Of a DNA stretch of 64,000 bases, positions 1 to 64,000 are shown one piece after another (the stretch's first letter is position 1; every line of letters begins with the position of its first letter). This DNA is from an uncultured Verrucomicrobiae bacterium (GTDB lineage: Bacteria > Verrucomicrobiota > Verrucomicrobiia > Limisphaerales > JAFGQR01): the NCBI GenBank assembly GCA_963788655.1, contig CAWBHS010000088.1, positions 96,001-160,000 on the forward strand, given 5' to 3'. The position numbers were made by a program, and so were the translations under genes. The notes beneath the pieces were generated by a model, which made no database searches, was not told where the DNA came from, and saw only the letters and a program-made list of their open reading frames with translations.

Positions 1-8
1 CGCACCCG

Positions 9-147
9 CGTTTGGAGTGCGTCCGGCTTGCCGGCGCTTTGGTATGAAGAAGGGCCGGCAAAGCCCTCGGGCGGCGCATCAACCTTTGCCCGCCCTACCG
101 CAAACGAAAGCGGGAGCAAGCTCCACGCACTCCAAACGCTGGCGCGA
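9..147. repeat. REP/REPIN-like element, family A (TTGGAGTGCG...CGCACTCCAA)
   Basis: cgtttggagtgcg (9-21) is the reverse complement of cgcactccaaacg (126-138). 106-147 recurs inverted at 3641-3682, and a related doublet lies at 57112-57200. Confidence 0.85.
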
Positions 148-240
148 TGCCCGAAGACCGGCGGCAATTCACTCACGCTGAACGCCAACACCCGCAGCCT
201 GGCCTGCCTGCGTGCAGGAGCTTTACATGCACGAGAGAGA

Positions 241-357
241 GTAGGACAGGCGTCCCGTCTGTCTCAGACTTCCAAACCAGCGTCCAAACTGGGGAGGATG
301 CTCTGCGTCCGACGGACAGTGAACGCTCCTTCAAGACAGCCGAGACGGCTGTCCTAC
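241..357. repeat. GTAG-type REPIN, family B (117 bp)
   Basis: Arms gtaggacaggcgtcccgtctgtctc and gacagccgagacggctgtcctac. Same architecture at 9466-9581 and 61615-61730. Confidence 0.85.
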
Positions 358-395
358 AACATTGTGACAACGTCTTCAGAGAGTCCCAATGCGCT

Positions 396-701
396 TTACC
401 AATCAGCGTCACTCGGGAACAGGTTGGCGTATTTCACGCTCGAGCGCGGCTCGGCCATCATTGGCGCCACCGTGTCACGCCACTTGGCATAATGCGCGGT
501 TTCCTTGTGCTGCGCCGGGGCTTCCGCCGTGCGATAGGCTTCCACCAGTACAAACCGTGTGGGATCCTCGGCCTGTTGCACGACGTCGAAGCCCGCGATG
601 CCCGGCTCCTGGACACTGGCTTGCGCGTTTTCAAGCGTGGCCTGTTTGAAGGCTTCCACCGTTTCCGGTTTCACATGAACATGAACGTGGACTACTAACA
701 T
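396..701 (-). CDS. Antibiotic biosynthesis monooxygenase (ABM)/LsrG-like putative quinol monooxygenase
   Basis: 101 aa from ATG 701: [13 protein letters not shown]...QEPG..FDVVQ...FVLVEAY...[11 protein letters not shown], typical of the ABM/LsrG family. Confidence 0.85.
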
Positions 702-715
702 AAATGATCTTCGAG

Positions 716-2480
716 TCAGGCATGGTGGCGTTCTCGTTTCCGTTTCAATTCTTTCAGCAGGCTCTTCAACGGCAGCGTGTTGATGACATCGGCCTTGGTC
801 AACCAGCCTTTGCGCGCGATGCCGGCGCCGAGACGGAGGAAACCGGCGTGTTCGTTGCGGTGGGCGTCGGGATTGATGACGCATTTGACGCCCTTGCTTT
901 TGGCGTACGGCCAAAGCCGCCAGTCGAGATCGAAACGCCGCGGATTGCAGTTCAGTTCGATCCAAGTGCCCGTTTCAGCGCACGCGTCAATGACGGCGCG
1001 CTGGTTGACTTTATACGGTTCCCGTTCGAGCAGCAGCCGGCCAGTCAAATGGCCGAGCGTGTGGACATAAGGATTTTCCGCGACCTTGATCAAGCGTTTG
1101 GTCGTCTCGGCTTCGTTCTTCGAAAAGCCCTGGTGAATGCTGGCCACCACCACGTCCAGTTCGGCGAGCAGGTCATCGGGAAAATCCAGTTTGCCGTCCG
1201 TCAGAATATCCACTTCGGAACCCGTGAGAATGCGAATGTCCTTCCCGGCGGCGGCCAGCGTTTTGTTGAGTTGTTGGATTTCCTTGAGCTGCCGGCGCAA
1301 CCGGGCGGCGTCCAGCCCGTTGGCGACAAAGGAGGATTTCGAGTGATCGGTAATCGCCCAATACTCGAAGCCCAGGTCCTCCATGTAGTCGGCAATCTCC
1401 GCGAGGCTGCCGTGGCCATCGCTCCAGTCGGAATGGTTGTGCAAGGCCCCGCGCAGGTCCGTCCATTCGAGGAGTTGGGGGATCTGGCCTTGCTCGGCGG
1501 CGGCAAACTCGCCCTGGTCTTCGCGCAGTTCGGGCGGGACGTAGGCCAGTTCGAGTTGGTCGAAAATCTCTTCCTCCGTCTGGCACCGGACCAGCAGTTT
1601 GGGATCGCGGGTTTCCTCCTTGGATTTGAACAAACCGTATTCATTGAGCCGCAGTCCCCGCTGGATGGCCCGCTGGCGCATCACGATGTTGTGCTCCTTG
1701 CTGCCGGTGAAGTACGCCAGCGCAAACGGAAACTCCGCGTCACTGACCACGCGCAAATCCGCCTGGATGCCGCCTTCGAGAATCACGCTGGCCTTGGTGT
1801 CGCCTTTGGCGCTGATGCTCAAAATGCCCGGCTGGCTGGTGAAGTAGTCAATCACCGCGACCGGCTTTTTCGAGGACACCAGGAAGTCCACGTCACCAAT
1901 GATCTCCTTGTGCCGGCGCACACTGCCGGCGGGGCTGCAACGGATCACGTCCGGGTGTGCGCGCAGGCTTTCCAAAATCGGTTCCGCGACCACCAACGCG
2001 TCGCTCAGCAGATGGCGCGAGGCATACTGGCGCCGGAACGCAATGCCTTCGAGAATCTTGGTCTGCGTCTTTTCGCCGAAGCCCTCGATCACCGCGACCT
2101 GGCCAGCTTGGCAGGCGGCTTCCAATTCCTCGACGGTGGTGATCTTCGAGCACGTCACTCAGCTTCTTCACCTTCTTCGGCCCGAGCGCTGGGATTTCCA
2201 GCATCGCCACCAAGCCCGCCGGCACGGAGGCCTTCAGTTCGTCGTAGTAGGGCAGTTTGCCGGTTTGGACCAGTTCGGTAATTTTCTTTTGGATGCCTTC
2301 GCCAATGCCTTTGATTTCGCCCAATCGGTCTTCGGCAACGATCTTGTCCAACGGCTCGGCCAGACTTTCGAGCGTGCGGGCGGCATTGGCGTAGGCGCGA
2401 GTTTTAAACGGATTCTCGCCCTTGAGTTCGAGCAGGATGCCAATCTCACCCAAAATTTCGGCGACTTGATCTTTGTCCAT
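716..2480 (-). CDS. polX: DNA polymerase X / PHP 3'-5' exonuclease; one frameshift near 2150
   Basis: N-terminal [10 protein letters not shown] and HhH GIGEG (ORF 1893-2489) join ORF 716-2158, which has [20 protein letters not shown] and the PHP motifs [18 protein letters not shown]. Confidence 0.92.
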
Positions 2481-2532
2481 GCGCCGCATGGTAAACCGCC
2501 GCGCCGGGGTGCAAAGCGTAAAATGGGCGGTC

Positions 2533-3525
2533 TTAGTCCGAGAGCCTGGCGGTCGCTCTGGTGCCGCGCAGCATTCGGGTCCGTGTCACCCAACGTTCCC
2601 AGTCGAAGCCAGTCCCTCGCGGCGGTTTCTTTTGAGCGATGCCAACCTGGCAACTTCCATCGAGCTTCAATGCCCAGTCCACTTGAAAGAACGCCAAGAT
2701 TCCACCGGCAAATTCAAGAGTCTTCGGCCAGCCAGGCGGCGGTTTGGCTCCGAAGAAATCCGCGTAAATCAACCAAACCCAAATCTGCCCGGCCGCCTGC
2801 TCCTTCAGCGGTCCGACGTGAATCGTGAATTCATCCGATTGAACGGCGCGGACGATCGTCTGTCCGTTGACCTTTGCGGTTATCCCTGAGGGATGCCACT
2901 CGGCGGAGACCAATGGCATCCGCTTGGTGTCTGCGGACTCGTGCTCGCCGCGTGCGTCGTATTTCCGAATCAGCACGGCAGCGAAATCATTGTCCACGCC
3001 TTTGCCCGGATCCACGCCGCCGTAACGCTCGACCCGCTCGATCCCTGGGAGCCGCAGCAAATACGACAAGTTCGGCCACAACCATTGGTGATCGGCATCC
3101 CACACGCGGACCTCCCGCATCCAGGAATACTCCGGAAAGGCCAGATGCGAATTCCAGAACTGCCGGGCGGCCTCGTCGTGGGGACGTTCCAATAGCACCG
3201 TAGGCCGTAGCACGCCGGCGTTGGTCGATGAGTCTGTCAGGCGTGTCACAAACCTTCCCTGCAAGAGGGGCCTGGTTGCCGGCCGGGAGGTGGAATGGAA
3301 ATCTTGTGGTGGCCAGTAAACCTGGAACGTCGTGGCTTTCTCCTCGTCGGCAAACCGATGGAACGTTTGCCAGCCCATGCCCGGATTGCCCAAGACGTCA
3401 TCAATCTCGCGCGGTTCAACCCGGACATGGCGAGCAGCGGATTCGGCGCCGCCTACGGGTGTGATTTGAAGCAAGGTGGTGACCATGACCGCCAACGTGA
3501 AGCCATTGAATCGGGCTGATTTCAT
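2533..3525 (-). CDS. Secreted hypothetical protein, possibly chimeric
   Basis: Signal-peptide-like MKSARFNGFTLAVMVTTLLQ..., then NPGMGWQTFH. The remainder is not recognised. Confidence 0.6.
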   Translation of the reverse strand: MKSARFNGFTLAVMVTTLLQITPVGGAESAARHVRVEPREIDDVLGNPGMGWQTFHRFADEEKATTFQVYWPPQDFHSTSRPATRPLLQGRFVTRLTDSSTNAGVLRPTVLLERPHDEAARQFWNSHLAFPEYSWMREVRVWDADHQWLWPNLSYLLRLPGIERVERYGGVDPGKGVDNDFAAVLIRKYDARGEHESADTKRMPLVSAEWHPSGITAKVNGQTIVRAVQSDEFTIHVGPLKEQAAGQIWVWLIYADFFGAKPPPGWPKTLEFAGGILAFFQVDWALKLDGSCQVGIAQKKPPRGTGFDWERWVTRTRMLRGTRATARLSD

Positions 3526-3640
3526 GGGAGCCTTTGTGGAGCGTCCACGTCGGCAAAGCAAGCAGATCATGTTGTTCACGAGGGGGGCGGTGCCGCTCCA
3601 AGGTAATCATCCGGGTCCAGTTGCGCTTGGCCCCCGAACG

Positions 3641-3682
3641 TCGCGCCAGCGTTTGGAGTGCGTGGAGCTTGCTCCCGCTTTC
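3641..3682. repeat. Family A REP solo arm
   Basis: Exact reverse complement of 106-147. Confidence 0.85.
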
Positions 3683-3759
3683 GGTTGTCGCCGGTTGAAA
3701 GTTGTGCGTGACCAATCTTCATCGACCGGTTCTAATCGCCTCCCGACGCGCATGGTATC

Positions 3760-4515
3760 ATGGTCGAGACACTCACGGCACACAATCTGGTCAAGCGATT
3801 CGACAGCGTAACCGCTGTGGATCACGTCAGTTTGAATGTGTGCGCCGGCGAAGTGGTGGGCTTGCTGGGCCCCAATGGCGCGGGCAAGACCACCACGTTG
3901 CGCGTGCTGGCCGGCATCCTTCAGCCCACCGACGGCCAGGTGTTCGTCAACGGTGCCGATCTGCGGGAAGCCCCGCTCGAGGCGAAACGGCACATCGGTT
4001 TTCTGTCCGGTGACACCCAATTGTACCAGCGACTCAGCCCACGCGAGGTGCTCCGTTATTTTGGCCGGCTTTATTTGTTGCCCGAAGCTGAGTTGAACCG
4101 TCGTATCGAACAGTTGGTCGAGGAATTGGAGATGGCGGCGTTTGCGGATCGTCCTTGCCGGACGTTGTCCTCGGGACAAAAACAGCGCGCCAACATTGCC
4201 CGCGCCTTTTTACACGATCCGGACGTGCTGATTCTCGACGAGCCCACCGCGGCGCTCGACGTGGTCAGCGGTCAATTCATCGTGGAAGCCATCCGCCGCA
4301 AACGGGCCGCTGGCCGGGCGGTGCTGTTTTCCACGCACATCATGAGCGAGGCGGAGAGCTTGTGCGACCGCATCTATTTTCTGCACCAGGGGCGGGTCAC
4401 CGATTGCGGTCCCGCCACGGACATCCTGGCACGAACCGGTTGCGCGAATTTGACGGACGCATTCTTGCACCATGTGCGGTCCACCGGCAATGCCGCCGCC
4501 CGGCCTGCGACTTAA
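3760..4515 (+). CDS. ABC transporter ATP-binding protein (NatA-like)
   Basis: Walker A GPNGAGKTT, signature LSSGQKQR, Walker B ILDEPT, H-loop STHIMSE. Confidence 0.93.
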   Translation: MVETLTAHNLVKRFDSVTAVDHVSLNVCAGEVVGLLGPNGAGKTTTLRVLAGILQPTDGQVFVNGADLREAPLEAKRHIGFLSGDTQLYQRLSPREVLRYFGRLYLLPEAELNRRIEQLVEELEMAAFADRPCRTLSSGQKQRANIARAFLHDPDVLILDEPTAALDVVSGQFIVEAIRRKRAAGRAVLFSTHIMSEAESLCDRIYFLHQGRVTDCGPATDILARTGCANLTDAFLHHVRSTGNAAARPAT

Positions 4516-4534
4516 ATCGTTCCCTTGCTCTACC

Positions 4535-6676
4535 ATGCGCCTGCCGATTGTCTGGACCATTTTCCGCAAAGAAATCACCGAAGCCTTGCGCGATCGGTTG
4601 ACGCTGATGGTGGTCATCGGCTTGCCGATCCTCATCTATCCGCTGATGATCTTGAGCCTGGCCAAGCTCCAAAAAACGCAGGCACAGGCGGAGAAAGCAC
4701 AAGCCTCGGAAGTGACGATTTGGGGGCAGCCGCCGTCCGGCTTGCTCGACTCATTGAAACGCGCCAACCCGTTGTCGGTGGCAGTCTGGAAAGGCGCGCC
4801 TCCCACGGTCCGCCATGACCTGCAAACCGGCAAACTCCAACCGCCACCGCGGCTCGAGCGCACCAATCAAACCACCGCAGCGTCCGAAACCAATACGGAT
4901 GCCGACACCAAAGATCGCGCGCCGGAGGAAGCGGAAAGCGCGCTGCTCGACGGGGCGCGGGCGGTGCTGACCGGTCGCGAATTCGGCGCGGTGTTAATTC
5001 TTTGGCCCGGCTTTGAGCAAGCGTTGGTTTCCGACAAATTGGGCCAGGTTTCGATCTATTACGATTCGGTCCGTCCGGCATCCCGCCTGGCGCGGGATCG
5101 GTTGGTTGACGCACTGATGGCTTACCGGAAGGATCTGGTGCAGGCGCGCGAGGAGGCGCATTTGTTGCCCGCCGGATTTTCCCAAGCGGTGGAAATCCGG
5201 TCACGCAATCTCGCGCCAACCCAACGCCGGGCCGGGCAGCGATTGGGCATGCTGTTGCCGTTCGTGTTGATCATGCTCTCGGCCACCGGCGCGCTCTACG
5301 CCGCCATCGATTTGACCGCCGGCGAAAAGGACCGGGCCACGATGCAGACGCTGCTGTGCGCGCCCATCCGTTCACTGGAGATTGTGGCGGGCAAATTTCT
5401 GGCCGTGTGGTGCATCAGCCTCATTTCGGCCCTGGCCAACATGGCCAGTCTGGGCGCCACGGTAGCGCGCATGTCGGCCACGGCGGAATTGTTGACCCTG
5501 CCGCTGTCGAGCTATCTGCTGGCGTTTGCCCTGCTCCTGCCAGCGACGTTCATGGTCACGTCGTTTTTCCTCGCGGTAGCGGTGCTGGCCCGCGACGCCA
5601 AGGATGCCGGCAATTTCCTCGGCGCCACGTTGACCCTCCTGCTGATGCCGCTCGTCGTGGCAATGACGCCGGGCGTCGAACTCAATTCCTGGACTGCCTT
5701 TGTACCGCTGGTCAATATTTCCCTGCTCATCAAAGCCTTGTTCCTCAGTGAGGCAAAACCAGACGCCGTGTTCCTCACGCTGGTGTCGTCAGTAACCTAC
5801 GCGATGCTGGCGATGCTGTTTGCGGCGCGGGCGTTCGGGCGGGAACAAATTCTCCTCGGTGGACGAGCTTCGTTGCGGGCGGTGTTCCGTCCGGAGCGCA
5901 AGACCGGAGCGTTGCCCACACCGGGCCTGGCCCTGGCCTCGTTTGCGGGCATCCTCGTGTTGACGTTCTATGCCAGTCTGCTGCTGAAGCAAAGTGGTCT
6001 CGTTACCAGCTTGCTGGTCACGCAATACGGTTTCTTCCTGCTGCCGGTGGCGGCGTTGACGAGCTATTTGAAATTCCCGCTGGTGCGCACCTTCTCGTTG
6101 CGGGCGCCCTCTTGGCGCGGATGGCTGGCCGCCCTTTTGATCGGCGTTTCCGCCTGGGCAGCCATCGGCGGATTTGTCATCCGCTTGTTGCCGCCGCCCG
6201 AATCGTTGGTCAAAGCATTGAGCAAAATCGTGCTGCTGGGGGATGAACAAACGCCCGTGTGGATCGCCTGGTTGGTGGTGGCCATCACCCCGGCGATTTG
6301 CGAAGAACTGCTCTTCCGTGGCCTGATCTTATCGGCGTTGCGCCGGTTGGGGAATTGGCCGGCGCTGATCATTTCCTCGCTGCTGTTTGCGGTGGCGCAT
6401 GCCTCGATCTATCGGCTGTTGCCCACGTTCTTCCTGGGCCTGCTGCTCGGTTATGTCGTGTTGCGGACACGTTCGATTGCCAGCAGCATGACCATTCACG
6501 CTTTGAACAACGGCATCGCCGTGGCCCTGGCTCGCTATCCGGCGCTGGCCGGGTGGCTGCACCTCAACGATGCGACGTTTGTTCCCTGGTCGGTCACCTG
6601 GCCGGCGCTGGCGGTGCTGGCGATTGCGCTGCTGATGCTCAAACGCGGGCCGAGAATAATGACCAATGAGCAATGA
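4535..6676 (+). CDS. ABC-2 permease (NatB-like) fused to CPBP/Abi (CAAX-type) intramembrane protease
   Basis: KEITEALRDR and AIDLTAGEKDRATMQTLL permease motifs. C-terminal EELLFRG...FAVAH...HALNN CPBP motifs. Confidence 0.88.
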   Translation: MRLPIVWTIFRKEITEALRDRLTLMVVIGLPILIYPLMILSLAKLQKTQAQAEKAQASEVTIWGQPPSGLLDSLKRANPLSVAVWKGAPPTVRHDLQTGKLQPPPRLERTNQTTAASETNTDADTKDRAPEEAESALLDGARAVLTGREFGAVLILWPGFEQALVSDKLGQVSIYYDSVRPASRLARDRLVDALMAYRKDLVQAREEAHLLPAGFSQAVEIRSRNLAPTQRRAGQRLGMLLPFVLIMLSATGALYAAIDLTAGEKDRATMQTLLCAPIRSLEIVAGKFLAVWCISLISALANMASLGATVARMSATAELLTLPLSSYLLAFALLLPATFMVTSFFLAVAVLARDAKDAGNFLGATLTLLLMPLVVAMTPGVELNSWTAFVPLVNISLLIKALFLSEAKPDAVFLTLVSSVTYAMLAMLFAARAFGREQILLGGRASLRAVFRPERKTGALPTPGLALASFAGILVLTFYASLLLKQSGLVTSLLVTQYGFFLLPVAALTSYLKFPLVRTFSLRAPSWRGWLAALLIGVSAWAAIGGFVIRLLPPPESLVKALSKIVLLGDEQTPVWIAWLVVAITPAICEELLFRGLILSALRRLGNWPALIISSLLFAVAHASIYRLLPTFFLGLLLGYVVLRTRSIASSMTIHALNNGIAVALARYPALAGWLHLNDATFVPWSVTWPALAVLAIALLMLKRGPRIMTNEQ

Positions 6677-6851
6677 CCAAGCGCCAGAGAATGACCAATG
6701 GCCAATGACCAGCTCACAATGCAGCTACACTTCTTAGCTGGTAGCAGCGGACGTGAGTCCGCTCACTGTTTTCACCAACAACCTCCCAACGTCTGTTTGG
6801 GCTTTGGAACCTGGTCATTCTCTGGTGCTTGGTCATTGGACATTGGTCATT
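6658..6851. repeat. Heptamer (AATGACC) tandem-repeat element with 40-bp inverted arms
   Basis: 6658-6697 and 6812-6851 are near-perfect reverse complements. The element lies between convergent genes. Confidence 0.85.
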
Positions 6852-6869
6852 CGACGCCGGCTGGTGCAG

Positions 6870-9337
6870 TCACAACTTCCATTTCGCCCTGACTTCGGGC
6901 AACCAACGGTCCAACAGATCGCGGCAGTTGAGCACTTTTTCGGCAAGGTCGAGCGGGACGTAGTAATACTGGTTCGAGGCTTCAAAACCGAGACGGGAAT
7001 CGCGGCTCTGGAGCGCCGCCAGCCGTCGGGCCAGCGCCAGTTCTTCTTTGAGCAAGGTCGTCAGTAAGACGATTTGCGCGCGGGCGGCTTCCGGTTCTTT
7101 GGCGGCATCGAGTGCGCGGCGTGCCAGGACGAACCGGGCCTGGTTGGCGGCGCTGCGAAAGTGGATCGCCGCCGCTTCAGCGACGCTCAGTTCGCCTTGC
7201 AGAGATCGTTGTTCGGCGGGTGAAGTTTGGTTCGCTGCCGCGACCGTCTTCAACTTGGTCAAAGCGTTATCGAAGCCATCGGCGACTTTGGTGAGTTGCC
7301 CAATAAACACGTCGGGCGGATACACGGCGCGCCAGCCATCCAGGTCGTCGTAGGGGAAGCCAACCATCGTCGCGGCATAGCCGGTTGGTTTGGCCCAGAG
7401 CAGATTGGACGGTCCCGTCTGCAACGGTGCGCGATAAACCAACGCGGGGTGAAAGGGAAACTGGCTGAAGGCCGCGCTGAATTCCCGCCAAGCCGTGACC
7501 ATAGCCGCAGCGAGAGCCTGGCCGAAACGCCGTTCCGCGACGCGTTGCATCGCTTCCAGGGGAGTGAGGTCGGCCGAGTTCGCCACTTCGGCCACGACTT
7601 CGAGATTGGGCGACGGATAGCCGCCCAACGTCCAACCGAGCATCAGCCCATCCACCTTCGCCGCGCGCAAGTTGGCCGCATGTTGGGCCACGTTTTCGAG
7701 GGCGGGAATGTACGGCACGGCGGATAATTCCCAAGTATTCCCCGCTTGGATCTTGGCGATGGTTTTCAAGCCACGCTGGCGGGCCAACTCCCAATGCCGC
7801 CTGGCGCGCGGCCCCGGACCGATGGTGGAGATCGAGTATTCGCCGATCACACTTTTCACGCCGCCGCGTTCGATGGGCAGGCTCCATTCGCTAACGCTCA
7901 TTAGCGCGACCGCTGGGGGCAGTTGGGCGATGATGTCCGGCGCCCACGCGTCGTTCCAGCCCCAGTCCCAGACGATCAATGATGGGCCCTTGGCGGGCAG
8001 GGCCGGGGCGACAGAGCTGACTTGAGCTGGACGGTCAGCACGGTTTGGTTGCTGGTTTGCCGTCGAGGCTGGCAAAGCCTTGCCTTGCCCCAGTTGGATC
8101 CCCTCGTAGAACAACCGGTTGACTTCCGCAATCACGTCGGCGGGCGGACGTTTGCCGCACCGGGGACAACCTTTGCCCTGGTGGTGCGACCAGCAATTGG
8201 TCAGGTTTTCCGAGCCGCTGATCGTGAAGAAGCCGGCCAGATCGGGCACCGCGCGAACAATGGCTGCCACCGCTTCCCGCAAATATTGCTGCACCTCCGG
8301 ATGACTGGTGCAGAGCGCGGCATGATCCCCTTCACCCACGCCCTTCAATTCGGCGTGTTGCTGGAAGAATGCCTGGGGCATGGAGCGCGGTTCATTCAGA
8401 TACAGGTAAAGGCCAATGCCGTGACGCCGCGCCCGGGCAACGAGCGTTTGCAGGTTCTTTAGCCGCTCTTCGTGTCGGTTACTGAGGGATGGTTGCCACG
8501 GGAACCGGAAGAGTTTGTAGAGCACGGCCTGTAACCAAACCCCGTCCACGCCGGCGGTCGCGAGCCGGGCCAAGTAACCGTCGGGATACGGATCGGCTTC
8601 AGGCTCGAGCAACGGATCGCCGTACAGCGCGAAGTAGGAATAGCAGAAACGCGGCGTCAGGCGTGAGGATTGAACCACCGGCACCGGAGCGGCGGGCTTC
8701 GCCGAAAGGCGGGCGACAAAGCCGAACAATTCATCTTCGTGGTGATCCAGACCGTCAGGAAATTCCTCGCGAATGAGCCGTGCAATTTCCTTGGCACGAT
8801 TTCGGGCGGCGGTAGTGGGCGGCGCAAACTTGAGCGGTTCGCAGGCGGGTTTCAGGTTGCCCAATTTGATGAACAGAAAATCGTCTTCGCGCAACGTGTA
8901 GGCGAGCTGGTCCGGTGTCCAATCCAGCAATGCCAACAACTGCTCGTACGGCAGCAGGTGCCAGTTGCGTTTGATCACGGTGAGGTACGACCGGCGCTGC
9001 TGGTCTGAGGTGATTGGCGGTGGTTCGGGCAGGCCCATCGCTTTGCCCAATTGGAGAAGGTCGGATGTCGGGCGCCGATGGACGTGGCCATTCGCTCGAC
9101 GGGAACCAACGGCCAGTTTCGCCAGACAAACGCGTGCAGACGATCCGGGAAATGCGGCAACGGAACCGGAGGAGGCGCACTGCCTTTGGGGAGGGCAGCC
9201 ACCGAGAGCGTCGTGGCGCCGGGTGATGCGGGGCTGCTGGTCGCGGCGGACAGGAACCGCGGGGCAAACACCAGGCTGCTCGTGGTTGCGGTTACGGCTT
9301 TGACAAACTCTCTCCGGTTCATGTCATGGGCGTTCAT
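6870..9337 (-). CDS. Large Tat-exported hypothetical protein (possible glycoside-hydrolase-like barrel); frameshift near 9055
   Basis: MNAHDMNRREFVK twin-arginine signal in ORF 8975-9553 continues into the 726-aa ORF 6870-9050. Confidence 0.75.
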
Positions 9338-9465
9338 AAGCAGACATCTCAGTAAAAGCCGCACTACGCTGCAAGGACAATCGCAGGGAAACGAGAGGTG
9401 ACAGGTTGAAGCGTGGTAGGGCTGAAGGGTTGAAGGATGAAGTGCCGGCGAGATGCTTGCGCTAC

Positions 9466-9581
9466 GTAGGACAGCCGTCTCGGCTGTCCCGAACCATACA
9501 ATACGCTTCTTCTGCTTGCGGACGGGTTGCTTGCTGTTGAACGTTGGTTGCAATTCGAGACAGGCGGGACGCCTGTCCTAC
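9466..9581. repeat. Family B GTAG REPIN (116 bp, inverted relative to 241-357)
   Basis: gtaggacagccgtctcggctgtcc ... gagacaggcgggacgcctgtcctac. Confidence 0.85.
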
Positions 9582-9741
9582 GGGCGCGCGTCGATGCCAT
9601 CTTCAGGCTTGGACCTTGGTCCTTCGCTGGGATTTGGCCATTGGGCATTGGGCCTTTTCGTTGGCCCATGGATGGTTCTCAGTTTTGACTATCTATCCCT
9701 TTGCGAAGCTGCTTTGCTGACGCCAATTGAAATTGCGCAGT

Positions 9742-10968
9742 ATGAGACAGATGTTGAAGAATTTGAACTGGCAGTATGGCGCGACACTGGTCCTGACCGG
9801 ATGGTTGGCCCTGGCGGTGACCGGGTGCGGGACGCGGAAGCAAGCCGACGCCGATCCGGCCGGGAATCCACCGGATCCGCTCGCAGTCACCGAGGGCGAG
9901 CCGTTGGTGATCGACGCGCCGGGGGGCAATGCCGCTGCCCCGGCCAAGCCGCTCAGCGAAGCGGACCAAGCCTGGCTGGATTTTCAGCAGGCCACAAAAA
10001 CGCCCGACCCGCCGGAGGCTTGGCAGGAAAAAAAGCCTTCGGACGAAGAAGTGGCCACGTTCAAACGCGGAGCCGCCAACCAATTGGTGCAGGCGGCCGA
10101 CAAAGCCAAGGATTTTTACACGCGCTTTCCCCAGCACGAACAGGCGGCGGAAGCGCATCGGCAGGAAATCGGTTTACTGAACTTTGCGGTGCAACTGGGC
10201 AACACCAACGTGTCGGCCCGTGTGGAACAACTTGAGGCCGCCCGCTTGAAGGATCCGGCATTGTCTGAGGATGACCGCCTGGAGTTACGGGTCCAGCAGT
10301 TGCAGCGGGTGATGGCGTCCAGCAACGAGACGAATAAAACGGCATCCTTGAAGGAATTGGAGCAAGGAGTTCGTGCGTTGCAGAAGGAATTTCCCCAACG
10401 TCCTGAGATTTGGGGTTTGATGCTGTTTGCCGCGGAGCGGTGGCTGGAAGCGAACGAAGGCGCCAGGGCCAGCGCGCTGGCGGCCGAGGTGGCGGCGGCG
10501 GACGTGGACGAAGAACTCAAAACCGGCGCGGCCGAGTTGCAGCGGCGGGCGGGCCGGTTGGGCAAACCGCTGGCGTTGAAATACACGGCGATCGACGGAC
10601 GCGAGGTGGATTTGCAGAAGATGCCCAACAAGGTGGTGCTGGTGGATTTTTGGGCCACCTGGTGCCGGCCATGCATGGCGGAGTTGCCCAACGTGAAAGC
10701 TGCTTACGAGAAACTTCATCCGAAGGGTTTTGAGATTGTCGGCATCAGCTTTGACAAAGAAAAAGCTGCCTTGGAACGGGTGGTGAAACAGGAGCAGATG
10801 GCCTGGCCCCAATACTTCGAGACTGGCACCGGCGAACACCAATTTGGTGAGACCTTCGATATTAGCAGCATTCCCACGATGTGGCTGGTGGACAAGAAGG
10901 GCGTGCTCCGGGATTTGAACGGTCGTGAGAACCTGGCGGCCAAGGTCGAAAAGCTGCTGGCCGAATAA
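9742..10968 (+). CDS. TlpA/ResA-family thiol-disulfide oxidoreductase lipoprotein
   Basis: Lipobox AVTGC, VVLVDFWATWCRPC, IPTMWLVDKKG. Confidence 0.9.
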   Translation: MRQMLKNLNWQYGATLVLTGWLALAVTGCGTRKQADADPAGNPPDPLAVTEGEPLVIDAPGGNAAAPAKPLSEADQAWLDFQQATKTPDPPEAWQEKKPSDEEVATFKRGAANQLVQAADKAKDFYTRFPQHEQAAEAHRQEIGLLNFAVQLGNTNVSARVEQLEAARLKDPALSEDDRLELRVQQLQRVMASSNETNKTASLKELEQGVRALQKEFPQRPEIWGLMLFAAERWLEANEGARASALAAEVAAADVDEELKTGAAELQRRAGRLGKPLALKYTAIDGREVDLQKMPNKVVLVDFWATWCRPCMAELPNVKAAYEKLHPKGFEIVGISFDKEKAALERVVKQEQMAWPQYFETGTGEHQFGETFDISSIPTMWLVDKKGVLRDLNGRENLAAKVEKLLAE

Positions 10969-11020
10969 GCGCCGGAACCGCGAATGCATCCAACGCAATC
11001 GCGCTGCGACCAAGCGGTTG

Positions 11021-11055
11021 GTAGGGCGAGACTCCGTCGAGCCGTGACTTCCCCG
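11021..11055. repeat. Family C GTAG REP solo arm
   Basis: gtagggcgagactccgtcgagccgtgacttccccg matches the arms at 58127 and 58262-58296 (inverted). Confidence 0.85.
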
Positions 11056-11160
11056 CCTTGCGACCGGACAAGGAAGCCGAACCCGTGGGAAGCCATCAAG
11101 CGTTTGAAGCTCTCCAAGAGACCATGCTCACGCGACAATACTGCGGGCGGTTTCCTGGAT

Positions 11161-12567
11161 TTATCGCCATGCGGCCTCGACGTGCCGCGCTTCGGTCCAC
11201 GTTTGCCCAACGCACAAGCGCAAGACGAAACGGCCTTCGAGCACGGTGTGCGTGAGATAGAGTTTTCCGCTGCGATTGAGTTCTTCGAGCAACCGGCGAT
11301 TGACCTCGTCGCCGCCCTGGTGACGGAAACAGACGAGGTTCAGCGGGGCGGGCACGGTCAGTTCGAAATCGTCCGCCGCCTCGATCCACCGGGCAAACTG
11401 CTGCGCCAGTTCCACGTGACGCCGCACGTGGTAACGCAAGCCTTCGACACCGTAATGGCGAATCACAAACCAAAGCTTCAACGCCCGAAACCGCCGGCCC
11501 AGCGGCACGTGCCAGTCCCGATAATCAATCACGGCACCCGATTCGGTGGCCTGGTTGCGCAGGTATTCCGGCAGCACGCTGAGCGTTTTGATAAGCACTG
11601 CCCGGTCGGCCACGTAGAAGCAGTCGCAATCGAAGTTGGTGAACATCCATTTGTGCGGATTGAAACAATAGCTGTCCGCCAGTTCCAGGCCGTCCTGGAA
11701 ATGCCGGAATTCCGGGCACAGCGCCGCGGTGCCGCACATGGCGCCATCCACGTGCAACCAGAGACCGTGCGCGCGGCAAATCCGGCCAATCGCGGGCAGC
11801 GGATCGAACGCATTGGACGAGGTCGTGCCGATGGTGGCGCAAACAAAACACGGTCTGAGGCCGGCCTGACGGTCTTCGGCGATCTGCCGTTCCAGGGCCT
11901 CGGGCCGCAGGGCGAACCGTTCATCCACTTCGATCAACCGGAGATTGCGACGCCCCAGTCCGGCAATCTTCACCGCTTTCTCAATCGAGGAATGGGTTTG
12001 CGTGGACGCATAGGCTACGAGCTGTCCATCGCCGCCGCGCTCGTTGGTTTGGAATCCGGTGGCCCGTTCCCGCGCCGCCAGCAACGCGCACAGCGCTCCG
12101 CCGGATGCGGTGTCCTGAATGACGCCGCCGCCGGCAGTATTCGATTTGAATTGGGCCGGCAAGCCGAGCATGTCCGCCAGCCAGTCCAGGACATGCGTCT
12201 CCAATTCCGTGCAGGCCGGACTGGTGGCCCACAGCATTCCTTGCACTCCCAGCCCGGCGGACAGTAGCTCGCCAAGGATCGACGGACCGGAATTGTTGGC
12301 GGGAAAAAAGGCGAAGAAGTTCGGCGATTGCCAATGCGTCAGACCAGGAACGATCAACTGGTCCACGTCGCGGAGAATGGCCTTGAAGGATTCACCGTGT
12401 TCCGGCGGCGTGGATGGCAGTTGGGAACGAATCTGCCCCGGCTGAACCTGGGCCAACACGGGGAAGGACTCGATGCGCTTCTGGTAATCGGCAATCCAAT
12501 CCACCAGGGCGTGGCCCCACTGGCGAAATTCGTCCGGCGTCTGATGATAGCTTGTGGGCTCGGTCAT
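11161..12567 (-). CDS. PLP-dependent aromatic-L-amino-acid decarboxylase (DDC/TDC family)
   Basis: THWQSPNFFAFFP, SPACTELE, HVDGA, NPHKW (PLP lysine), PLGRRFRALKLW. Confidence 0.92.
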   Translation of the reverse strand: MTEPTSYHQTPDEFRQWGHALVDWIADYQKRIESFPVLAQVQPGQIRSQLPSTPPEHGESFKAILRDVDQLIVPGLTHWQSPNFFAFFPANNSGPSILGELLSAGLGVQGMLWATSPACTELETHVLDWLADMLGLPAQFKSNTAGGGVIQDTASGGALCALLAARERATGFQTNERGGDGQLVAYASTQTHSSIEKAVKIAGLGRRNLRLIEVDERFALRPEALERQIAEDRQAGLRPCFVCATIGTTSSNAFDPLPAIGRICRAHGLWLHVDGAMCGTAALCPEFRHFQDGLELADSYCFNPHKWMFTNFDCDCFYVADRAVLIKTLSVLPEYLRNQATESGAVIDYRDWHVPLGRRFRALKLWFVIRHYGVEGLRYHVRRHVELAQQFARWIEAADDFELTVPAPLNLVCFRHQGGDEVNRRLLEELNRSGKLYLTHTVLEGRFVLRLCVGQTWTEARHVEAAWR

Positions 12568-12834
12568 AATGCCGCCCATCAAAACCTCCCCCCCATCGCG
12601 AGTCAAACTCAGCGACATGACCTACAGTCCCGCAGGAATAACCGAAAATGCCCCCCGATTCATCGACGGGTTGAGGAAACCACAATGCCAATTAAGGTCT
12701 GCCACGAACGAAACAAGCCCCGGCCTTCTTGCGAAGCGAGGGGCGACGACAGAAGCGGCTGAAAATGCGACGCAAACCACCCCAATTTGGAATTTGACTT
12801 TTCCGGCAAACGCCGCTGTGATGGCCCTTGTGAA

Positions 12835-12897
12835 GGCCAACAGTTTTCTGCCTAATTCTGTTATTCCACCTGTTGATACGCCTAAACAGCGTTGAAC
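12835..12897 (+). mobile_element. Putative attI-like (or degenerate attC) site heading the cassette array
   Basis: gcctaaacagcGTTGAAC resembles attI1 (CCCTAAAACAAAGTT). An imperfect direct repeat, cctaattctgtt, lies upstream. Confidence 0.35.
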
Positions 12898-12907
12898 TAG
12901 GACATTT

Positions 12908-13288
12908 ATGCGCAACTATCTGCTCATTCTGTGGTGCGTGGGACTGAGTCTGTTCATCCTTGGATGCGAGCGCGCTCCATCCAAAAGTCAGCTCATGGGC
13001 ACTTATACTGGAAGCCTCAATGGCGCTTCTGAAGTTTTGGTCCTGCTCCCTGACGGCACATTCTCTCAGAAATTGACGCTTCCTGGCGGCAAGAAAGTCA
13101 GCGCGAGCGGCACGTGGCAACTGGACTACAAGGCGGTTACCTTTGACAGGTACCAGAAGTTCTACAGTGAGGAAAAGCATGGTGCGCTCATAACGCCGGA
13201 ACCGCGTTACGGGGTAATTTATAAATGGGGTTCCGACATGCTTATCCGTGATTTGGGCTCCGGTTGCTATACGCTGAAACACATGTGA
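12908..13288 (+). CDS. Cassette gene 1: hypothetical lipoprotein
   Basis: Lipobox LFILGC, 126 aa, AT-richer than the flanks. Confidence 0.75.
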   Translation: MRNYLLILWCVGLSLFILGCERAPSKSQLMGTYTGSLNGASEVLVLLPDGTFSQKLTLPGGKKVSASGTWQLDYKAVTFDRYQKFYSEEKHGALITPEPRYGVIYKWGSDMLIRDLGSGCYTLKHM

Positions 13289-13293
13289 CCAGA

Positions 13294-13626
13294 ATGATAC
13301 TTTTGGTCTGATCCTAATACGATTGGCCTATGTGGTGCTGCTCGGCGTGGCGTGTGGAATGATCGCATTAGGGATCAGCCGATTGTCAGACTCGCACTCG
13401 CAGAGCAGATGGAAGATCTTCTCGGTTGGTGACATATGGACTATTCCTCATCGGCGCTGGCGAGTTCGAGGGGTAGCTTTACTACTCAGAGCGGACGGCT
13501 AGTATCTTTTACGGCAGGCGCTGCGATCGGTTGGATGGCCTTTGGAGGCTTTATCGCTGCAGCGCTGGCGGCAGGTTTGGTGTATGTGGGAGTTTTGGCG
13601 AGAATGGAGAAAAGCCTGATGAGCAC
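13294..13626 (+). pseudogene. Degraded cassette gene, small membrane protein
   Basis: Hydrophobic coding segments split across frames. The 3' part (ORF 13436) runs into attC1. Confidence 0.4.
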
Positions 13627-13752
13627 AGCCAACAAGACGCTGGAGACGAACTGCCGCCCCGCTTCTCCGCTCGAAGTTGAGCGGGAATTTGGACGCGCAG
13701 TTCACGCTCGACCTTGCGTTTCCGGCGGCAGTAGCTGAGCTTTGCGTTATGC
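13627..13752 (+). mobile_element. attC-like site 1 (126 bp)
   Basis: AGCCAAC ... GCTGAGC-5 nt-GTTATGC, with internal inverted repeat actgccgcc/ggcggcagt. Confidence 0.8.
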
Positions 13753-13768
13753 AAAGAGAAGCGCGAAC

Positions 13769-14349
13769 ATGAAGCCTAGCATTTTCATTCTTTTGCTGTC
13801 ATTGTCCATGAGCCTTGCGGGTGAACCTGAGACGACGACTCTGAGGTTCCATTACCAGAGATTACCACCAAACAGCACGATGTGGAATCCAACGGCCAAG
13901 TGATAGCTTCGGTCGAAACGGTTTATCGTGGAAGGCATCGCATCCTGCGAACGATAAAATACAAGGTGGCAAAAGGAGATTATGTTGCCGGAGGTGTGAT
14001 GCGCATTTATAGCGTAGGACGTAACGCAATTCTGGCTGAGGAGGACCCCAAAGGCGATGGGCAGGTTACTATGACAGTTTACGGGAAGACTGACAATCCA
14101 GGAGATTTCGAAGTGTTTCGAAAGTCAAAAGATGGATTGGTTCAGCCAATAACCAGCCGAGAACTGTTCCAACTCAGGCGCGAGCTACAGGAGTCTTCCA
14201 AGTTCTTTGAGGGCTTTGCACACTGGTTGGCAGAGAAAATTGAGACGGAATCACCCGAGAAAATCGCGAATGACGTGAAAGCGCTTGGAGAAGCCGCAAA
14301 ACGGGCGAAGGAGGCAATGGATAAAGAAAAGCAAGAAAAAGATAAATGA
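13769..14349 (+). CDS. Cassette gene: secreted hypothetical protein; frameshift near 13840
   Basis: Signal peptide MKPSIFILLLSLSMSLAG from ATG 13769 shifts into ORF 13882-14349. Confidence 0.65.
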
Positions 14350-14351
14350 TT

Positions 14352-14447
14352 GCATAACCAATCGAGTCACCGAATGAGCGGCAAGCACGTCAGTTTTGAA
14401 TTTGGAAGGCACCGGGATGCCGCTCATCGGTGCTCTCCGCGTTCGAC
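14352..14447 (+). mobile_element. attC-like site 2 (96 bp)
   Basis: GCATAAC (complement of the preceding GTTATGC) ... caccgaatgagcggca/tgccgctcatcggtg ... GTTCGAC. Confidence 0.85.
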
Positions 14448-14957
14448 ATGAAGGCCATTGTGCCAGTTCTATTCGCGACCCTGCTTCTGGTGGTGTCCTG
14501 TGATTCATCAAGCAGCAAGGTTAGTATTCAGTCGTCCTCCATGAGCACCAACTCTACGATGCATCCGAGATTCGATACTCCTGAGCATGCGGTTGAGTCT
14601 TTGGCCTCAGCCTACCAGTCCCGAGACATCGAGGCGATGGTGGCTGCCAAGGATTTCGCGCTGGATTCCAGGCTATTTTGGGAGGACCTCGGCCTGCCTG
14701 TGACCGACAAGCAGAAGTCAGAATCTGTTGCGGCATTCGAGTCCAATTTTCGCAAGCAGATGGCAGAGGACGGTATCCCTGATTATCGGGGAGTTGAGCA
14801 TGCAATCGCCCAGCGCGAGGAACTTCAAACCAACCTCGTTGTCATCACGCTTGAATGTCGATGGCCAGATGGACGAAAGGTCAGACTGAGGCTCCCCACC
14901 TTGAAAACTGGGTCGCAATGGAAAACAGTCTTGGTTCCAGGCTACGATCATTTGTAA
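14448..14957 (+). CDS. Cassette gene: hypothetical lipoprotein (possible NTF2-like fold)
   Basis: MKAIVPVLFATLLLVVSC lipobox. TPEHAVESLASAY and a WK-containing C-terminal strand are reminiscent of NTF2-like proteins. Confidence 0.75.
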   Translation: MKAIVPVLFATLLLVVSCDSSSSKVSIQSSSMSTNSTMHPRFDTPEHAVESLASAYQSRDIEAMVAAKDFALDSRLFWEDLGLPVTDKQKSESVAAFESNFRKQMAEDGIPDYRGVEHAIAQREELQTNLVVITLECRWPDGRKVRLRLPTLKTGSQWKTVLVPGYDHL

Positions 14958-14958
14958 T

Positions 14959-15084
14959 GTCGAACAAGCGGATGCACACGAACCGCCGCCCCGCGCTTCA
15001 GTTCGGACGTGTCGCACTCTTTGGACGCTGGATTCGCTGCCAGCGCCCGCTATCGGCGGCGGTCGGTGATCCTTGGCGTTCGAT
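14959..15084 (+). mobile_element. attC-like site 3 (126 bp)
   Basis: GTCGAAC (complement of the preceding GTTCGAC) ... accgccgcc/ggcggcggt ... GTTCGAT. Alignable with attC1. Confidence 0.85.
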
Positions 15085-15087
15085 GAC

Positions 15088-15462
15088 ATGAATCCCCACG
15101 AGCAGCAAAAGAGGATCGCTGGAGTGCTTCCACGGCTCCACTGGAGCGCAGCAGTGCTGCTCATGTGTGCTGTCGGTTTTTGGCTGATGGCGCCGGCCTC
15201 TCCAGCCTATCTCATAACGTATGCGGCCGTTGGGATGCTATGGTTCGGTGCGGTCGTGTGGATGTGGCGGATGTGGTGCCTTATCGGGACACTTACGATG
15301 ATGCCGGTTTTTGCATTGGGTTACTTGGTGCCGCCGAGACTATTCCCCGAGTCTTCCCAAATGGTTGAGCTTCAAGGAATTCTGCTGGCTTTTGCCATCG
15401 TGTCATTCTTACTGTGGCTGTTGCGGCCGCAAGTGATTCGTTATGCAAGACTGGAGAACTAA
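15088..15462 (+). CDS. Cassette gene: small integral membrane protein (about 4 TM)
   Basis: 124 aa with several hydrophobic segments, bounded by attC3 and attC4. Confidence 0.7.
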   Translation: MNPHEQQKRIAGVLPRLHWSAAVLLMCAVGFWLMAPASPAYLITYAAVGMLWFGAVVWMWRMWCLIGTLTMMPVFALGYLVPPRLFPESSQMVELQGILLAFAIVSFLLWLLRPQVIRYARLEN

Positions 15463-15463
15463 C

Positions 15464-15585
15464 ATCGACCAGTCAGTGGAGTCAAAAGGTGCCCGTTAAA
15501 GCAGTTGCGACGTCACGGGCAATCTGACGTTCTTCTTCGTCTGAGGCGCACTGCCGGAACCAGTGGTTCACTTCTATGGTTCGGC
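15464..15585 (+). mobile_element. Degenerate attC-like site 4
   Basis: ATCGACC (one mismatch to the complement of GTTCGAT) ... GTTCGGC. Internal symmetry is poor. Confidence 0.55.
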
Positions 15586-15744
15586 GTGAACGGTCCACGC
15601 CCAAGCAGGAATTTGATTTATGGATTGCTTGATCCTCGAGATCAATACCTCCGATACGTTGGAAAAACTCACCAGCGTCGTGAACAAAGAATGGCCGAGC
15701 ACACGATGGAGGAAGTATCGACGCCGAACCAAACGGGTCAATAA
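15586..15744 (+). pseudogene. Truncated GIY-YIG nuclease cassette gene
   Basis: IYGLLDPRDQYLRYVGKT...R...H motif, but only 52 codons. Confidence 0.6.
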
Positions 15745-15822
15745 CATGTTCGCGCCTCCGCTCTACTCGAGGTCCATTCGTGGTTTTCTTCCTAGCTTTG
15801 GAAGAGCCGCCTTACGTTCTGC
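15723..15822 (+). mobile_element. Degenerate attC-like site 5
   Basis: GCCGAAC is the exact complement of GTTCGGC (15579-15585). Candidate right core GTTCTGC at 15816-15822. Confidence 0.45.
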
Positions 15823-15878
15823 GAATGTGGGATTGAGTGCCACGCCATCCAATGGTTGACAGGGCGATTGGCGCGCGT

Positions 15879-16631
15879 CTATTTGGCGCCGCCAAATTTC
15901 TTCGCCACGGCCGACTGCATGAGTTGTTCGAGGCTGGCGAATCGGGCATAACCTTTCGGCGCTTCGAACGCCTTCGCCGCTGGCTTCCGCAACTGCACGT
16001 TCCGGAACATCATGCGCACGGTGGAATCCTCCTCGTGCATCTGGATCTGCACCGGAAACCCTTTCAAATCCGAAGCGTACCATCCCAGAGCCTCCCGCTT
16101 GACACCGGCGGGGCTGGTAATGGTGACCTGATACTTCACACAGGGATGCCCGGCGACCGTTTCGTGGCCCAGCTTGTGTTTGGAAATCTGGTATTTGGCC
16201 TCCAATTCCTTGACTTCGTCGGCTGACATCGGGATAGCCGCGTAACTCTTCAAGTTGGGATAAATCACGAGGGTGCTTTTCAGGTCCGGGCGCACCACGG
16301 TGATCATTCGATCCATCCCGAGTTGCTGCAAATGCGCAAACGCCTGGGGGGCCACCTGGCCGTTCTTCAGATCGCTCAAATTGATGCCGGTACACACCTT
16401 GCCCTTCAGCATCGCGAACGTCATGGGAATCCGCATGGTTTCCCGTTGCTGGCCATCCAGCAGAACGGCCTCAGCCTGCGCCGAAAAGCTGGTGAACTCG
16501 CCAAACAACTTGAGCACTGCCGCGTTGAGACCGGTCTGGGGACCGGTGGGCATTTGCGCCGGCGCTGAATAGTATCCGAGGCCCACCGCGGCAGCGGCGA
16601 ACAGAACCAAGCCAGACGGGCGCATGTTCAT
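15879..16631 (-). CDS. Secreted DUF4412-like protein
   Basis: Signal peptide; KLGHETVAGHPCVKYQV, WYASDLKGFPV, FEAPKGY. Confidence 0.75.
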   Translation of the reverse strand: MNMRPSGLVLFAAAAVGLGYYSAPAQMPTGPQTGLNAAVLKLFGEFTSFSAQAEAVLLDGQQRETMRIPMTFAMLKGKVCTGINLSDLKNGQVAPQAFAHLQQLGMDRMITVVRPDLKSTLVIYPNLKSYAAIPMSADEVKELEAKYQISKHKLGHETVAGHPCVKYQVTITSPAGVKREALGWYASDLKGFPVQIQMHEEDSTVRMMFRNVQLRKPAAKAFEAPKGYARFASLEQLMQSAVAKKFGGAK

Positions 16632-16853
16632 AGACAATAGTGTTCCATTACATTTCGATTAGCAGTGGCTGGAAATCTAACGCAAAACTGCATCTACACC
16701 AGCCGGAAACGTGGTTTCCAACGGGCCACGGGCGCCTCGCGTTTTTGCCGCAGGTTTCGAATTCATCAATCGGAACGCAGGCGAGGGCAACGACGCTCGG
16801 CGGCAGGTTTGCGACTTTCCTCCGCCGGGCGTTGTCGGCTACGCTGTCCGGGC

Positions 16854-17516
16854 ATGAAATGCATTGTTACCGCCGGGCCCAGTTATGAACCGCTCGATCA
16901 AGTGCGCCGCCTCACGAATTTCTCCACGGGCCGGTTGGGTGGCGAACTGGCGGATTTCCTGACTGCCCGCGGTCACGAGGTCACCCTGTTGTTGGGCGAA
17001 CAGGCCACGTGGAAGGGGCAATCACCGGCCCAACACGTCCAACTCTTTGGTTCGACGGGAGACTTGAGCGTGCGTCTGGAAGCACTCAGCAGAACGTCCG
17101 TGGACGCGGTGTTCCATGTGGCCGCAGTCAGCGATTTCACGGTCGGCACGGTCTGGGAGCACGCGGCCGATGGCGAGATGATTGAAGTCAAGGCGGGAAA
17201 GATATCCTCGCGGATTGCGCGTCTGCTGGTCGAGTTGGTGCCCACCATCAAAATTATTTCGCACCTGCGCGACTGGTTTCCGCAGGCCGTCCTGATGGGC
17301 TGGAAATACGAAGTTGATGGCGACCGCTCGACCGCACTTCGCCAGGGCGAACAACAAATCGCGCAATGCCGCACCGACGCCTGCGTCGTTAACGGTCCGG
17401 CCTACGGACGCGGATTTGGCGTGGTAACCGCCCCCGGCCGACGTGCCCACGTGCCCGAGCAACCGCTGCTTTACCGAGTGCTGGAGGAGTTGCTGCGGAA
17501 GCTTGCCAACGACTAA
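16854..17516 (+). CDS. coaB: Stand-alone phosphopantothenate-cysteine ligase (DFP domain)
   Basis: VTAGPSYEPLDQVRRLTNFSTGRLG, AAVSDF, GWKYE. Confidence 0.8.
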   Translation: MKCIVTAGPSYEPLDQVRRLTNFSTGRLGGELADFLTARGHEVTLLLGEQATWKGQSPAQHVQLFGSTGDLSVRLEALSRTSVDAVFHVAAVSDFTVGTVWEHAADGEMIEVKAGKISSRIARLLVELVPTIKIISHLRDWFPQAVLMGWKYEVDGDRSTALRQGEQQIAQCRTDACVVNGPAYGRGFGVVTAPGRRAHVPEQPLLYRVLEELLRKLAND

Positions 17517-17553
17517 TGACCTATCGTCAGGCGCACGCGGCTGCCTTCGTAAA

Positions 17554-17625
17554 TCAGTTCCGCCCCAGGCCGGCGGAGGCGCCGGTGATGACCACGACTT
17601 CGGGTTCATGGTTGCGATGCTTCAT
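17554..17625 (-). pseudogene. N-terminal fragment of a short-chain dehydrogenase (SDR)
   Basis: MKHRNHEPEVVVITGASAGLGRN* carries the TGxxxGxG motif, then stops. Confidence 0.65.
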
Positions 17626-17638
17626 GGCTAAAATCCTC

Positions 17639-18019
17639 TCAATCGCCGGCCGGAAACGCCATCGTGCTGAGCAGCGCGTTTTCGGCCTGGCGCGAATCGA
17701 GCCGGGTGTGTTGGACCACGATCGGCACGTTGGATTCGATGACGCTGGCGTAATCGGTGTCCTGGGGAACCGGCTCGGGATCGGTGAGTTCATTGAAGCG
17801 CAGATGTTTTGTTCGCCGCGCGGGAACGGTCACGCGGTACGGCCCGGCGGGATCGCGATCCGCGAAATAAATCGTGATCTGGACGTGGGCTTCCTCGTCG
17901 GTCGCGTTCAGCAGGCAGGCTGTCTCGTGACTGGTGAATTGCGGTTCCGGGCCGTGGCTCCAGCCGGGAATGTATCCTTCGGCGATGGCCCAACGTTTGT
18001 GTCCAATGGGAGGGGTCAT
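17639..18019 (-). CDS. Anabaena sensory rhodopsin transducer (ASRT)-family protein
   Basis: IGHKRWAIAEGYIP, SHETACLLN, VPARRTKHLRFN, ESNVPIVVQHTRLDSRQ. Confidence 0.88.
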   Translation of the reverse strand: MTPPIGHKRWAIAEGYIPGWSHGPEPQFTSHETACLLNATDEEAHVQITIYFADRDPAGPYRVTVPARRTKHLRFNELTDPEPVPQDTDYASVIESNVPIVVQHTRLDSRQAENALLSTMAFPAGD

Positions 18020-18030
18020 GGGAGGGTTGG

Positions 18031-21000
18031 CTATTGCTTGCGGTCGCGGTCCAGGATGATGCCCGCCGCCACGGCCGCCACGCCGGCGCCGGCGGCGGCC
18101 ACGGTCAGCGCCCGGCGCCGCCGCGAATTGCCGGCGTCGGGCTCGCCATTGCCCGCGGCGCCGTCGTCACGCTGGCGGGATTCGTCGATCTCCTTGATGC
18201 CCGAGGGCCGGGGTTCGTCGGACTTGTTGAATTCATTGAGCCGGCCCGAACTGCGCGAGTGGCCGCCGGCGCGCAGGGCCAGTTGCAGCACCTCGGCAAC
18301 GTGCAAGGCTTCCCGGCTGGTCAACTGCTTGATCTGCTCCTTGCAACTGAAGCCGTCGGCGACGATGAGGGTTTCCGCGTCCGCCGCGCGCACGGCCGGC
18401 AGCAGGACCCGCTCGCCGCATTGGACGGAGACGCCATATTTGTCCGCCTCGAAGCCAAAGGAGCCGGCCATGCCGCAGCAACCGGAGGAAAGCAGCTCGT
18501 AGTCGAGCCCCATTTGCTCGAACAGCTTCGTTTCGCACGCCAATTTCATGATGGCTTGGTGATGGCAATGCCCGTGAACCAGCGCGCGCCGCGGAAACCG
18601 GGGCGGACGATAATCCTTCAGCTTGTTCTCCAGAAATTCCGCCAGCGTGTAGGCCTGTTGGCGGAGCCGAAGCGCGTCCTGGTCGTGCGGAAACAGCCCC
18701 GTCAATTCGTCCCGGAACACCGCCAGGCAACTGGGCTCGATTCCGACCAGCGGCGTGCCCGCGGCGATCTCGTCGTGCAGCGTGTCGAGCACCCGGCGGA
18801 GCAGCCGTTTGGCGGTCGGCAACATGCCGTAGTCGTAGAGCGGCCGGCCACAGCAGAGGGGGGTCCGCGGCACGATCACGCGCAGGCCCGCGTCCTCGAG
18901 CACTTCGACCATGGCCTGGGCCACGTGGGGGTGGAGGTAGTTGTTGAACGTGTCGGGCCAGAGCAGGACGCGGGGACCGTTCGGGTGACGCGGCGCGCGC
19001 CGGAAGAACCATTGCTTGAACGTCTGCGTGGCGAACAAGGGCACGTGCCGTTCCGGGGCCACGCCGGCCAGCTTCTTGCCCACGGAACTGAACGGCTCAG
19101 TCTGGGTGAAGAAGTTCACCAAGCGCGGCATCTTCGAAGCCAGGCGCGCCCACCAATAAATCAATCCCAAACTGTAGGCGGTGCGCGGCCGCAGTCGGCC
19201 TTGATAATAATGCGACAAGAACTCGGCCTTGTAGGTGGCCATGTCCACGTTGACCGGGCAGTCGGCTTTGCAGCCTTTGCACGCGAGGCAGAGGTCGAGC
19301 GCCTCCTTGACGCTGTCGCTCTTCCAACCGTCGGTGAGCACGTCGCCCTGGAGCATTTCGAAGAGCAGATGGGCGCGGCCGCGAGTGGCGTGCTGTTCCT
19401 CGCGCGTGACCATGTAGCTCGGACACATCGTGCCGCCTTCGGCCCGCCGGCATTTGCCCACGCCCACACAGCGCAGCGTGGCGCGGGCGAAACTGCCCTG
19501 GTCTTCGGGGAACTGGAAATGCGTGGCCGGCTCCGCCGGGCGGTATTCGGTGCCGAGCCGAAGGTTGGACAAAATGGGATTGGCGTTGACGATTTTGCCG
19601 GGATTCATCCGGCCCTGGGGATCCCAGATGTGTTTGAACTCCTGAAAGGCGCGCACCAACTCCGGGCCATACATCTTGGACAGTAATTCGCCGCGCGACT
19701 GGCCGTCGCCGTGTTCGCCCGAGAGCGAGCCGCCCAGGCTCAAAACCAGATTGGACGCGTCCTCTACAAACGCGCGATACTTGGCCAGTCCTGCGCGCGT
19801 CACAAGGTCGAAGTCGATGCGACAATGAATGCAGCCCTGGCCGTAATGACCGTAGAGCGCGGCATGGTATTGGTAGGTGTCAAACAAATGGCGCAACCGG
19901 CGAAGATACTCGCCCACCTGCTCGGGCGGCACCGCCGAATCCTCCCAGCCGGGCCACGCATCCTTCATGCTCGGCACAAACGCCGTCGCGCCCAAACCCG
20001 ACTCGCGCACTTCCCACATTTTTCGCTCCTCGGCCTCGTCCTCGAAGAGCTTCATGCTGGGCCGGTCGGCGTTGGCTTGCAGCTTCGCCATCAACGCCCG
20101 CGCCTGCGCGTCGGTGTCCGCCTTGCTCTCGCCGCCGAACTCAACAAACAGCCAGCCGCGTCCCGGCGGCAGGATCGCCACGTCCTTCGGGTGCATGCCG
20201 CGTTTCTCCATGTAACTGACCAGATTGTCGTCGATACCCTCCAGGCCGATGGGTTGGTGCGCCATAATCTCCGGAACGTGATCGCCGGCGTGGTAGGCAT
20301 CGGGATAACCCAGGATCAGCAACGAGCGCGCCGCGGGGGCCGGCACCAGCATCATCGTAGCCTCCAAAATGGTGACGCACGTGGACTCGCTGCCCACCAA
20401 GGCGCGCGCCACCTGGAAGCCTTTCTCCGGCAGCAACTCGTCCAGGTTGTAGCCCGAAACCCGACGGGGAATGTTCGGGAAGCGTTGCCGGATCAGACCG
20501 GCGTACCGATCCCGCAACGAGCGAAGCTGGTCGTAGATTCGGCCCTGCGGCCCGCCGGCTTGGATGAGCCGCGCCAGTTCCGCTTCGCTGGTCCGGCCGA
20601 CGCGCATCCGGTGCCCTTCGTAGGTGAGCACCTCCAACTCGTGAACGTTGTCCGCCGTGCGTGGACCACCCCCGCGGAACTGGGCCATGACCGAATGGAT
20701 GCCGCAGGAATTGTTGCCGATCATTCCGCCCAAGGTGCAGTGATTGTGCGTGGCGGGGTCCGGGCCAAAGAGTAATTGGTGCCGGATGGTTTCCTTTTGC
20801 AGATCGTCCAATACCAGGCCGGGCCGCACGCGCGCCAGCTTGCGCGCGGCGTCGATTTCCAGGACCTGGTTGAAGTACTTGGACATGTCCAGCACCACGG
20901 CCACGTTGCAGCACTGGCCGGCCAGGCTGGTGCCGCCTCCGCGGGACAGGATCGGCGCGCCGAACTCACGGCAGAGCGCGACCGTTTCCATTACGTCCTC

Positions 21001-21228
21001 GACCTCCCGGGGAATCACCACGCCGATGGGCACCTGGCGATAGTTCGAACCGTCGGTGGCGTAGAGCGCGCGCGACCCGGCGTCGAAGCGCACTTCACCC
21101 CGCAGGCGCCGGCGCAGCGCGCGGGCCAGGGCGGTGGCATCGACTTGCGCCGCGTCGCGCGGGCGGGCCGAGGCGGTGCGCGACGCGGGCGGGGGAGATT
21201 CGGTGTGGGTGTGGGTGTCAGAGGGCAT
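18031..21228 (-). CDS. FAD-binding and Fe-S oxidoreductase (YdiJ/GlcD-GlcF fusion type 2-hydroxyacid dehydrogenase)
   Basis: YATDGSNY, RGGGTSLAGQ, TLGGMIGNN, GEHGDG, CVGVGKC, CLACKGCKADCP, CCG domains. Confidence 0.9.
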   Translation of the reverse strand: MPSDTHTHTESPPPASRTASARPRDAAQVDATALARALRRRLRGEVRFDAGSRALYATDGSNYRQVPIGVVIPREVEDVMETVALCREFGAPILSRGGGTSLAGQCCNVAVVLDMSKYFNQVLEIDAARKLARVRPGLVLDDLQKETIRHQLLFGPDPATHNHCTLGGMIGNNSCGIHSVMAQFRGGGPRTADNVHELEVLTYEGHRMRVGRTSEAELARLIQAGGPQGRIYDQLRSLRDRYAGLIRQRFPNIPRRVSGYNLDELLPEKGFQVARALVGSESTCVTILEATMMLVPAPAARSLLILGYPDAYHAGDHVPEIMAHQPIGLEGIDDNLVSYMEKRGMHPKDVAILPPGRGWLFVEFGGESKADTDAQARALMAKLQANADRPSMKLFEDEAEERKMWEVRESGLGATAFVPSMKDAWPGWEDSAVPPEQVGEYLRRLRHLFDTYQYHAALYGHYGQGCIHCRIDFDLVTRAGLAKYRAFVEDASNLVLSLGGSLSGEHGDGQSRGELLSKMYGPELVRAFQEFKHIWDPQGRMNPGKIVNANPILSNLRLGTEYRPAEPATHFQFPEDQGSFARATLRCVGVGKCRRAEGGTMCPSYMVTREEQHATRGRAHLLFEMLQGDVLTDGWKSDSVKEALDLCLACKGCKADCPVNVDMATYKAEFLSHYYQGRLRPRTAYSLGLIYWWARLASKMPRLVNFFTQTEPFSSVGKKLAGVAPERHVPLFATQTFKQWFFRRAPRHPNGPRVLLWPDTFNNYLHPHVAQAMVEVLEDAGLRVIVPRTPLCCGRPLYDYGMLPTAKRLLRRVLDTLHDEIAAGTPLVGIEPSCLAVFRDELTGLFPHDQDALRLRQQAYTLAEFLENKLKDYRPPRFPRRALVHGHCHHQAIMKLACETKLFEQMGLDYELLSSGCCGMAGSFGFEADKYGVSVQCGERVLLPAVRAADAETLIVADGFSCKEQIKQLTSREALHVAEVLQLALRAGGHSRSSGRLNEFNKSDEPRPSGIKEIDESRQRDDGAAGNGEPDAGNSRRRRALTVAAAGAGVAAVAAGIILDRDRKQ

Positions 21229-22306
21229 ACTTGCTGGCATCGGTTGATTTCAATTCCAGACCTAAACCGGGGCGAGCCGGATCGGGCCGCAGTTCGCCGT
21301 GAGTGGCGGGGAGCGCGCCGTCAAAGAACATCGCTTCAATGCGCGCGTGATCATGAAAATACTCGACGTGTTCGGCGCCCGGCAGCGCGCAGCAGGGGTG
21401 CGCGTGCAGCGACGGCGCGGTGTGCGCCGACAGTGGCACCTGGAGGGCCGCGCCCAGCGCGCCCACTTGCAGGAACCCGGTGAGGCCGGCGCAGCGCGTG
21501 GCGTCCGCCTGCAGCACATCGACGGCTCCCGCCGCGAGCATTTGCCGGAAATACGGCAGGTCGTAGCCGTATTCACCGGCGGCAATCGCCATTCCGGCCG
21601 GCGCGCGATCGCGCAACAAACGCAAGCCGTCGAGATCATCGGAACTCACCGGTTCCTCGAACCAGTGTACCTGGTGTTCGGCGAACGCCTCGGCCTGGGC
21701 AATCGCCTGCTTCCGCGAATAGGCACCGTTGGCATCGACGAACAGCTCCGTCTGCGGGCCAATGGCTTCGCGGGCGGCCCGCACGCGCGGCAGATCGGCG
21801 GCGGGTTCGCGGCCGACCTTCATCTTGACGCGCGTGAAGCCGGCTCCAGCCCAACCGCCCAATTGGCGTTGCAGTTGTGGGATCGAGTAAGAGGTGAACC
21901 CGCCGCTGCCGTACGCCGGAATGGCCGCGCGGACCGCGCCCAGCAAGCGGAGCAAGGGCAGGTCCAGCAATCGCGCCTTGAGATCCCAGAGCGCCACATC
22001 GACCGCGGCAATCGCCATCGACGCCAACCCCGGCCGCCCGAGGTTGCGAATTGCCTGCACCATCTTCATCCAAAGTCCGGAGACGTTCATGGCGTCTTCG
22101 CCGCTCACCAAAGGACCCAGCTTGTCGCGGATCAGCACCGCGGCGCTGTGGTGCGCGTAGGTGTAACCGAGGCCCGCGCAACGGCCGGCGTGCGCCCGCA
22201 CCACCACCACGCCCGTGGCGTCCCATTGCAGCGTGCCGTCCGATTCCGGCGCGTCGGTGGGCACCTGATATGCGGTTACGTCGAGCCGTTCGAGCCGCGC
22301 TTCCAA
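21218..22306 (-). CDS. Mandelate racemase/muconate lactonizing enzyme family (enolase superfamily)
   Basis: ALWDLKAR, YGSGG, KMK, VDANG, FEEP, GEYG, TRCAG. TTG start preceded by AAAGGA. Confidence 0.88.
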   Translation of the reverse strand: MEARLERLDVTAYQVPTDAPESDGTLQWDATGVVVVRAHAGRCAGLGYTYAHHSAAVLIRDKLGPLVSGEDAMNVSGLWMKMVQAIRNLGRPGLASMAIAAVDVALWDLKARLLDLPLLRLLGAVRAAIPAYGSGGFTSYSIPQLQRQLGGWAGAGFTRVKMKVGREPAADLPRVRAAREAIGPQTELFVDANGAYSRKQAIAQAEAFAEHQVHWFEEPVSSDDLDGLRLLRDRAPAGMAIAAGEYGYDLPYFRQMLAAGAVDVLQADATRCAGLTGFLQVGALGAALQVPLSAHTAPSLHAHPCCALPGAEHVEYFHDHARIEAMFFDGALPATHGELRPDPARPGLGLELKSTDASKYAL

Positions 22307-22318
22307 TGACGGTCCTTT

Positions 22319-22921
22319 CTAGTCCACGCCCACGCCCACTTTCGCGCGGCTCGCAGCGCCGGCGCTGACCGGTTCGTGCCGTCCTTCGGCGAACTCTTCG
22401 ATCATCTTGCGATTGAAGGCGGGAAGGTCGTCGGGTTTCCGGCTGGTGACCAATCCCTGGTCCACCACCACTTCCTGGTCCACCCAAGTGGCGCCGGCGT
22501 TTTTCAAATCCGTCTGAATGGATTCGTAGGACGTCAGCTTCCGGCCCCGCACCACTCCGGCATCGATCAGGGTCCAGGGGCCGTGACAGATGGCGGCCGT
22601 GGGTTTGCCGGCTTCGAAGAAGGCGCGCACGAAATCCAGCGCCTGCGCATTGCGGCGCAAATGGTCGGGATTCATCACGCCACCGGGGAGCAACAACGCG
22701 TCGTAGTTGTCCGCCTTGGCCTGGGCCAGGGGCATATCGACGGGAAACGTGTCGCCCCATTCGGTGTGTTTCCAGCCTTTGACCTGGTTCCCGGAAGGCG
22801 CCACGATATCAGCGCGCGCGCCCTCGGCTTCGAGCGCCTTTTTCGGTTCGGTCAGTTCTTCCTGTTCAAAGCCATTGGTGACGAGGATCGCCACTTTCTT
22901 TCCGTTCAGTTTTTTGCTCAT
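22319..22921 (-). CDS. PfpI/DJ-1 family (YhbO-like) deglycase/glyoxalase III
   Basis: GFEQEEL, LPGGVMNPDHLR, AICHGPW, VTSRKPDDLPAF. Confidence 0.92.
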   Translation of the reverse strand: MSKKLNGKKVAILVTNGFEQEELTEPKKALEAEGARADIVAPSGNQVKGWKHTEWGDTFPVDMPLAQAKADNYDALLLPGGVMNPDHLRRNAQALDFVRAFFEAGKPTAAICHGPWTLIDAGVVRGRKLTSYESIQTDLKNAGATWVDQEVVVDQGLVTSRKPDDLPAFNRKMIEEFAEGRHEPVSAGAASRAKVGVGVD

Positions 22922-22964
22922 AAAGAATCCATGGTTGAGGTTGATTTGCTTAGGGGATTGGCAT

Positions 22965-24755
22965 TCATCCTTTGGAGGGGGTGAACCGTTCCGCCAGATC
23001 TTTGAAGGATTGGAGGATGATGCCCCGCCAATCCCGGTCGCCCTTGGCCACGGCCAGTGCGTAGTTGCGGGCTTGTTTCACGGTGATGTGCGGCGGCAGC
23101 GGCGGCACGTCGGGATCGGTGTGCGCATCGACCACCACCGGGCGGTCGGCGTTCAACGCCTTGTCCCAAACCCGGCCCAGGTCGTCGGGGTTGTCCACGA
23201 CGACCCCCTGCAAGCCAAGCATGTTGGCGTAGTCGGCAAAGGAGAACGCCGGCACTTTCTGCGAGCCTTCGAATTTCGGGTCGCCTGCCAGCACGCGTTG
23301 CTCCCAGGTGACCTGGTTCAAATCGCGGTTGTTCAACACCAGCACGATCAGTCGCGGATCGCTCCATTCACGCCAGTACTTGGCCAGGGTGACCAGTTCG
23401 GCGTTGCCGTTCATCTGCATGGCGCCGTCGCCGACCAGGGCAATCGCCACCCGGTCCGGAAAAGCGAACTTGGCGGCGATCGCGTAGGGCACGCCGGGGC
23501 CCATCGTCGCCAAAGTGCCGGACAGGGAAGCCATCATGCCGCGGCGGAGTTTCAGATCGCGCGCAAACCAGTTGGCCGCGGAACCGGAGTCCGAACTGAT
23601 GATGCAATTGTCCGGCAACCGCGGCGAAAGTTCCCAAAAGACGCGCTGGGGATTCAGCGGGTTGGCGTCGTTCATGGCGCGCCCTTCCAGCACCTTCCAC
23701 GACTCGGCCACGCCCTGCTCGATCTTCGCGCGCCAACTGCGGTCGGTCTTCTTCTTCAACCACGGCATCAAGGCGCGCAGCGTCTCGGCACTGTCGCCCT
23801 GGAGTGGCACTTCCATCGGGTAACGAATGTTCAACATCCGGCCGTCGATATCGATCTGCACACCGCGCGCCTGGCCTTCCGCGGGAAGAAATTCCGAGTA
23901 GGGAAAACTGGAGCCGATCATCAGAAGCGTGTCGCACTGCGCCATCATGTCGTAACTGGGTTTGGTTCCCAGCAGGCCAATCGCGCCGGTGACAAACGGC
24001 AGGTCGTCCGGCACCGCGGCTCGGCCCAACAGCGCCTTGGCCACGCCGGCCCCGAGGATTTCGGCCACCTCAAGCACTTCGTCCGTCGCTCGCAACGCGC
24101 CCGCCCCGACCAACATGGCGACCCGCTGCCCCGCGTTCAAAACGTCGGCAGCCCGGCGCAGGTCCGCGTCGCGCGGCACCACCCGCGGCGAGGCAAAGCC
24201 CAGCCCGGAATGCACCGTGCCGTGTTTGCGGGGCGGTTCTTCCACGGCGTCCATCTCCTGCACGTCGTTGGGAACGATGATGCAGGTGACTGCGCGCGCG
24301 CTCCGCGCGACGCGAATAGCCCGATCGACCAAGTGCCGAATTTGCGCCGGCGTGGAGGCCATGTGAACGTATTCGTGGGCCACGTCCTTGAAGAGGCTGA
24401 TGAGATCCACCTCCTGCTGGTAGCTGCCGCCCAAGGCCGCCCGCGCCTGCTGGCCAACAATGGCCACGACCGGCTGATGATCCATTTGCGCGTCGTAAAG
24501 CCCGTTCAAGAGATGAATTGCGCCCGGCCCCGACGTAGCCATGCACACGCCCACGTCGCCGGTGAATTTCGCGTGGGCGCATGCCATGAACGCCGACATT
24601 TCTTCGTGCCGCACCTGGATGAACTGCATGCGGTCGGCCGCTCGCTCCAAGGCGCCGAGCAAGCCATTGATGCCGTCGCCGGGGAAGCCGTAGATGCGTT
24701 TGATATCCCATTGGAGCAAACGCTCGATCATGTGGTCGCCAACTGTTTTGGCCAT
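22965..24755 (-). CDS. TPP-dependent enzyme, pyruvate oxidase (PoxB)-like
   Basis: GFPGDGING, RHEE, TSGPGAIHLLNGLYDA, GDGAMQM...NN TPP motif. Confidence 0.9.
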   Translation of the reverse strand: MAKTVGDHMIERLLQWDIKRIYGFPGDGINGLLGALERAADRMQFIQVRHEEMSAFMACAHAKFTGDVGVCMATSGPGAIHLLNGLYDAQMDHQPVVAIVGQQARAALGGSYQQEVDLISLFKDVAHEYVHMASTPAQIRHLVDRAIRVARSARAVTCIIVPNDVQEMDAVEEPPRKHGTVHSGLGFASPRVVPRDADLRRAADVLNAGQRVAMLVGAGALRATDEVLEVAEILGAGVAKALLGRAAVPDDLPFVTGAIGLLGTKPSYDMMAQCDTLLMIGSSFPYSEFLPAEGQARGVQIDIDGRMLNIRYPMEVPLQGDSAETLRALMPWLKKKTDRSWRAKIEQGVAESWKVLEGRAMNDANPLNPQRVFWELSPRLPDNCIISSDSGSAANWFARDLKLRRGMMASLSGTLATMGPGVPYAIAAKFAFPDRVAIALVGDGAMQMNGNAELVTLAKYWREWSDPRLIVLVLNNRDLNQVTWEQRVLAGDPKFEGSQKVPAFSFADYANMLGLQGVVVDNPDDLGRVWDKALNADRPVVVDAHTDPDVPPLPPHITVKQARNYALAVAKGDRDWRGIILQSFKDLAERFTPSKG

Positions 24756-25140
24756 AGTCCGTTGTTCCTTTCGTTTGAGGGCGCCCGCCGCCGCAACGCG
24801 CCGCGCCCCTCGAGCCTCTTTCAGCATCCGATGTACCGTCACAGCGCGGGCTCCCGAAATGATTCACTTCACGCCGATTTGGCGGGGTCGCGCCTTCGCG
24901 AAACGCGCTCGGCACTTTGCAGATTGCAGCGTGGCACCGATGATCCCGTGCAACGTGCAAGGCAATGAAGGTGCGAATGTGGTTGCATGCGTTCGTCCCC
25001 GCCAACTTTGCGGGCGGGTACGCCGCAGTGCGGCGTCCTCTGCTCCGGTTGGTCTTCAACCCCGCCGCGCTCCCACAATGACAATCCGGCCCCCAGGCGG
25101 AAAGGGCGGGCAAAGCGGACGCTGCCGACAACGGCGATCC

Positions 25141-25299
25141 TCAGAGGTAGCCCAGCAAGAACAGGATCAACACGATGATCAACAAGGTGCCCAGCATGCC
25201 ACCCGGCCAATAACCCCAGGAGCGGCTATAGGGCCAGGCGGGCAGCGCCCCGATCAACAGAATGATCAGGAGGATCAGAACGAGGGTGCTCACGGTCAT
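25141..25299 (-). CDS. DUF3309 small membrane protein
   Basis: LIGALPAWPYSRSWGYWPGG signature. Confidence 0.85.
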   Translation of the reverse strand: MTVSTLVLILLIILLIGALPAWPYSRSWGYWPGGMLGTLLIIVLILFLLGYL

Positions 25300-25664
25300 A
25301 GTTTGGTTGTGGTTGTGCCGGCAGACCAAGTTCCCCGGCGGTTTCCTGCCTCACGCCGGCGGGCGTTTTGGCAGCGGGGCCCGCCTGTCGGCTGGTTACC
25401 TACCGCGCGGTTCTTCTAGCGTGGGCTGTGCCACACCCAATTGTGATTCGTAACAACCCGACGTTTGACTTCAGATACAGAGTCCCAGTTACATGGTCAC
25501 GTGCGAAGAACAACACAGCACCCGCGGACGCGCCCGGTTGAGGTTCAAGCGTTAGCTTGCATCAGGAATTTCGCTTCGCGCTCTGCGCCAAAACCCCTGG
25601 CAGACTCAGGCAGCAAGCCATTGTGGTTCCGGGGAAACATCCGGAGGTTGAACCGTGAGTTGAT

Positions 25665-26153
25665 ATGCTCTCCATACACACAATCATCGGCTCCGATCCG
25701 CACACCATCCGGTGGTGGCAGATGGCTATTCGGGCGCTGGTCATCTTTGGCGCTGCCTTTGTGCTGGTGCGGTTTGGGGGCGCCCGAATCTTTGGGAAGA
25801 AGACCATCTTCGACATTGTGCTGGCCGTGATGCTCGGCTCGATTCTTAGCCGGGCGTTGACGGCCAATGCGCCGTTTTTCCCGACGCTTGCCGCGGCCAC
25901 CGCCTTGGTGCTGCTCCACTGGATGCTGGCTCACTTGGCGTTCCGGCATCCGCGCTTTGGCAAGTTGATCAAAGGCACGGAACATCAACTCATCGCCGAC
26001 GGACATATTCTGCGTGACGCATTACGCCAGACCACGGTGACGGAGACTGACCTCATGGAATCGTTGCGCTCGACGCATGGGCATACCGACCTCCAGCGGA
26101 TCAAAGCCGCGTACCTGGAGCGAAGCGGGCAGATCAGTTTTGTGGAACAGTGA
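25665..26153 (+). CDS. DUF421/YetF-family membrane protein
   Basis: FDIVLAVMLGSILSR, LIKG...LIADG, AYLERSGQISF. Confidence 0.85.
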   Translation: MLSIHTIIGSDPHTIRWWQMAIRALVIFGAAFVLVRFGGARIFGKKTIFDIVLAVMLGSILSRALTANAPFFPTLAAATALVLLHWMLAHLAFRHPRFGKLIKGTEHQLIADGHILRDALRQTTVTETDLMESLRSTHGHTDLQRIKAAYLERSGQISFVEQ

Positions 26154-26155
26154 GT

Positions 26156-26812
26156 CTAGGCACTTGCGTGCTCCGTTCCGAAAGCACTGTCATCGCGCTG
26201 CCATAAGGTCGAAGCATCGAAGCTGGCCGAGGCCGCCGTGGTGAGAACAAAAACCGCCGTGAACGCCCACGCGCCGGCGCCGGCGACGATGGTCGCAATG
26301 TCGCCGAAATTGGCGAGAGCCAAAATGGACGCCAACAAAAACATCTCCATCGCGTTCCAGGACGAAACAGCGTGAATCAGGTCATAGGCGCGCCGGCGCC
26401 CGCGCAGCGCCCAACGACCCGGAGGGGCAAAGGACAAAAAGAGCAGCCCCACGATCTTGGCCAGCGGGGTGAGGAAACTGGTGGTGCAAACCAGCAAGCC
26501 TACCAGATACATTCCTGCCGAAAACAAATGCGCCACGCCATTGAGAATGGTCATCTTGCTGTGAGCCCCCAAGTAATCCACGACCGCGATGGGGAGCAGA
26601 TTGGCGGGCACATATAACGCCAGCGCGGCCAGCGCAAAACAACGCGTCCAGTATAAGCGCCGCCCGGCGTCACGGTACAACCGGGCGCCGCAACGTACGC
26701 ACACCGCGGTCTGGCTCGCTCCCACCGCGGGCCGCGTCTGCACCAATTCGCACAAATCGCAACGAACGATGCCGCTTTGCGGAGTCGCTTCGATTTCATG
26801 GAAAGAGTCCAT
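26156..26812 (-). CDS. pqiA: Paraquat-inducible protein A (single-domain)
   Basis: CDLC...CVRCGARL, LYVPANLLP, hydrophobic core. Confidence 0.85.
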   Translation of the reverse strand: MDSFHEIEATPQSGIVRCDLCELVQTRPAVGASQTAVCVRCGARLYRDAGRRLYWTRCFALAALALYVPANLLPIAVVDYLGAHSKMTILNGVAHLFSAGMYLVGLLVCTTSFLTPLAKIVGLLFLSFAPPGRWALRGRRRAYDLIHAVSSWNAMEMFLLASILALANFGDIATIVAGAGAWAFTAVFVLTTAASASFDASTLWQRDDSAFGTEHASA

Positions 26813-26818
26813 TAGCGG

Positions 26819-27799
26819 CTAGTCCCGTTCGATTTGTTGGAACCTCTGCCAGGCGTTTGAAGCTGCCGTCGGACTGGATGCAGCCGGTTTGTCTCCGCCG
26901 GTGGGAGGCGCGGGCCGCCATTGTTTCCATTCCTTCTGAGCTTGGGGAAACAGTCGAAACACATAATCGGGGGAGGCGGGCGGGGCCGGTTCCGCGGGCG
27001 TGGCAAACTCAATGCCGCCGGCAATCAGGGTTTTCAAATCTTGCAGGCGGATATCCACGCCGGAAAACAAGCCGGCGTTGATATCCAGGCCGGCAACATT
27101 CCAGAACTTTGAGTTGACGTGGACCAGGGGAGCAAAGGCGGGCCGGATCAACACTTGAAACGCCACCGCCGAACCATCCTTCGTCAGTTCATACGCCAGC
27201 ACCGAACCCACTTCGACGCCGCGATAATAAACCCGCGATCCCGCTTGCAAACCCGAACGCCGCGCCGCCAGCAAGCACAGCCGTAGCCCGCGCGGCGTTT
27301 CGGCGGTCTCTTCCGCCACCGGCGGCTGCTCGCGCCCGACAAAATGATCACAGCGTTCGGTGCTTTTGCCCAATTGCACCTCGAGGTAATTTTGCGACGT
27401 GATCGTCCCCAGCCCCTTGACTTCCGTGCCTGAGAAATGCGGCCGCACAATCCAAAACTCGGTCCCAGCCTTCGCCAGGTCCGCATATTCACCATTCAAG
27501 GTGGCCGTCACCAGGGTCGAATCGCGTTGTTCACTTAACGTGATCCGTTCCACCAGTCCGACTTGGAGGCCGCGAAACTTTAATGGAGACTTGCCGGGGG
27601 CGAGGCCGGACACATCATTGAACTGGATGGTAATCTCATGGCCGAACTCCGCATATTCCCGGTAGATCAACCAGGCCGTGATTCCGAGCGCAAACAGGGG
27701 CACCAGCCAGAACAAGCGCCAACCGCGGCGCGCGCGCACGCGGGCCGTGGGCAAGGCAGGGTTCGCCGGCTGATGCTCAGGAGGATTCTTGGTGCTCAT
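26819..27799 (-). CDS. pqiB: Two-MCE-domain PqiB/MlaD family protein
   Basis: WLVP TM segment; GL.PGKSPLKFRGLQVGLV; GSRVYYRGVEVGSV; FWN...GGIEFATP. Confidence 0.85.
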   Translation of the reverse strand: MSTKNPPEHQPANPALPTARVRARRGWRLFWLVPLFALGITAWLIYREYAEFGHEITIQFNDVSGLAPGKSPLKFRGLQVGLVERITLSEQRDSTLVTATLNGEYADLAKAGTEFWIVRPHFSGTEVKGLGTITSQNYLEVQLGKSTERCDHFVGREQPPVAEETAETPRGLRLCLLAARRSGLQAGSRVYYRGVEVGSVLAYELTKDGSAVAFQVLIRPAFAPLVHVNSKFWNVAGLDINAGLFSGVDIRLQDLKTLIAGGIEFATPAEPAPPASPDYVFRLFPQAQKEWKQWRPAPPTGGDKPAASSPTAASNAWQRFQQIERD

Positions 27800-28409
27800 T
27801 GGATTCCCATAAAGCCGAAGCTTCGAAGGTGCCGGCCGCGGCTTTGGACAGCGCCACCAACAGCCCGAAGGCTACCGCGCCCGTGCCCGTATGCACGACG
27901 GCGACATCGCCAAACTTGACGATGCCCACCAGCAGCGACACCAGAAAAATTTCGTTCAAGCTCCACAGATTCACATATTGCACGACGCGATGAGCCAGGC
28001 GACGGACGGCAATCCACTGCGTGGGGCGGGTGAAGCCCAACACACCCCAGCCGAGCAACTGCAAGGCAGGCGCAACGAGAACGCCCAGAACGAAGAAGGT
28101 CCCAATGAAGTATTGCTGACTCTGATAAAGCCGGCCGGCCGCCTGCACGATATTGAATTGATTGTAGTTTCCCATGAAGACGACCGACGCGATGGGAAAC
28201 ACCATCGCCGGCACGTAAACGATTAACGCGCCCAGCACCAGCCAAGCCGTTCGCGAACGGGCCGCGGGTTTGAACCAGCCCAGCCGCGCGCCGCAACGGA
28301 CGCAATCGTACGCCGCTCCTGGCGGTGCCGGTCCCTGGCATTGGACCAGATGACAAACTTCGCACGCCATTACGGGCTTGGCTGGGGTTACGTCCGGTGG
28401 GTTTTTCAT
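27777..28409 (-). CDS. pqiA: Paraquat-inducible protein A (single-domain)
   Basis: CEVCH...CVRCGARL, YVPAMVFP, WSLNEIFLVSLLVGIVK. Confidence 0.85.
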   Translation of the reverse strand: MKNPPDVTPAKPVMACEVCHLVQCQGPAPPGAAYDCVRCGARLGWFKPAARSRTAWLVLGALIVYVPAMVFPIASVVFMGNYNQFNIVQAAGRLYQSQQYFIGTFFVLGVLVAPALQLLGWGVLGFTRPTQWIAVRRLAHRVVQYVNLWSLNEIFLVSLLVGIVKFGDVAVVHTGTGAVAFGLLVALSKAAAGTFEASALWESNEHQESS

Positions 28410-29644
28410 CGAAACCTTACGAGTGGATTGCCCGGCGTTTCCTCGCTGGCTGCGGAAATCATCGCGGCACCCGGCCCGGCGGATTGCTGCTGCCGGGCGG
28501 CAGGCGGTTCCGGCAGAAAGAAGAACAGGATGCCCAGGATCAGATACACCGAAAGCAATTGCACGCCTTCGAGCCAGTTGCTCTCGCCATCGCCGCTGAT
28601 CTGGCCGGCGATCCAAACCGCCAAGGTGAGGGCGGCAATTTCCGGCAGCGAAAATTCGAGGTCCATCGGCTGGCCAAAGGCGTAGGAAGCGAAGAGGAGG
28701 ATTGGCGTGACAAACAACGCCACCTGCATGCTCGAACCCACCGCGATGCCGAGGCTGAGGTCCAGCTTGTTTTTGAGCGCCATCATGACCGCGGTGGCGT
28801 GCTCGGCGGCATTGCCCACAATCGCCACCACCACGATGCCCACAAAGATCTCCGTCAGCCCCAAACTCTGGCGCGCGTCCTCGATGGAACTTACCAAAAA
28901 ATGGCTGAGCCAGGACACCAATGCCGTGGCCACCAATAAAATCACAAGCGCCTGGGGCAGCGACCAACCTGCTGGGGACTTGGTCTCCTTATTTCTGCCG
29001 GGAGGAGGGGTGGCCCCACGGAACAGGTGTTGGTGCGTGACCAAATAAAAGATCATCGAAACGCCGTAAGTGACGAACATCACCACCGCGATGCCGAGGG
29101 ACAACCGTTGTTCGGCCGGGCGGCTCCAACCGCCGGCGCGGGTGTCCGCGGCCAGATGAAAGACCGTTGGGATGATTAAGGCCACCACCGCCAAACTGAG
29201 GGAGGTGGCGGAAATGCGGGCGCCGGCTTTATTGAACGTTTGCCGCGGATAACGCAAACCGCCGGCGAGAAACGAGCCGCCCAACACCAGCAAAAGGTTC
29301 CCCAAAATGGAACCGGTTAAGGACGCTTTCACCACGGTAACCAATCCCTTGGATAAGGCCATAAGGGCAATGATCAATTCGGCAGCATTGCCGAAGGTCG
29401 CGTTCAACAAACCGCCCACCCCCGCGCCGGTGTGGGCGCCCAAGTGCTCAGTTGCCCGTCCCATCCAACCGGCCAGGGGAATGATCCCCAATCCGGCTAC
29501 GACGAATAACACCGTCGGTCGCTGCCACCCCGGCACATAGCGAATAGCGAAGGCAGCCGGGACGGCGATCAGCAGCGCATCGAGCGGCGACACTTCCAGT
29601 TGGCGCGCGAGAGACTGGAGACGGGTTATGCCGGTGTTCCCCAT
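28406..29644 (-). CDS. cax: Ca2+/H+ antiporter (CaCA/Cax family)
   Basis: NATFGNAAEL, GSILGNLLLVLG, GNAAEH, GSSMQVAL, DGESNWLEG. Confidence 0.93.
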   Translation of the reverse strand: MGNTGITRLQSLARQLEVSPLDALLIAVPAAFAIRYVPGWQRPTVLFVVAGLGIIPLAGWMGRATEHLGAHTGAGVGGLLNATFGNAAELIIALMALSKGLVTVVKASLTGSILGNLLLVLGGSFLAGGLRYPRQTFNKAGARISATSLSLAVVALIIPTVFHLAADTRAGGWSRPAEQRLSLGIAVVMFVTYGVSMIFYLVTHQHLFRGATPPPGRNKETKSPAGWSLPQALVILLVATALVSWLSHFLVSSIEDARQSLGLTEIFVGIVVVAIVGNAAEHATAVMMALKNKLDLSLGIAVGSSMQVALFVTPILLFASYAFGQPMDLEFSLPEIAALTLAVWIAGQISGDGESNWLEGVQLLSVYLILGILFFFLPEPPAARQQQSAGPGAAMISAASEETPGNPLVRFR

Positions 29645-29704
29645 GGAACTGGATCCCCTCCCACTGAACCTGGATCAGTTCCGGGTGATCGATGCTCAGG
29701 CCGA

Positions 29705-30070
29705 TCATTGCGCGGACGTCGAACCTTCATGTTCGTTGGGTTTGACGGTGATGTTGTTTTCGACGTTTTTAACGCCGGGCACCTGTTGAGCAACTTTGCC
29801 GGCCTGTTCCTTTTGTTTCTCGGTGGTAACAAAACCGCTGAGTTGAACGGTGCCCCGGAAGGTGGTTACCACCACTTCGTCCAGTTTGTACACCGGACTG
29901 TTTTCCAGCGCGTCTTTAACGCGTTCGGTCACGGCCTTGTCATCGATGTATTGGCCGGTGCTGCGATTGGCGTGCGTGCTGGCGCATCCCGCCACTCCGC
30001 CCAGACACAAGCTGAAGGCGACACCGAGCATGGCGCTGACGCTGACGAGTTTGTTTGATAATGTTTTCAT
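29705..30070 (-). CDS. BON-domain lipoprotein (OsmY-like)
   Basis: Lipobox VAGC; GQYIDD, VTTFRGTVQLSGFV, VPGVKNVENNI. Confidence 0.9.
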   Translation of the reverse strand: MKTLSNKLVSVSAMLGVAFSLCLGGVAGCASTHANRSTGQYIDDKAVTERVKDALENSPVYKLDEVVVTTFRGTVQLSGFVTTEKQKEQAGKVAQQVPGVKNVENNITVKPNEHEGSTSAQ

Positions 30071-30092
30071 GAATTACTTGAGTTAGTCTTGG

Positions 30093-30275
30093 TTAGTTTT
30101 TCTTGCGCGGCAGCCGTGTGCGCTTCGTTTCAGCCAAGTCTTGGAGCTGGGCTTTGCTCATGGAATCATACATCGACTTGGAGGCGCCTTTCAGGGAAGC
30201 CTTGCTGCGCTCCCCTTTTTTCGCCGACAGCGCGGCGCCGGCTGCCATTTGTTGTTTCTTTGATGTTGCGGGCAT
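30093..30275 (-). CDS. DUF3008 small basic protein
   Basis: MPATSKKQQMAAGAALSAKKG...LKGASKSMYDSM. Confidence 0.85.
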   Translation of the reverse strand: MPATSKKQQMAAGAALSAKKGERSKASLKGASKSMYDSMSKAQLQDLAETKRTRLPRKKN

Positions 30276-30534
30276 AATGAGGAATGTGTGCTACCCAGTT
30301 CGATTAACTGTCGGTCTTACCTTTAAGCCGGGCGCGTGCCAGACTGGAGGAATGGGGCAATTCGGCAGCAACTGTCTCCAGGCCAAGCGAACAGACCCAC
30401 CTTTTGAATATCGAGCAACAAGTGTTCGGCGTGCAGAACGCAGTGAGTTCAGGATTCATGAGATGCACTTTGCAACGCTGCGCAGTGAGCGGGAGAACTT
30501 CCCCCGTCGATACGGCCCTCAATGCCGCTGCGAA

Positions 30535-30741
30535 TCACTCGACGGCAAAGCCGACCTTCAGGACCACCTGCCATTGTTTGACTTTGTTTCCGGCAATCTG
30601 GCCACGCGTATCGACAACATGAAACCACGTCAGGTTTTCGATCGTCTTGCCGGCCCGTTGCAGGGCGGTGTTTACCGCGTCCTCGATGCTTTCCGTCGAG
30701 GTGCCGGAGAGTTCGATGAGTTTATAAACTTTGTCTTCCAT
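30535..30741 (-). CDS. Dodecin (flavin-binding)
   Basis: VYKLIELSGTS...A.KT...L.WF.V...RG......WQV.LKVGF. Confidence 0.92.
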   Translation of the reverse strand: MEDKVYKLIELSGTSTESIEDAVNTALQRAGKTIENLTWFHVVDTRGQIAGNKVKQWQVVLKVGFAVE

Positions 30742-30780
30742 AGCTCAGGACATAAGTAATGGTTTCGACGGCAAATCGCT

Positions 30781-30933
30781 TCAGCCATTTCGTTTGAAAA
30801 ACTGCACTTCGCGCTCGTGCTGCTCGGCTGCCTGGCGCGTGTCGAAAGTCCCCAGATTCCGGTGCTTGCCGGTTCGAGGATCCGTTTTCCGCGAATACAG
30901 CCGGTATTTGCCAGACTTCAATTTGCGAATCAT
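30781..30933 (-). CDS. Small basic hypothetical protein (50 aa)
   Basis: MIRKLKSGKYRLYSRK...RNLGTF...AAEQHEREVQFFKR, co-oriented with dodecin. Confidence 0.7.
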   Translation of the reverse strand: MIRKLKSGKYRLYSRKTDPRTGKHRNLGTFDTRQAAEQHEREVQFFKRNG

Positions 30934-31565
30934 AACGAATGGGGCAGCGTTTATGGCGACGAGCGCCACCTTGACCTGCTGGCGGAGTCCGATCATGACC
31001 CCGCTCACTTTTACAGTTTACGTCTGGACGGGAAGTTGCCTATTGGCCAAAGCCTGAATGTCGCCCGCGAATTGCCTGATAGGATGTCCTCATTGCCCGC
31101 TGGTTCCGCGAGGCGGAGCAACCGACTTCGTCCCCGAGTGCGCCATCAGAAACCGGACCCGCTCCCTGAAGGGCAGGGCCCCAGAGTTCTGGATTGCGCC
31201 AATCCCCGTCCACGGTGCGCTGAGCGATTCGGACGGGCTCGGGAGGAGTCGGGGGGCGCACGGGTTGCGGAGGCCGAGGAGGTCGCACGGGCTCCGGCGT
31301 ATCGGGCGGTTTCCTGATCGGTTTTCGGGGATTGGGCGGCTTGATGGGCTGAGGTTTCTCGGGTGGCTTTTCCGGTTGTGGAGGTGTTTGTGCAAGCCAG
31401 TTGACGGCAGGCAGTTCGAAGCGAAAACAAAGGCCACTGCGTTTGGATAAGAAAATCGACATTTGCGTTGATGAACAGACATGCATGGAAAAACCATAAC
31501 CGTAATTCAGGCCTTTGCACTCCGGAAAAGGTGGAGTTGTGAGGGACTAATTCCTGACATTCAAC

Positions 31566-31859
31566 TCAAGGAATCCGCAAGCCACCTCGGGTGAGGTAGT
31601 CTCCCAGGGTCAGCGTAATCATAATGAACAACCAGAAGAAGCCGGCGGCAACGAAGACCCATGTCAATCTTGAGCTATACCGCACGTGCATGAAGAACAG
31701 GATCACCAATAGCATTTTGGCAACCGCAATCGTCATGGCGGCGACGATATTCCATGGCCCAAAGTCAAACTCGGCCACCGCCCAAGTCAGGAACAATAGA
31801 ACGAGTAGGCAGATCCAGATGATAAAATACGTTGGCTTGGAGGGCTGGTCAGCGTTCAT
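31566..31859 (-). CDS. ctaF: Cytochrome c oxidase subunit IV
   Basis: IAVAKMLLVILFFMHVRY; last gene of the cta operon. Confidence 0.88.
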   Translation of the reverse strand: MNADQPSKPTYFIIWICLLVLLFLTWAVAEFDFGPWNIVAAMTIAVAKMLLVILFFMHVRYSSRLTWVFVAAGFFWLFIMITLTLGDYLTRGGLRIP

Positions 31860-32497
31860 GCGTGTCGGTCAATCAGGTATAACAACGGGTAGAGGAAGAT
31901 CCACACAAGATCTACAAAATGCCAGTAGAGTCCACAGATCTCCACCGGCGTGTAGTAGCGTTCGGAAAATCGTCCGCGTTGGGCCAGGACCGTGATCACG
32001 CTCAGCAGCCCGATGCCCACGGTTACGTGAATGGCGTGCAAGCCCGTCATGGCCCAATACAGCCAAAAGAAGAGTTGAGCGTGCAGCGGGAGTGCCGGGT
32101 TGAATTGAGGTCCTGGCACGAGGTGTTCCACGAAGTCCTGGTGGTATTCGAATCCTTTAACCACGAGAAACCCCAGCGCGAATAGCAACGTCAGCAGGAG
32201 CCATCGCCCAGTTGATCGCGTTTGACTCGCTTGCGCCGCTTGAACCGCCAAGGCCATGGTCAGACTGCTCGTCAGCAGAATTGCCGTATTGAGCGTGCCG
32301 TAAAACAGATTGGTATGGCGACTGCCAATGGCGAAGCTGTCCGGATAAACGTGCCGATAGAGGATGTACGCCATGAACAGTCCGCCAAAGAATAACACTT
32401 CCGTTGTCAGGAAGGTCCACATGCCAAGGTGCGACGCCTCGGATTGTTGCTCGGCGTCTTCAAATTGTTCCGCCAATACAGAGGGTTGCTCAGGCAT
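31856..32497 (-). CDS. ctaE: Cytochrome c oxidase subunit III
   Basis: [31 protein letters not shown]. Confidence 0.93.
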
Positions 32498-34160
32498 GGA
32501 CAGTCACCTCCTCCCCCCGGTCCGCCAGTGGCGGGTAGTTGTAGGCTTCTTCTTCGACGATCGGTGTTTCATGGAAATTGTGCTTAGGCGGAGGCGAGGG
32601 GGTGGTCCATTCCAGACCCGTGGCTCGCCAGGGATTGGCACCAGCCTTTTTGCCGTGAAACAGCGACCAGACGAGATAGATCACCGGCAACAAATAGGCC
32701 ACTCCGAGAATCGAAGCGCCGGCGGTGGACAGCACATGAAAAATCTGGAACTCCGGCGGATACGCATGATAGCGCCGCGGCATTCCGAGATATCCCATCA
32801 GGAACTGCGGAAAGAACGTCAGATTGAATCCGACAAACATGATCAGCGCCGACAGTTGGCCGGCGCGTTCGGGATACAAGCGCCCGGTAATCTTCGGCCA
32901 CCAGAAATGCAGCCCGCCCATGAAGGCCGTCACCATGCCGCCCACCATGATGTAATGAAAATGCGCCACCACGAAATACGTGTCGGTGACATGCACATCC
33001 ACCGCCAAAGCGGCTAGAAAGAGCCCCGTCAAACCGCCGATGGTGAACAGCCCGATGAAACCCAGTACATACAGCATCGGCGTTTCGAAGGTAATCGAGC
33101 CGCGATACAGAGTCGCGGTCCAGTTGAACACCTTGATGGCCGAAGGAACCGCCACGATAAAACTCAAAATGGAGAAAACCATGCCGGCATAAATGGACTG
33201 GCTGCTGACAAACATGTGATGCCCCCAGACCAGAAAACCAATCACGGCAATCGCCAGACTGGAGAAGGCAATAAAGTGATAGCCGAACACTTTCTTCCGG
33301 GAAAAGCAGGTGATGACCTCGCTGACCACTCCCATGCCCGGCAAAATCATGATATAGACCGCCGGGTGCGAATAGAACCAAAACAGGTGTTGGAACAGCA
33401 CCGGATCACCGCCCAGTTTGGGATCGAAAATCCCAATGCCCCAGATCCGTTCCAGACACATCAAGGCCAGCGTGATTGCCAGGACCGGGGTGGCCAATAC
33501 CAGGATCAAGCTGGTCGCATACATCGACCAGAGAAAGAGCGGCAACCGAAACCAGGTGAGCCCGGGCGCGCGCATCTTTTGAATGGTGATGATGAAATTG
33601 AGCCCGGTTAGAATGGAACCAAAGCCGGCGATAAAAATGCCAGCCGCCATTTCCACCACGTGCGTGTTCGAGTAAGCGCTGCTATACGGCGTGTAGAACG
33701 TCCAACCCGTATCGACCCCGCCAATGATGATGGCATGGAGCGCCACCAGTCCCCCGGTGATAAACAGATACCAACTCAACAGATTCAGTTTCGGAAACGC
33801 GACATCCCGGGCGCCAATCATCATCGGGATCACAAAGTTTCCCAATACCGCCGGAATCGAGGGGATCAGGAAGAACCACACCATCAGCACGCCATGAACG
33901 GTGAAGAGTTTGTTATACGTCTCCGACAACACGAGATCGCCCTGCGGCGTGACCAGCTCCAGGCGCATCAACGCGGCGGCCAGCGCCGCGATCAGAAAGA
34001 AGAACAGGATCGAGAACAGATACAGGATGCCAATCCGCTTGTGGTCGGTCGTCAACAGCCAGGAAGCCACCGTGTGGCCGGCGCTCAGGTAGTTCTCCTC
34101 CGCTTCCGCCGGGGGAGCGGCGGCGGGCAGGGCCGCAGTGCGTTTCGAGTTCGAGTTCAT
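32490..34160 (-). CDS. ctaD: Cytochrome c oxidase subunit I (A2 type, YS motif)
   Basis: [29 protein letters not shown]. Confidence 0.96.
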
Positions 34161-34170
34161 TTAAGACGTT

Positions 34171-35115
34171 TCATTGCGGCGCCTCCGGCTGTTTGTCCCC
34201 GATGCTTTTGAGATAGGCAATCAGTTGGAACAGTTCCTCCTCACTGATATGCCCCTGAAAAGTGGGCATCAACGGTTCGTACCCACCGGCCACTTCGGAA
34301 GCCGGCAGCAGAATCGAATCGCGAATATAACGGTCATCCGCGCGAACCACGCGGCCGTCGGTCAGCGGCACCAGTTTGCCGTATAGGCCTTCCAACCGCG
34401 GCGCGCGCACGGTGCCTTTGCCCACATGACAACCGCTGCAACCCAGTTCCCGGAACAGTCGTTCCCCCGATTGCGCGAGCGTGTCGCCCACACTGCCCTG
34501 GTGCAGCCATTCCTGGTATTGAGCCGGTGGCAGGACATACACCGTACCAATCATTTTGGAGTGGTCCGTTCCGCAGAATTCGGCGCAATACAAATGGTAA
34601 ACTCCCACTTTCGTCGCTTGGAACCACTCGGTAACAAAGCGTCCGGGCACCACGTCCTGCTTGATCCGGAATGCCGGGATATAGAAACTGTGGATCACAT
34701 CTTCGGACCCCAGCGTCAATTTCACCGTTCGGCCTACCGGAATGTGCAGTTCATTAATCTCCCGGTTTCCCTCTTGGTGTTGCACCTTCCACATCCATTG
34801 TTTGCCGACCACATTGATCTCCAGCGTATCAGCGGGGGGCACTTCCATGTCAAAATACACCCGTGCTCCCCAGGCAAACATGCCCATCGCTAGCAAAAAG
34901 GGAATAACCGTCCAGATGATTTCCACCTTCGTGGTCGAAACGCGCAAGGGCGCCCGATTGGCGCGATGCCCCCGCCGATACTTGAATAGAAAATAGATCA
35001 TCGGCAGAAAGACAATCGCCAAAATGAACCCGCTCATGGCGATCAGAAAAAAATAGAGGTGATCCACCTGCACGGCCGTGGTGGACGCCTGGTCGGGGAA
35101 GAAAGGGAATTTCAC
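34171..35115 (-). CDS. ctaC: Cytochrome c oxidase subunit II with C-terminal heme c (caa3 type)
   Basis: DVIHSF, CAEFCGTDHSKM CuA ligands, CSGCH. Confidence 0.95.
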   Translation of the reverse strand: MKFPFFPDQASTTAVQVDHLYFFLIAMSGFILAIVFLPMIYFLFKYRRGHRANRAPLRVSTTKVEIIWTVIPFLLAMGMFAWGARVYFDMEVPPADTLEINVVGKQWMWKVQHQEGNREINELHIPVGRTVKLTLGSEDVIHSFYIPAFRIKQDVVPGRFVTEWFQATKVGVYHLYCAEFCGTDHSKMIGTVYVLPPAQYQEWLHQGSVGDTLAQSGERLFRELGCSGCHVGKGTVRAPRLEGLYGKLVPLTDGRVVRADDRYIRDSILLPASEVAGGYEPLMPTFQGHISEEELFQLIAYLKSIGDKQPEAPQ

Positions 35116-36074
35116 CGGATCCGACTCCTTTCAGTTGCTGCGTGGCGCATCGAGTCTCCGGGGCATTCCGGTAAGTTGGGTAAGTCGCGGGAACGGTTGC
35201 GTTCTCTCCGCCGGCGCCGAGCCAGTGTGATCATCACTCCCGCGAGCCCCAGGAGCGTCGCTACCCCACTGATCCGCACAATCGTCATGACGAGGTTTCC
35301 ATACTTGCCGGTGAGCGGACTGTAATGAAAGCACAGCAGAATGAATTGCTCGACTGGTGAGCCGACCTTCTGGTGGGTGGCATCCTGCAATGCCGCATCC
35401 AATTCCTTGGGCGAAAAACTCACGCCAAACAAATAGCGCGCCACTTTGCCGTCCGGTGTCAGGATGATCAGCCCACTGGGATGGGCATACTGTTGAATGC
35501 TGGGATCGTAAGCGTAGCCAAAACCCACCTCCTGCGCGAGCTGGTGGATTGCGGATTCATTCCCCGTGAGAAAATGCCATCCCGCCGCGGCGCCGTGGCG
35601 ACCGTAACGCTTGAGATAAGTCTGCTTTTTGGCGGCCGCCAGCTTCGGGGTCTCCTTCGGATTAATGCTCACATTGACCACGGAAAACTGCTTGCCCATG
35701 TCCAGCTTCAAGTCCTGCAACGCTTCCACCATCCCGTTCAGCACGAGCGTGCAGAGCATCGGGCACTCGTAATAACCCAGCACGAGAATCACGGGTCGCT
35801 GCCCAAAATAGTCACCGAGCTTGACTACGGTTCCGTCTTCGTCACGAAACGGCAGGTCCAGTGAGACTTGGCCGTTCAGTTTCTGGATGAATTTGATCTC
35901 GCTCAGCTTTTCGTCGGAGAGGGAGCTGGGAGCGCCCTGCGCAGCGAAGGCGGTGGCATCATTCAAAAGAAGCAGTGCCAGCGCAGGGATCAGCAAACTC
36001 AAGGCTGGCCGAGAGGCGCATTTGGTAAAGCGTTTAGGTCCGCATGCATTGATTTTCTTGTTTAGGCTGTTCAT
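35112..36074 (-). CDS. SCO-family copper chaperone
   Basis: YYECPMLC, WHFLTG, YAHP; C-terminal TM segment. Confidence 0.9.
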   Translation of the reverse strand: MNSLNKKINACGPKRFTKCASRPALSLLIPALALLLLNDATAFAAQGAPSSLSDEKLSEIKFIQKLNGQVSLDLPFRDEDGTVVKLGDYFGQRPVILVLGYYECPMLCTLVLNGMVEALQDLKLDMGKQFSVVNVSINPKETPKLAAAKKQTYLKRYGRHGAAAGWHFLTGNESAIHQLAQEVGFGYAYDPSIQQYAHPSGLIILTPDGKVARYLFGVSFSPKELDAALQDATHQKVGSPVEQFILLCFHYSPLTGKYGNLVMTIVRISGVATLLGLAGVMITLARRRRRERNRSRDLPNLPECPGDSMRHAATERSRIR

Positions 36075-36580
36075 CGGTTTCGTGACCTTTCTCGAATGAG
36101 TTCCAGACTCGACTTGCCCGTGCGCGGAGGAGCGTTGGTCGCTCGGACCGGCAGTCCCTGCTGGAGAATCAAGTCGATGGCACGCGCAATGGGAAGGCGC
36201 ACAATCCCGGATTGACGATCGATCCAGCCGTAGGTGTTCAGCTCCGTCGCTTCCTGCGCCTGGAGCGCAACGAGATCGTCGTGCGGGTTGACCTGCAGGT
36301 TCGGCCCGGGGAAACGCTGGAAGAGCCCGAGCGAGGGCGCCGTGATAGTGCCTCGCGCCCGGACGGTCTGGTCGAGCGGACGGTTTTGGGCCCAGTTGCC
36401 GATGATCGCCCAGACGAGACCCATGCACACGACCATCATGAGGATCACCAGTCCCCCCACAAACCAGATCCGGCCGATGGACGGATTCTGCGCCTCGTGT
36501 TTTCGCCGGAGCGATTCAGGCATTCCGCTGGGCACTTCAGGTTGGGTTTGCATGGGCCAAAGCGGGTTGAGGATGTTCAA
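36071..36580 (-). CDS. Alternative complex III small subunit (ActG-like)
   Basis: One TM segment; P.LQ..P...L..YGWID...G.VRLPI.RA; located between actF and sco. Confidence 0.7.
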   Translation of the reverse strand: MNILNPLWPMQTQPEVPSGMPESLRRKHEAQNPSIGRIWFVGGLVILMMVVCMGLVWAIIGNWAQNRPLDQTVRARGTITAPSLGLFQRFPGPNLQVNPHDDLVALQAQEATELNTYGWIDRQSGIVRLPIARAIDLILQQGLPVRATNAPPRTGKSSLELIRERSRNR

Positions 36581-37722
36581 TGCGAGGATCGTTCTGCACG
36601 AGCAGTGCCGGCCGTTTCAGATGGGAGGCGAACAGCGCGAACCAGAGTCCGCCCAATCCCAGCACCGCGGCGAAATCCAGCCAGTGGACGTGCAATCCCG
36701 TGCGGAAAAAAGCTCGGCTGAATGATCCAGAATCCTTCCACGACGTGCATGCCAAAGATCAGCGCCGCCAGGACCACGAGCCGGGCAATGTTCTGCTTCA
36801 TCGCGCGGAAGAGCAGCAGAAAGAACGGGATGAAGAAATGGAACAGGGCCAGCAGGCCAATGACCCATTTCCATCCGCCGGCAATGCGGTGCAGATACCA
36901 ATCAATTTCGTGCGGGAGGTTGCCCGAATAGATCACGAGCAATTGGGAGAACCTCACGTAGGTCCAGAAAATAACGAACGCCAGCAGCAAGTTGCCGAGG
37001 TTGTGAAAATGCGTCCGCGTCACCACTTCCCGAAAGGGAGAATGGACTCGAAACCAGGCGAGCACGAGCGTCACCAACGCAAACGCGGACAGAACCTGCC
37101 CGATCAGCACGATTACCAGAAAGATGGTCGAATACCATTGGGGCTCGGCGGACATGACCCAATCCACCCAGGCGAACGTCGCGGTCAGCGGATAAATGAC
37201 CATGCCCGGGCCACTCAACGTGCGCATACGAATGGTCGGGGCTAGGTCGGAAGTGGCGTCCTGTTGCCGCGACCATTTACGCAACCAGAACGCCAGCACC
37301 ATCCACACCAGGAAGTAGCAGACAGCGCGGGCCATAAACCAGGGCGCGTTCAGATATCCCTGTTTTTTCTGCAAGGTCTCACTCGCTGCGACCAGCGTGG
37401 GCTGCGCCCACGGGTAGAGTTCACGGAGACCGAAACACAAGGGAACAAACAAGACCGCCATCACCGGCAAGGTCATGAAGCCCGCCTCCAGGAATCGCCG
37501 CGTTACGAATCCCCAGCGGCCGCCAGTGAGGTGGTGAATCATCGCCACCCCCAGACAACCGAGCGACAAGCCCAGCCAGAAGGTGTAACCAAACAGATAG
37601 GAAATGAAGAACTGCCGGGGATTCAGCGCCAGGCCCAGGCCACAGCAGGCCAGCCCGAGACATCCGGTAAAGAAGCCGGCACGTTGAAGTCGATTCACCT
37701 GGGCATGGATTTGCGAGTTCAT
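36577..37722 (-). CDS. actF: Alternative complex III subunit F
   Basis: HHLTGGRWG, DWVMS...WYSTIF, FWTY..FSQ...IYSGNLP.E. The C-terminus may be frameshifted. Confidence 0.85.
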   Translation of the reverse strand: MNSQIHAQVNRLQRAGFFTGCLGLACCGLGLALNPRQFFISYLFGYTFWLGLSLGCLGVAMIHHLTGGRWGFVTRRFLEAGFMTLPVMAVLFVPLCFGLRELYPWAQPTLVAASETLQKKQGYLNAPWFMARAVCYFLVWMVLAFWLRKWSRQQDATSDLAPTIRMRTLSGPGMVIYPLTATFAWVDWVMSAEPQWYSTIFLVIVLIGQVLSAFALVTLVLAWFRVHSPFREVVTRTHFHNLGNLLLAFVIFWTYVRFSQLLVIYSGNLPHEIDWYLHRIAGGWKWVIGLLALFHFFIPFFLLLFRAMKQNIARLVVLAALIFGMHVVEGFWIIQPSFFPHGIARPLAGFRRGAGIGRTLVRAVRLPSETAGTARAERSSH

Positions 37723-38331
37723 GGCGGTCCGTTCTCCAGTTTCGCGCGTTCGTCAGCGGGCACATCATCGAGGGTCGCATGCCGGCTCAATTGCAGCGCG
37801 CGGATATAGGCGGCGATGGCCCATCGATCGCTGGGTTCCACCCGTGAGGCATAGGAATACATCACGCCGTAGCCACGGGTCATCACGTCAAACAAATGGC
37901 CGACTGGCGCCTTGCGCAATCGATCGATGTGATACGACGGCGGCGGAGGAAATCCCCGCTGCACAATCATGCCATTGCCTTCGCCCGTGCGGCCGTGACA
38001 CACCGAACAGTAAATGTTGAAACGTTCCTGCCCACGCTCCAGCACCGCGCGCGTGATCGGGATGGGAAATTCCGTGATCAAATTCGTGCCGATCATTCCC
38101 GTGTATAGAGCTTCGTCGTTCCGCAACTGACCCCGGGCGCCACCGTGTGCGGCGGCAGCGGTTGCGATACGGCGCCATCCTCGAAGAAATCAATCGTGCC
38201 CCGAGCGGCTTGGATTTCGGCTGATCGAACATGTCCGGCCGGCAGCCGGTGACGCAGATAATGGCGCCGAGCCAAACAAGAGCCAGCGCGTGATGGAGAT
38301 TCGAAATCCAACTGCCGAAATCCGAAAGCAT
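37719..38331 (-). CDS. actE: Alternative complex III monoheme lipoprotein; frameshifted, start uncertain (38331 or 38446)
   Basis: VTGCRPDMFDQPK lipobox in ORF 37888-38388; CSVCH...RWAIAAYIRALQ in ORF 37719-38126. Confidence 0.85.
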
Positions 38332-38444
38332 CCGAAAAGTCGAATCCCAAATCTGCCAGCCACGGCAGCGTTCGTGGCCAAGCGGCATTCGAGTTTCGAC
38401 CCTCGGATTCTACGGCGAACTTCGGATCTCGGACTTCGGCTTTC
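38299..38444. repeat. Degenerate heptamer (AATCCGA/TCGGATT) inverted-repeat element at the actD/actE junction
   Basis: gccgaaatccgaaagcatccgaaaagtcgaa faces ctcggattc...cttcggatctcggacttcggc. Confidence 0.65.
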
Positions 38445-38988
38445 ACGACTCCGCCACCTCCTTCACCCAATTCCGGATGCAAGGTCTCAAGAAACTCCCG
38501 CGTGGCTACTTCACTGAATTTCGGATCACGTGCTTCAATGCAGAGAGAAGAAACGGTCCGTCGAGGCGCGCTCAAAACCAGGCACATTGAACACGGGATG
38601 ATGCGGTTGCGGCAGGCGGTTCAGCGCCAGCATGCCAATGATGGCCGCCAGCGCGGCCGCCAGAATGGTCAGTTCAAAAGTGATCGGGATGAAAGCGGGC
38701 CAGCTATTGAACGGCCGGCCGGCAATGTTGATCGGATAATCGACGGCCATCGAGTACCACTCCATGAAATACCCGCCCAGCCCGCCGCAAATGCCGCCGA
38801 TCAGCACGATGAACGGGACCGCGGTCCACTTGTGACCCAGCGCTTCCGGCCAGTCCTTCAACCGGGAACGGAGAGTAGGCGTCCATGCAGCGATAGCCTT
38901 GTTCGTAGGCCCGCTTCGCTGCCTGGACCACTTGCGTATGGTCCGCAAACTCCGCCATCAAGCCATACAATTTCGGTTGCCGGGTCAT
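38443..38988 (-). CDS. actD: Alternative complex III subunit D (DUF3341); frameshifted
   Basis: LYGLMAEF...DAYSPFPVEG; YPINIAGRP.NSWPAFIPITFELTIL; DRFFLCIEARDPKF. Confidence 0.85.
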
Positions 38989-40383
38989 GTCTCCTCCTCC
39001 TTCTTTTCGGCGACCAATTCACGGACTTCGGTAATGGAAATCATGGGCAGGAACCGAATGAACAGGAACAGTAGCGTGAGGAACAAACCGACGCTGCCAA
39101 ACAACGTCGCCCAGTCCCAAACGTCGGATAGAACATGCCCCAGCTCGAGGGCACGAAATCGCGGTGCAGGCTGGTGATCACGATGACGAACCGCTCCACC
39201 CACATGCCCACGTTAACGGACAGCGCCACGAAGAATAGCGACACCAGATTGGTGCGCACCCGCTTCGACCACAGCAGCTTGCGGGATGAGCACGTTGAAC
39301 AGCATCAGCGCCCAGAAGACCCAGCCGTACGGACCCAACGCGCGATTGGCCATCATGTATTGCTCGAAGATATCGCCGCTGTACCACGCCATGAACGCCT
39401 CCATGATGTAGCCGTAGGTGACCATCATGCCGGTAGCGAGCATCACGTTCGCCACGTTGTTCATGTGGCGCATCGTGATGACGCTTTCGAGGTGATAGAA
39501 TTTGCGGACCGGGATGACGATGTTCAGCACCATGGCGAAGCCGGAATAGATCGCCCCGGCGACAAAGTAAGGCGGGAAAATGGTGGAATGCCATCCGGGC
39601 AGCATGGCCACGGAAAAGTCGAAACTCACCACGCTATGCACCGACAACACCAGCGGCGTCGCCAGGCCGGCGAGGAGCAGATAGGCCATTTGATGGCGTT
39701 GCCAGTGCCGGGCGGAACCGCGCCACCCCAGGGCCAGCACGCCGTAGATGAGCTGCTTGCCGCGGGTCGGCGGCCCGGTCGCGCAGCGTGGCCACGTCCG
39801 GAATCAAGCCCGCATACCAGAAGATCAGCGACACGGTGAAGTAGGTGCTGACCGCGAACACATCCCACACGAGCGGACTGCGGAATTGCGGCCACAGTCC
39901 CATCGTGTCGGGATAGGGCAGAATCCAGAAGAACACCCAGGGCCGGCCCAGATGCAGCAACGGAAACATGCCGGCGCACGCCACCGCAAACAGCGTCATT
40001 GCTTCGGTGAATCGATTGATGGACGTGCGCCACTTCTGGTGCAGCAACAGGAGAATAGCCGAGATGAACGTGCCGGCATGGCCAATGCCGATCCACCAGA
40101 CGAAATTGACAATGGCAAAACCCCAGGCCACCGGAATATTGATCCCCCAGATCCCGACGCCTTTGTAGAACAGCCAGGAGATGGCCGCGAAGAAGAGCAT
40201 CAGGAGAATAAAGGCGATGCCAAACCCGACCAGCCAGCTCCGCGGATGTTTCCGGGTGAGCACAATCGAACCGATGGTGTCCGTAACCGACTCATAGGTT
40301 TCTCCTGGGCGGACCAACTCCGCGGGATAACCCAGGGGTGAAGTGGAATCAGCGGATTGGGGATTGAGATTCTTTGGCGTCAT
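38985..40383 (-). CDS. actC: Alternative complex III subunit C (NrfD family); several frameshifts
   Basis: [58 protein letters not shown]. Confidence 0.9.
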
Positions 40384-40477
40384 TTCCTTCGCTGAATGGT
40401 TAGGGGGAATACCAAACAATCCATGGGGAGCACCCCAATTCCTCGGTCGATAAGCTGGTCAAGAATGTATGCCAATC

Positions 40478-40565
40478 GTAGCCGCCGAGGTAACGAGGCT
40501 CCGACATTCCGAAATCCACCAACCGGGAAGCGGTGAGATTTGAGCCTTGTTACCTCGGCGGCTAC
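40478..40565. repeat. GTAG REPIN family D between actB and actC
   Basis: gtagccgccgaggtaacgaggctc and gagccttgttacctcggcggctac: 24-bp inverted repeat with 1 mismatch. Confidence 0.85.
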
Positions 40566-40630
40566 GGACTCATTGAGACTGGTGACCCGCGATCCCAACC
40601 ACGGACCGGACATTTGTGCAGTCGGCTTCG

Positions 40631-43600
40631 TCATGCTGAACCTCCCGCGGATTTTTCCCCTGCGGCCAATGCGGGATTAGGATTGCGCAGCTTGGCCAGA
40701 TAGGTGGTTCGCGGCCGGGTATTCAATTGGCCCAGCATGCTGTAATCCAGCGGCAGCCGTTTCAGTTTGGACACCTGGCTGTCCGGATTGTGAATGTCAC
40801 CAAACACAATGGCTTGGGCAGGACAGGCCTGCTGGCAGGCGGTCCGGATTTCGCCGTCGCGAATGGGACGGTCCTGTTCCTTGGCGGTGATGCGCGCCGC
40901 ACTGATGCGCTGGATGCAGTAGGTGCATTTCTCCATCACCCCGCGCCAACGAACCGTCACATCCGGATTGCGCATGGGTTTGAGACTGGGCGTGTGATAA
41001 TCCGCGTATTGCAGAAAATTGAACCGGCGGACTTTGTAGGGGCAGTTGTTCGAACAATAACGCGTGCCGATGCAGCGGTTATAGACCTGCAGATTCAAGC
41101 CTTCCTTGTCGTGCAAGGTGGCTCCGACGGGGCAAACCAGTTCGCAGGGAGCGTTCTCACATTGCATGCACGGCACCGGTTGATGGCTCATTTGCGGATG
41201 ATCGAGGTCGCCACTGAAATAGGTATCCAGGCGAATCCATTGCATCTCCCGGCGCACAGCGACTTGTTGCTTCCCAACGATGGGGATGTTGTTCTCCGAC
41301 TGGCAGGCCAGCACGCAGGCATTGCAGCCAATGCACGCGGTCAGGTCGATGGACATGCCCCAGTGATACCCGTCATAACGATGCTCCTCCGGGTTGAACA
41401 AAGTCTCCGTTTTGGGGTCCGGAAGTTCCGTGCTCTGCTGGATTAACTCGGGATGCTCCAGAAACGTGGCCAGGGTTGCCTCGCGGTAAATCTGGCGTTC
41501 CTCCGAGTCAATGGCATGGTGGGTTTGTGTCGTGACGAGCGGATAGTGTTTACCGGTTCGGGTCAGTTGAACTGCCGGATTCGACCAGAGCGTATCCGAC
41601 GTGCGCAAAACAAACGCATTGAATCCGGTCGCGCGGCCCGTATGCCCGACCTGGCTGCGCCCATAGCCGAGATAGACCGCGACGGTGCCCTCCGCCTGGC
41701 CGGGAGTGATCCATACCGGCAAACGCAGGGTGCGCTGACCGGTTGCCAACTCGACGATATCACCGTTCGCCAGCGAATGTTGCTGGGCGGTGGCGGGGCT
41801 GATCAAGGCGGCGTTATCCCACGTCAGTTTGGTCACGGGTTTGGCGAGCTCCTGGAGCCAGCCATTGTTCGCGAACCGGCCATCCCAGATCGTTGGGTCG
41901 GGACGGAATACCAATTCGAGTGCCGACGTGCCATCGGCGCTCGTGGATTGGCCGCGCTCACTTTGGCTCAACGCATTCGTAATTGCATTGCGGTCCAGTT
42001 GTGGCGTCTTTTTCGGCAGAGTCGTTCCCGCGATCAACCCGTCGTGCAGCGCCCGGCGCCAGCCTTTCTCAAAGTCCGGCCAGGGGTGGTGCGCGCGCCA
42101 ATACTCGCGCACGATATCGTAATCGCCTCGCACCGGTTGGCGCACGAACGCATCCAACACTTCATGCGCCGATTTGCCGGCATAAAGTGGCAGGATGAGC
42201 GGTTGAACGAGGGAAACCGTTCCATCGTAAGCGCGCGCATCGCCCCAGGATTCCAGGTAGTGATTTTGCGGAATGTGCCATTGGCAGAGGACCGACGTTT
42301 CATTAACGTCGGGGCTGAGATGAACGCGTAATTGAGCCTTCGACAGGTGCCGGTGAAATTCTAAATCCGCCGGCGCCGTGAAGACCGGATTCCCTCCCAG
42401 CATGACCAGCAGATTTACGGTGCCGCTCTTGAGGTCCGCCACCAGTTCACGTAACGAGTCGAGTTGGCTCGCCGGTCGAGGTTCAGCCGATGCCGAGTAG
42501 TGGATGGTCTTGCCGACGTTGCCGAGGATATGATTGATCGCATGCACCGCGGCGTGAACAACGGAGGGCTGATTCTCACCGGCAAGCACGATACCGTTGC
42601 CGCGATGTTGCTGCAGGTCGGCCACGAGCGCTGAAAGCCACGTCCCGTGAACCGAAAGTCCGGGATCAATCGTGGCTCCCGGCAAAGCCCCTAACTGCCG
42701 CCCGACCTCCAAGGCCAGAGCAGCAATCTCGCGGGATCCTAATGCGAGCCGATGATCGGCATTGGAGCCTGTCACGGAGGGGGTGCTCTCCACCACATAG
42801 AGGCGATTCATGTCCAATCGACCGCTGCTGACCCGGCGGCGATCGATAAAGTCGCGGGTGTAACGCAAGCCAGCGGGATGGGAAAACATGAAGTCTGAAT
42901 CCAGGGCCAGCACCACCCGAGCTCGATCGAAATGATAGTGCGCTGCAACCGGCTCCCCGAACGCCAAGCGAGTTCCTTCGTGAACATTGTCGCGATTAAT
43001 CGGTTCATACTGATGCCAGCGCGCTTCGGGAAATTGCGTCATGATTTCCTGAATCTGGGCGTGCAGGGTCGGAGAGATCACCGTTTCAGTCAGGATCCTC
43101 AAACCGGCCCCCCGGGTATTGCGTTGACTTTGCAATGCATCGTGCAGGGCGGACAGGAACGCGGCCCAACTGCTGATTTCGCCGCCGTTGAGAACGGCTT
43201 GCGAGCGGTCGGGATCATACAGGTCAAGCAACGAGGCTTGCTGGAAAACATTGGAGGCACCCAGGCTCATCGGGTGCTCGGGATTCCCTTCAATCTTGGT
43301 GGGATGTCCTTCGTGGCTTTCGACGAGCAATCCCGAGGCGAAGCCGCCCAGGGTCACGGCGGTGGCAAAAAACAACGGTTTGCCGGGGATGATGGCTTCG
43401 GGTTGTTTAATGTAGGGGACAATCTTTTCCGTCGGCTGCTTGGTGCAAGCGGTCATGCCCGCCAGCGCCAGGCTGGCGCCCATCAGTTTCAAAAAGTTGC
43501 GCCGGCTTACGCCATTCAGCCATTCGGAGGCGCGCTCCGGGAATTCGCGATGCACAAACTCAACAAACTCCCGGGTGTGCGCGATCTCCTCCAGGCTGCG

Positions 43601-43699
43601 CCAATAGCGCGGTCCCCGCTCAGAGTTCAGTCGCCCACGAAGGACCGACAAATCGAGCTCGGCTCTCGCTAATTCAGTGATTGGGTTCCGTGCTTTCAT
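40631..43699 (-). CDS. actB: Alternative complex III subunit B (molybdopterin-oxidoreductase-like plus Fe-S, Tat signal)
   Basis: YWRSLEE, SRRNFLK, CIGCNACVLAC, CMQCENAPC, CIGTRYCSNNCPY, EKCTYC. Confidence 0.93.
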   Translation of the reverse strand: MKARNPITELARAELDLSVLRGRLNSERGPRYWRSLEEIAHTREFVEFVHREFPERASEWLNGVSRRNFLKLMGASLALAGMTACTKQPTEKIVPYIKQPEAIIPGKPLFFATAVTLGGFASGLLVESHEGHPTKIEGNPEHPMSLGASNVFQQASLLDLYDPDRSQAVLNGGEISSWAAFLSALHDALQSQRNTRGAGLRILTETVISPTLHAQIQEIMTQFPEARWHQYEPINRDNVHEGTRLAFGEPVAAHYHFDRARVVLALDSDFMFSHPAGLRYTRDFIDRRRVSSGRLDMNRLYVVESTPSVTGSNADHRLALGSREIAALALEVGRQLGALPGATIDPGLSVHGTWLSALVADLQQHRGNGIVLAGENQPSVVHAAVHAINHILGNVGKTIHYSASAEPRPASQLDSLRELVADLKSGTVNLLVMLGGNPVFTAPADLEFHRHLSKAQLRVHLSPDVNETSVLCQWHIPQNHYLESWGDARAYDGTVSLVQPLILPLYAGKSAHEVLDAFVRQPVRGDYDIVREYWRAHHPWPDFEKGWRRALHDGLIAGTTLPKKTPQLDRNAITNALSQSERGQSTSADGTSALELVFRPDPTIWDGRFANNGWLQELAKPVTKLTWDNAALISPATAQQHSLANGDIVELATGQRTLRLPVWITPGQAEGTVAVYLGYGRSQVGHTGRATGFNAFVLRTSDTLWSNPAVQLTRTGKHYPLVTTQTHHAIDSEERQIYREATLATFLEHPELIQQSTELPDPKTETLFNPEEHRYDGYHWGMSIDLTACIGCNACVLACQSENNIPIVGKQQVAVRREMQWIRLDTYFSGDLDHPQMSHQPVPCMQCENAPCELVCPVGATLHDKEGLNLQVYNRCIGTRYCSNNCPYKVRRFNFLQYADYHTPSLKPMRNPDVTVRWRGVMEKCTYCIQRISAARITAKEQDRPIRDGEIRTACQQACPAQAIVFGDIHNPDSQVSKLKRLPLDYSMLGQLNTRPRTTYLAKLRNPNPALAAGEKSAGGSA

Positions 43700-44352
43700 C
43701 GGTGGCACATGCTGCAATCGGTCAGTTGGGTGGTGTTCACCTGGTATTGGTTGACGAGCGCTTCTCCCAACGCGAGCTGATTGGTTGGGGAACGCCACCC
43801 CATATTGAAGACTTCGCTTTTGGGGCGAATGAATTTCTGCGGGCTATTGTGGCAGTCCAGGCACCATTTCATGTACAGCGTATTTTGCTGCCAGGTCAGC
43901 GGCATTTGCTCCACCGGACCGTGGCACGTCGCGCACCCGATGCCTTTGCTCACGTGAATGCTGTGATTGAAGAAGACGAAGTCCGGCAGATCATGGACCC
44001 GATTCCACCGCAGGCGCTGATGGTTCGCCAGGCTTGCCCGCACGGGCGCCAGCAGCGGCGCGTCGGTCCAAAGTTGTGAATGGCAGGTCATGCACGTTTC
44101 CGTGGGCGGAATGCCGGCAAAGGCCGAGTTCTCGACCGAAGTATGGCAATAACGACAGTCAATCCCCAAACCGTACACATGATGCTTGTGACTGAACGGC
44201 ACCGGTTGCTCCCGCGGCGCGTCAACTCGAGTCGTGTAAGGCGACCAATAGACGGCGTACAAGCACCACCCCCCGGCACTGAGCAGCAGAATCCCTCCTG
44301 CAATGCTCGCCCTTGCGACGGTGTTGACACGGCGATTAAATATCTGAGGCAC
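43696..44352 (-). CDS. actA: Alternative complex III pentaheme cytochrome c
   Basis: Five CxxCH motifs (CRYCH, CMTCH, CATCH, CLDCH, CSMCH); QPVPFSHKHH. Confidence 0.93.
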   Translation of the reverse strand: MPQIFNRRVNTVARASIAGGILLLSAGGWCLYAVYWSPYTTRVDAPREQPVPFSHKHHVYGLGIDCRYCHTSVENSAFAGIPPTETCMTCHSQLWTDAPLLAPVRASLANHQRLRWNRVHDLPDFVFFNHSIHVSKGIGCATCHGPVEQMPLTWQQNTLYMKWCLDCHNSPQKFIRPKSEVFNMGWRSPTNQLALGEALVNQYQVNTTQLTDCSMCHR

Positions 44353-44790
44353 AGGTCAGAACAATTCATCCCCCGTCTCGAATCCGGGATTCAAAGTTAC
44401 GCCCCCTCCAAATAGAGTATTGTCCCATGCACAGAATCGGAAGCCTCGGAGGCAAGCCACCACGGCCCGGCCGATCGCTTCCGGTTCACCGATGCGCTGG
44501 CAGCGGATTAATCTCATCAAGGCATCGCAGGCTTCGGGTGTGCTCCGGGTTTCGTGGACTTCATTTGCGAGGTCTTGGACCGCTATTCATTACTCGAGAG
44601 AATAACATTCAACCCGGTCGTTTTCTTTCAGGCAAAAGCTGATATGAGGCGGAGTATTTCCTGAGCCGAATTGGGGAGGCTTCCAATTTTTCGCGGAACG
44701 CCTAGGAATAATGCTTAGGGGAGTGCAGTAGCGGATGCCATTGCACGCGGACCGAACTCGAGATATTAGGAAACCCAACGGAATAACACG

Positions 44791-45453
44791 ATGATGAACA
44801 TACGGGTTTTACTAGTGGATGATCATGCGATGGTGCGCGAAGGGCTGAAATCCGTGCTTGAAAAGGAGCACGACATCATGGTTGTGGGGCAGGCGGGCAC
44901 CGGTTACCAGGCCAGCGAGGCTGTGGAACTAACGGCGCCTCATGTGGTGGTAATGGACGTGACCTTGCCGGAGTTGAACGGCATTGAAGCTACCCGCCAG
45001 ATTCTCCGGACCCATGCGCAAACCAAAATTGTGGGCCTTTCGGCGAGCGCCAGTCGGGACTTCATTAACGGCATGCTGCAGGCCGGCGCCTCGGCTTATT
45101 TGTTGAAACGTTCGGCTGCCCAAGAGTTGGTGCAGGCCATACGACTGGTGGTTCAGGGCAAAACCTTTCTAAGCCCCGACATTGCCGGAAGCATTGTGGA
45201 TGAGCACGTGCGCCAGCCTGCTGCGAACGGATCGGGGGTGGCTCGTTTGGCGGGTCTTACCGCCCGCGAACGCGAGTTGCTCCAGTTGCTTTCGGAAGGC
45301 AACACCGCCAAGGAAATGGCCTATACCCTGCACGTCAGCGTAAAAACCATTGAGACGCATCGGCGCAATGTTATGCAAAAATTGCGGTTGCACAGCGTGG
45401 CCGAGTTGACCAAATACGCGGTGCGCGAAGGCGTCACCTCAGTGGATTTCTAA
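44791..45453 (+). CDS. NarL/FixJ-family response regulator
   Basis: LLVDDH, VMD, LTARERELL...SVKTIETHR LuxR-type HTH. Confidence 0.95.
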   Translation: MMNIRVLLVDDHAMVREGLKSVLEKEHDIMVVGQAGTGYQASEAVELTAPHVVVMDVTLPELNGIEATRQILRTHAQTKIVGLSASASRDFINGMLQAGASAYLLKRSAAQELVQAIRLVVQGKTFLSPDIAGSIVDEHVRQPAANGSGVARLAGLTARERELLQLLSEGNTAKEMAYTLHVSVKTIETHRRNVMQKLRLHSVAELTKYAVREGVTSVDF

Positions 45454-45462
45454 AGGCACCCT

Positions 45463-46104
45463 ATGCCCCAGATGGCCACAACTGAGGAGTGCGAACGTCA
45501 ATACCTGGCGGAAGTATTGCACGACGGGGTGGGGCAGGTGCTCTCCCTGTGCCGGATAAAGTTGGACATGCTATCTCACACCCTATCCCACATCCCCCAG
45601 GCCTCCGAATTGGCCAATATTCGGGATTTGTTGGATCAAACCATTGATGAAACGCATACCTTGGTCAGCGGAACCAGTCCGCTGGTGCTGCACGAATTCG
45701 GGTTGACCGCCGCCATTCGCGCACTGGCAAAAGTGTTTCAACAGACCTATGGACTCAGCGTGCGGATTATGGCCGACCAGCAATCCGAGGGGGACCATTT
45801 GTCGGCCGAATCCCGTAACGTGTTCTATACGGCGGTGCGTGAGCTCCTGACCAACATTCGCAAGTATTCCGGCGCGCGCCAGGCGACCGTCACCCTGAGC
45901 GAGAATGGCGCTCAGTTTGTGGTCCGGGTAAAGGACAATGGCCGGGGCTTTGATCCGGGTAGGGCGCATGTCTGTCCGACCGCCAAAGGTGGATTTGGTC
46001 TGCTGAATATCAGCCGGCGCTGTGAGCAAATCGGGGCACAGTTCAGCCTGCGATCCAGCCCCGGACGAGGAACTATAGCCACCCTCACCGCTCCGCTGGT
46101 TTGA
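45463..46104 (+). CDS. HisKA_3/HATPase histidine kinase lacking a sensor domain
   Basis: LHDGVGQ, ELLTNIRKYS, DNGRGF, GFGL, PGRGT. Confidence 0.88.
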   Translation: MPQMATTEECERQYLAEVLHDGVGQVLSLCRIKLDMLSHTLSHIPQASELANIRDLLDQTIDETHTLVSGTSPLVLHEFGLTAAIRALAKVFQQTYGLSVRIMADQQSEGDHLSAESRNVFYTAVRELLTNIRKYSGARQATVTLSENGAQFVVRVKDNGRGFDPGRAHVCPTAKGGFGLLNISRRCEQIGAQFSLRSSPGRGTIATLTAPLV

Positions 46105-46229
46105 ACCATGACCCGGAATCTGCCGAATATTGGCGAACACCCGGCTGAAACGGTAGGCACCATGCTGGGCATGGCGCTGCGCCTGGGAGCTTGGTTCGGC
46201 CGGTAACCATGCCACGCGGATTAGGATAT

Positions 46230-46670
46230 ATGAAAACGAAAGTTGTTAACGAAACACCCCATACGCTGGTCATCGTCTTTGATGCCGGCGACGAAGTAGT
46301 CGAGGGACTCATGCGCGCCGCGAACGATTTTAAACTGAGCGCAAGCCAGTTCACTGCGATTGGCGCCTTTTCCGAGGTGACGCTGGGATATTTCAACCTG
46401 GAAAAGAAAGACTACCAAAAGATCCCGGTGCAAGAACAAGTCGAAGTATTGTCGCTGATTGGCGACATTGCGTTGCGGGACGCTGAACCGGTGGTGCATG
46501 CCCACGTCGTGGTTGGCAAGTCCGATGGCTCCGCCTATGGAGGGCATCTCCTTTCAGCCCGGGTGCGGCCCACGTTGGAGGTAGTGCTCACCGAATCCCC
46601 CAAACACTTGCACCGCAAGTTGGACCCGGAACTCGGTTTGGCGTTGATCGATCTGAAGCTGCCGCCGTGA
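46230..46670 (+). CDS. PPC/DUF296 domain protein
   Basis: EVLSLIGDIA, HAHVVVG...GGHL...VRPTLE. Confidence 0.9.
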   Translation: MKTKVVNETPHTLVIVFDAGDEVVEGLMRAANDFKLSASQFTAIGAFSEVTLGYFNLEKKDYQKIPVQEQVEVLSLIGDIALRDAEPVVHAHVVVGKSDGSAYGGHLLSARVRPTLEVVLTESPKHLHRKLDPELGLALIDLKLPP

Positions 46671-46675
46671 GCCAC

Positions 46676-47029
46676 TCAGTCAGGACGTTTCCGGGCCGAC
46701 GCGCGTTGGGACGATGGAGAAGCACGCTTGGACGACTGGGCGCGACGCTGGGCGACACGTTGCTTGGGCTGGCCTGATTTGACAGTGCCAGCAGTGCGCG
46801 CACGAGATCGGGGGGAGGTCTTGGTGTGAGCCCGTTTGGCAGTCGGTTGGTTCTGGGGACGACGCTGTCCTTTGGCTGGTCCTTTTTCCACCAATGCGCC
46901 CACTGCCGCACCCGCTACTGCGCCCACTGGTCCACCGATAATACCGCCTACGACGGCGCCCACGGCGGCATTGGTGAGTTCTTCCGCCGTCGGGGTGGTG
47001 ACCTGAGATTTTCCGGTACGTTTCTTCAT
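46676..47029 (-). CDS. Small basic protein with glycine zipper
   Basis: AAVGAVVGGIIGGPVGAVAGAAVGA followed by an R/K-rich tail. Confidence 0.6.
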   Translation of the reverse strand: MKKRTGKSQVTTPTAEELTNAAVGAVVGGIIGGPVGAVAGAAVGALVEKGPAKGQRRPQNQPTAKRAHTKTSPRSRARTAGTVKSGQPKQRVAQRRAQSSKRASPSSQRASARKRPD

Positions 47030-47061
47030 GACCTTCGGTTTGAGCCCAATTTACTCAAAGT

Positions 47062-47403
47062 TCAATGCTTTTCCTGTTCGTCTCCATTGGCCGAGTTCTT
47101 CCGGGCACTGCCCTGGCCTCGCAGTTTTCTTTTGGCCCGTTCCAGCCAGCGTCTGGCCCAGGTAAATTCAATCGCCAGAATGGCCAGTCCGGCGGGGATG
47201 ACGATAAACGCCGGTCCGGGCAAAACCAGCAACGCCAATCCCACGAGCAATACCCCGCCGCCCACCACTGCAATGGCAATCCGCTTGGCTTTCTTAAAAG
47301 TCTCGCTTTCGGCGATTTCAGCAAAAAGGTGTTCTGCCGTGTGCTCCTCGGCCGGAGAAGGCGTTTTGCGTGACTCGGTGGTTGTTGATTTGCTCGATGT
47401 CAT
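47062..47403 (-). CDS. PGPGW-domain (TIGR02611-like) membrane protein
   Basis: LLVLPGPA...GLAILAIEFTWARRWL. Confidence 0.8.
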   Translation of the reverse strand: MTSSKSTTTESRKTPSPAEEHTAEHLFAEIAESETFKKAKRIAIAVVGGGVLLVGLALLVLPGPAFIVIPAGLAILAIEFTWARRWLERAKRKLRGQGSARKNSANGDEQEKH

Positions 47404-47909
47404 AAGTAATCGCCAGGACACACCTTGTACTATTGCACGCGGAGTTCAAGCGGGTATCCCGTGGTTTAAACTGGGGAACGGGAATTGCCATCAAGCTGCA
47501 AGTTTCCCCGAGGGTGCGGAGCGAGTCGAACATCTCTCATTGTCTGATTGCCGAGAGTAAAAATGGAATTAAGGTTTGCCACAAATGCCTCTTGAGGCGG
47601 CCAGGGTCCAGCGTGGCATGCAATTAAGCCCGTAACAGCCATTTTCGCTTCACTGGCGGCGGGCACGGGACAATGTCGGTTTCGTATGCATTCCGCTGAT
47701 TGCGATCGAGGTTAAGAATCGCGTGTTCAACTGGTCCAGTTGGCGCAATTGGGCGCATGCTTTGTATTGGCGCCGTGCGCCAAGAGTAACTGCTACCCGG
47801 GAGGCTGCGCCGGCCCCTTTAATTTGCTCGACGAAAGCAGCCGCCCAGTTTATCCTTTCAGACTACATGATTAGAGTGGTGGATTGATCCAACCACGAGG
47901 GCTTTTAGA

Positions 47910-49133
47910 ATGAAGATATTGGCATTGTGTCTAATTTGCGCAACGGTGCCGGTTGCTTGCGGGAGCGGTCCAGTATTTCCCACGGAAGCACCTGCTGGAT
48001 CAAATTCTGCCGCGCGCGTGATTGGCTGGGGTGAAAACGCTGAAGGTCAAATCAATATTCCTGCAAGTGCAACAAGTGTTGTCGCTATCGCTGTTGGCGC
48101 CTACCACAGTCTCGCACTTAGATCTGACGGTATCGTTTTAGCTTGGGGGGCAAACAACGCTGGGCAAATCGACGTGCCAGCCGGGCTCAGCAATGTGATT
48201 TCCATTGATGCCGGGGAATACTACAGTCTGGCTTTGCGTCAAGATGGGACTGTAATTGGGTGGGGAGCCCCCGAAACCGGTCCGTATCCTCCTCCAACCA
48301 GCCTTTCAAACTTAATAAGCGTTGCGGTTGGCCACTCTTTCAACATCGGTCTTCTCTCTGGCGGTGCTGTTGCGGCCTGGGGACCGTGGCCGAGCTACGT
48401 GATTATTGGTTCGAGCGACAATGTCGCAATTGGCAAAGACGGTTTACTGCTGAAATCCAACGGCACTTTGTTCTCCTGGAATCCGCTTGAAAATACCGAA
48501 ACTCAAATCTATCCGGGAATTTCAGACTTTGTCCTCCTTGCGTCCGGAGGCAGCTTTCAATTTCCGCCACCAATGGCTCCAAACAACGAACAGCTTCAGT
48601 TGGCCCCGGTTGCCCCGAGCTACATTCGTGGTCTGGTTCTGCGCCACAATGGTGAGGTCCTTGCTCTTGGTGACAATACATTTGGCCAAGGAAGTATACC
48701 GGAAACTCTGACAGATGCTATTTCCCTAAGCGCCAGCACAGTTTCAAGTATCGCGTTACGCAAAGACGGTTCCCTTGTCGGTTGGGGCATGTTGACCAAC
48801 CCAGCCGTCGGATTGTCAAATTTAGTTCCACCCGGATTATCCAACGTCGTTCGTGTAGCCATAGGTACTCGTCACAGCCTTGCTATAATTGATACCTTAC
48901 CGCCGTCCACTACAGTTCACATTGAACAGTCTTTCAGCGATTTCGATCGGACTTTTTTCAGTTTCTCTACCCGCACAATTTGTGGAAGAGTTTACCTTCC
49001 TGAGAGGATGGGCGCATTATTTCATGACGCTTGGATACCGATGACGCTCTTTCCAGGGAATGGTCTCACTTTGAGTTTCACGAACTTGCAACTTGATTCA
49101 TCGCAGCAATTCTATCGTGTCCGGCATTTTTGA
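47910..49133 (+). CDS. Secreted RCC1/BLIP-II repeat protein
   Basis: Repeats of AIAVGAYHSLALRSDG.V.AWG.N..GQ; C-terminal QQFYRV; AT-richer than the flanks. Confidence 0.88.
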   Translation: MKILALCLICATVPVACGSGPVFPTEAPAGSNSAARVIGWGENAEGQINIPASATSVVAIAVGAYHSLALRSDGIVLAWGANNAGQIDVPAGLSNVISIDAGEYYSLALRQDGTVIGWGAPETGPYPPPTSLSNLISVAVGHSFNIGLLSGGAVAAWGPWPSYVIIGSSDNVAIGKDGLLLKSNGTLFSWNPLENTETQIYPGISDFVLLASGGSFQFPPPMAPNNEQLQLAPVAPSYIRGLVLRHNGEVLALGDNTFGQGSIPETLTDAISLSASTVSSIALRKDGSLVGWGMLTNPAVGLSNLVPPGLSNVVRVAIGTRHSLAIIDTLPPSTTVHIEQSFSDFDRTFFSFSTRTICGRVYLPERMGALFHDAWIPMTLFPGNGLTLSFTNLQLDSSQQFYRVRHF

Positions 49134-49257
49134 CTCTCTTCCATTTGAATGGACAGTCGTTCACGTTTCTCATTCCTTGTGCGCTTCGCCCCGGATGAGA
49201 TTACGACCGCGTCGTCAAAGCAGCCTGTCAGGATCATTCGTGGGAGGACACCAACAG

Positions 49258-49620
49258 GACAGCGGTTTCAGAAAGAGGATTTTGGCGATGACATGCTGTT
49301 TGATCCCAAGGTGTTGCCCAACGAATATCTGACCCAGCCCAAGCTGAGTCACACCTTCGTTTACGTGTCCACCATCCAGCGCATGGCCCGGAACCTATTC
49401 GGTGCCGAGGGATGCTTCCCGCAGACAAGCGGTGACGCCGACTACGAAGACAGTTCCCTCGCCCCCATCGGGGGGAGGGTCAGGATGAGGGGGCAACCGA
49501 CAAACTCGACATCCTCATCCACGCCTTTGATTTGATCATCGCCGACGAATGCCACCGGGGTTACACGGCCCAGGAAATGAGCGTGTGGCGGGACACCGTC
49601 AATCACTTCGATGCGGTCAA
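49258..49620 (+). pseudogene. hsdR: Internal fragment of type I restriction enzyme R subunit
   Basis: VYVSTIQRM and FDLIIADECHRGY (helicase motif II). Both ends are missing and a repeat interrupts it. Confidence 0.75.
49453..49493. repeat. REP family E copy inside the hsdR remnant
   Basis: Reverse complement resembles gcccctcaccctaaccctctccccaaggagagggaac (63431-63467). Confidence 0.75.
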
Positions 49621-49634
49621 CGGCACCATGCAAT

Positions 49635-49960
49635 TGCTGCGAAATCCTCGTTCGACTTCAAATCGAATTGGAGGCGCGTTCAACGAGCGGCGTGAACAAC
49701 ATCAACAGCCAGGAAATTCGGGCGTTACGGTTCCAGCTTCCTCCGCTTGCCGAACAACAGGAAATCGTGCGCCGGGTGGAAGCGTTGTTTGCACTGGCGG
49801 ACCAAATCGAGGCGCGGTTTCAGAATGCCCAGGCCCAGGTGGCTAAGCTAACGCCCTCGCTCCTCGCGCGGGCCTACCGCGGCCAACTGGTCCCGCAAGA
49901 CCCCAATGATGAGTCGGCGGAAAAACTGTTGGAACGAATTCATGCCGAATCCAAAACGAA
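49635..49960 (+). pseudogene. hsdS: C-terminal fragment of type I R-M specificity subunit
   Basis: LPPLAEQQEIVRRVEALFALAD...SLLARAYRGQLVPQDPNDESAEKLLERI. Confidence 0.85.
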
Positions 49961-49961
49961 T

Positions 49962-50160
49962 GTCCCGCAGGGACGTTCGAGAATAGCCCAGCGATTCATC
50001 GCTGGGTTTGCGGCGCAAATGGGCGCGAGTCCCGTCAGGGACGAAAGAATCCCCCTCCGGCGCATTTACCATATTCGTTCGCCCTCCGGGACTCGTCCCG
50101 TTTGCAATCTTGACCCACGGTTGAAACCGTGGGCTATTCTCGGACGTCCCTGGCCGGACT
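49962..50160. repeat. Multi-hairpin REP-like cluster, family F (GTCCC-N3/4-GGGAC)
   Basis: gtcccgcagggac, cccagcgattcatcgctggg, gtcccgtcagggac, cccacggttgaaaccgtggg. Confidence 0.7.
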
Positions 50161-50185
50161 TGGTTTGGCAAGGTCACCTCTCAGT

Positions 50186-50920
50186 ATGCGAAAAAAATTT
50201 GAACTGTTAATGAAGGACTTGTGGCGTGCGCTCGATCATCCGGACGATGACGGACGCACCTTGAGGTCCGCCGGTTGGTGCCTATCGCGGTTTTCCGAGG
50301 ACCTCGGGCGGGATGTGGAGAAAGTGCGTCAGTTACTTGATTTCGGGCGGGCATTGCGCAGCTCGGATGCCCTGGGCCGTCAGGTCGCCGAAGAACGGCT
50401 GATGGACGATTTGATTTACCTGACCGGGAATTGCTCCAACGTGCTCGAAGACGCTGGAATTTCACGTTTGCGCGGTTTTGATGTGGCCTTCCAGGCGCCC
50501 GCAGACTGCCAACCGGTCCTCGGGGTTCTCCAGGCATTGCATGACTATGGCTTGGAATGTCTCCAGTTCAGACGTTCCCGTGATTCGTTTGGCGGTCGGC
50601 GACGCGCGATGGCGTTTGAAATCCTGGCCCGCCTTGGTCGCGTAGTTGATCTGCCTGAAGTGGAGCGCTTGGCCCGGCAGGCATTAGGCAAAAACCAATC
50701 CGTCGAAGCACGCGAGGCTGCGGAGTTTCTCAAGGAATATTATTGCGGACGCGGTGTCGCGCCGGACGACGCGACCACCGACGAACTGTTGTCCCTGGCG
50801 CAACGGACACATTCCCGATCCACGGTCTTCAGCGCCCTGAACGTGCTGGTGGAAACGGGCACGATCAGCGAGTTTGAGGCCTTGGATCGCATGGACGACT
50901 GGAAGGACCGGAACCGTTGA
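50186..50920 (+). CDS. Hypothetical protein (probably alpha-helical)
   Basis: 244-aa ORF with no recognised motif. Confidence 0.7.
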   Translation: MRKKFELLMKDLWRALDHPDDDGRTLRSAGWCLSRFSEDLGRDVEKVRQLLDFGRALRSSDALGRQVAEERLMDDLIYLTGNCSNVLEDAGISRLRGFDVAFQAPADCQPVLGVLQALHDYGLECLQFRRSRDSFGGRRRAMAFEILARLGRVVDLPEVERLARQALGKNQSVEAREAAEFLKEYYCGRGVAPDDATTDELLSLAQRTHSRSTVFSALNVLVETGTISEFEALDRMDDWKDRNR

Positions 50921-50957
50921 TACCCATACCGACCATGATCCTCGCCGCACGTGAGTC

Positions 50958-51509
50958 ATGCGCACTGACATTCCAGAAAGACTGCTGAAGATAACGGACG
51001 AAATCTCCGCGCAGGGTCATGCCAACCTTACTCGGTTAACGATCTTGAAAAAGTGGTTTGACCGTCCCGCTCGACTGGCTGGCTTCGCCATCTGGGTGGC
51101 AGCGCGTGCAAATTCGCGGAAAGGCAAAACGGGCGGCCTGGCGGGCGAATTGTTCCAGGAAGGACGGGCGTTGCTGGGTAACGCAAATCCCTATGTCCCA
51201 AGAGTGAACCGGGAAGCAGCGCAACTGTTACGCCGTCGGCTTCGCCAATTTCAGAATGAACACAAGAAACACCAATGGGGACCGGTACGGATCATCAAGA
51301 ATTGGAACCTGCTCCTTGTGGAACAGGGTCTGGAAATTTACCTCTGGCACACGGATTCCCCCGCGCGTGGCTACAAGCTGGCGGCTGATTATTGTCAGCA
51401 CTACGACTTCCGATATGGGAACGGTCTAAACGGCCCCAGTCGGAAAAAAATCGAAGAGATTGTCCGGTTCATGTTCAACTTTGAAGCCGTAGAAGACCAG
51501 CGGAAATAA
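50958..51509 (+). CDS. Hypothetical protein
   Basis: 183-aa ORF 37 bp downstream of the previous one; no recognised motif. Confidence 0.75.
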   Translation: MRTDIPERLLKITDEISAQGHANLTRLTILKKWFDRPARLAGFAIWVAARANSRKGKTGGLAGELFQEGRALLGNANPYVPRVNREAAQLLRRRLRQFQNEHKKHQWGPVRIIKNWNLLLVEQGLEIYLWHTDSPARGYKLAADYCQHYDFRYGNGLNGPSRKKIEEIVRFMFNFEAVEDQRK

Positions 51510-51855
51510 GGCGAGTGGGCAATGCTCAACTACGGAGAGAATTGTGGCATCCTTTAAGGGCATGTGGCGTACACTAATTCCCGTTGCCAGGCCCGACAGT
51601 TGATGAAGCTTCGCAAGACTCTCGTTCCGGCCAGCGGGAGACTCCTGATGCCGTCTTTTAGGGGGCGCGGGATGTTGCCGATCGGAAGCTGAAAGCTCGG
51701 TCTCGCACGCCCACTAATAAGGGGAGTTAGCGTGTCTCACGATACGCGTCGTAGCGGCGGACTGCGATTTCGGCTTAATATTTTCCATTTCGCCGATGTA
51801 TTTTCGTTTCGGTTATCTTTTTTCTTCAACAACAACCGGGCCCGGAGGGCTTCGC

Positions 51856-53739
51856 CTACTCCACTGTCACGCTCTTGGCCAGGTTGCGGGGTTTGTCCAC
51901 GTCGCAACCCCGGGCGACGGCGATGTGGTAGGCGAGGAGTTGGAGGGGGATGACGGCCAGCAATGGAAAGAGCGGTTCCAGCGTGGGCGGCAGGCAGATT
52001 ACGTCGTCTGCTTTTTGTTCGAGCTTGGTGTTGCCTTCGGTGGTCAACGCGATGATCGGGCCTTGCCGCGCCTTGATTTCTTCGAGGTTGCTGAAGGTCT
52101 TGTCGTAAAGCGAATCTTCCGGTATCACAAATACGCTCGGAGTCTTCTCGTCCATCGAGGGCAATGGGCCCGTGTTTCATTTCGGCGGCCGGATAGCCTT
52201 CGGCGTGGATGTAGGAAATTTCCTTGAGCTTCAACGCGCCTTCCAGCGCCACGGGGAAATTGTATTGGCGGCCCAGGAATAGGAAGTCTTCAGCGGCGGC
52301 GTACTTGAGGGCGATTTGGCGGATGACATCGTTCTGGGCAAGGACGGCTTCCATCTGTTGGGGGATCGCTTCCAGCGCGCGCATAATTTTCAATGCCCCG
52401 ACGCAGCGGACAACATGCGGATGCGGCCCATGAGCAGGGCCAGGAGCGTCAGCACGGCGACCTGCGAGGTAAAAGCCTTGGTGGAGGCCACGCCGATCTC
52501 CGGTCCGGCGTGCAGGTAGATGCCGCCGTCGGCTTCGCGGGCGATGGTGCTGCCCACCACGTTGCAGATGGCCAGCACTTTGTGGCCGCGCCGTTTGGAT
52601 TCGCGCAAGCCGGCCAGGGTGTCGGCCGTTTCGCCGGATTGGGTGATGACCAGGACGAGCGTGTGTTTCTCCAGCGGCGCGTTGCGGTAACGGAATTCGC
52701 TGGCGTATTCGACCTCGGTGGGAATGTGGGCGAACTCTTCAAACAGATATTCCCCGACCAGGGCCGCGTGCCAACTGGTGCCGCAGGCGGGAATGATGAT
52801 ATGGTCCACGTCGCGCAGTTCGGCCAGCGTCATGTTCAGACCGCCGAACTTGGCGGTGGCTTCGTCGTGGTCCAGTGCGGCCGCGCAAGGCATTCTCCAT
52901 GGTGCGCGGTTGCTCGAAGATTTCCTTGAGCATGAAATGCGGGAAAGGCACCGCGCTCAGCCGCCTCGGCGCTGAACTCGAGCTGGCTGATCTGCACCTG
53001 CGCTGGGTCCGAACCCAGGTTGGCCACCTGGAATTGATCTGCGGTCAAAGTCACCACGTCGTAGTCGTTCAGGTAAATGACTTCCCGGGTGTGCGAGGCG
53101 ACGGCGCGTGGCGTCGCTGGCCAGAAAGTTTTCCCCCTGGCCAATGCCGACAATCAAGGGTGATCCGCGCCGGGCACCGACCATCACGTTGGGATCATCG
53201 ACGCAGACGACCGCCATGCCGAAGGTGCCAATGACTTCGCGCAGGGCGTTCGTGACGGCGACGGTCAGCGGATGGTTTTCATGGGGATTGGGAATTCCAC
53301 CTCCGCCTTGGCGTTCGACGCAGACCTTTTCGTAGTGTACTCCGATCAAGTGAGCCAGCACCTCGGAGTCGGTCGTCGAACTGAAGGTGTGATCCTTGAG
53401 CCCATCCTTGAGCCGTTCGAAATTCTCGATGACGCCGTTGTGAACCACGGCGATTCGCCCCCGCTGGTCGTAGTGCGGATGAGAATTGTTGTCCGAAGGA
53501 ACACCGTGGGTGGCCCAGCGGGTGTGGCCCACGCCGGTGCCGCCCACCAGGGGTTGGTCGCGGAGCAGCACCGCCAGGCCATCATCAATTCGGCCTTGTT
53601 GCTTGCGCGTTTGCAGTTCCGTCCCGCGCAAGACAGAAATGCCCGCGCTGTCGTAACCGCGATATTCGAGCCGGCGCAACCCTTCGAGAATGATGGGGGC
53701 CGCCTGTTTTTTACCGACGTAACCTACAATGCCGCACAT
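51856..53739 (-). CDS. glmS: Glutamine-fructose-6-phosphate aminotransferase; about 5 frameshifts
   Basis: [50 protein letters not shown] and [11 protein letters not shown], spread over six ORF pieces. Confidence 0.95.
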
Positions 53740-53772
53740 TATGTTTGGAGCGAATAGCTTAACGGATGCCGC

Positions 53773-53802
53773 TTGCACTCATTTCCCATAGCAGGGTATA
53801 AA
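53773..53802 (+). promoter_or_regulatory. Sigma70-like promoter for glgC
   Basis: TTGCAC-18 nt-TATAAA, 33 nt upstream of ATG 53836. Confidence 0.45.
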
Positions 53803-53835
53803 CCAGCAAATCAATATTCACGACAAAGGCAATTT

Positions 53836-55143
53836 ATGGCGCAAAGCAAGCGATTGACACCCAACACCAGCAACGTGTTGGCCGTGATTATGGGGGGAGG
53901 TGTGGGCACGCGGTTGTTTCCCCTGACGCGGGACCGGGCCAAACCGGCAGTGCCGCTGGCCGGAAAATACCGCCTGGTGGACATCCCGATTTCCAATTGC
54001 ATCAATTCCGGCATGCGCCGCATTTACCTGCTCACTCAGTTCAATTCCACCTCATTGCACCGCCATATTTCGCAGACGTACAAGTTTGACCAGTTCATGG
54101 TCGGGTTCGTCGAGATTCTGGCCGCGCAAATGACGCTCACCGACTCGACGTGGTACCAGGGCACCGCGGATGCTGTGCGGAAGAACCTGGTCCACTTCTT
54201 GAATCATGATTTCGAATATATCGTCATCCTCAGCGGCGACCAACTGTACCGCATGGACCTGCGCCGCATTATCGCGCAGCACATCGAAACCTACGCCGAC
54301 GTGACGGTGGCCACGCTGCCGGTTCTGCGCAAGGATGTGCCGGGCTTCGGAATCATGGAAATGGCCGAGGACCGCCGCATCACCCGGTTTGTGGAGAAGC
54401 CCAAGGATCCGCAGATCCAGGACACGCTGCGGCTGGACAAGGCCTGGTATCCCAAGCTGGACATCGAAGGCGACGACGAGTTTTTCCTGGCCAGCATGGG
54501 CATCTATGTCTTCAACCGCGACGCCTTGATTCGCCTGCTGGACAATGATCTGGCCGACTTTGGCAAACACGTCATTCCCATGGCCATTGCCAACAGCCGC
54601 GTGTTCTCCTATGTGTTTCAAGGGTATTGGGAGGACGTGGGAACCATCCGTTCATTTTTCGAAGCGAACCTGGAAATCGTGGCCGAATTGCCGCGGTTCA
54701 ACTTCTTCGACATGGGCGCGCCGATTTTTACGCGTCCCCGCTTCCTGCCCGCCTCGAAATTCAACGGGGCTCACATCGAGCACGCGGTCATCTCGGATGG
54801 GTGTATTATTACCCAGGCGCAAATCCGGAATTCCGTGGTCGGCATTCGCAGCATCGTGGGCACCCACAGCGATTTGAACCGTTGCGTTGTACTGGGCAAC
54901 GATTACTACGAATCGCAATCCTCGATTCTCGAAAACGAGATGGTGGGCAAACCGCGCATTGGCATCGGCCAAAACGCCCGCATCGAGAACGCCATCATCG
55001 ATAAAAACGCCCGCATCGGCGACAACGTGGTGATCTCGCCCGCCGGCAAACCGGAAAACGTGGACCACCAGCATTACTACATTCGCGACGGGATCGTGGT
55101 CATTCCGAAGAATGGCTTCGTGCCGCACGGAATGACGATTTGA
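53836..55143 (+). CDS. glgC: Glucose-1-phosphate adenylyltransferase
   Basis: GGGVGTRLFPLT, AKPAVP, WYQGTADAV, FVEKP, YWEDVGT. Confidence 0.96.
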   Translation: MAQSKRLTPNTSNVLAVIMGGGVGTRLFPLTRDRAKPAVPLAGKYRLVDIPISNCINSGMRRIYLLTQFNSTSLHRHISQTYKFDQFMVGFVEILAAQMTLTDSTWYQGTADAVRKNLVHFLNHDFEYIVILSGDQLYRMDLRRIIAQHIETYADVTVATLPVLRKDVPGFGIMEMAEDRRITRFVEKPKDPQIQDTLRLDKAWYPKLDIEGDDEFFLASMGIYVFNRDALIRLLDNDLADFGKHVIPMAIANSRVFSYVFQGYWEDVGTIRSFFEANLEIVAELPRFNFFDMGAPIFTRPRFLPASKFNGAHIEHAVISDGCIITQAQIRNSVVGIRSIVGTHSDLNRCVVLGNDYYESQSSILENEMVGKPRIGIGQNARIENAIIDKNARIGDNVVISPAGKPENVDHQHYYIRDGIVVIPKNGFVPHGMTI

Positions 55144-55183
55144 AGTCAGCGACCGATGGCACGGCCAACCTGGAGGCAGCCGT

Positions 55184-56861
55184 TCAGCGAAGGAGCGTGG
55201 CGGCGTGACGGCGGGCGGCGTCGCTCTGTCCCCCCAGCATGCGCGCCAGTTCTGTGACGCGATCTTTTCGCTCCAGCAACTCGATTTCGGAAATGGTCCG
55301 GCCCTCTTTGACTTGTTTGGTCACCACGTAATGGGCCGTGCCGTGGGCGGCGACTTGGGGTAGATGCGTAATGCAAATAACCTGTCGGCGGTCGGCAATC
55401 TGACGCATTTTTTCGCCGACCGCATTCGCAGTTTCGCCGCCGACGTTGGCGTCCACTTCGTCGAAAATCAGCACCGGAATTTCGTCCTCGGCCGCCAGCA
55501 CGGTCTTGAGACCCAACATCACCCGCGCCATTTCGCCCGAGGACGCAATGGCGCGTAACGGGTGGGCGGGTTCACCCGGATTGGGCGCGAACTGGAACTC
55601 GACAGCATCCAAACCGCTGGTCGAGATGGACACGGGCGAAGGAGAATTTGACGTTGCCGTGGTGAGGGTGACATCGAACTGGCATTGATTGAAGCCCAGG
55701 GCTTGCAGTTGTTTCTCGACGGCTTTGCTGAGCCGCGGAATCAACTTGCGGCGTTGGGCCGAGAGTTCCTTGCCGCAGCGCCACAGTTCCTGGTCCAGCT
55801 TTTCGAGTTCACTGTTGATCCGGGCCAGTTCCGCTTCGCGCTCTTGCAGACTGTGCAGCTTGCGTTGCGCTTGCTCGCCAAACGCGATCACCTCGGCCAG
55901 CGTTGAGCCATACTTGCGTTTCAGGGAATGCATCAGGTTCAGCCGCTCTTCGAGTTCGTGCAGGCGGGCGGGGTCGAGTTCGAGACGGTCCACGTAATGG
56001 GCGAGTTCATTCTGCAATTCCCGCAAACCGGTCGCCGCCTGCTCCTGGGCAGCCACGAGCGTCGCCGCCCCCGAATCAATTCGGTGCAACTCCTGGAGAA
56101 TACGGCCCAGCGCGCCCGTTTGGGTCATCACCGAGGCCTCGCTCTCGCCCAGCAGGTTGACTGCGGCCTGACCGAGTTCGAGGAGTTTGGCGGCGTTGCT
56201 GGCGCGCTGATGGTTCTGTTCCAACTCCGCTTCCTCTTCGGGATGCAAGCGAGCGGCACTGATTTCATTGACTTGAAACCGCAGTAAATCGAGTTGTTGG
56301 GCGTAAGTCTGCTCGTCCACGACCAGCGCGGCCTTATCAGCCTCGAGGGCGGTGCGCCGGCGAACTCGCGCCGCAAAGGCTTCGCGCGATCCGTGCAAGT
56401 TGCCAAAGGCATCCAGGATGGTGAGTTGTCGGGCGGCATGCAGCAGTGACTGATGATCGTGCGGGCCATGAATGTCCACGAGCCATTCCCCGACACTGGC
56501 CAGAATGGTGAGGGTGGTCGGCGAACCGTTGATGAATTGGCGATTCGAGCCGGCAGCGGTAAAGGAGCGTTTAAGAACGAGTTGGCCTGCTTCGCACGGT
56601 TCCAGGCCGTTCTCTTCGAGGAACGCCGGCAGCGGGGCGCGGAGACGGCTGACATCGAAACACCGCTTCAACGGAGCAAGCGTCCGCGCCGCTGCGAATC
56701 AGGGTGCGGTCGGCGCGTTCACCCAGCACCAGCGTGAGGGCGCCGATGAGGATGGACTTGCCGGCGCCAGTTTCGCCAGTGATGACGTTGAGGCCGGGCT
56801 GAAGCTCCAGCGTCAGGTCGGCCACCAGGGCGAGGTTCTTGATCCGCAGCGTCGTCAGCAT
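55184..56861 (-). CDS. recN: DNA repair protein RecN; frameshift near 56670
   Basis: ITGETGAGKS, VDIHGPHDHQ, ASSGEMAR, FDEVD, ITHLPQVAA. Confidence 0.95.
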
Positions 56862-57111
56862 GGTAGAAAACGTTCGCGCTGAATTTGGCGTTTGTGCTAG
56901 GTTCGCGCAAAGAAATTCTTGAGCATGAACCGACATCAATTGCGGGAAATAAAGGGCAGTGACGAGTGTACAGGTTTCGAGCAGTGGGCAAACTGGCGAA
57001 CTGGCGATGGGGGTATTAACCAACCACTAGGCGGATTCGTGAGCGGTCGCTACGCTGGTCGAAATGTGCATTGCCGTCCTGAGCCTGGCGGGGATTTCGT
57101 TTTGCGCGGCA

Positions 57112-57200
57112 GCGTTTTGGAGTGCGGCAGTCCTCTGCCGCTTTTCGATCATTGGGGGCATCCGAAAGCGGTAGAGGACTGCCGCACTCCAAGACCTGGC
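57112..57200. repeat. Family A-related REPIN
   Basis: ttggagtgcggcagtcctctgccgcttt ... aaagcggtagaggactgccgcactccaa inverted repeat. Confidence 0.85.
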
Positions 57201-57283
57201 GGCGAGTCGGCTGGTGGCTTCCCCGAAGACCAAAACTGTCTTTGCAGCCCCAATCTTCCAGCCGTTAGTTGCCCCACCACGTA

Positions 57284-58084
57284 ATGTCGTTTTCATTTGT
57301 TTTTCTCGGCTCGGGCACCTCGCAGGGGGTGCCCATCATTGGCAAGGAGTATCCGGCTGAATTCCTGGCCAACCCGAAAAACCATCGCACGCGCCCTTCC
57401 ATTTACGTCGAAACGCCGCAGGTCAAATTCGTGGTGGATACGACGCCGGAATTCCGCATTCAGTGTCTGCGGGAAAACATCCGGTGGCTGGATGCGGTGA
57501 TTATCACCCACGCGCACGCCGATCACGTGATGGGCTTGGACGATTGCCGGCGGTTTTGTGATCTGCGCGGTGGCAAAGCGCTACCGGTCTATGCGGGCGC
57601 CGAACACATGGAGATCATTCAGCGGGTGTATGCCTACGCCTTTCATAATGGCCCGTGGCCCAGGGGATATTTCATTCCGGACCCCCATGTCATTGAAGGC
57701 CCGTTTGTCGTGGGCGATTTGCACATCACGCCCTTCGAATTGCCGCACGGCAAAATGCGATCACGCGGTTTTCTTTTCAGCCAGAATGGAGTCAAACGGC
57801 TGGCGTACTTGAACGATTGCAAGGAGGTGCCGCCGGAAGTCATCCGCGAGGTGCAGGGGGTGGAGGTGGCGGTATTGGATGCGTTGCGGCGGGACCCGCA
57901 CCCGACCCACATGAACCGCGACGAAGCCATTGCCACCGCTCGTCAGATTGGAGCGGCCCGAACTTACTTCACGCATTTGACGCACGATTACGACCATGAC
58001 CGGTCGCAAGCCGAATTGCCGCCGGGTATTTGGCTGGCGTATGATGGGTTACGCGTCAGTATCCCGGAAGACATCGCTCTATGA
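57284..58084 (+). CDS. MBL-fold metallo-hydrolase (PhnP-like)
   Basis: [29 protein letters not shown]. Confidence 0.9.
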
Positions 58085-59961
58085 AGCAAAGCACCCCACG
58101 ATTATTTCGCCGAATTCTTGTTGCGGGTAGGGCGAGACTCCGTCGAGCCCTGACATTCCCGCATCGCGTTCAATTATCCACAACCGGAAACGTGGAAAGC
58201 CTCGGGCGTCTCGAACACCAAACCTCTCCCCTGAGACGACCGTTGATCGGCGGACGCCCTCCGGGGAAGTCAGGGCTCGACGGAGTCTCGCCCTACCGGA
58301 TTGGACTCTCGCTGCTCTGGCTGATCATCTGCGCTATCTGTTGGGCGTTCTCCGTTCCGACCCAAGCCGCCGACAATCCCGGCGACGAAGTGGTGGTGGT
58401 TTACAACACCACCATGCCCGAATCGCGCGAGGTGGCGGAATACTACGCTAAACGCCGCCAAGTGCCCGCCAGCCAGGTGATGGGATTTGCGTTGCCCCAA
58501 TCGGAAACCATTTCGCGGCCGGCGTACACGGCGGAGCTGCAAATCCCGCTCTCGAAGAAGTTGGAAGCTGGCAACTTGTTCACGTTCACGAAGACCAACG
58601 GTGGCCTACGACAGGTGACCAGCGCGAAGATACGTTACCTCGCGCTGTGCTACGGAGTGCCGATCAAAATCCAAAGTGATCCCGCACTGGTTGAGCCCGA
58701 AGCTGAGAAATTGCAGCCTGAACTCCGACGCAACGAGGCTTCGGTGGATAGCGAATTGGCTTGTTTGCCGGTGGTTGAATCCAAGTTCATCTGCGCCGGT
58801 CCCCGAAGGAATCTGCTTTACGGCACGACCAACGCCGCGTGGCTGAATCCAACCAACGGAATCTTGCTGGTAACGCGGCTCGACGGACCGACCCCGGAAA
58901 TTGCCCGCGGCCTGGTGGACAAGGCGCTGGCCGCGGAAAAGGACGGCCTCTGGGGGCGGGCTTATTTCGACCTGGGGTGGAGCCAGGGCAACAGCAATTA
59001 CTTGAGTGGGGATCAATGGATTTTCGAAGCGGCCAAGCTGTGCCGAAACCTGGGTTTTGAAACCGTCCTCGATACCAACAAAGGCACGTTCCCCGCCACG
59101 TTTCCATTGTGCCAAACGGCCTTTTATGCGGGTTGGTATGCCGGCCAGGCCGAGGGACCGTTTAGCTGGGACGGAGTCGAGTTTATGCCTGGTGCGTTCG
59201 CGTATCATTTGCACTCGTTCAGTGCGGCCACCATTCGCTCGGCCACGCACAATTGGGTCGGGCCATTGCTGGCCAAAGGCGCGACCGCCACGATGGGCAG
59301 CGTGTATGAGCCGTATCTGGCGGCCACGCCAAACATGGGAATCTTCTTTGGGCGCTTCACCTTCTTCGGCTTCAGTTTCGGCGAAGCCGCGTGGGCGGCG
59401 CAGAATTGTGTCTCCTGGCAAAACCTCGCGGTGGGTGATCCGCTCTATCGTCCGTTTGGCCGACGGCCCGAACAATATGCGGCGGAACTGGAACGTCGCG
59501 GAAGCAAATTGATCGATTGGTTCGTATTGATGCGCCTCAATATTGGTCTGGCCAAAGGCGGCACGTTGGGCGGCGCCATTGAGGCACTCAAAGCTTCAAA
59601 GTTCACGGCCAAAAGCGCTTTGCTCGAAGAAAAACTGGGCGATCTTTTTTGGCTGGGTGACGATCGTTCGGAAAGTCTCAGCGCTTTCGACAAGGCCCTA
59701 AAATTGAAGCCGACACGCCTGCAAAAACTGCGTCTGTTGCTCCGGCAAACCGAACGGCTCACCCTTGATGGCAAGCGGAAACAAGCAATTGAACGCTACC
59801 AGCAACTGCTCAAGGACTATCCGGATTACCCCGGCCAATTGGACCTCTATCAAAAGCTGTTACCGTTGGCGCGCGAGGAGGGCAACAAGTCCGTGGTGAA
59901 GAAGTGCGAGAAAGAGATCGAGCGTTTGTCACCCCCGCCAGCCGAACCACCAACTGAATAG
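58081..59961 (+). CDS. TIGR03790 family secreted protein with C-terminal TPR-like region
   Basis: VVVVYN...[48 protein letters not shown] overlaps the upstream stop. Confidence 0.88.
58127..58296. repeat. Family C GTAG REPIN inside the TIGR03790 gene 5' end
   Basis: gtagggcgagactccgtcgagccctgac ... gtcagggctcgacggagtctcgccctac, perfect 28-bp inverted repeat. Confidence 0.9.
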
Positions 59962-60018
59962 GCGGTGCCCATTCAGTTGGCGCGGGCTTGGATCCCTGCC
60001 GCCAGCCGCAATTCATTC

Positions 60019-60149
60019 GGATAGGCGTCCCGCGTGTCTTGAACGGCACCAAGACGTGGACTTGGGTCGCAACCCCCAGACTTTTTCGGCGTCAGCAAAC
60101 AGTAAGGAAAGCCCTGAGCTGTTCGAGACCGGCGAGAGGCCTGTCCTAC
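60019..60149. repeat. Degenerate family B REPIN
   Basis: ggataggcgtcccgcgtgtc ... gagaccggcgagaggcctgtcctac, between convergent genes. Confidence 0.6.
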
Positions 60150-60189
60150 GTTGTCGAATTCTCTCGTGACGGCTCCAGTTGCTGCATCG

Positions 60190-61353
60190 TCACGACTTGG
60201 CTGGTTTTCCCCGCACGAACACCTGAAGTGTCTTCAACCGTTTATACTTGGTAAACTCAAGCACGCAGAAATCCGCCGGGGCACCCACGCTTAAAGGAGG
60301 CGGAAAACCCATCAGCTTTGCCGGCGTCTCGCTAAAACGCCGCCAGGTATCCTGCCAGTCGCACCGCAACATTTCGGTGGCACGCAGGACCGCATCCAGG
60401 GGCGAAACCGCGGAGCCAGCGAGATTGCCCGTGCCGGGCAGCCGCACCGCTTTGTCCTGGCCGACTTCCAATTCTAAACGTCCCAGCGTGTAGGTGCCGG
60501 CCGGCAGTCCCGCCGCCGCCATGGCATCGGAAATGTAATAGACCGAGTCCGGCCCCAGTACGCGATGAATCAGCCGAAACAACGGCGGCGACACGTGAAT
60601 CCGGTCGGGGATCAGACTCACAATCAATCCGGGCGTATCCAGTACGCGCCAGATGATGTTGTCGCTGCGATTCAGCATCGGTGGGCAGGCGTTGCCCAAA
60701 TGGGTAAACGCCGTCGCGCCCGCTTGGACGGCTTTCTTGAGCCAGGCTTGGGAAACGTTGGTATGGCCCAAACTAACTTTCATGCCCAACTGAACGGCCA
60801 GGCGAATCGCGGCAATGGCGTCCGCGCTGGCGGGCGAAAGAGTTAATAGCACCGGATCACTGCCGGTGAGATTCCGGATTTCGCGAATGTGTTTGGGCGT
60901 GACCGGAATCATGGCGGCGGCATCGTGGGCGCCGCAATAACCCGGTTCCGCCGAAAGAAACGGTCCTTCCAAATGCCAGCCGGCGATGGCATGCCGCAAT
61001 TCGGCGGAACGTGCGCGCAACCGGCGCAGGCGTTCGAGCCTGGCCGTCATGCGCGGCCAGGCGTCGGTCATCAGGGTAAGGAAAAATTGCGCGCAACCAG
61101 TGGATTGGAGCCGGCGCGCCGCCAACAAAAGCTGTTTTTGTGTGATCGCATCCTGCTGAAAATCCACTCCGGCGAAACCATTGATCTGCAAATCGAGCAG
61201 CGGCGGCGCGACCCAGCGGTGAGCCGGAACTTTGCCGGAATACGGTTCCAGGGCCGTGATGGCGCCGTTCTGCCAGCGAAGTCGGACGGGCTCGTGGGTG
61301 GCGTAGTGGCGCGCCTTGATTTCGGATTGTGGTGTTGCGCTGCGACCGTTCAT
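60190..61353 (-). CDS. nagA: N-acetylglucosamine-6-phosphate deacetylase
   Basis: DLQINGFAGVDF, HLEGPF, GAH, GHT, THLGNA, SDAM, LAGS. Confidence 0.85.
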   Translation of the reverse strand: MNGRSATPQSEIKARHYATHEPVRLRWQNGAITALEPYSGKVPAHRWVAPPLLDLQINGFAGVDFQQDAITQKQLLLAARRLQSTGCAQFFLTLMTDAWPRMTARLERLRRLRARSAELRHAIAGWHLEGPFLSAEPGYCGAHDAAAMIPVTPKHIREIRNLTGSDPVLLTLSPASADAIAAIRLAVQLGMKVSLGHTNVSQAWLKKAVQAGATAFTHLGNACPPMLNRSDNIIWRVLDTPGLIVSLIPDRIHVSPPLFRLIHRVLGPDSVYYISDAMAAAGLPAGTYTLGRLELEVGQDKAVRLPGTGNLAGSAVSPLDAVLRATEMLRCDWQDTWRRFSETPAKLMGFPPPLSVGAPADFCVLEFTKYKRLKTLQVFVRGKPAKS

Positions 61354-61444
61354 TGATGTTGCCAACCGTCGTTGGTTAGTCCGCGTTTGGTCAAGATTTT
61401 CCGGATGGCTAACTCCATCTCGCGTTTAAGATGAGACTACCACC

Positions 61445-61513
61445 GGAGCGCGGACATTCCGGTCCGCTTGCGCAACCCAATCCCCGCCGAGCGGGCAGGA
61501 ATGCCCGCGCTCC
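61445..61513. repeat. REPIN family G (GGAGCGCGG...)
   Basis: ggagcgcggacattccggtccgc and gcgggcaggaatgcccgcgctcc form an imperfect inverted repeat. Confidence 0.75.
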
Positions 61514-61614
61514 AGTTCAATTCCGCATTCGGCTTAACTTGAAAGCGAAATGGAATATGACCTACGGGAACAGCCGCGACGGTTGTCTTACGTGGGCGCG
61601 TGCGCCGCGCGCTG

Positions 61615-61730
61615 GTAGGACAGGCGTCTCGCCTGTCTCGGACTTGGCCACCGCGTCCGTTTGCATATCAAACGTTCAGCAATCCGAGGACATTGCTGGA
61701 CGTTCGCGACAGCCGGGACGGCTGTCCTAC
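61615..61730. repeat. Family B GTAG REPIN (116 bp); extra degenerate arm at about 61570-61591
   Basis: gtaggacaggcgtctcgcctgtctc ... gacagccgggacggctgtcctac. Confidence 0.85.
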
Positions 61731-61803
61731 CCGGGCACGGATGGGAAGCGGTTTGGGAGACTGCTTGCATTCTGGCGCAAAACTGACCAAACATAAGCAG
61801 ATT

Positions 61804-62628
61804 ATGACTGGTAGCGAAGTGCCCCGAATAGCGAAGTGGCCATTTATTGCCGGTGATCTGCTCCTGGTGGGCGTCGCCGTGTGGATCGTGAACCATTACG
61901 CGCCGCCCCTCGAAATGTGGGCGTTGTTTTGTCTGACGGCTTGCGTGGCGATTGGGGCGTGGTTGGCGGTGACGCCGTTCCTGGTCCAATACCAGGCCAC
62001 GTTGAAGTTCGCCGAAGCCGACGCCCTCACGACGGCCGTCGAGCAGATCAACAGCGTGCGCACGCTGGCGAACCAGATCAGTTTTGCCACGGCCCAATGG
62101 CAGGTCGTCCAGGAGCATGCCGGCCGCACGGTCGAGGAAGCCCGCAGCATCGGTGAAAAGATGACCGAAGAAGCCCGGGCGTTCGGCGAATTCATGGCCA
62201 AGGCGAATGACCGGGAAAAGGGGCATTTGCGGTTGGAAGTGGACAAGCTGCGCCGGGGTCAGGAGGAATGGTTGCAGGTGCTGGTCGGATTGCTCGATCA
62301 CGTTTTTGCTCTCTATCGCGCCGGGTTGGGATCGGGACAGGAGAATTTGGTCAATCAACTGACGAATTACCAGATGGCCTGTCGGGACATGGTGCGCCGC
62401 TTGGGGCTGATTCCTTTCGAGGCCCAAACGCAGGAACCGTTCAACCGCGAAAGCCATCAATTGACCGATCCTCAGGCCAGCCCGCCGGACGGGTCCCACG
62501 TCACCGAAACCCTGGCCACCGGTTACACTTTCCAGGGCCAGCTTCTCCGCCGGGCGGTGGTCAAGACGGAGGCGTCCCCGTTACCCGCCCCGGAAGAAGA
62601 GGCGACGGTACCGTTGGGCAACAGTTGA
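61804..62628 (+). CDS. Membrane-anchored GrpE-like protein
   Basis: Two N-terminal TM segments, a coiled coil, and a GrpE head: EPFNRESHQ...[14 protein letters not shown]. Confidence 0.75.
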
Positions 62629-62701
62629 AGCCGACGTCCCGCCCCAGCCGCCAGCCTTCGTCCGCTTGTGGAATGTGGCTAAATCGGCTACTTTTACAGC
62701 C

Positions 62702-63406
62702 ATGAGCATCTGGATTCCAAGCGCCCGCCGCCGCGCATTTACGCTTATTGAGCTGTTGGTCGTGATCGCGATCATCTCCATCCTGGCGGGATTGCTGTTG
62801 CCGGCGCTTTCCCGCGCCAAGGGCAAAGCCATGCGCATTTCCTGCATTAACAATCTCAAGCAAGTGGGGATCGGGTTTCGGATGTGGGCGGACGACAATG
62901 GTGACCGTTTTCCTTGGCAGATTTCCGAGACCCAAGGAGGCACCCGTGGTGTTTCCGAGGCTTGGCGACATTACCAATTGGTCCGAAATGAATTTGTCAG
63001 TCCGCGAATTTTGCGCTGTCCCAGCGATCGTGATGCCGAAGAAGCGCTCGATTTTTCCGACGATGCGAATGACGGCTTTGGTGGACTGAAAGATCGAGCG
63101 CTGAGCTATTTCGTCGCGCCGGAAGCGGAACAGAGCCGCGTGTTCGCGCACGTGGCCGGAGACCGTAATGTGCGGGGAACCGAGGAGCAAATCTGCCAGG
63201 TCAGCGGGATTTTGGACCGGGTGATTACCTGGCTGAATCCCAACACCAAAATCTATTGGGACGGCAAGGTTCACCAGCATGCCGGCAACATGGTTCTGAT
63301 GGACGGCAGCGCCCATCAACTGTCGCAGAATTCCTTGATCGAGCAGATGCGGGAAACCGGCGATGGTAACCTGAGCAATTGCATTCTCAAGCCGCGCGCG
63401 GAATAG
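62702..63406 (+). CDS. Prepilin-type N-terminal cleavage / H-X9-DG domain protein
   Basis: [48 protein letters not shown]. Confidence 0.92.
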
Positions 63407-63430
63407 GGGCGAAATCCGAAGGCGAAGTTT

Positions 63431-63467
63431 GCCCCTCACCCTAACCCTCTCCCCAAGGAGAGGGAAC
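63431..63467. repeat. REP family E
   Basis: gcccctcaccctaaccctctccccaaggagagggaac hairpin; inverted copy at 49453-49493. Confidence 0.75.
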
Positions 63468-63630
63468 AGCCAGGGGGACCGTCGATCAATTCGAGCATTC
63501 CCTGCGCATTCACCGCCACAGGCGCCTTCGTCCAAAACGGATCGAAGGTCGATTTCGGTTTTCGGTATTTCCTTTGCCATTGCGACAGTCATCGCCAATA
63601 TCAGCGGCGGTCCTGAACCCGTTCCGCAGC

Positions 63631-64000
63631 ATGGTTATGAAGAAGACAACACGACAAGCACCGGCAACCTTCACCGAAACCTTGCTCAGTTCCGAGCACA
63701 ATACGCGCTTCGAGCAATGGCAAATCACCTCCAGCAAATTGCGGCTCAAACCGCTGCGACCATTTTCGGTCAAGAAACTGACCCTGCACGGCGGCAAACA
63801 GGAAGGGGTGGAACTGGTTATCATTGATAACGGCAAGTTGCAGATCACGCTTATCCCCACGCGCGGCATGGGCGTGCGCGAGGTGAGAATGGGCGACGTC
63901 CGGTTGGGTTGGGATTCGCCGATCAAGGAAGTCGTGCATCCGCAGTTCGTCAATCTGCCGACGCGCGGTGGCCTCGGCTGGCTGGACGGTTTCAACGAAT
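63631..64000 (+). CDS. Aldose 1-epimerase-like DUF4432 protein (runs off the window)
   Basis: Open frame from ATG 63631: LHGGKQEGV...DNGKL...PTRGMG...LGWDSPIKEVVHP...GGLGWLDGFNE. Confidence 0.85.
   Translation, partial: MVMKKTTRQAPATFTETLLSSEHNTRFEQWQITSSKLRLKPLRPFSVKKLTLHGGKQEGVELVIIDNGKLQITLIPTRGMGVREVRMGDVRLGWDSPIKEVVHPQFVNLPTRGGLGWLDGFNE

Follow-up and report, generated by a model that had tools for sequence, protein, structure and literature searches.

The locus analysed here raises two questions: whether a series of short genes separated by palindromes is an integron cassette array without an integrase, and, if it is, how such an array could have been assembled. It lies in a 64,000-nucleotide stretch of DNA (C88:96001-160000, hereafter the window) from an uncultured Verrucomicrobiae bacterium, and an initial annotation had read it as a group of clustered attC sites with no integron integrase (CALIN). 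Our results agree with that reading. The segment 12794-15822 on the plus strand is very probably an integron platform without an integrase, comprising an outward-facing promoter-like box, a double-stranded attI-type site and five co-oriented, attC-bounded cassettes. The array sits between a pyridoxal-dependent decarboxylase gene on the left (11161-12618, minus strand; Pfam PF00282, 398 bits; 'ddc' in the initial annotation) and a DUF4412 gene on the right (15879-16637, minus strand; Pfam PF14371, 35.2 bits), both outside the element. GC content was 0.48-0.58 over 12600-15999 and mostly 0.58-0.65 in the flanks.

An integron integrase would recombine attC x attC on the folded bottom strands and so release a cassette in circular form, and the excised circle would then be re-inserted at attI. 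Each boundary would be a chimera, in which the final six bases of each R' derive from the next cassette. Because the boundaries would be chimeric, each GTTRRRY is expected to be reverse-complementary to the RYYYAAC that follows. The four chained 7-mer pairs reported by the initial annotation were all present: GTTATGC (13746) with GCATAAC (14352), GTTCGAC (14441) with GTCGAAC (14959), GTTCGAT (15078) with ATCGACC (15464) and GTTCGGC (15579) with GCCGAAC (15723). The single mismatch, in ATCGACC, falls in the AAC triplet, and all four pairs agree at 4/4 variable positions. Across the genome, 41 of 63 consecutive attC pairs agreed at 4/4 positions, compared with 6.7% of random R'/R'' pairings; in the same-site control, the R'' and R' of one attC agreed at 4/4 positions in 8 of 99 cases. 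Both the chaining and the placement of the cassette boundaries at G↓TT were thus confirmed, and the chain test works on raw sequence.

The sites were then examined with a covariance model, R1, which was built in this analysis from a hairpin-heuristic seed and is distinct from the published IntegronFinder model. It was trained on 32 attC sites from other contigs of the genome, none of them from the window. The best five R1 matches in the window were exactly the five palindrome intervals, all on the plus strand; matches ranking below the fifth site had E ≥ 0.45 and were scattered over the window. Site 1 (13627-13752, 126 nt; R'' AGCCAAC, R' GTTATGC) scored 87.4 bits (E 5e-20), site 2 (14352-14447, 96 nt; R'' GCATAAC, R' GTTCGAC) 69.7 bits (E 1.5e-15) and site 3 (14959-15084, 126 nt; R'' GTCGAAC, R' GTTCGAT) 110.8 bits (E 7e-26). 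Two eroded sites followed: site 4 (15464-15585, 122 nt) with 15.3 bits (E 0.065 window-wide, 0.0037 within the region) and the badly eroded site 5 (15723-15822, 100 nt; R'' GCCGAAC, R' GTTCTGC) with 14.5 bits (E 0.11 window-wide, 0.0061 within the region). The independent model therefore recovered sites 1-3 strongly at the coordinates first proposed, with sites 4 and 5 next-best and marginal. Spacing between the sites was 500-730 nt, so at least two attC sites detected by the covariance model, three of them at E ≤ 1.5e-15, lie less than 4 kb apart.

Structure gave a similar picture. Sites 1-3 showed the features of attC: an RYYYAAC...GTTRRRY hairpin, an unpaired central spacer, an L box, extra R''-L'' bases and a variable terminal structure. 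Site 3 folds completely into a hairpin, and its R''-L'' arm carries bulged bases. In the family's structure this arm exceeds its partner by about 3 nt, which gives rise to the bulges. The extrahelical bases of attC sites are located on that arm (PMC5027507). Site 4 (ACC for AAC, stems broken) and site 5 (no stem) did not show these features. The training alignment itself showed covariation in the R box/spacer/L box structure: paired cells made up 80.3%, compared with 66.0% after shuffling, and double-change cells numbered 115 against 43.8, a value reached in 0 of 500 shuffles. Folding energy was dropped as support. The z-scores of sites 1-5 against shuffled sequences were -1.5, -1.9, -1.9, -1.2 and +0.7; values of -1.2 to -1.9 are indecisive, and the energies alone were not significant. 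No Rfam family matched the sites; a search of 11000-18000 gave two chance matches with E > 6.

Intergenic, GC-rich hairpins with more than 100 genomic copies and unexceptional folding energies are also what one would expect of REP- or MITE-like repeats or of terminators among resident genes, with no integron involved. We consider this explanation highly improbable. A dispersed repeat leaves the complementarity between neighbouring sites unexplained, and the model scores were strand-specific: on the minus strand, site 2 scored 13.7 bits, site 3 scored 5.6 bits and site 1 was absent from the matches listed. In addition, sites of this kind cluster beside intI genes and attI heads, and the genes between the palindromes are unique, lower-GC orphans.

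Reading the locus as a cassette array, we delimited five cassettes, all on the plus strand. Cassette 1 (12892-13746, 855 nt) contains an ORF of 126 aa (12908-13288) with a lipoprotein-like signal including a Cys, followed by 340 nt with small ORFs; it probably represents two cassettes fused after the loss of an attC. No hidden attC was found inside it by R1 with filters off or by nhmmer. A by-eye likeness of 13305-13327 to an attC 3' arm (GGTCTGATCC...ATTGGCC) had no statistical support and is not claimed. Cassette 2 (13747-14441) holds a secreted-protein gene split by a frameshift into 13769-13903 and 13882-14349, with no Pfam match. Cassette 3 (14442-15078) encodes a lipoprotein-like product of 169 aa (14448-14957), and cassette 4 (15079-15579) a hydrophobic, membrane-protein-like product of 124 aa (15088-15462). 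Cassette 5 (15580-15816, 237 nt) has no supported ORF. The ORFs fill their cassettes, starting 1-17 nt past R' and stopping 1-2 nt ahead of R''. None of the nine candidate cassette ORFs had a Pfam match, and the cassette ORFs have no paralogues in the genome, where the attC parts alone recur. An ORF at 15505-15744, guessed by eye to be a truncated GIY-YIG nuclease, was rejected, since it gave no GIY-YIG match at E ≤ 1. Metagenomic homologues of the cassette 3 ORF numbered 22, all of them lacking a Pfam domain, and homologues were found in 5 of 400 genomes of the order. No attC of the window's family was detected near those five loci, and the idea that this ORF travels as a cassette is unsupported.

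Sites 4 and 5 had been described as eroded, and an age gradient along the array had been proposed. Site 4 has point mutations in its stem, and over about 110 nt it is 80% and 78% identical to the model-positive attC sites C39:37530-37655 and C93:31910-32035, respectively; judged by this similarity, it is a member of a known attC subfamily altered by point mutations. The interior of site 5 does not fold (z = +0.73). Within it, 28 nt (15743-15770, plus strand) match without a difference the 3' end of a group II intron, 816 nt long and without an ORF, of which there are three copies elsewhere in the genome (Rfam RF02003, 57.9 bits; gathering score 49). The description of site 4 as eroded therefore stands, and the 'erosion' of site 5 is a disruption that includes a group II intron fragment. 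The age gradient is anecdotal, coming from one array. When R1 bit scores were tallied for the nine headed arrays of the genome having an attC, the last model-positive site was the weakest in four, compared with about 2.6 expected by chance.

The array begins further left than initially annotated, since an attI-type site and a promoter-like box precede the cassettes at 12794-12893. The putative attI-type site (type 1) occupies 12844-12893 on the plus strand, with the crossover G↓TT between 12891 and 12892, and its assignment is based on homology and context. The head has ten copies in the genome, and the mean pairwise identity of the core was 0.906, compared with 0.30 right after GTT; the similarity ends exactly at G↓TT. 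An attI can thus be read directly from ten aligned heads in this genome. Among the nine headed arrays with an attC, the R' of attI was complementary to the first attC R'' at 4/4 positions in six. Cassette 1 of the window matched its attI at only one of four positions. The head is neither an attC-like hairpin nor a cassette of its own, as R1 gave only 2-3 bits there. Exact-pattern searches for the attI core elsewhere returned one match in the genome contigs and two in the metagenome contigs, all AT-rich chance matches with no attC nearby, and the 64-nt head had no BLAST match in 200 other genomes of the order.

Cassette insertion at genomic sites that are not att sites is also on record, and it has been put forward as one origin of small CALINs and of single attC sites (bioRxiv 10.1101/2022.09.11.507474). 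On that account, successive cassettes would have entered an ordinary genomic GTT (attG) and no attI would ever have been present. This is very unlikely for the window. Its junction is not ordinary genome sequence but a conserved attI-type head: the array begins at a 50-nt sequence about 91% identical to nine other heads, one of which lies beside an intI.

The attI-type site is preceded by predicted Pc-like boxes facing the cassettes (12794-12822, plus strand): TTGACT (12794-12799), a 17-nt spacer and TGTGAT (12817-12822). All ten heads have TTGACA/T, 17 nt and a T-rich hexamer, and the spacer sequence is unconserved. The TTGAC box and its spacing are conserved in 10/10 heads, but a scan with the E. 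coli consensus did not call a promoter here. The promoter would presumably drive the cassettes. A short ORF of 21 codons with a GTG start (12830-12895, plus strand) crosses the attI core, and the crossover creates its TGA stop (CGT TGA). Such an ORF, in frame, starting with ATG or GTG and 21-34+ codons long, is present in 10/10 heads, with two of the three core frames being open anyway; across the platforms it begins 5-9 nt past the -10-like box. Within the heads, conservation of the attI core and the TTGAC box contrasts with a 17-nt spacer of nearly random sequence, which suggests selection on the integrase-less platforms.

Upstream of these elements, a 15-nt block (12752-12766, plus strand) aligned pairwise without a mismatch to the equivalent position upstream of the head on contig C59, where it lies within the intI 5' coding region. 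The block is unique in the window and was present in 0 of 100 shuffles. It may have been left behind by an intI once present at this locus, or it may be a regulatory site.

The initial annotation had also stated that no tyrosine recombinase is present in the window. A six-frame TIGR02249 search of the whole genome gave no integrase-type match in the window, and the nearest match on the contig was a weak one at C88:630-755. With the C59 IntI as the tblastn query, no IntI sequence was found within 6 kb of the window's head. A complete integron would have an intI gene adjoining and divergent from attI; in the window a putative attI heads the array, and the gene upstream of the head is the decarboxylase gene. 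Elsewhere in the genome, both intI genes and further attC sites of the family, which the initial annotation had proposed searching for, were found. The attC sites number at least 112 and fall into about 25 arrays; of four intI loci, one is intact. On C49 and C59, arrays made of the window's attC family directly adjoin TIGR02249-positive intI genes, and site 2 is 99% identical to the first attC of an array on C38. An intI adjoins only one of the ten head copies, that on C59, and this intI, which by sequence is the candidate cognate enzyme type for the window's attI, has a premature stop: an in-frame TAA removes profile positions 1-23. The C49 intI is split by TAG, and an insertion with a GIY-YIG gene interrupts a second intI on C59. 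The only intact IntI, on C69, is 39% identical to the C59 IntI, and its gene is located at a contig end. Since the other copies are broken and the intact one is distant, present-day activity is doubtful, and the array as it now stands is probably largely frozen. The assembly is a metagenome-assembled genome (86% complete, 5.6% contamination), and therefore the integrases and arrays might not all share one cell.

That the array was built by an IntI acting in trans or since lost was a fair statement, as intI genes exist elsewhere in the genome. One explanation is that the locus was once a complete integron, whose divergent C59-type intI built the array and was later deleted, with nothing acting since. 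We regard this as a contender at somewhat below even odds. The loss of the integrase is the standard hypothesis for the origin of CALINs (PMC4889954), and the 15-nt block corresponds to part of the C59 intI, the distal sites have decayed and cassette 2 is frameshifted. Moreover, N-terminal intI fragments remain beside other integrase-less arrays (C59:7167-7478, C47:1639-1897, C100:91368-91748 and C62:15942-16097), so intI was lost repeatedly in this genome. However, the distance from the promoter box to the decarboxylase start codon is just 175 nt, and the sequence in between is unrelated to C59 save for the 15-nt block. No IntI remnant lies within 6 kb of any of the nine type-1 heads that lack an integrase (tblastn, E ≤ 10), and nine clean deletions at nearly the same point seem unlikely. 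In addition, the attI core and the -35 box have been conserved while neighbouring bases were randomised. We infer that, over at least a part of its history, the array was probably acted on by an integrase in trans.

A broader proposal is a dispersed integron, in which a few, mostly broken integrases serve many integrase-less platforms that keep their promoter, short ORF and attI core under selection. We put it forward tentatively and consider it doubtful. The genome contains ten type-1 platforms including that of the window, and at least six integrase-less type-2 platforms. At least two attI families have several integrase-less copies; array-adjacent intI remnants are the only indication of a third integrase type, that of C69. 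If the proposal were true, an IntI acting in trans would allow cassette capture and expression at many places on the chromosome, and attI-bearing CALINs would be working parts, not debris. Some arrays have clearly lost an adjoining intI, as their remnants show, whereas nine type-1 arrays keep attI and promoter with no remnant; this combination makes the use of platforms in trans testable in one genome.

For a comparison of the interval between the decarboxylase and DUF4412 genes, both genes were looked for in relatives. A close decarboxylase (80% identity) occurred in one of 30, a genome of another family (G004), where it has a different neighbour gene and no attC in 4.4 kb; the best DUF4412 match in that genome is 35% identical and lies on another contig. 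In a genome of the same genus (G001), neither the decarboxylase nor the DUF4412 gene was found with the window's queries.

Among known systems, class 1 integrons have an attI1 with direct repeats upstream of a simple G↓TT site, a Pc promoter directed into the cassettes and the short ORF-11 across attI. The window's head has the same layout, in which the repeats, promoter and short ORF may have corresponding roles; no sequence relationship to attI1 was found, and unlike a class 1 integron the window has no integrase gene. CALINs are defined as attC clusters in which an integron integrase is missing (Cury et al., 2016, PMC4889954). The window's array resembles them in having at least two attC sites that the model detects at a spacing below 4 kb, in lacking an intI close by, in its small size (five sites), in cassettes of unknown function and in the presence of IntI elsewhere in the genome. 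It differs in that it keeps a recognisable attI-type site and a promoter-like box, and its head recurs ten times in the genome. The tool published with the CALIN definition searches for attI by exact match to classes 1-3 only (PMC4889954), and attI sites are 'poorly described' outside class 1 (PMC9024848). In the papers cited here, CALIN heads are unexamined because attI is known for only a few classes. A phrase search of the literature on the idea of an 'orphan attI' was unselective, and its result is no sign that the idea is unpublished.

The sedentary integron linked to ilvD in Xanthomonas is also similar, with a chromosomal array, lineage-specific orphan cassettes, an intI that is often inactivated and CALINs at other loci (bioRxiv 10.1101/2025.06.18.660453). 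There, by that account, a retained intI is always at one locus, downstream of ilvD, with the CALINs elsewhere. The window's genome, in contrast, has about 25 arrays and at least two attI families with integrase-less copies, and the window has no local intI remnant beyond the 15-nt block. The origin of integrase-less arrays is still argued, the candidates being integrase loss, rearrangement and secondary-site insertion. The window adds a well-supported example from an uncultured Verrucomicrobiae genome to a known class: its array is of the CALIN type, and what is unusual is the many integrase-less attI platforms.

The candidate cassettes occupy a 3.2-kb stretch between a pyridoxal-dependent decarboxylase gene (PF00282; 11161–12618, minus strand) and a DUF4412 gene (15879–16637, minus strand) in an assembly of 8.96 Mb (115 contigs, 86% complete, 5.6% contamination). 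The GC content of the stretch is 0.48–0.58, compared with mostly 0.58–0.65 outside, and its small ORFs are all co-oriented on the plus strand. None of the nine candidate cassette ORFs had a Pfam match, and no paralogues of them were found elsewhere in the genome, in agreement with the initial annotation, which had described co-oriented orphan genes of lower GC. One homologue of cassette ORF3 carries a Verrucomicrobia assembly name. The ORFs lie in the gaps between five imperfect palindromes (sites 1–5; 126, 96, 126, 122 and 100 nt), with start codons 1–17 nt past one palindrome and stop codons 1–2 nt ahead of the next. A frameshift splits the gene of cassette 2. Cassette 1 is long, at 855 nt; it contains more than one ORF, and no chaining with attI is seen; a search for a hidden attC site within it found none, and our guess is that an intervening attC site was lost.

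Rfam contained no family matching the palindromes, so we built an attC test independent of the window. The same palindrome type was located across contigs with a motif drawn from these two sites (1 and 3); it stands in rows beside the integrase genes of contigs C49 and C59 and on many other contigs. Site boundaries were set by a simple hairpin scan, and a covariance model (R1) was trained on 32 sites from eight contigs other than the window's. In this alignment, the R box, unpaired spacer and L box structure had 80.3% of cells paired versus 66.0% after shuffling, and 115 cells had changes on both sides versus 43.8 shuffled (equalled or exceeded in 0 of 500 shuffles); slid registers reduced pairing to 28–45%. 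Run on the whole window, R1 returned the five proposed intervals as its five best matches, all on the plus strand: site 1 (13627–13752; 87.4 bits, E = 5e−20), site 2 (14352–14447; 69.7 bits, E = 1.5e−15), site 3 (14959–15084; 110.8 bits, E = 7e−26) and, only marginally, site 4 (15464–15585; 15.3 bits, E = 0.065) and site 5 (15723–15822; 14.5 bits, E = 0.11). Five further matches, at other places in the window, had E values of 0.45 to 2, and the opposite strands of sites 2 and 3 scored 13.7 and 5.6 bits.

The arm on the side of R'' (the attC ends being R'', RYYYAAC, and R', GTTRRRY) is about 3 bases longer than its partner, so sites 2 and 3, when their bottom strands fold, show two and three bulged bases there; Nivina et al. 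(2016; PMC5027507) locate the extrahelical bases of attC sites on that same arm. Folding energies were unconvincing alone (z of −1.2 to −1.9 against shuffles for sites 1–4, +0.7 for site 5, whose interior does not fold). The attC identity rests on the model, covariation and context, without folding energy. The hairpin heuristic also found long AAC...GTT palindromes at 28269–28393, 29767–29871, 41049–41185 and 25000–25054, none of which R1 matched at E ≤ 10. Two attC sites elsewhere, C49:299109–299238 and C48:1–96, have no R' and run on into shared sequence (TCATCTCTGAGGTGA...), apparently because one element was inserted in both.

If cassettes are cut and joined between the G and the TT of GTT, the last R' bases would belong to the next cassette and be complementary to its R''. 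Genome-wide, R' of one site agreed with R'' of the next at all four variable positions in 41 of the 63 successive pairs; of the 54 pairs spaced at most 1.5 kb apart, 40 did so. Random pairings matched at 4/4 positions in 6.7% of cases, and R'' and R' of one site in 8 of 99. All four neighbouring pairs in the window matched at 4/4 positions, and the four chained 7-mer pairs reported initially, read there as marks of cassette joining, were all recovered in place. We take this chain signature as direct sequence evidence of integron-type recombination. Chain complementarity would not arise if the palindromes were terminators or a dispersed repeat, and these identities were rejected.

The 50 bases directly ahead of cassette 1 (12844–12893) have nine more copies in the genome (85–96% identity). 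When the ten heads were aligned, the core (mean pairwise identity 0.906) terminated exactly at GTT; the 28 bases past it were at the random level (0.30). One head of this type (type 1) adjoins the C59 integrase gene, divergently as in an integron. The 7 bases from the head GTT were compared with R'' of the first downstream attC: they matched at 4/4 positions in six arrays (C87, C38, C78, C59, C67 and C94), at 3/4 in two (C113 and C50) and at 1/4 in the window. The tenth head (C115:10935–11115) has GTA instead of GTT at the crossover and no downstream attC, and is an empty, degenerate, integrase-less platform. On homology and context, we consider 12844–12893 to be an attI-type site. All ten heads share TTGAC(A/T), a 17-base non-conserved spacer, a T-rich hexamer and, after 5–9 bases, an ATG or GTG opening a short frame through the attI core, with a stop at or just beyond the crossover. 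In the window these are on the plus strand at 12794–12799 (TTGAC box), 12817–12822 (hexamer, conserved in position and spacing) and 12830–12895 (short ORF). A promoter scan with the E. coli consensus did not call the window's box; thus, we infer the promoter and small ORF from conservation.

The distal end of the array is decayed, as the initial annotation had noted for sites 4 and 5. Over ~110 nt, site 4 shares 80% and 78% identity with two attC sites that the model supports, on C39 and C93; the differences are point changes, which disrupt its AAC triplet and its stem. It belongs, in eroded form, to a different attC subfamily. The R'' of site 5 is a perfect chain match to site 4, and its R' is still of the GTT type; within its interior, 28 bases (15743–15770) exactly match the 3' terminus of an ORF-less 816-nt group II intron (Rfam RF02003, 57.9 bits), present at C27:79802–80618, C60:9944–10759 and C55:65634–66449 with >99% identity. 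The age gradient proposed earlier fits this array, but across the nine headed arrays having attC the last model-positive site was the weakest in four, against ~2.6 expected by chance, so such a gradient is not established.

A six-frame search of the genome with the integron-integrase model TIGR02249 gave matches above the curated cut-off on C59, C49 and C69 and no intI in the window, upholding, for integron integrases, the claim that the window has none. The genome search proposed at the outset thus yielded three intI-bearing contigs and many further attC sites: at least 112 matches genome-wide (150 of 5811 candidates scored), or 114 by nhmmer in 42 clusters, 25 of them with two or more sites. 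The C59 intI beside the type-1 attI scores 391 bits, and an upstream in-frame TAA removes profile positions 1–23. A second C59 intI (10152–11725 of C59:57001–71000) has an insertion of ~330 nt between LRLRV and KDVDLEQ, in a conserved region, with an 87-aa GIY-YIG nuclease ORF (PF01541, 58.7 bits). An in-frame TAG interrupts the C49 intI at this very point and may have been left by a similar insert. The C69 intI is intact (314 aa; 274.8 bits versus a cut-off of 265), lies at a contig end and encodes an enzyme with only 39% identity to the C59 enzyme. Separately, tyrosine recombinase genes at C62:26022–26855, C45:1536–2311 and C44:24352–25185 resemble the integron-integrase model only weakly and in two pieces, with positions ~179–238 missing; the C62 and C44 frames are 355 aa long, and the genes on C62 and C45 are divergent and adjoin attC sites (C62:25673–25797 and C45:2592–2710).

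Copies of the C49 intI–attI spacer head six arrays without an intact intI alongside (C9:102905–103119, C9:5413–5640, C27:16249–16472, C47:1404–1617, C59:6926–7145 and C3:72133–72195). These second-type heads carry a 29-nt palindrome (GGATAAACCGACAATTTGTCGGTTTATCC) and a TTGAC box, and end in ACTGTT followed by variable bases; on C47 and C59, an N-terminal intI fragment alone is left beside the head. Such fragments beside integrase-less arrays (C59:7167–7478, C47:1639–1897, C100:91368–91748 and C62:15942–16097) indicate repeated integrase loss in this genome. They favour construction of the window array in cis by a local intI that was later deleted, as does a 15-nt block (12752–12766) identical to one in the same relative place on C59, there within the 5' coding region of intI. 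Apart from this block, no intI remnant was found within 6 kb of the nine integrase-less type-1 heads. However, all ten heads retain the attI core and −35 box, whereas the 17-nt spacer and everything upstream are randomised. Such a pattern would be expected from selection for a functioning platform, and one that lacks an integrase gene can function only in trans. We give an array built in cis and then frozen somewhat less than an even chance and consider at least some service in trans slightly the more probable; the two could both have occurred. The original wording, an IntI in trans or since lost, covers both, and the evidence pulls both ways.

The attC family had matches at E ≤ 1e−5 in 23 of 30 relatives in the order. 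A search of 200 other genomes of the order did not recover the type-1 head, and two public contig collections gave only chance matches. As a general rule, attC sites are shared and attI is specific to its integrase; a wide attC family with a head confined to this genome among those searched fits this rule. For integrase-less cassette arrays (CALINs), Cury et al. (2016; PMC4889954) consider three possible origins (loss of the integrase, rearrangement, or insertion at a secondary site) and found intI pseudogenes close to just 15 of 279 CALINs. The Loot et al. preprint adds genomic attG insertion (bioRxiv 10.1101/2022.09.11.507474), an origin that the conserved head excludes here. According to PMC4889954 and PMC9024848, IntegronFinder seeks attI in classes 1–3 only and attI is poorly described elsewhere; attI at CALIN heads is thus unexamined in the literature consulted. 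What deserves follow-up is the large number of attI platforms lacking an integrase, and the window array itself corresponds to a CALIN as defined by Cury et al. (2016; PMC4889954).
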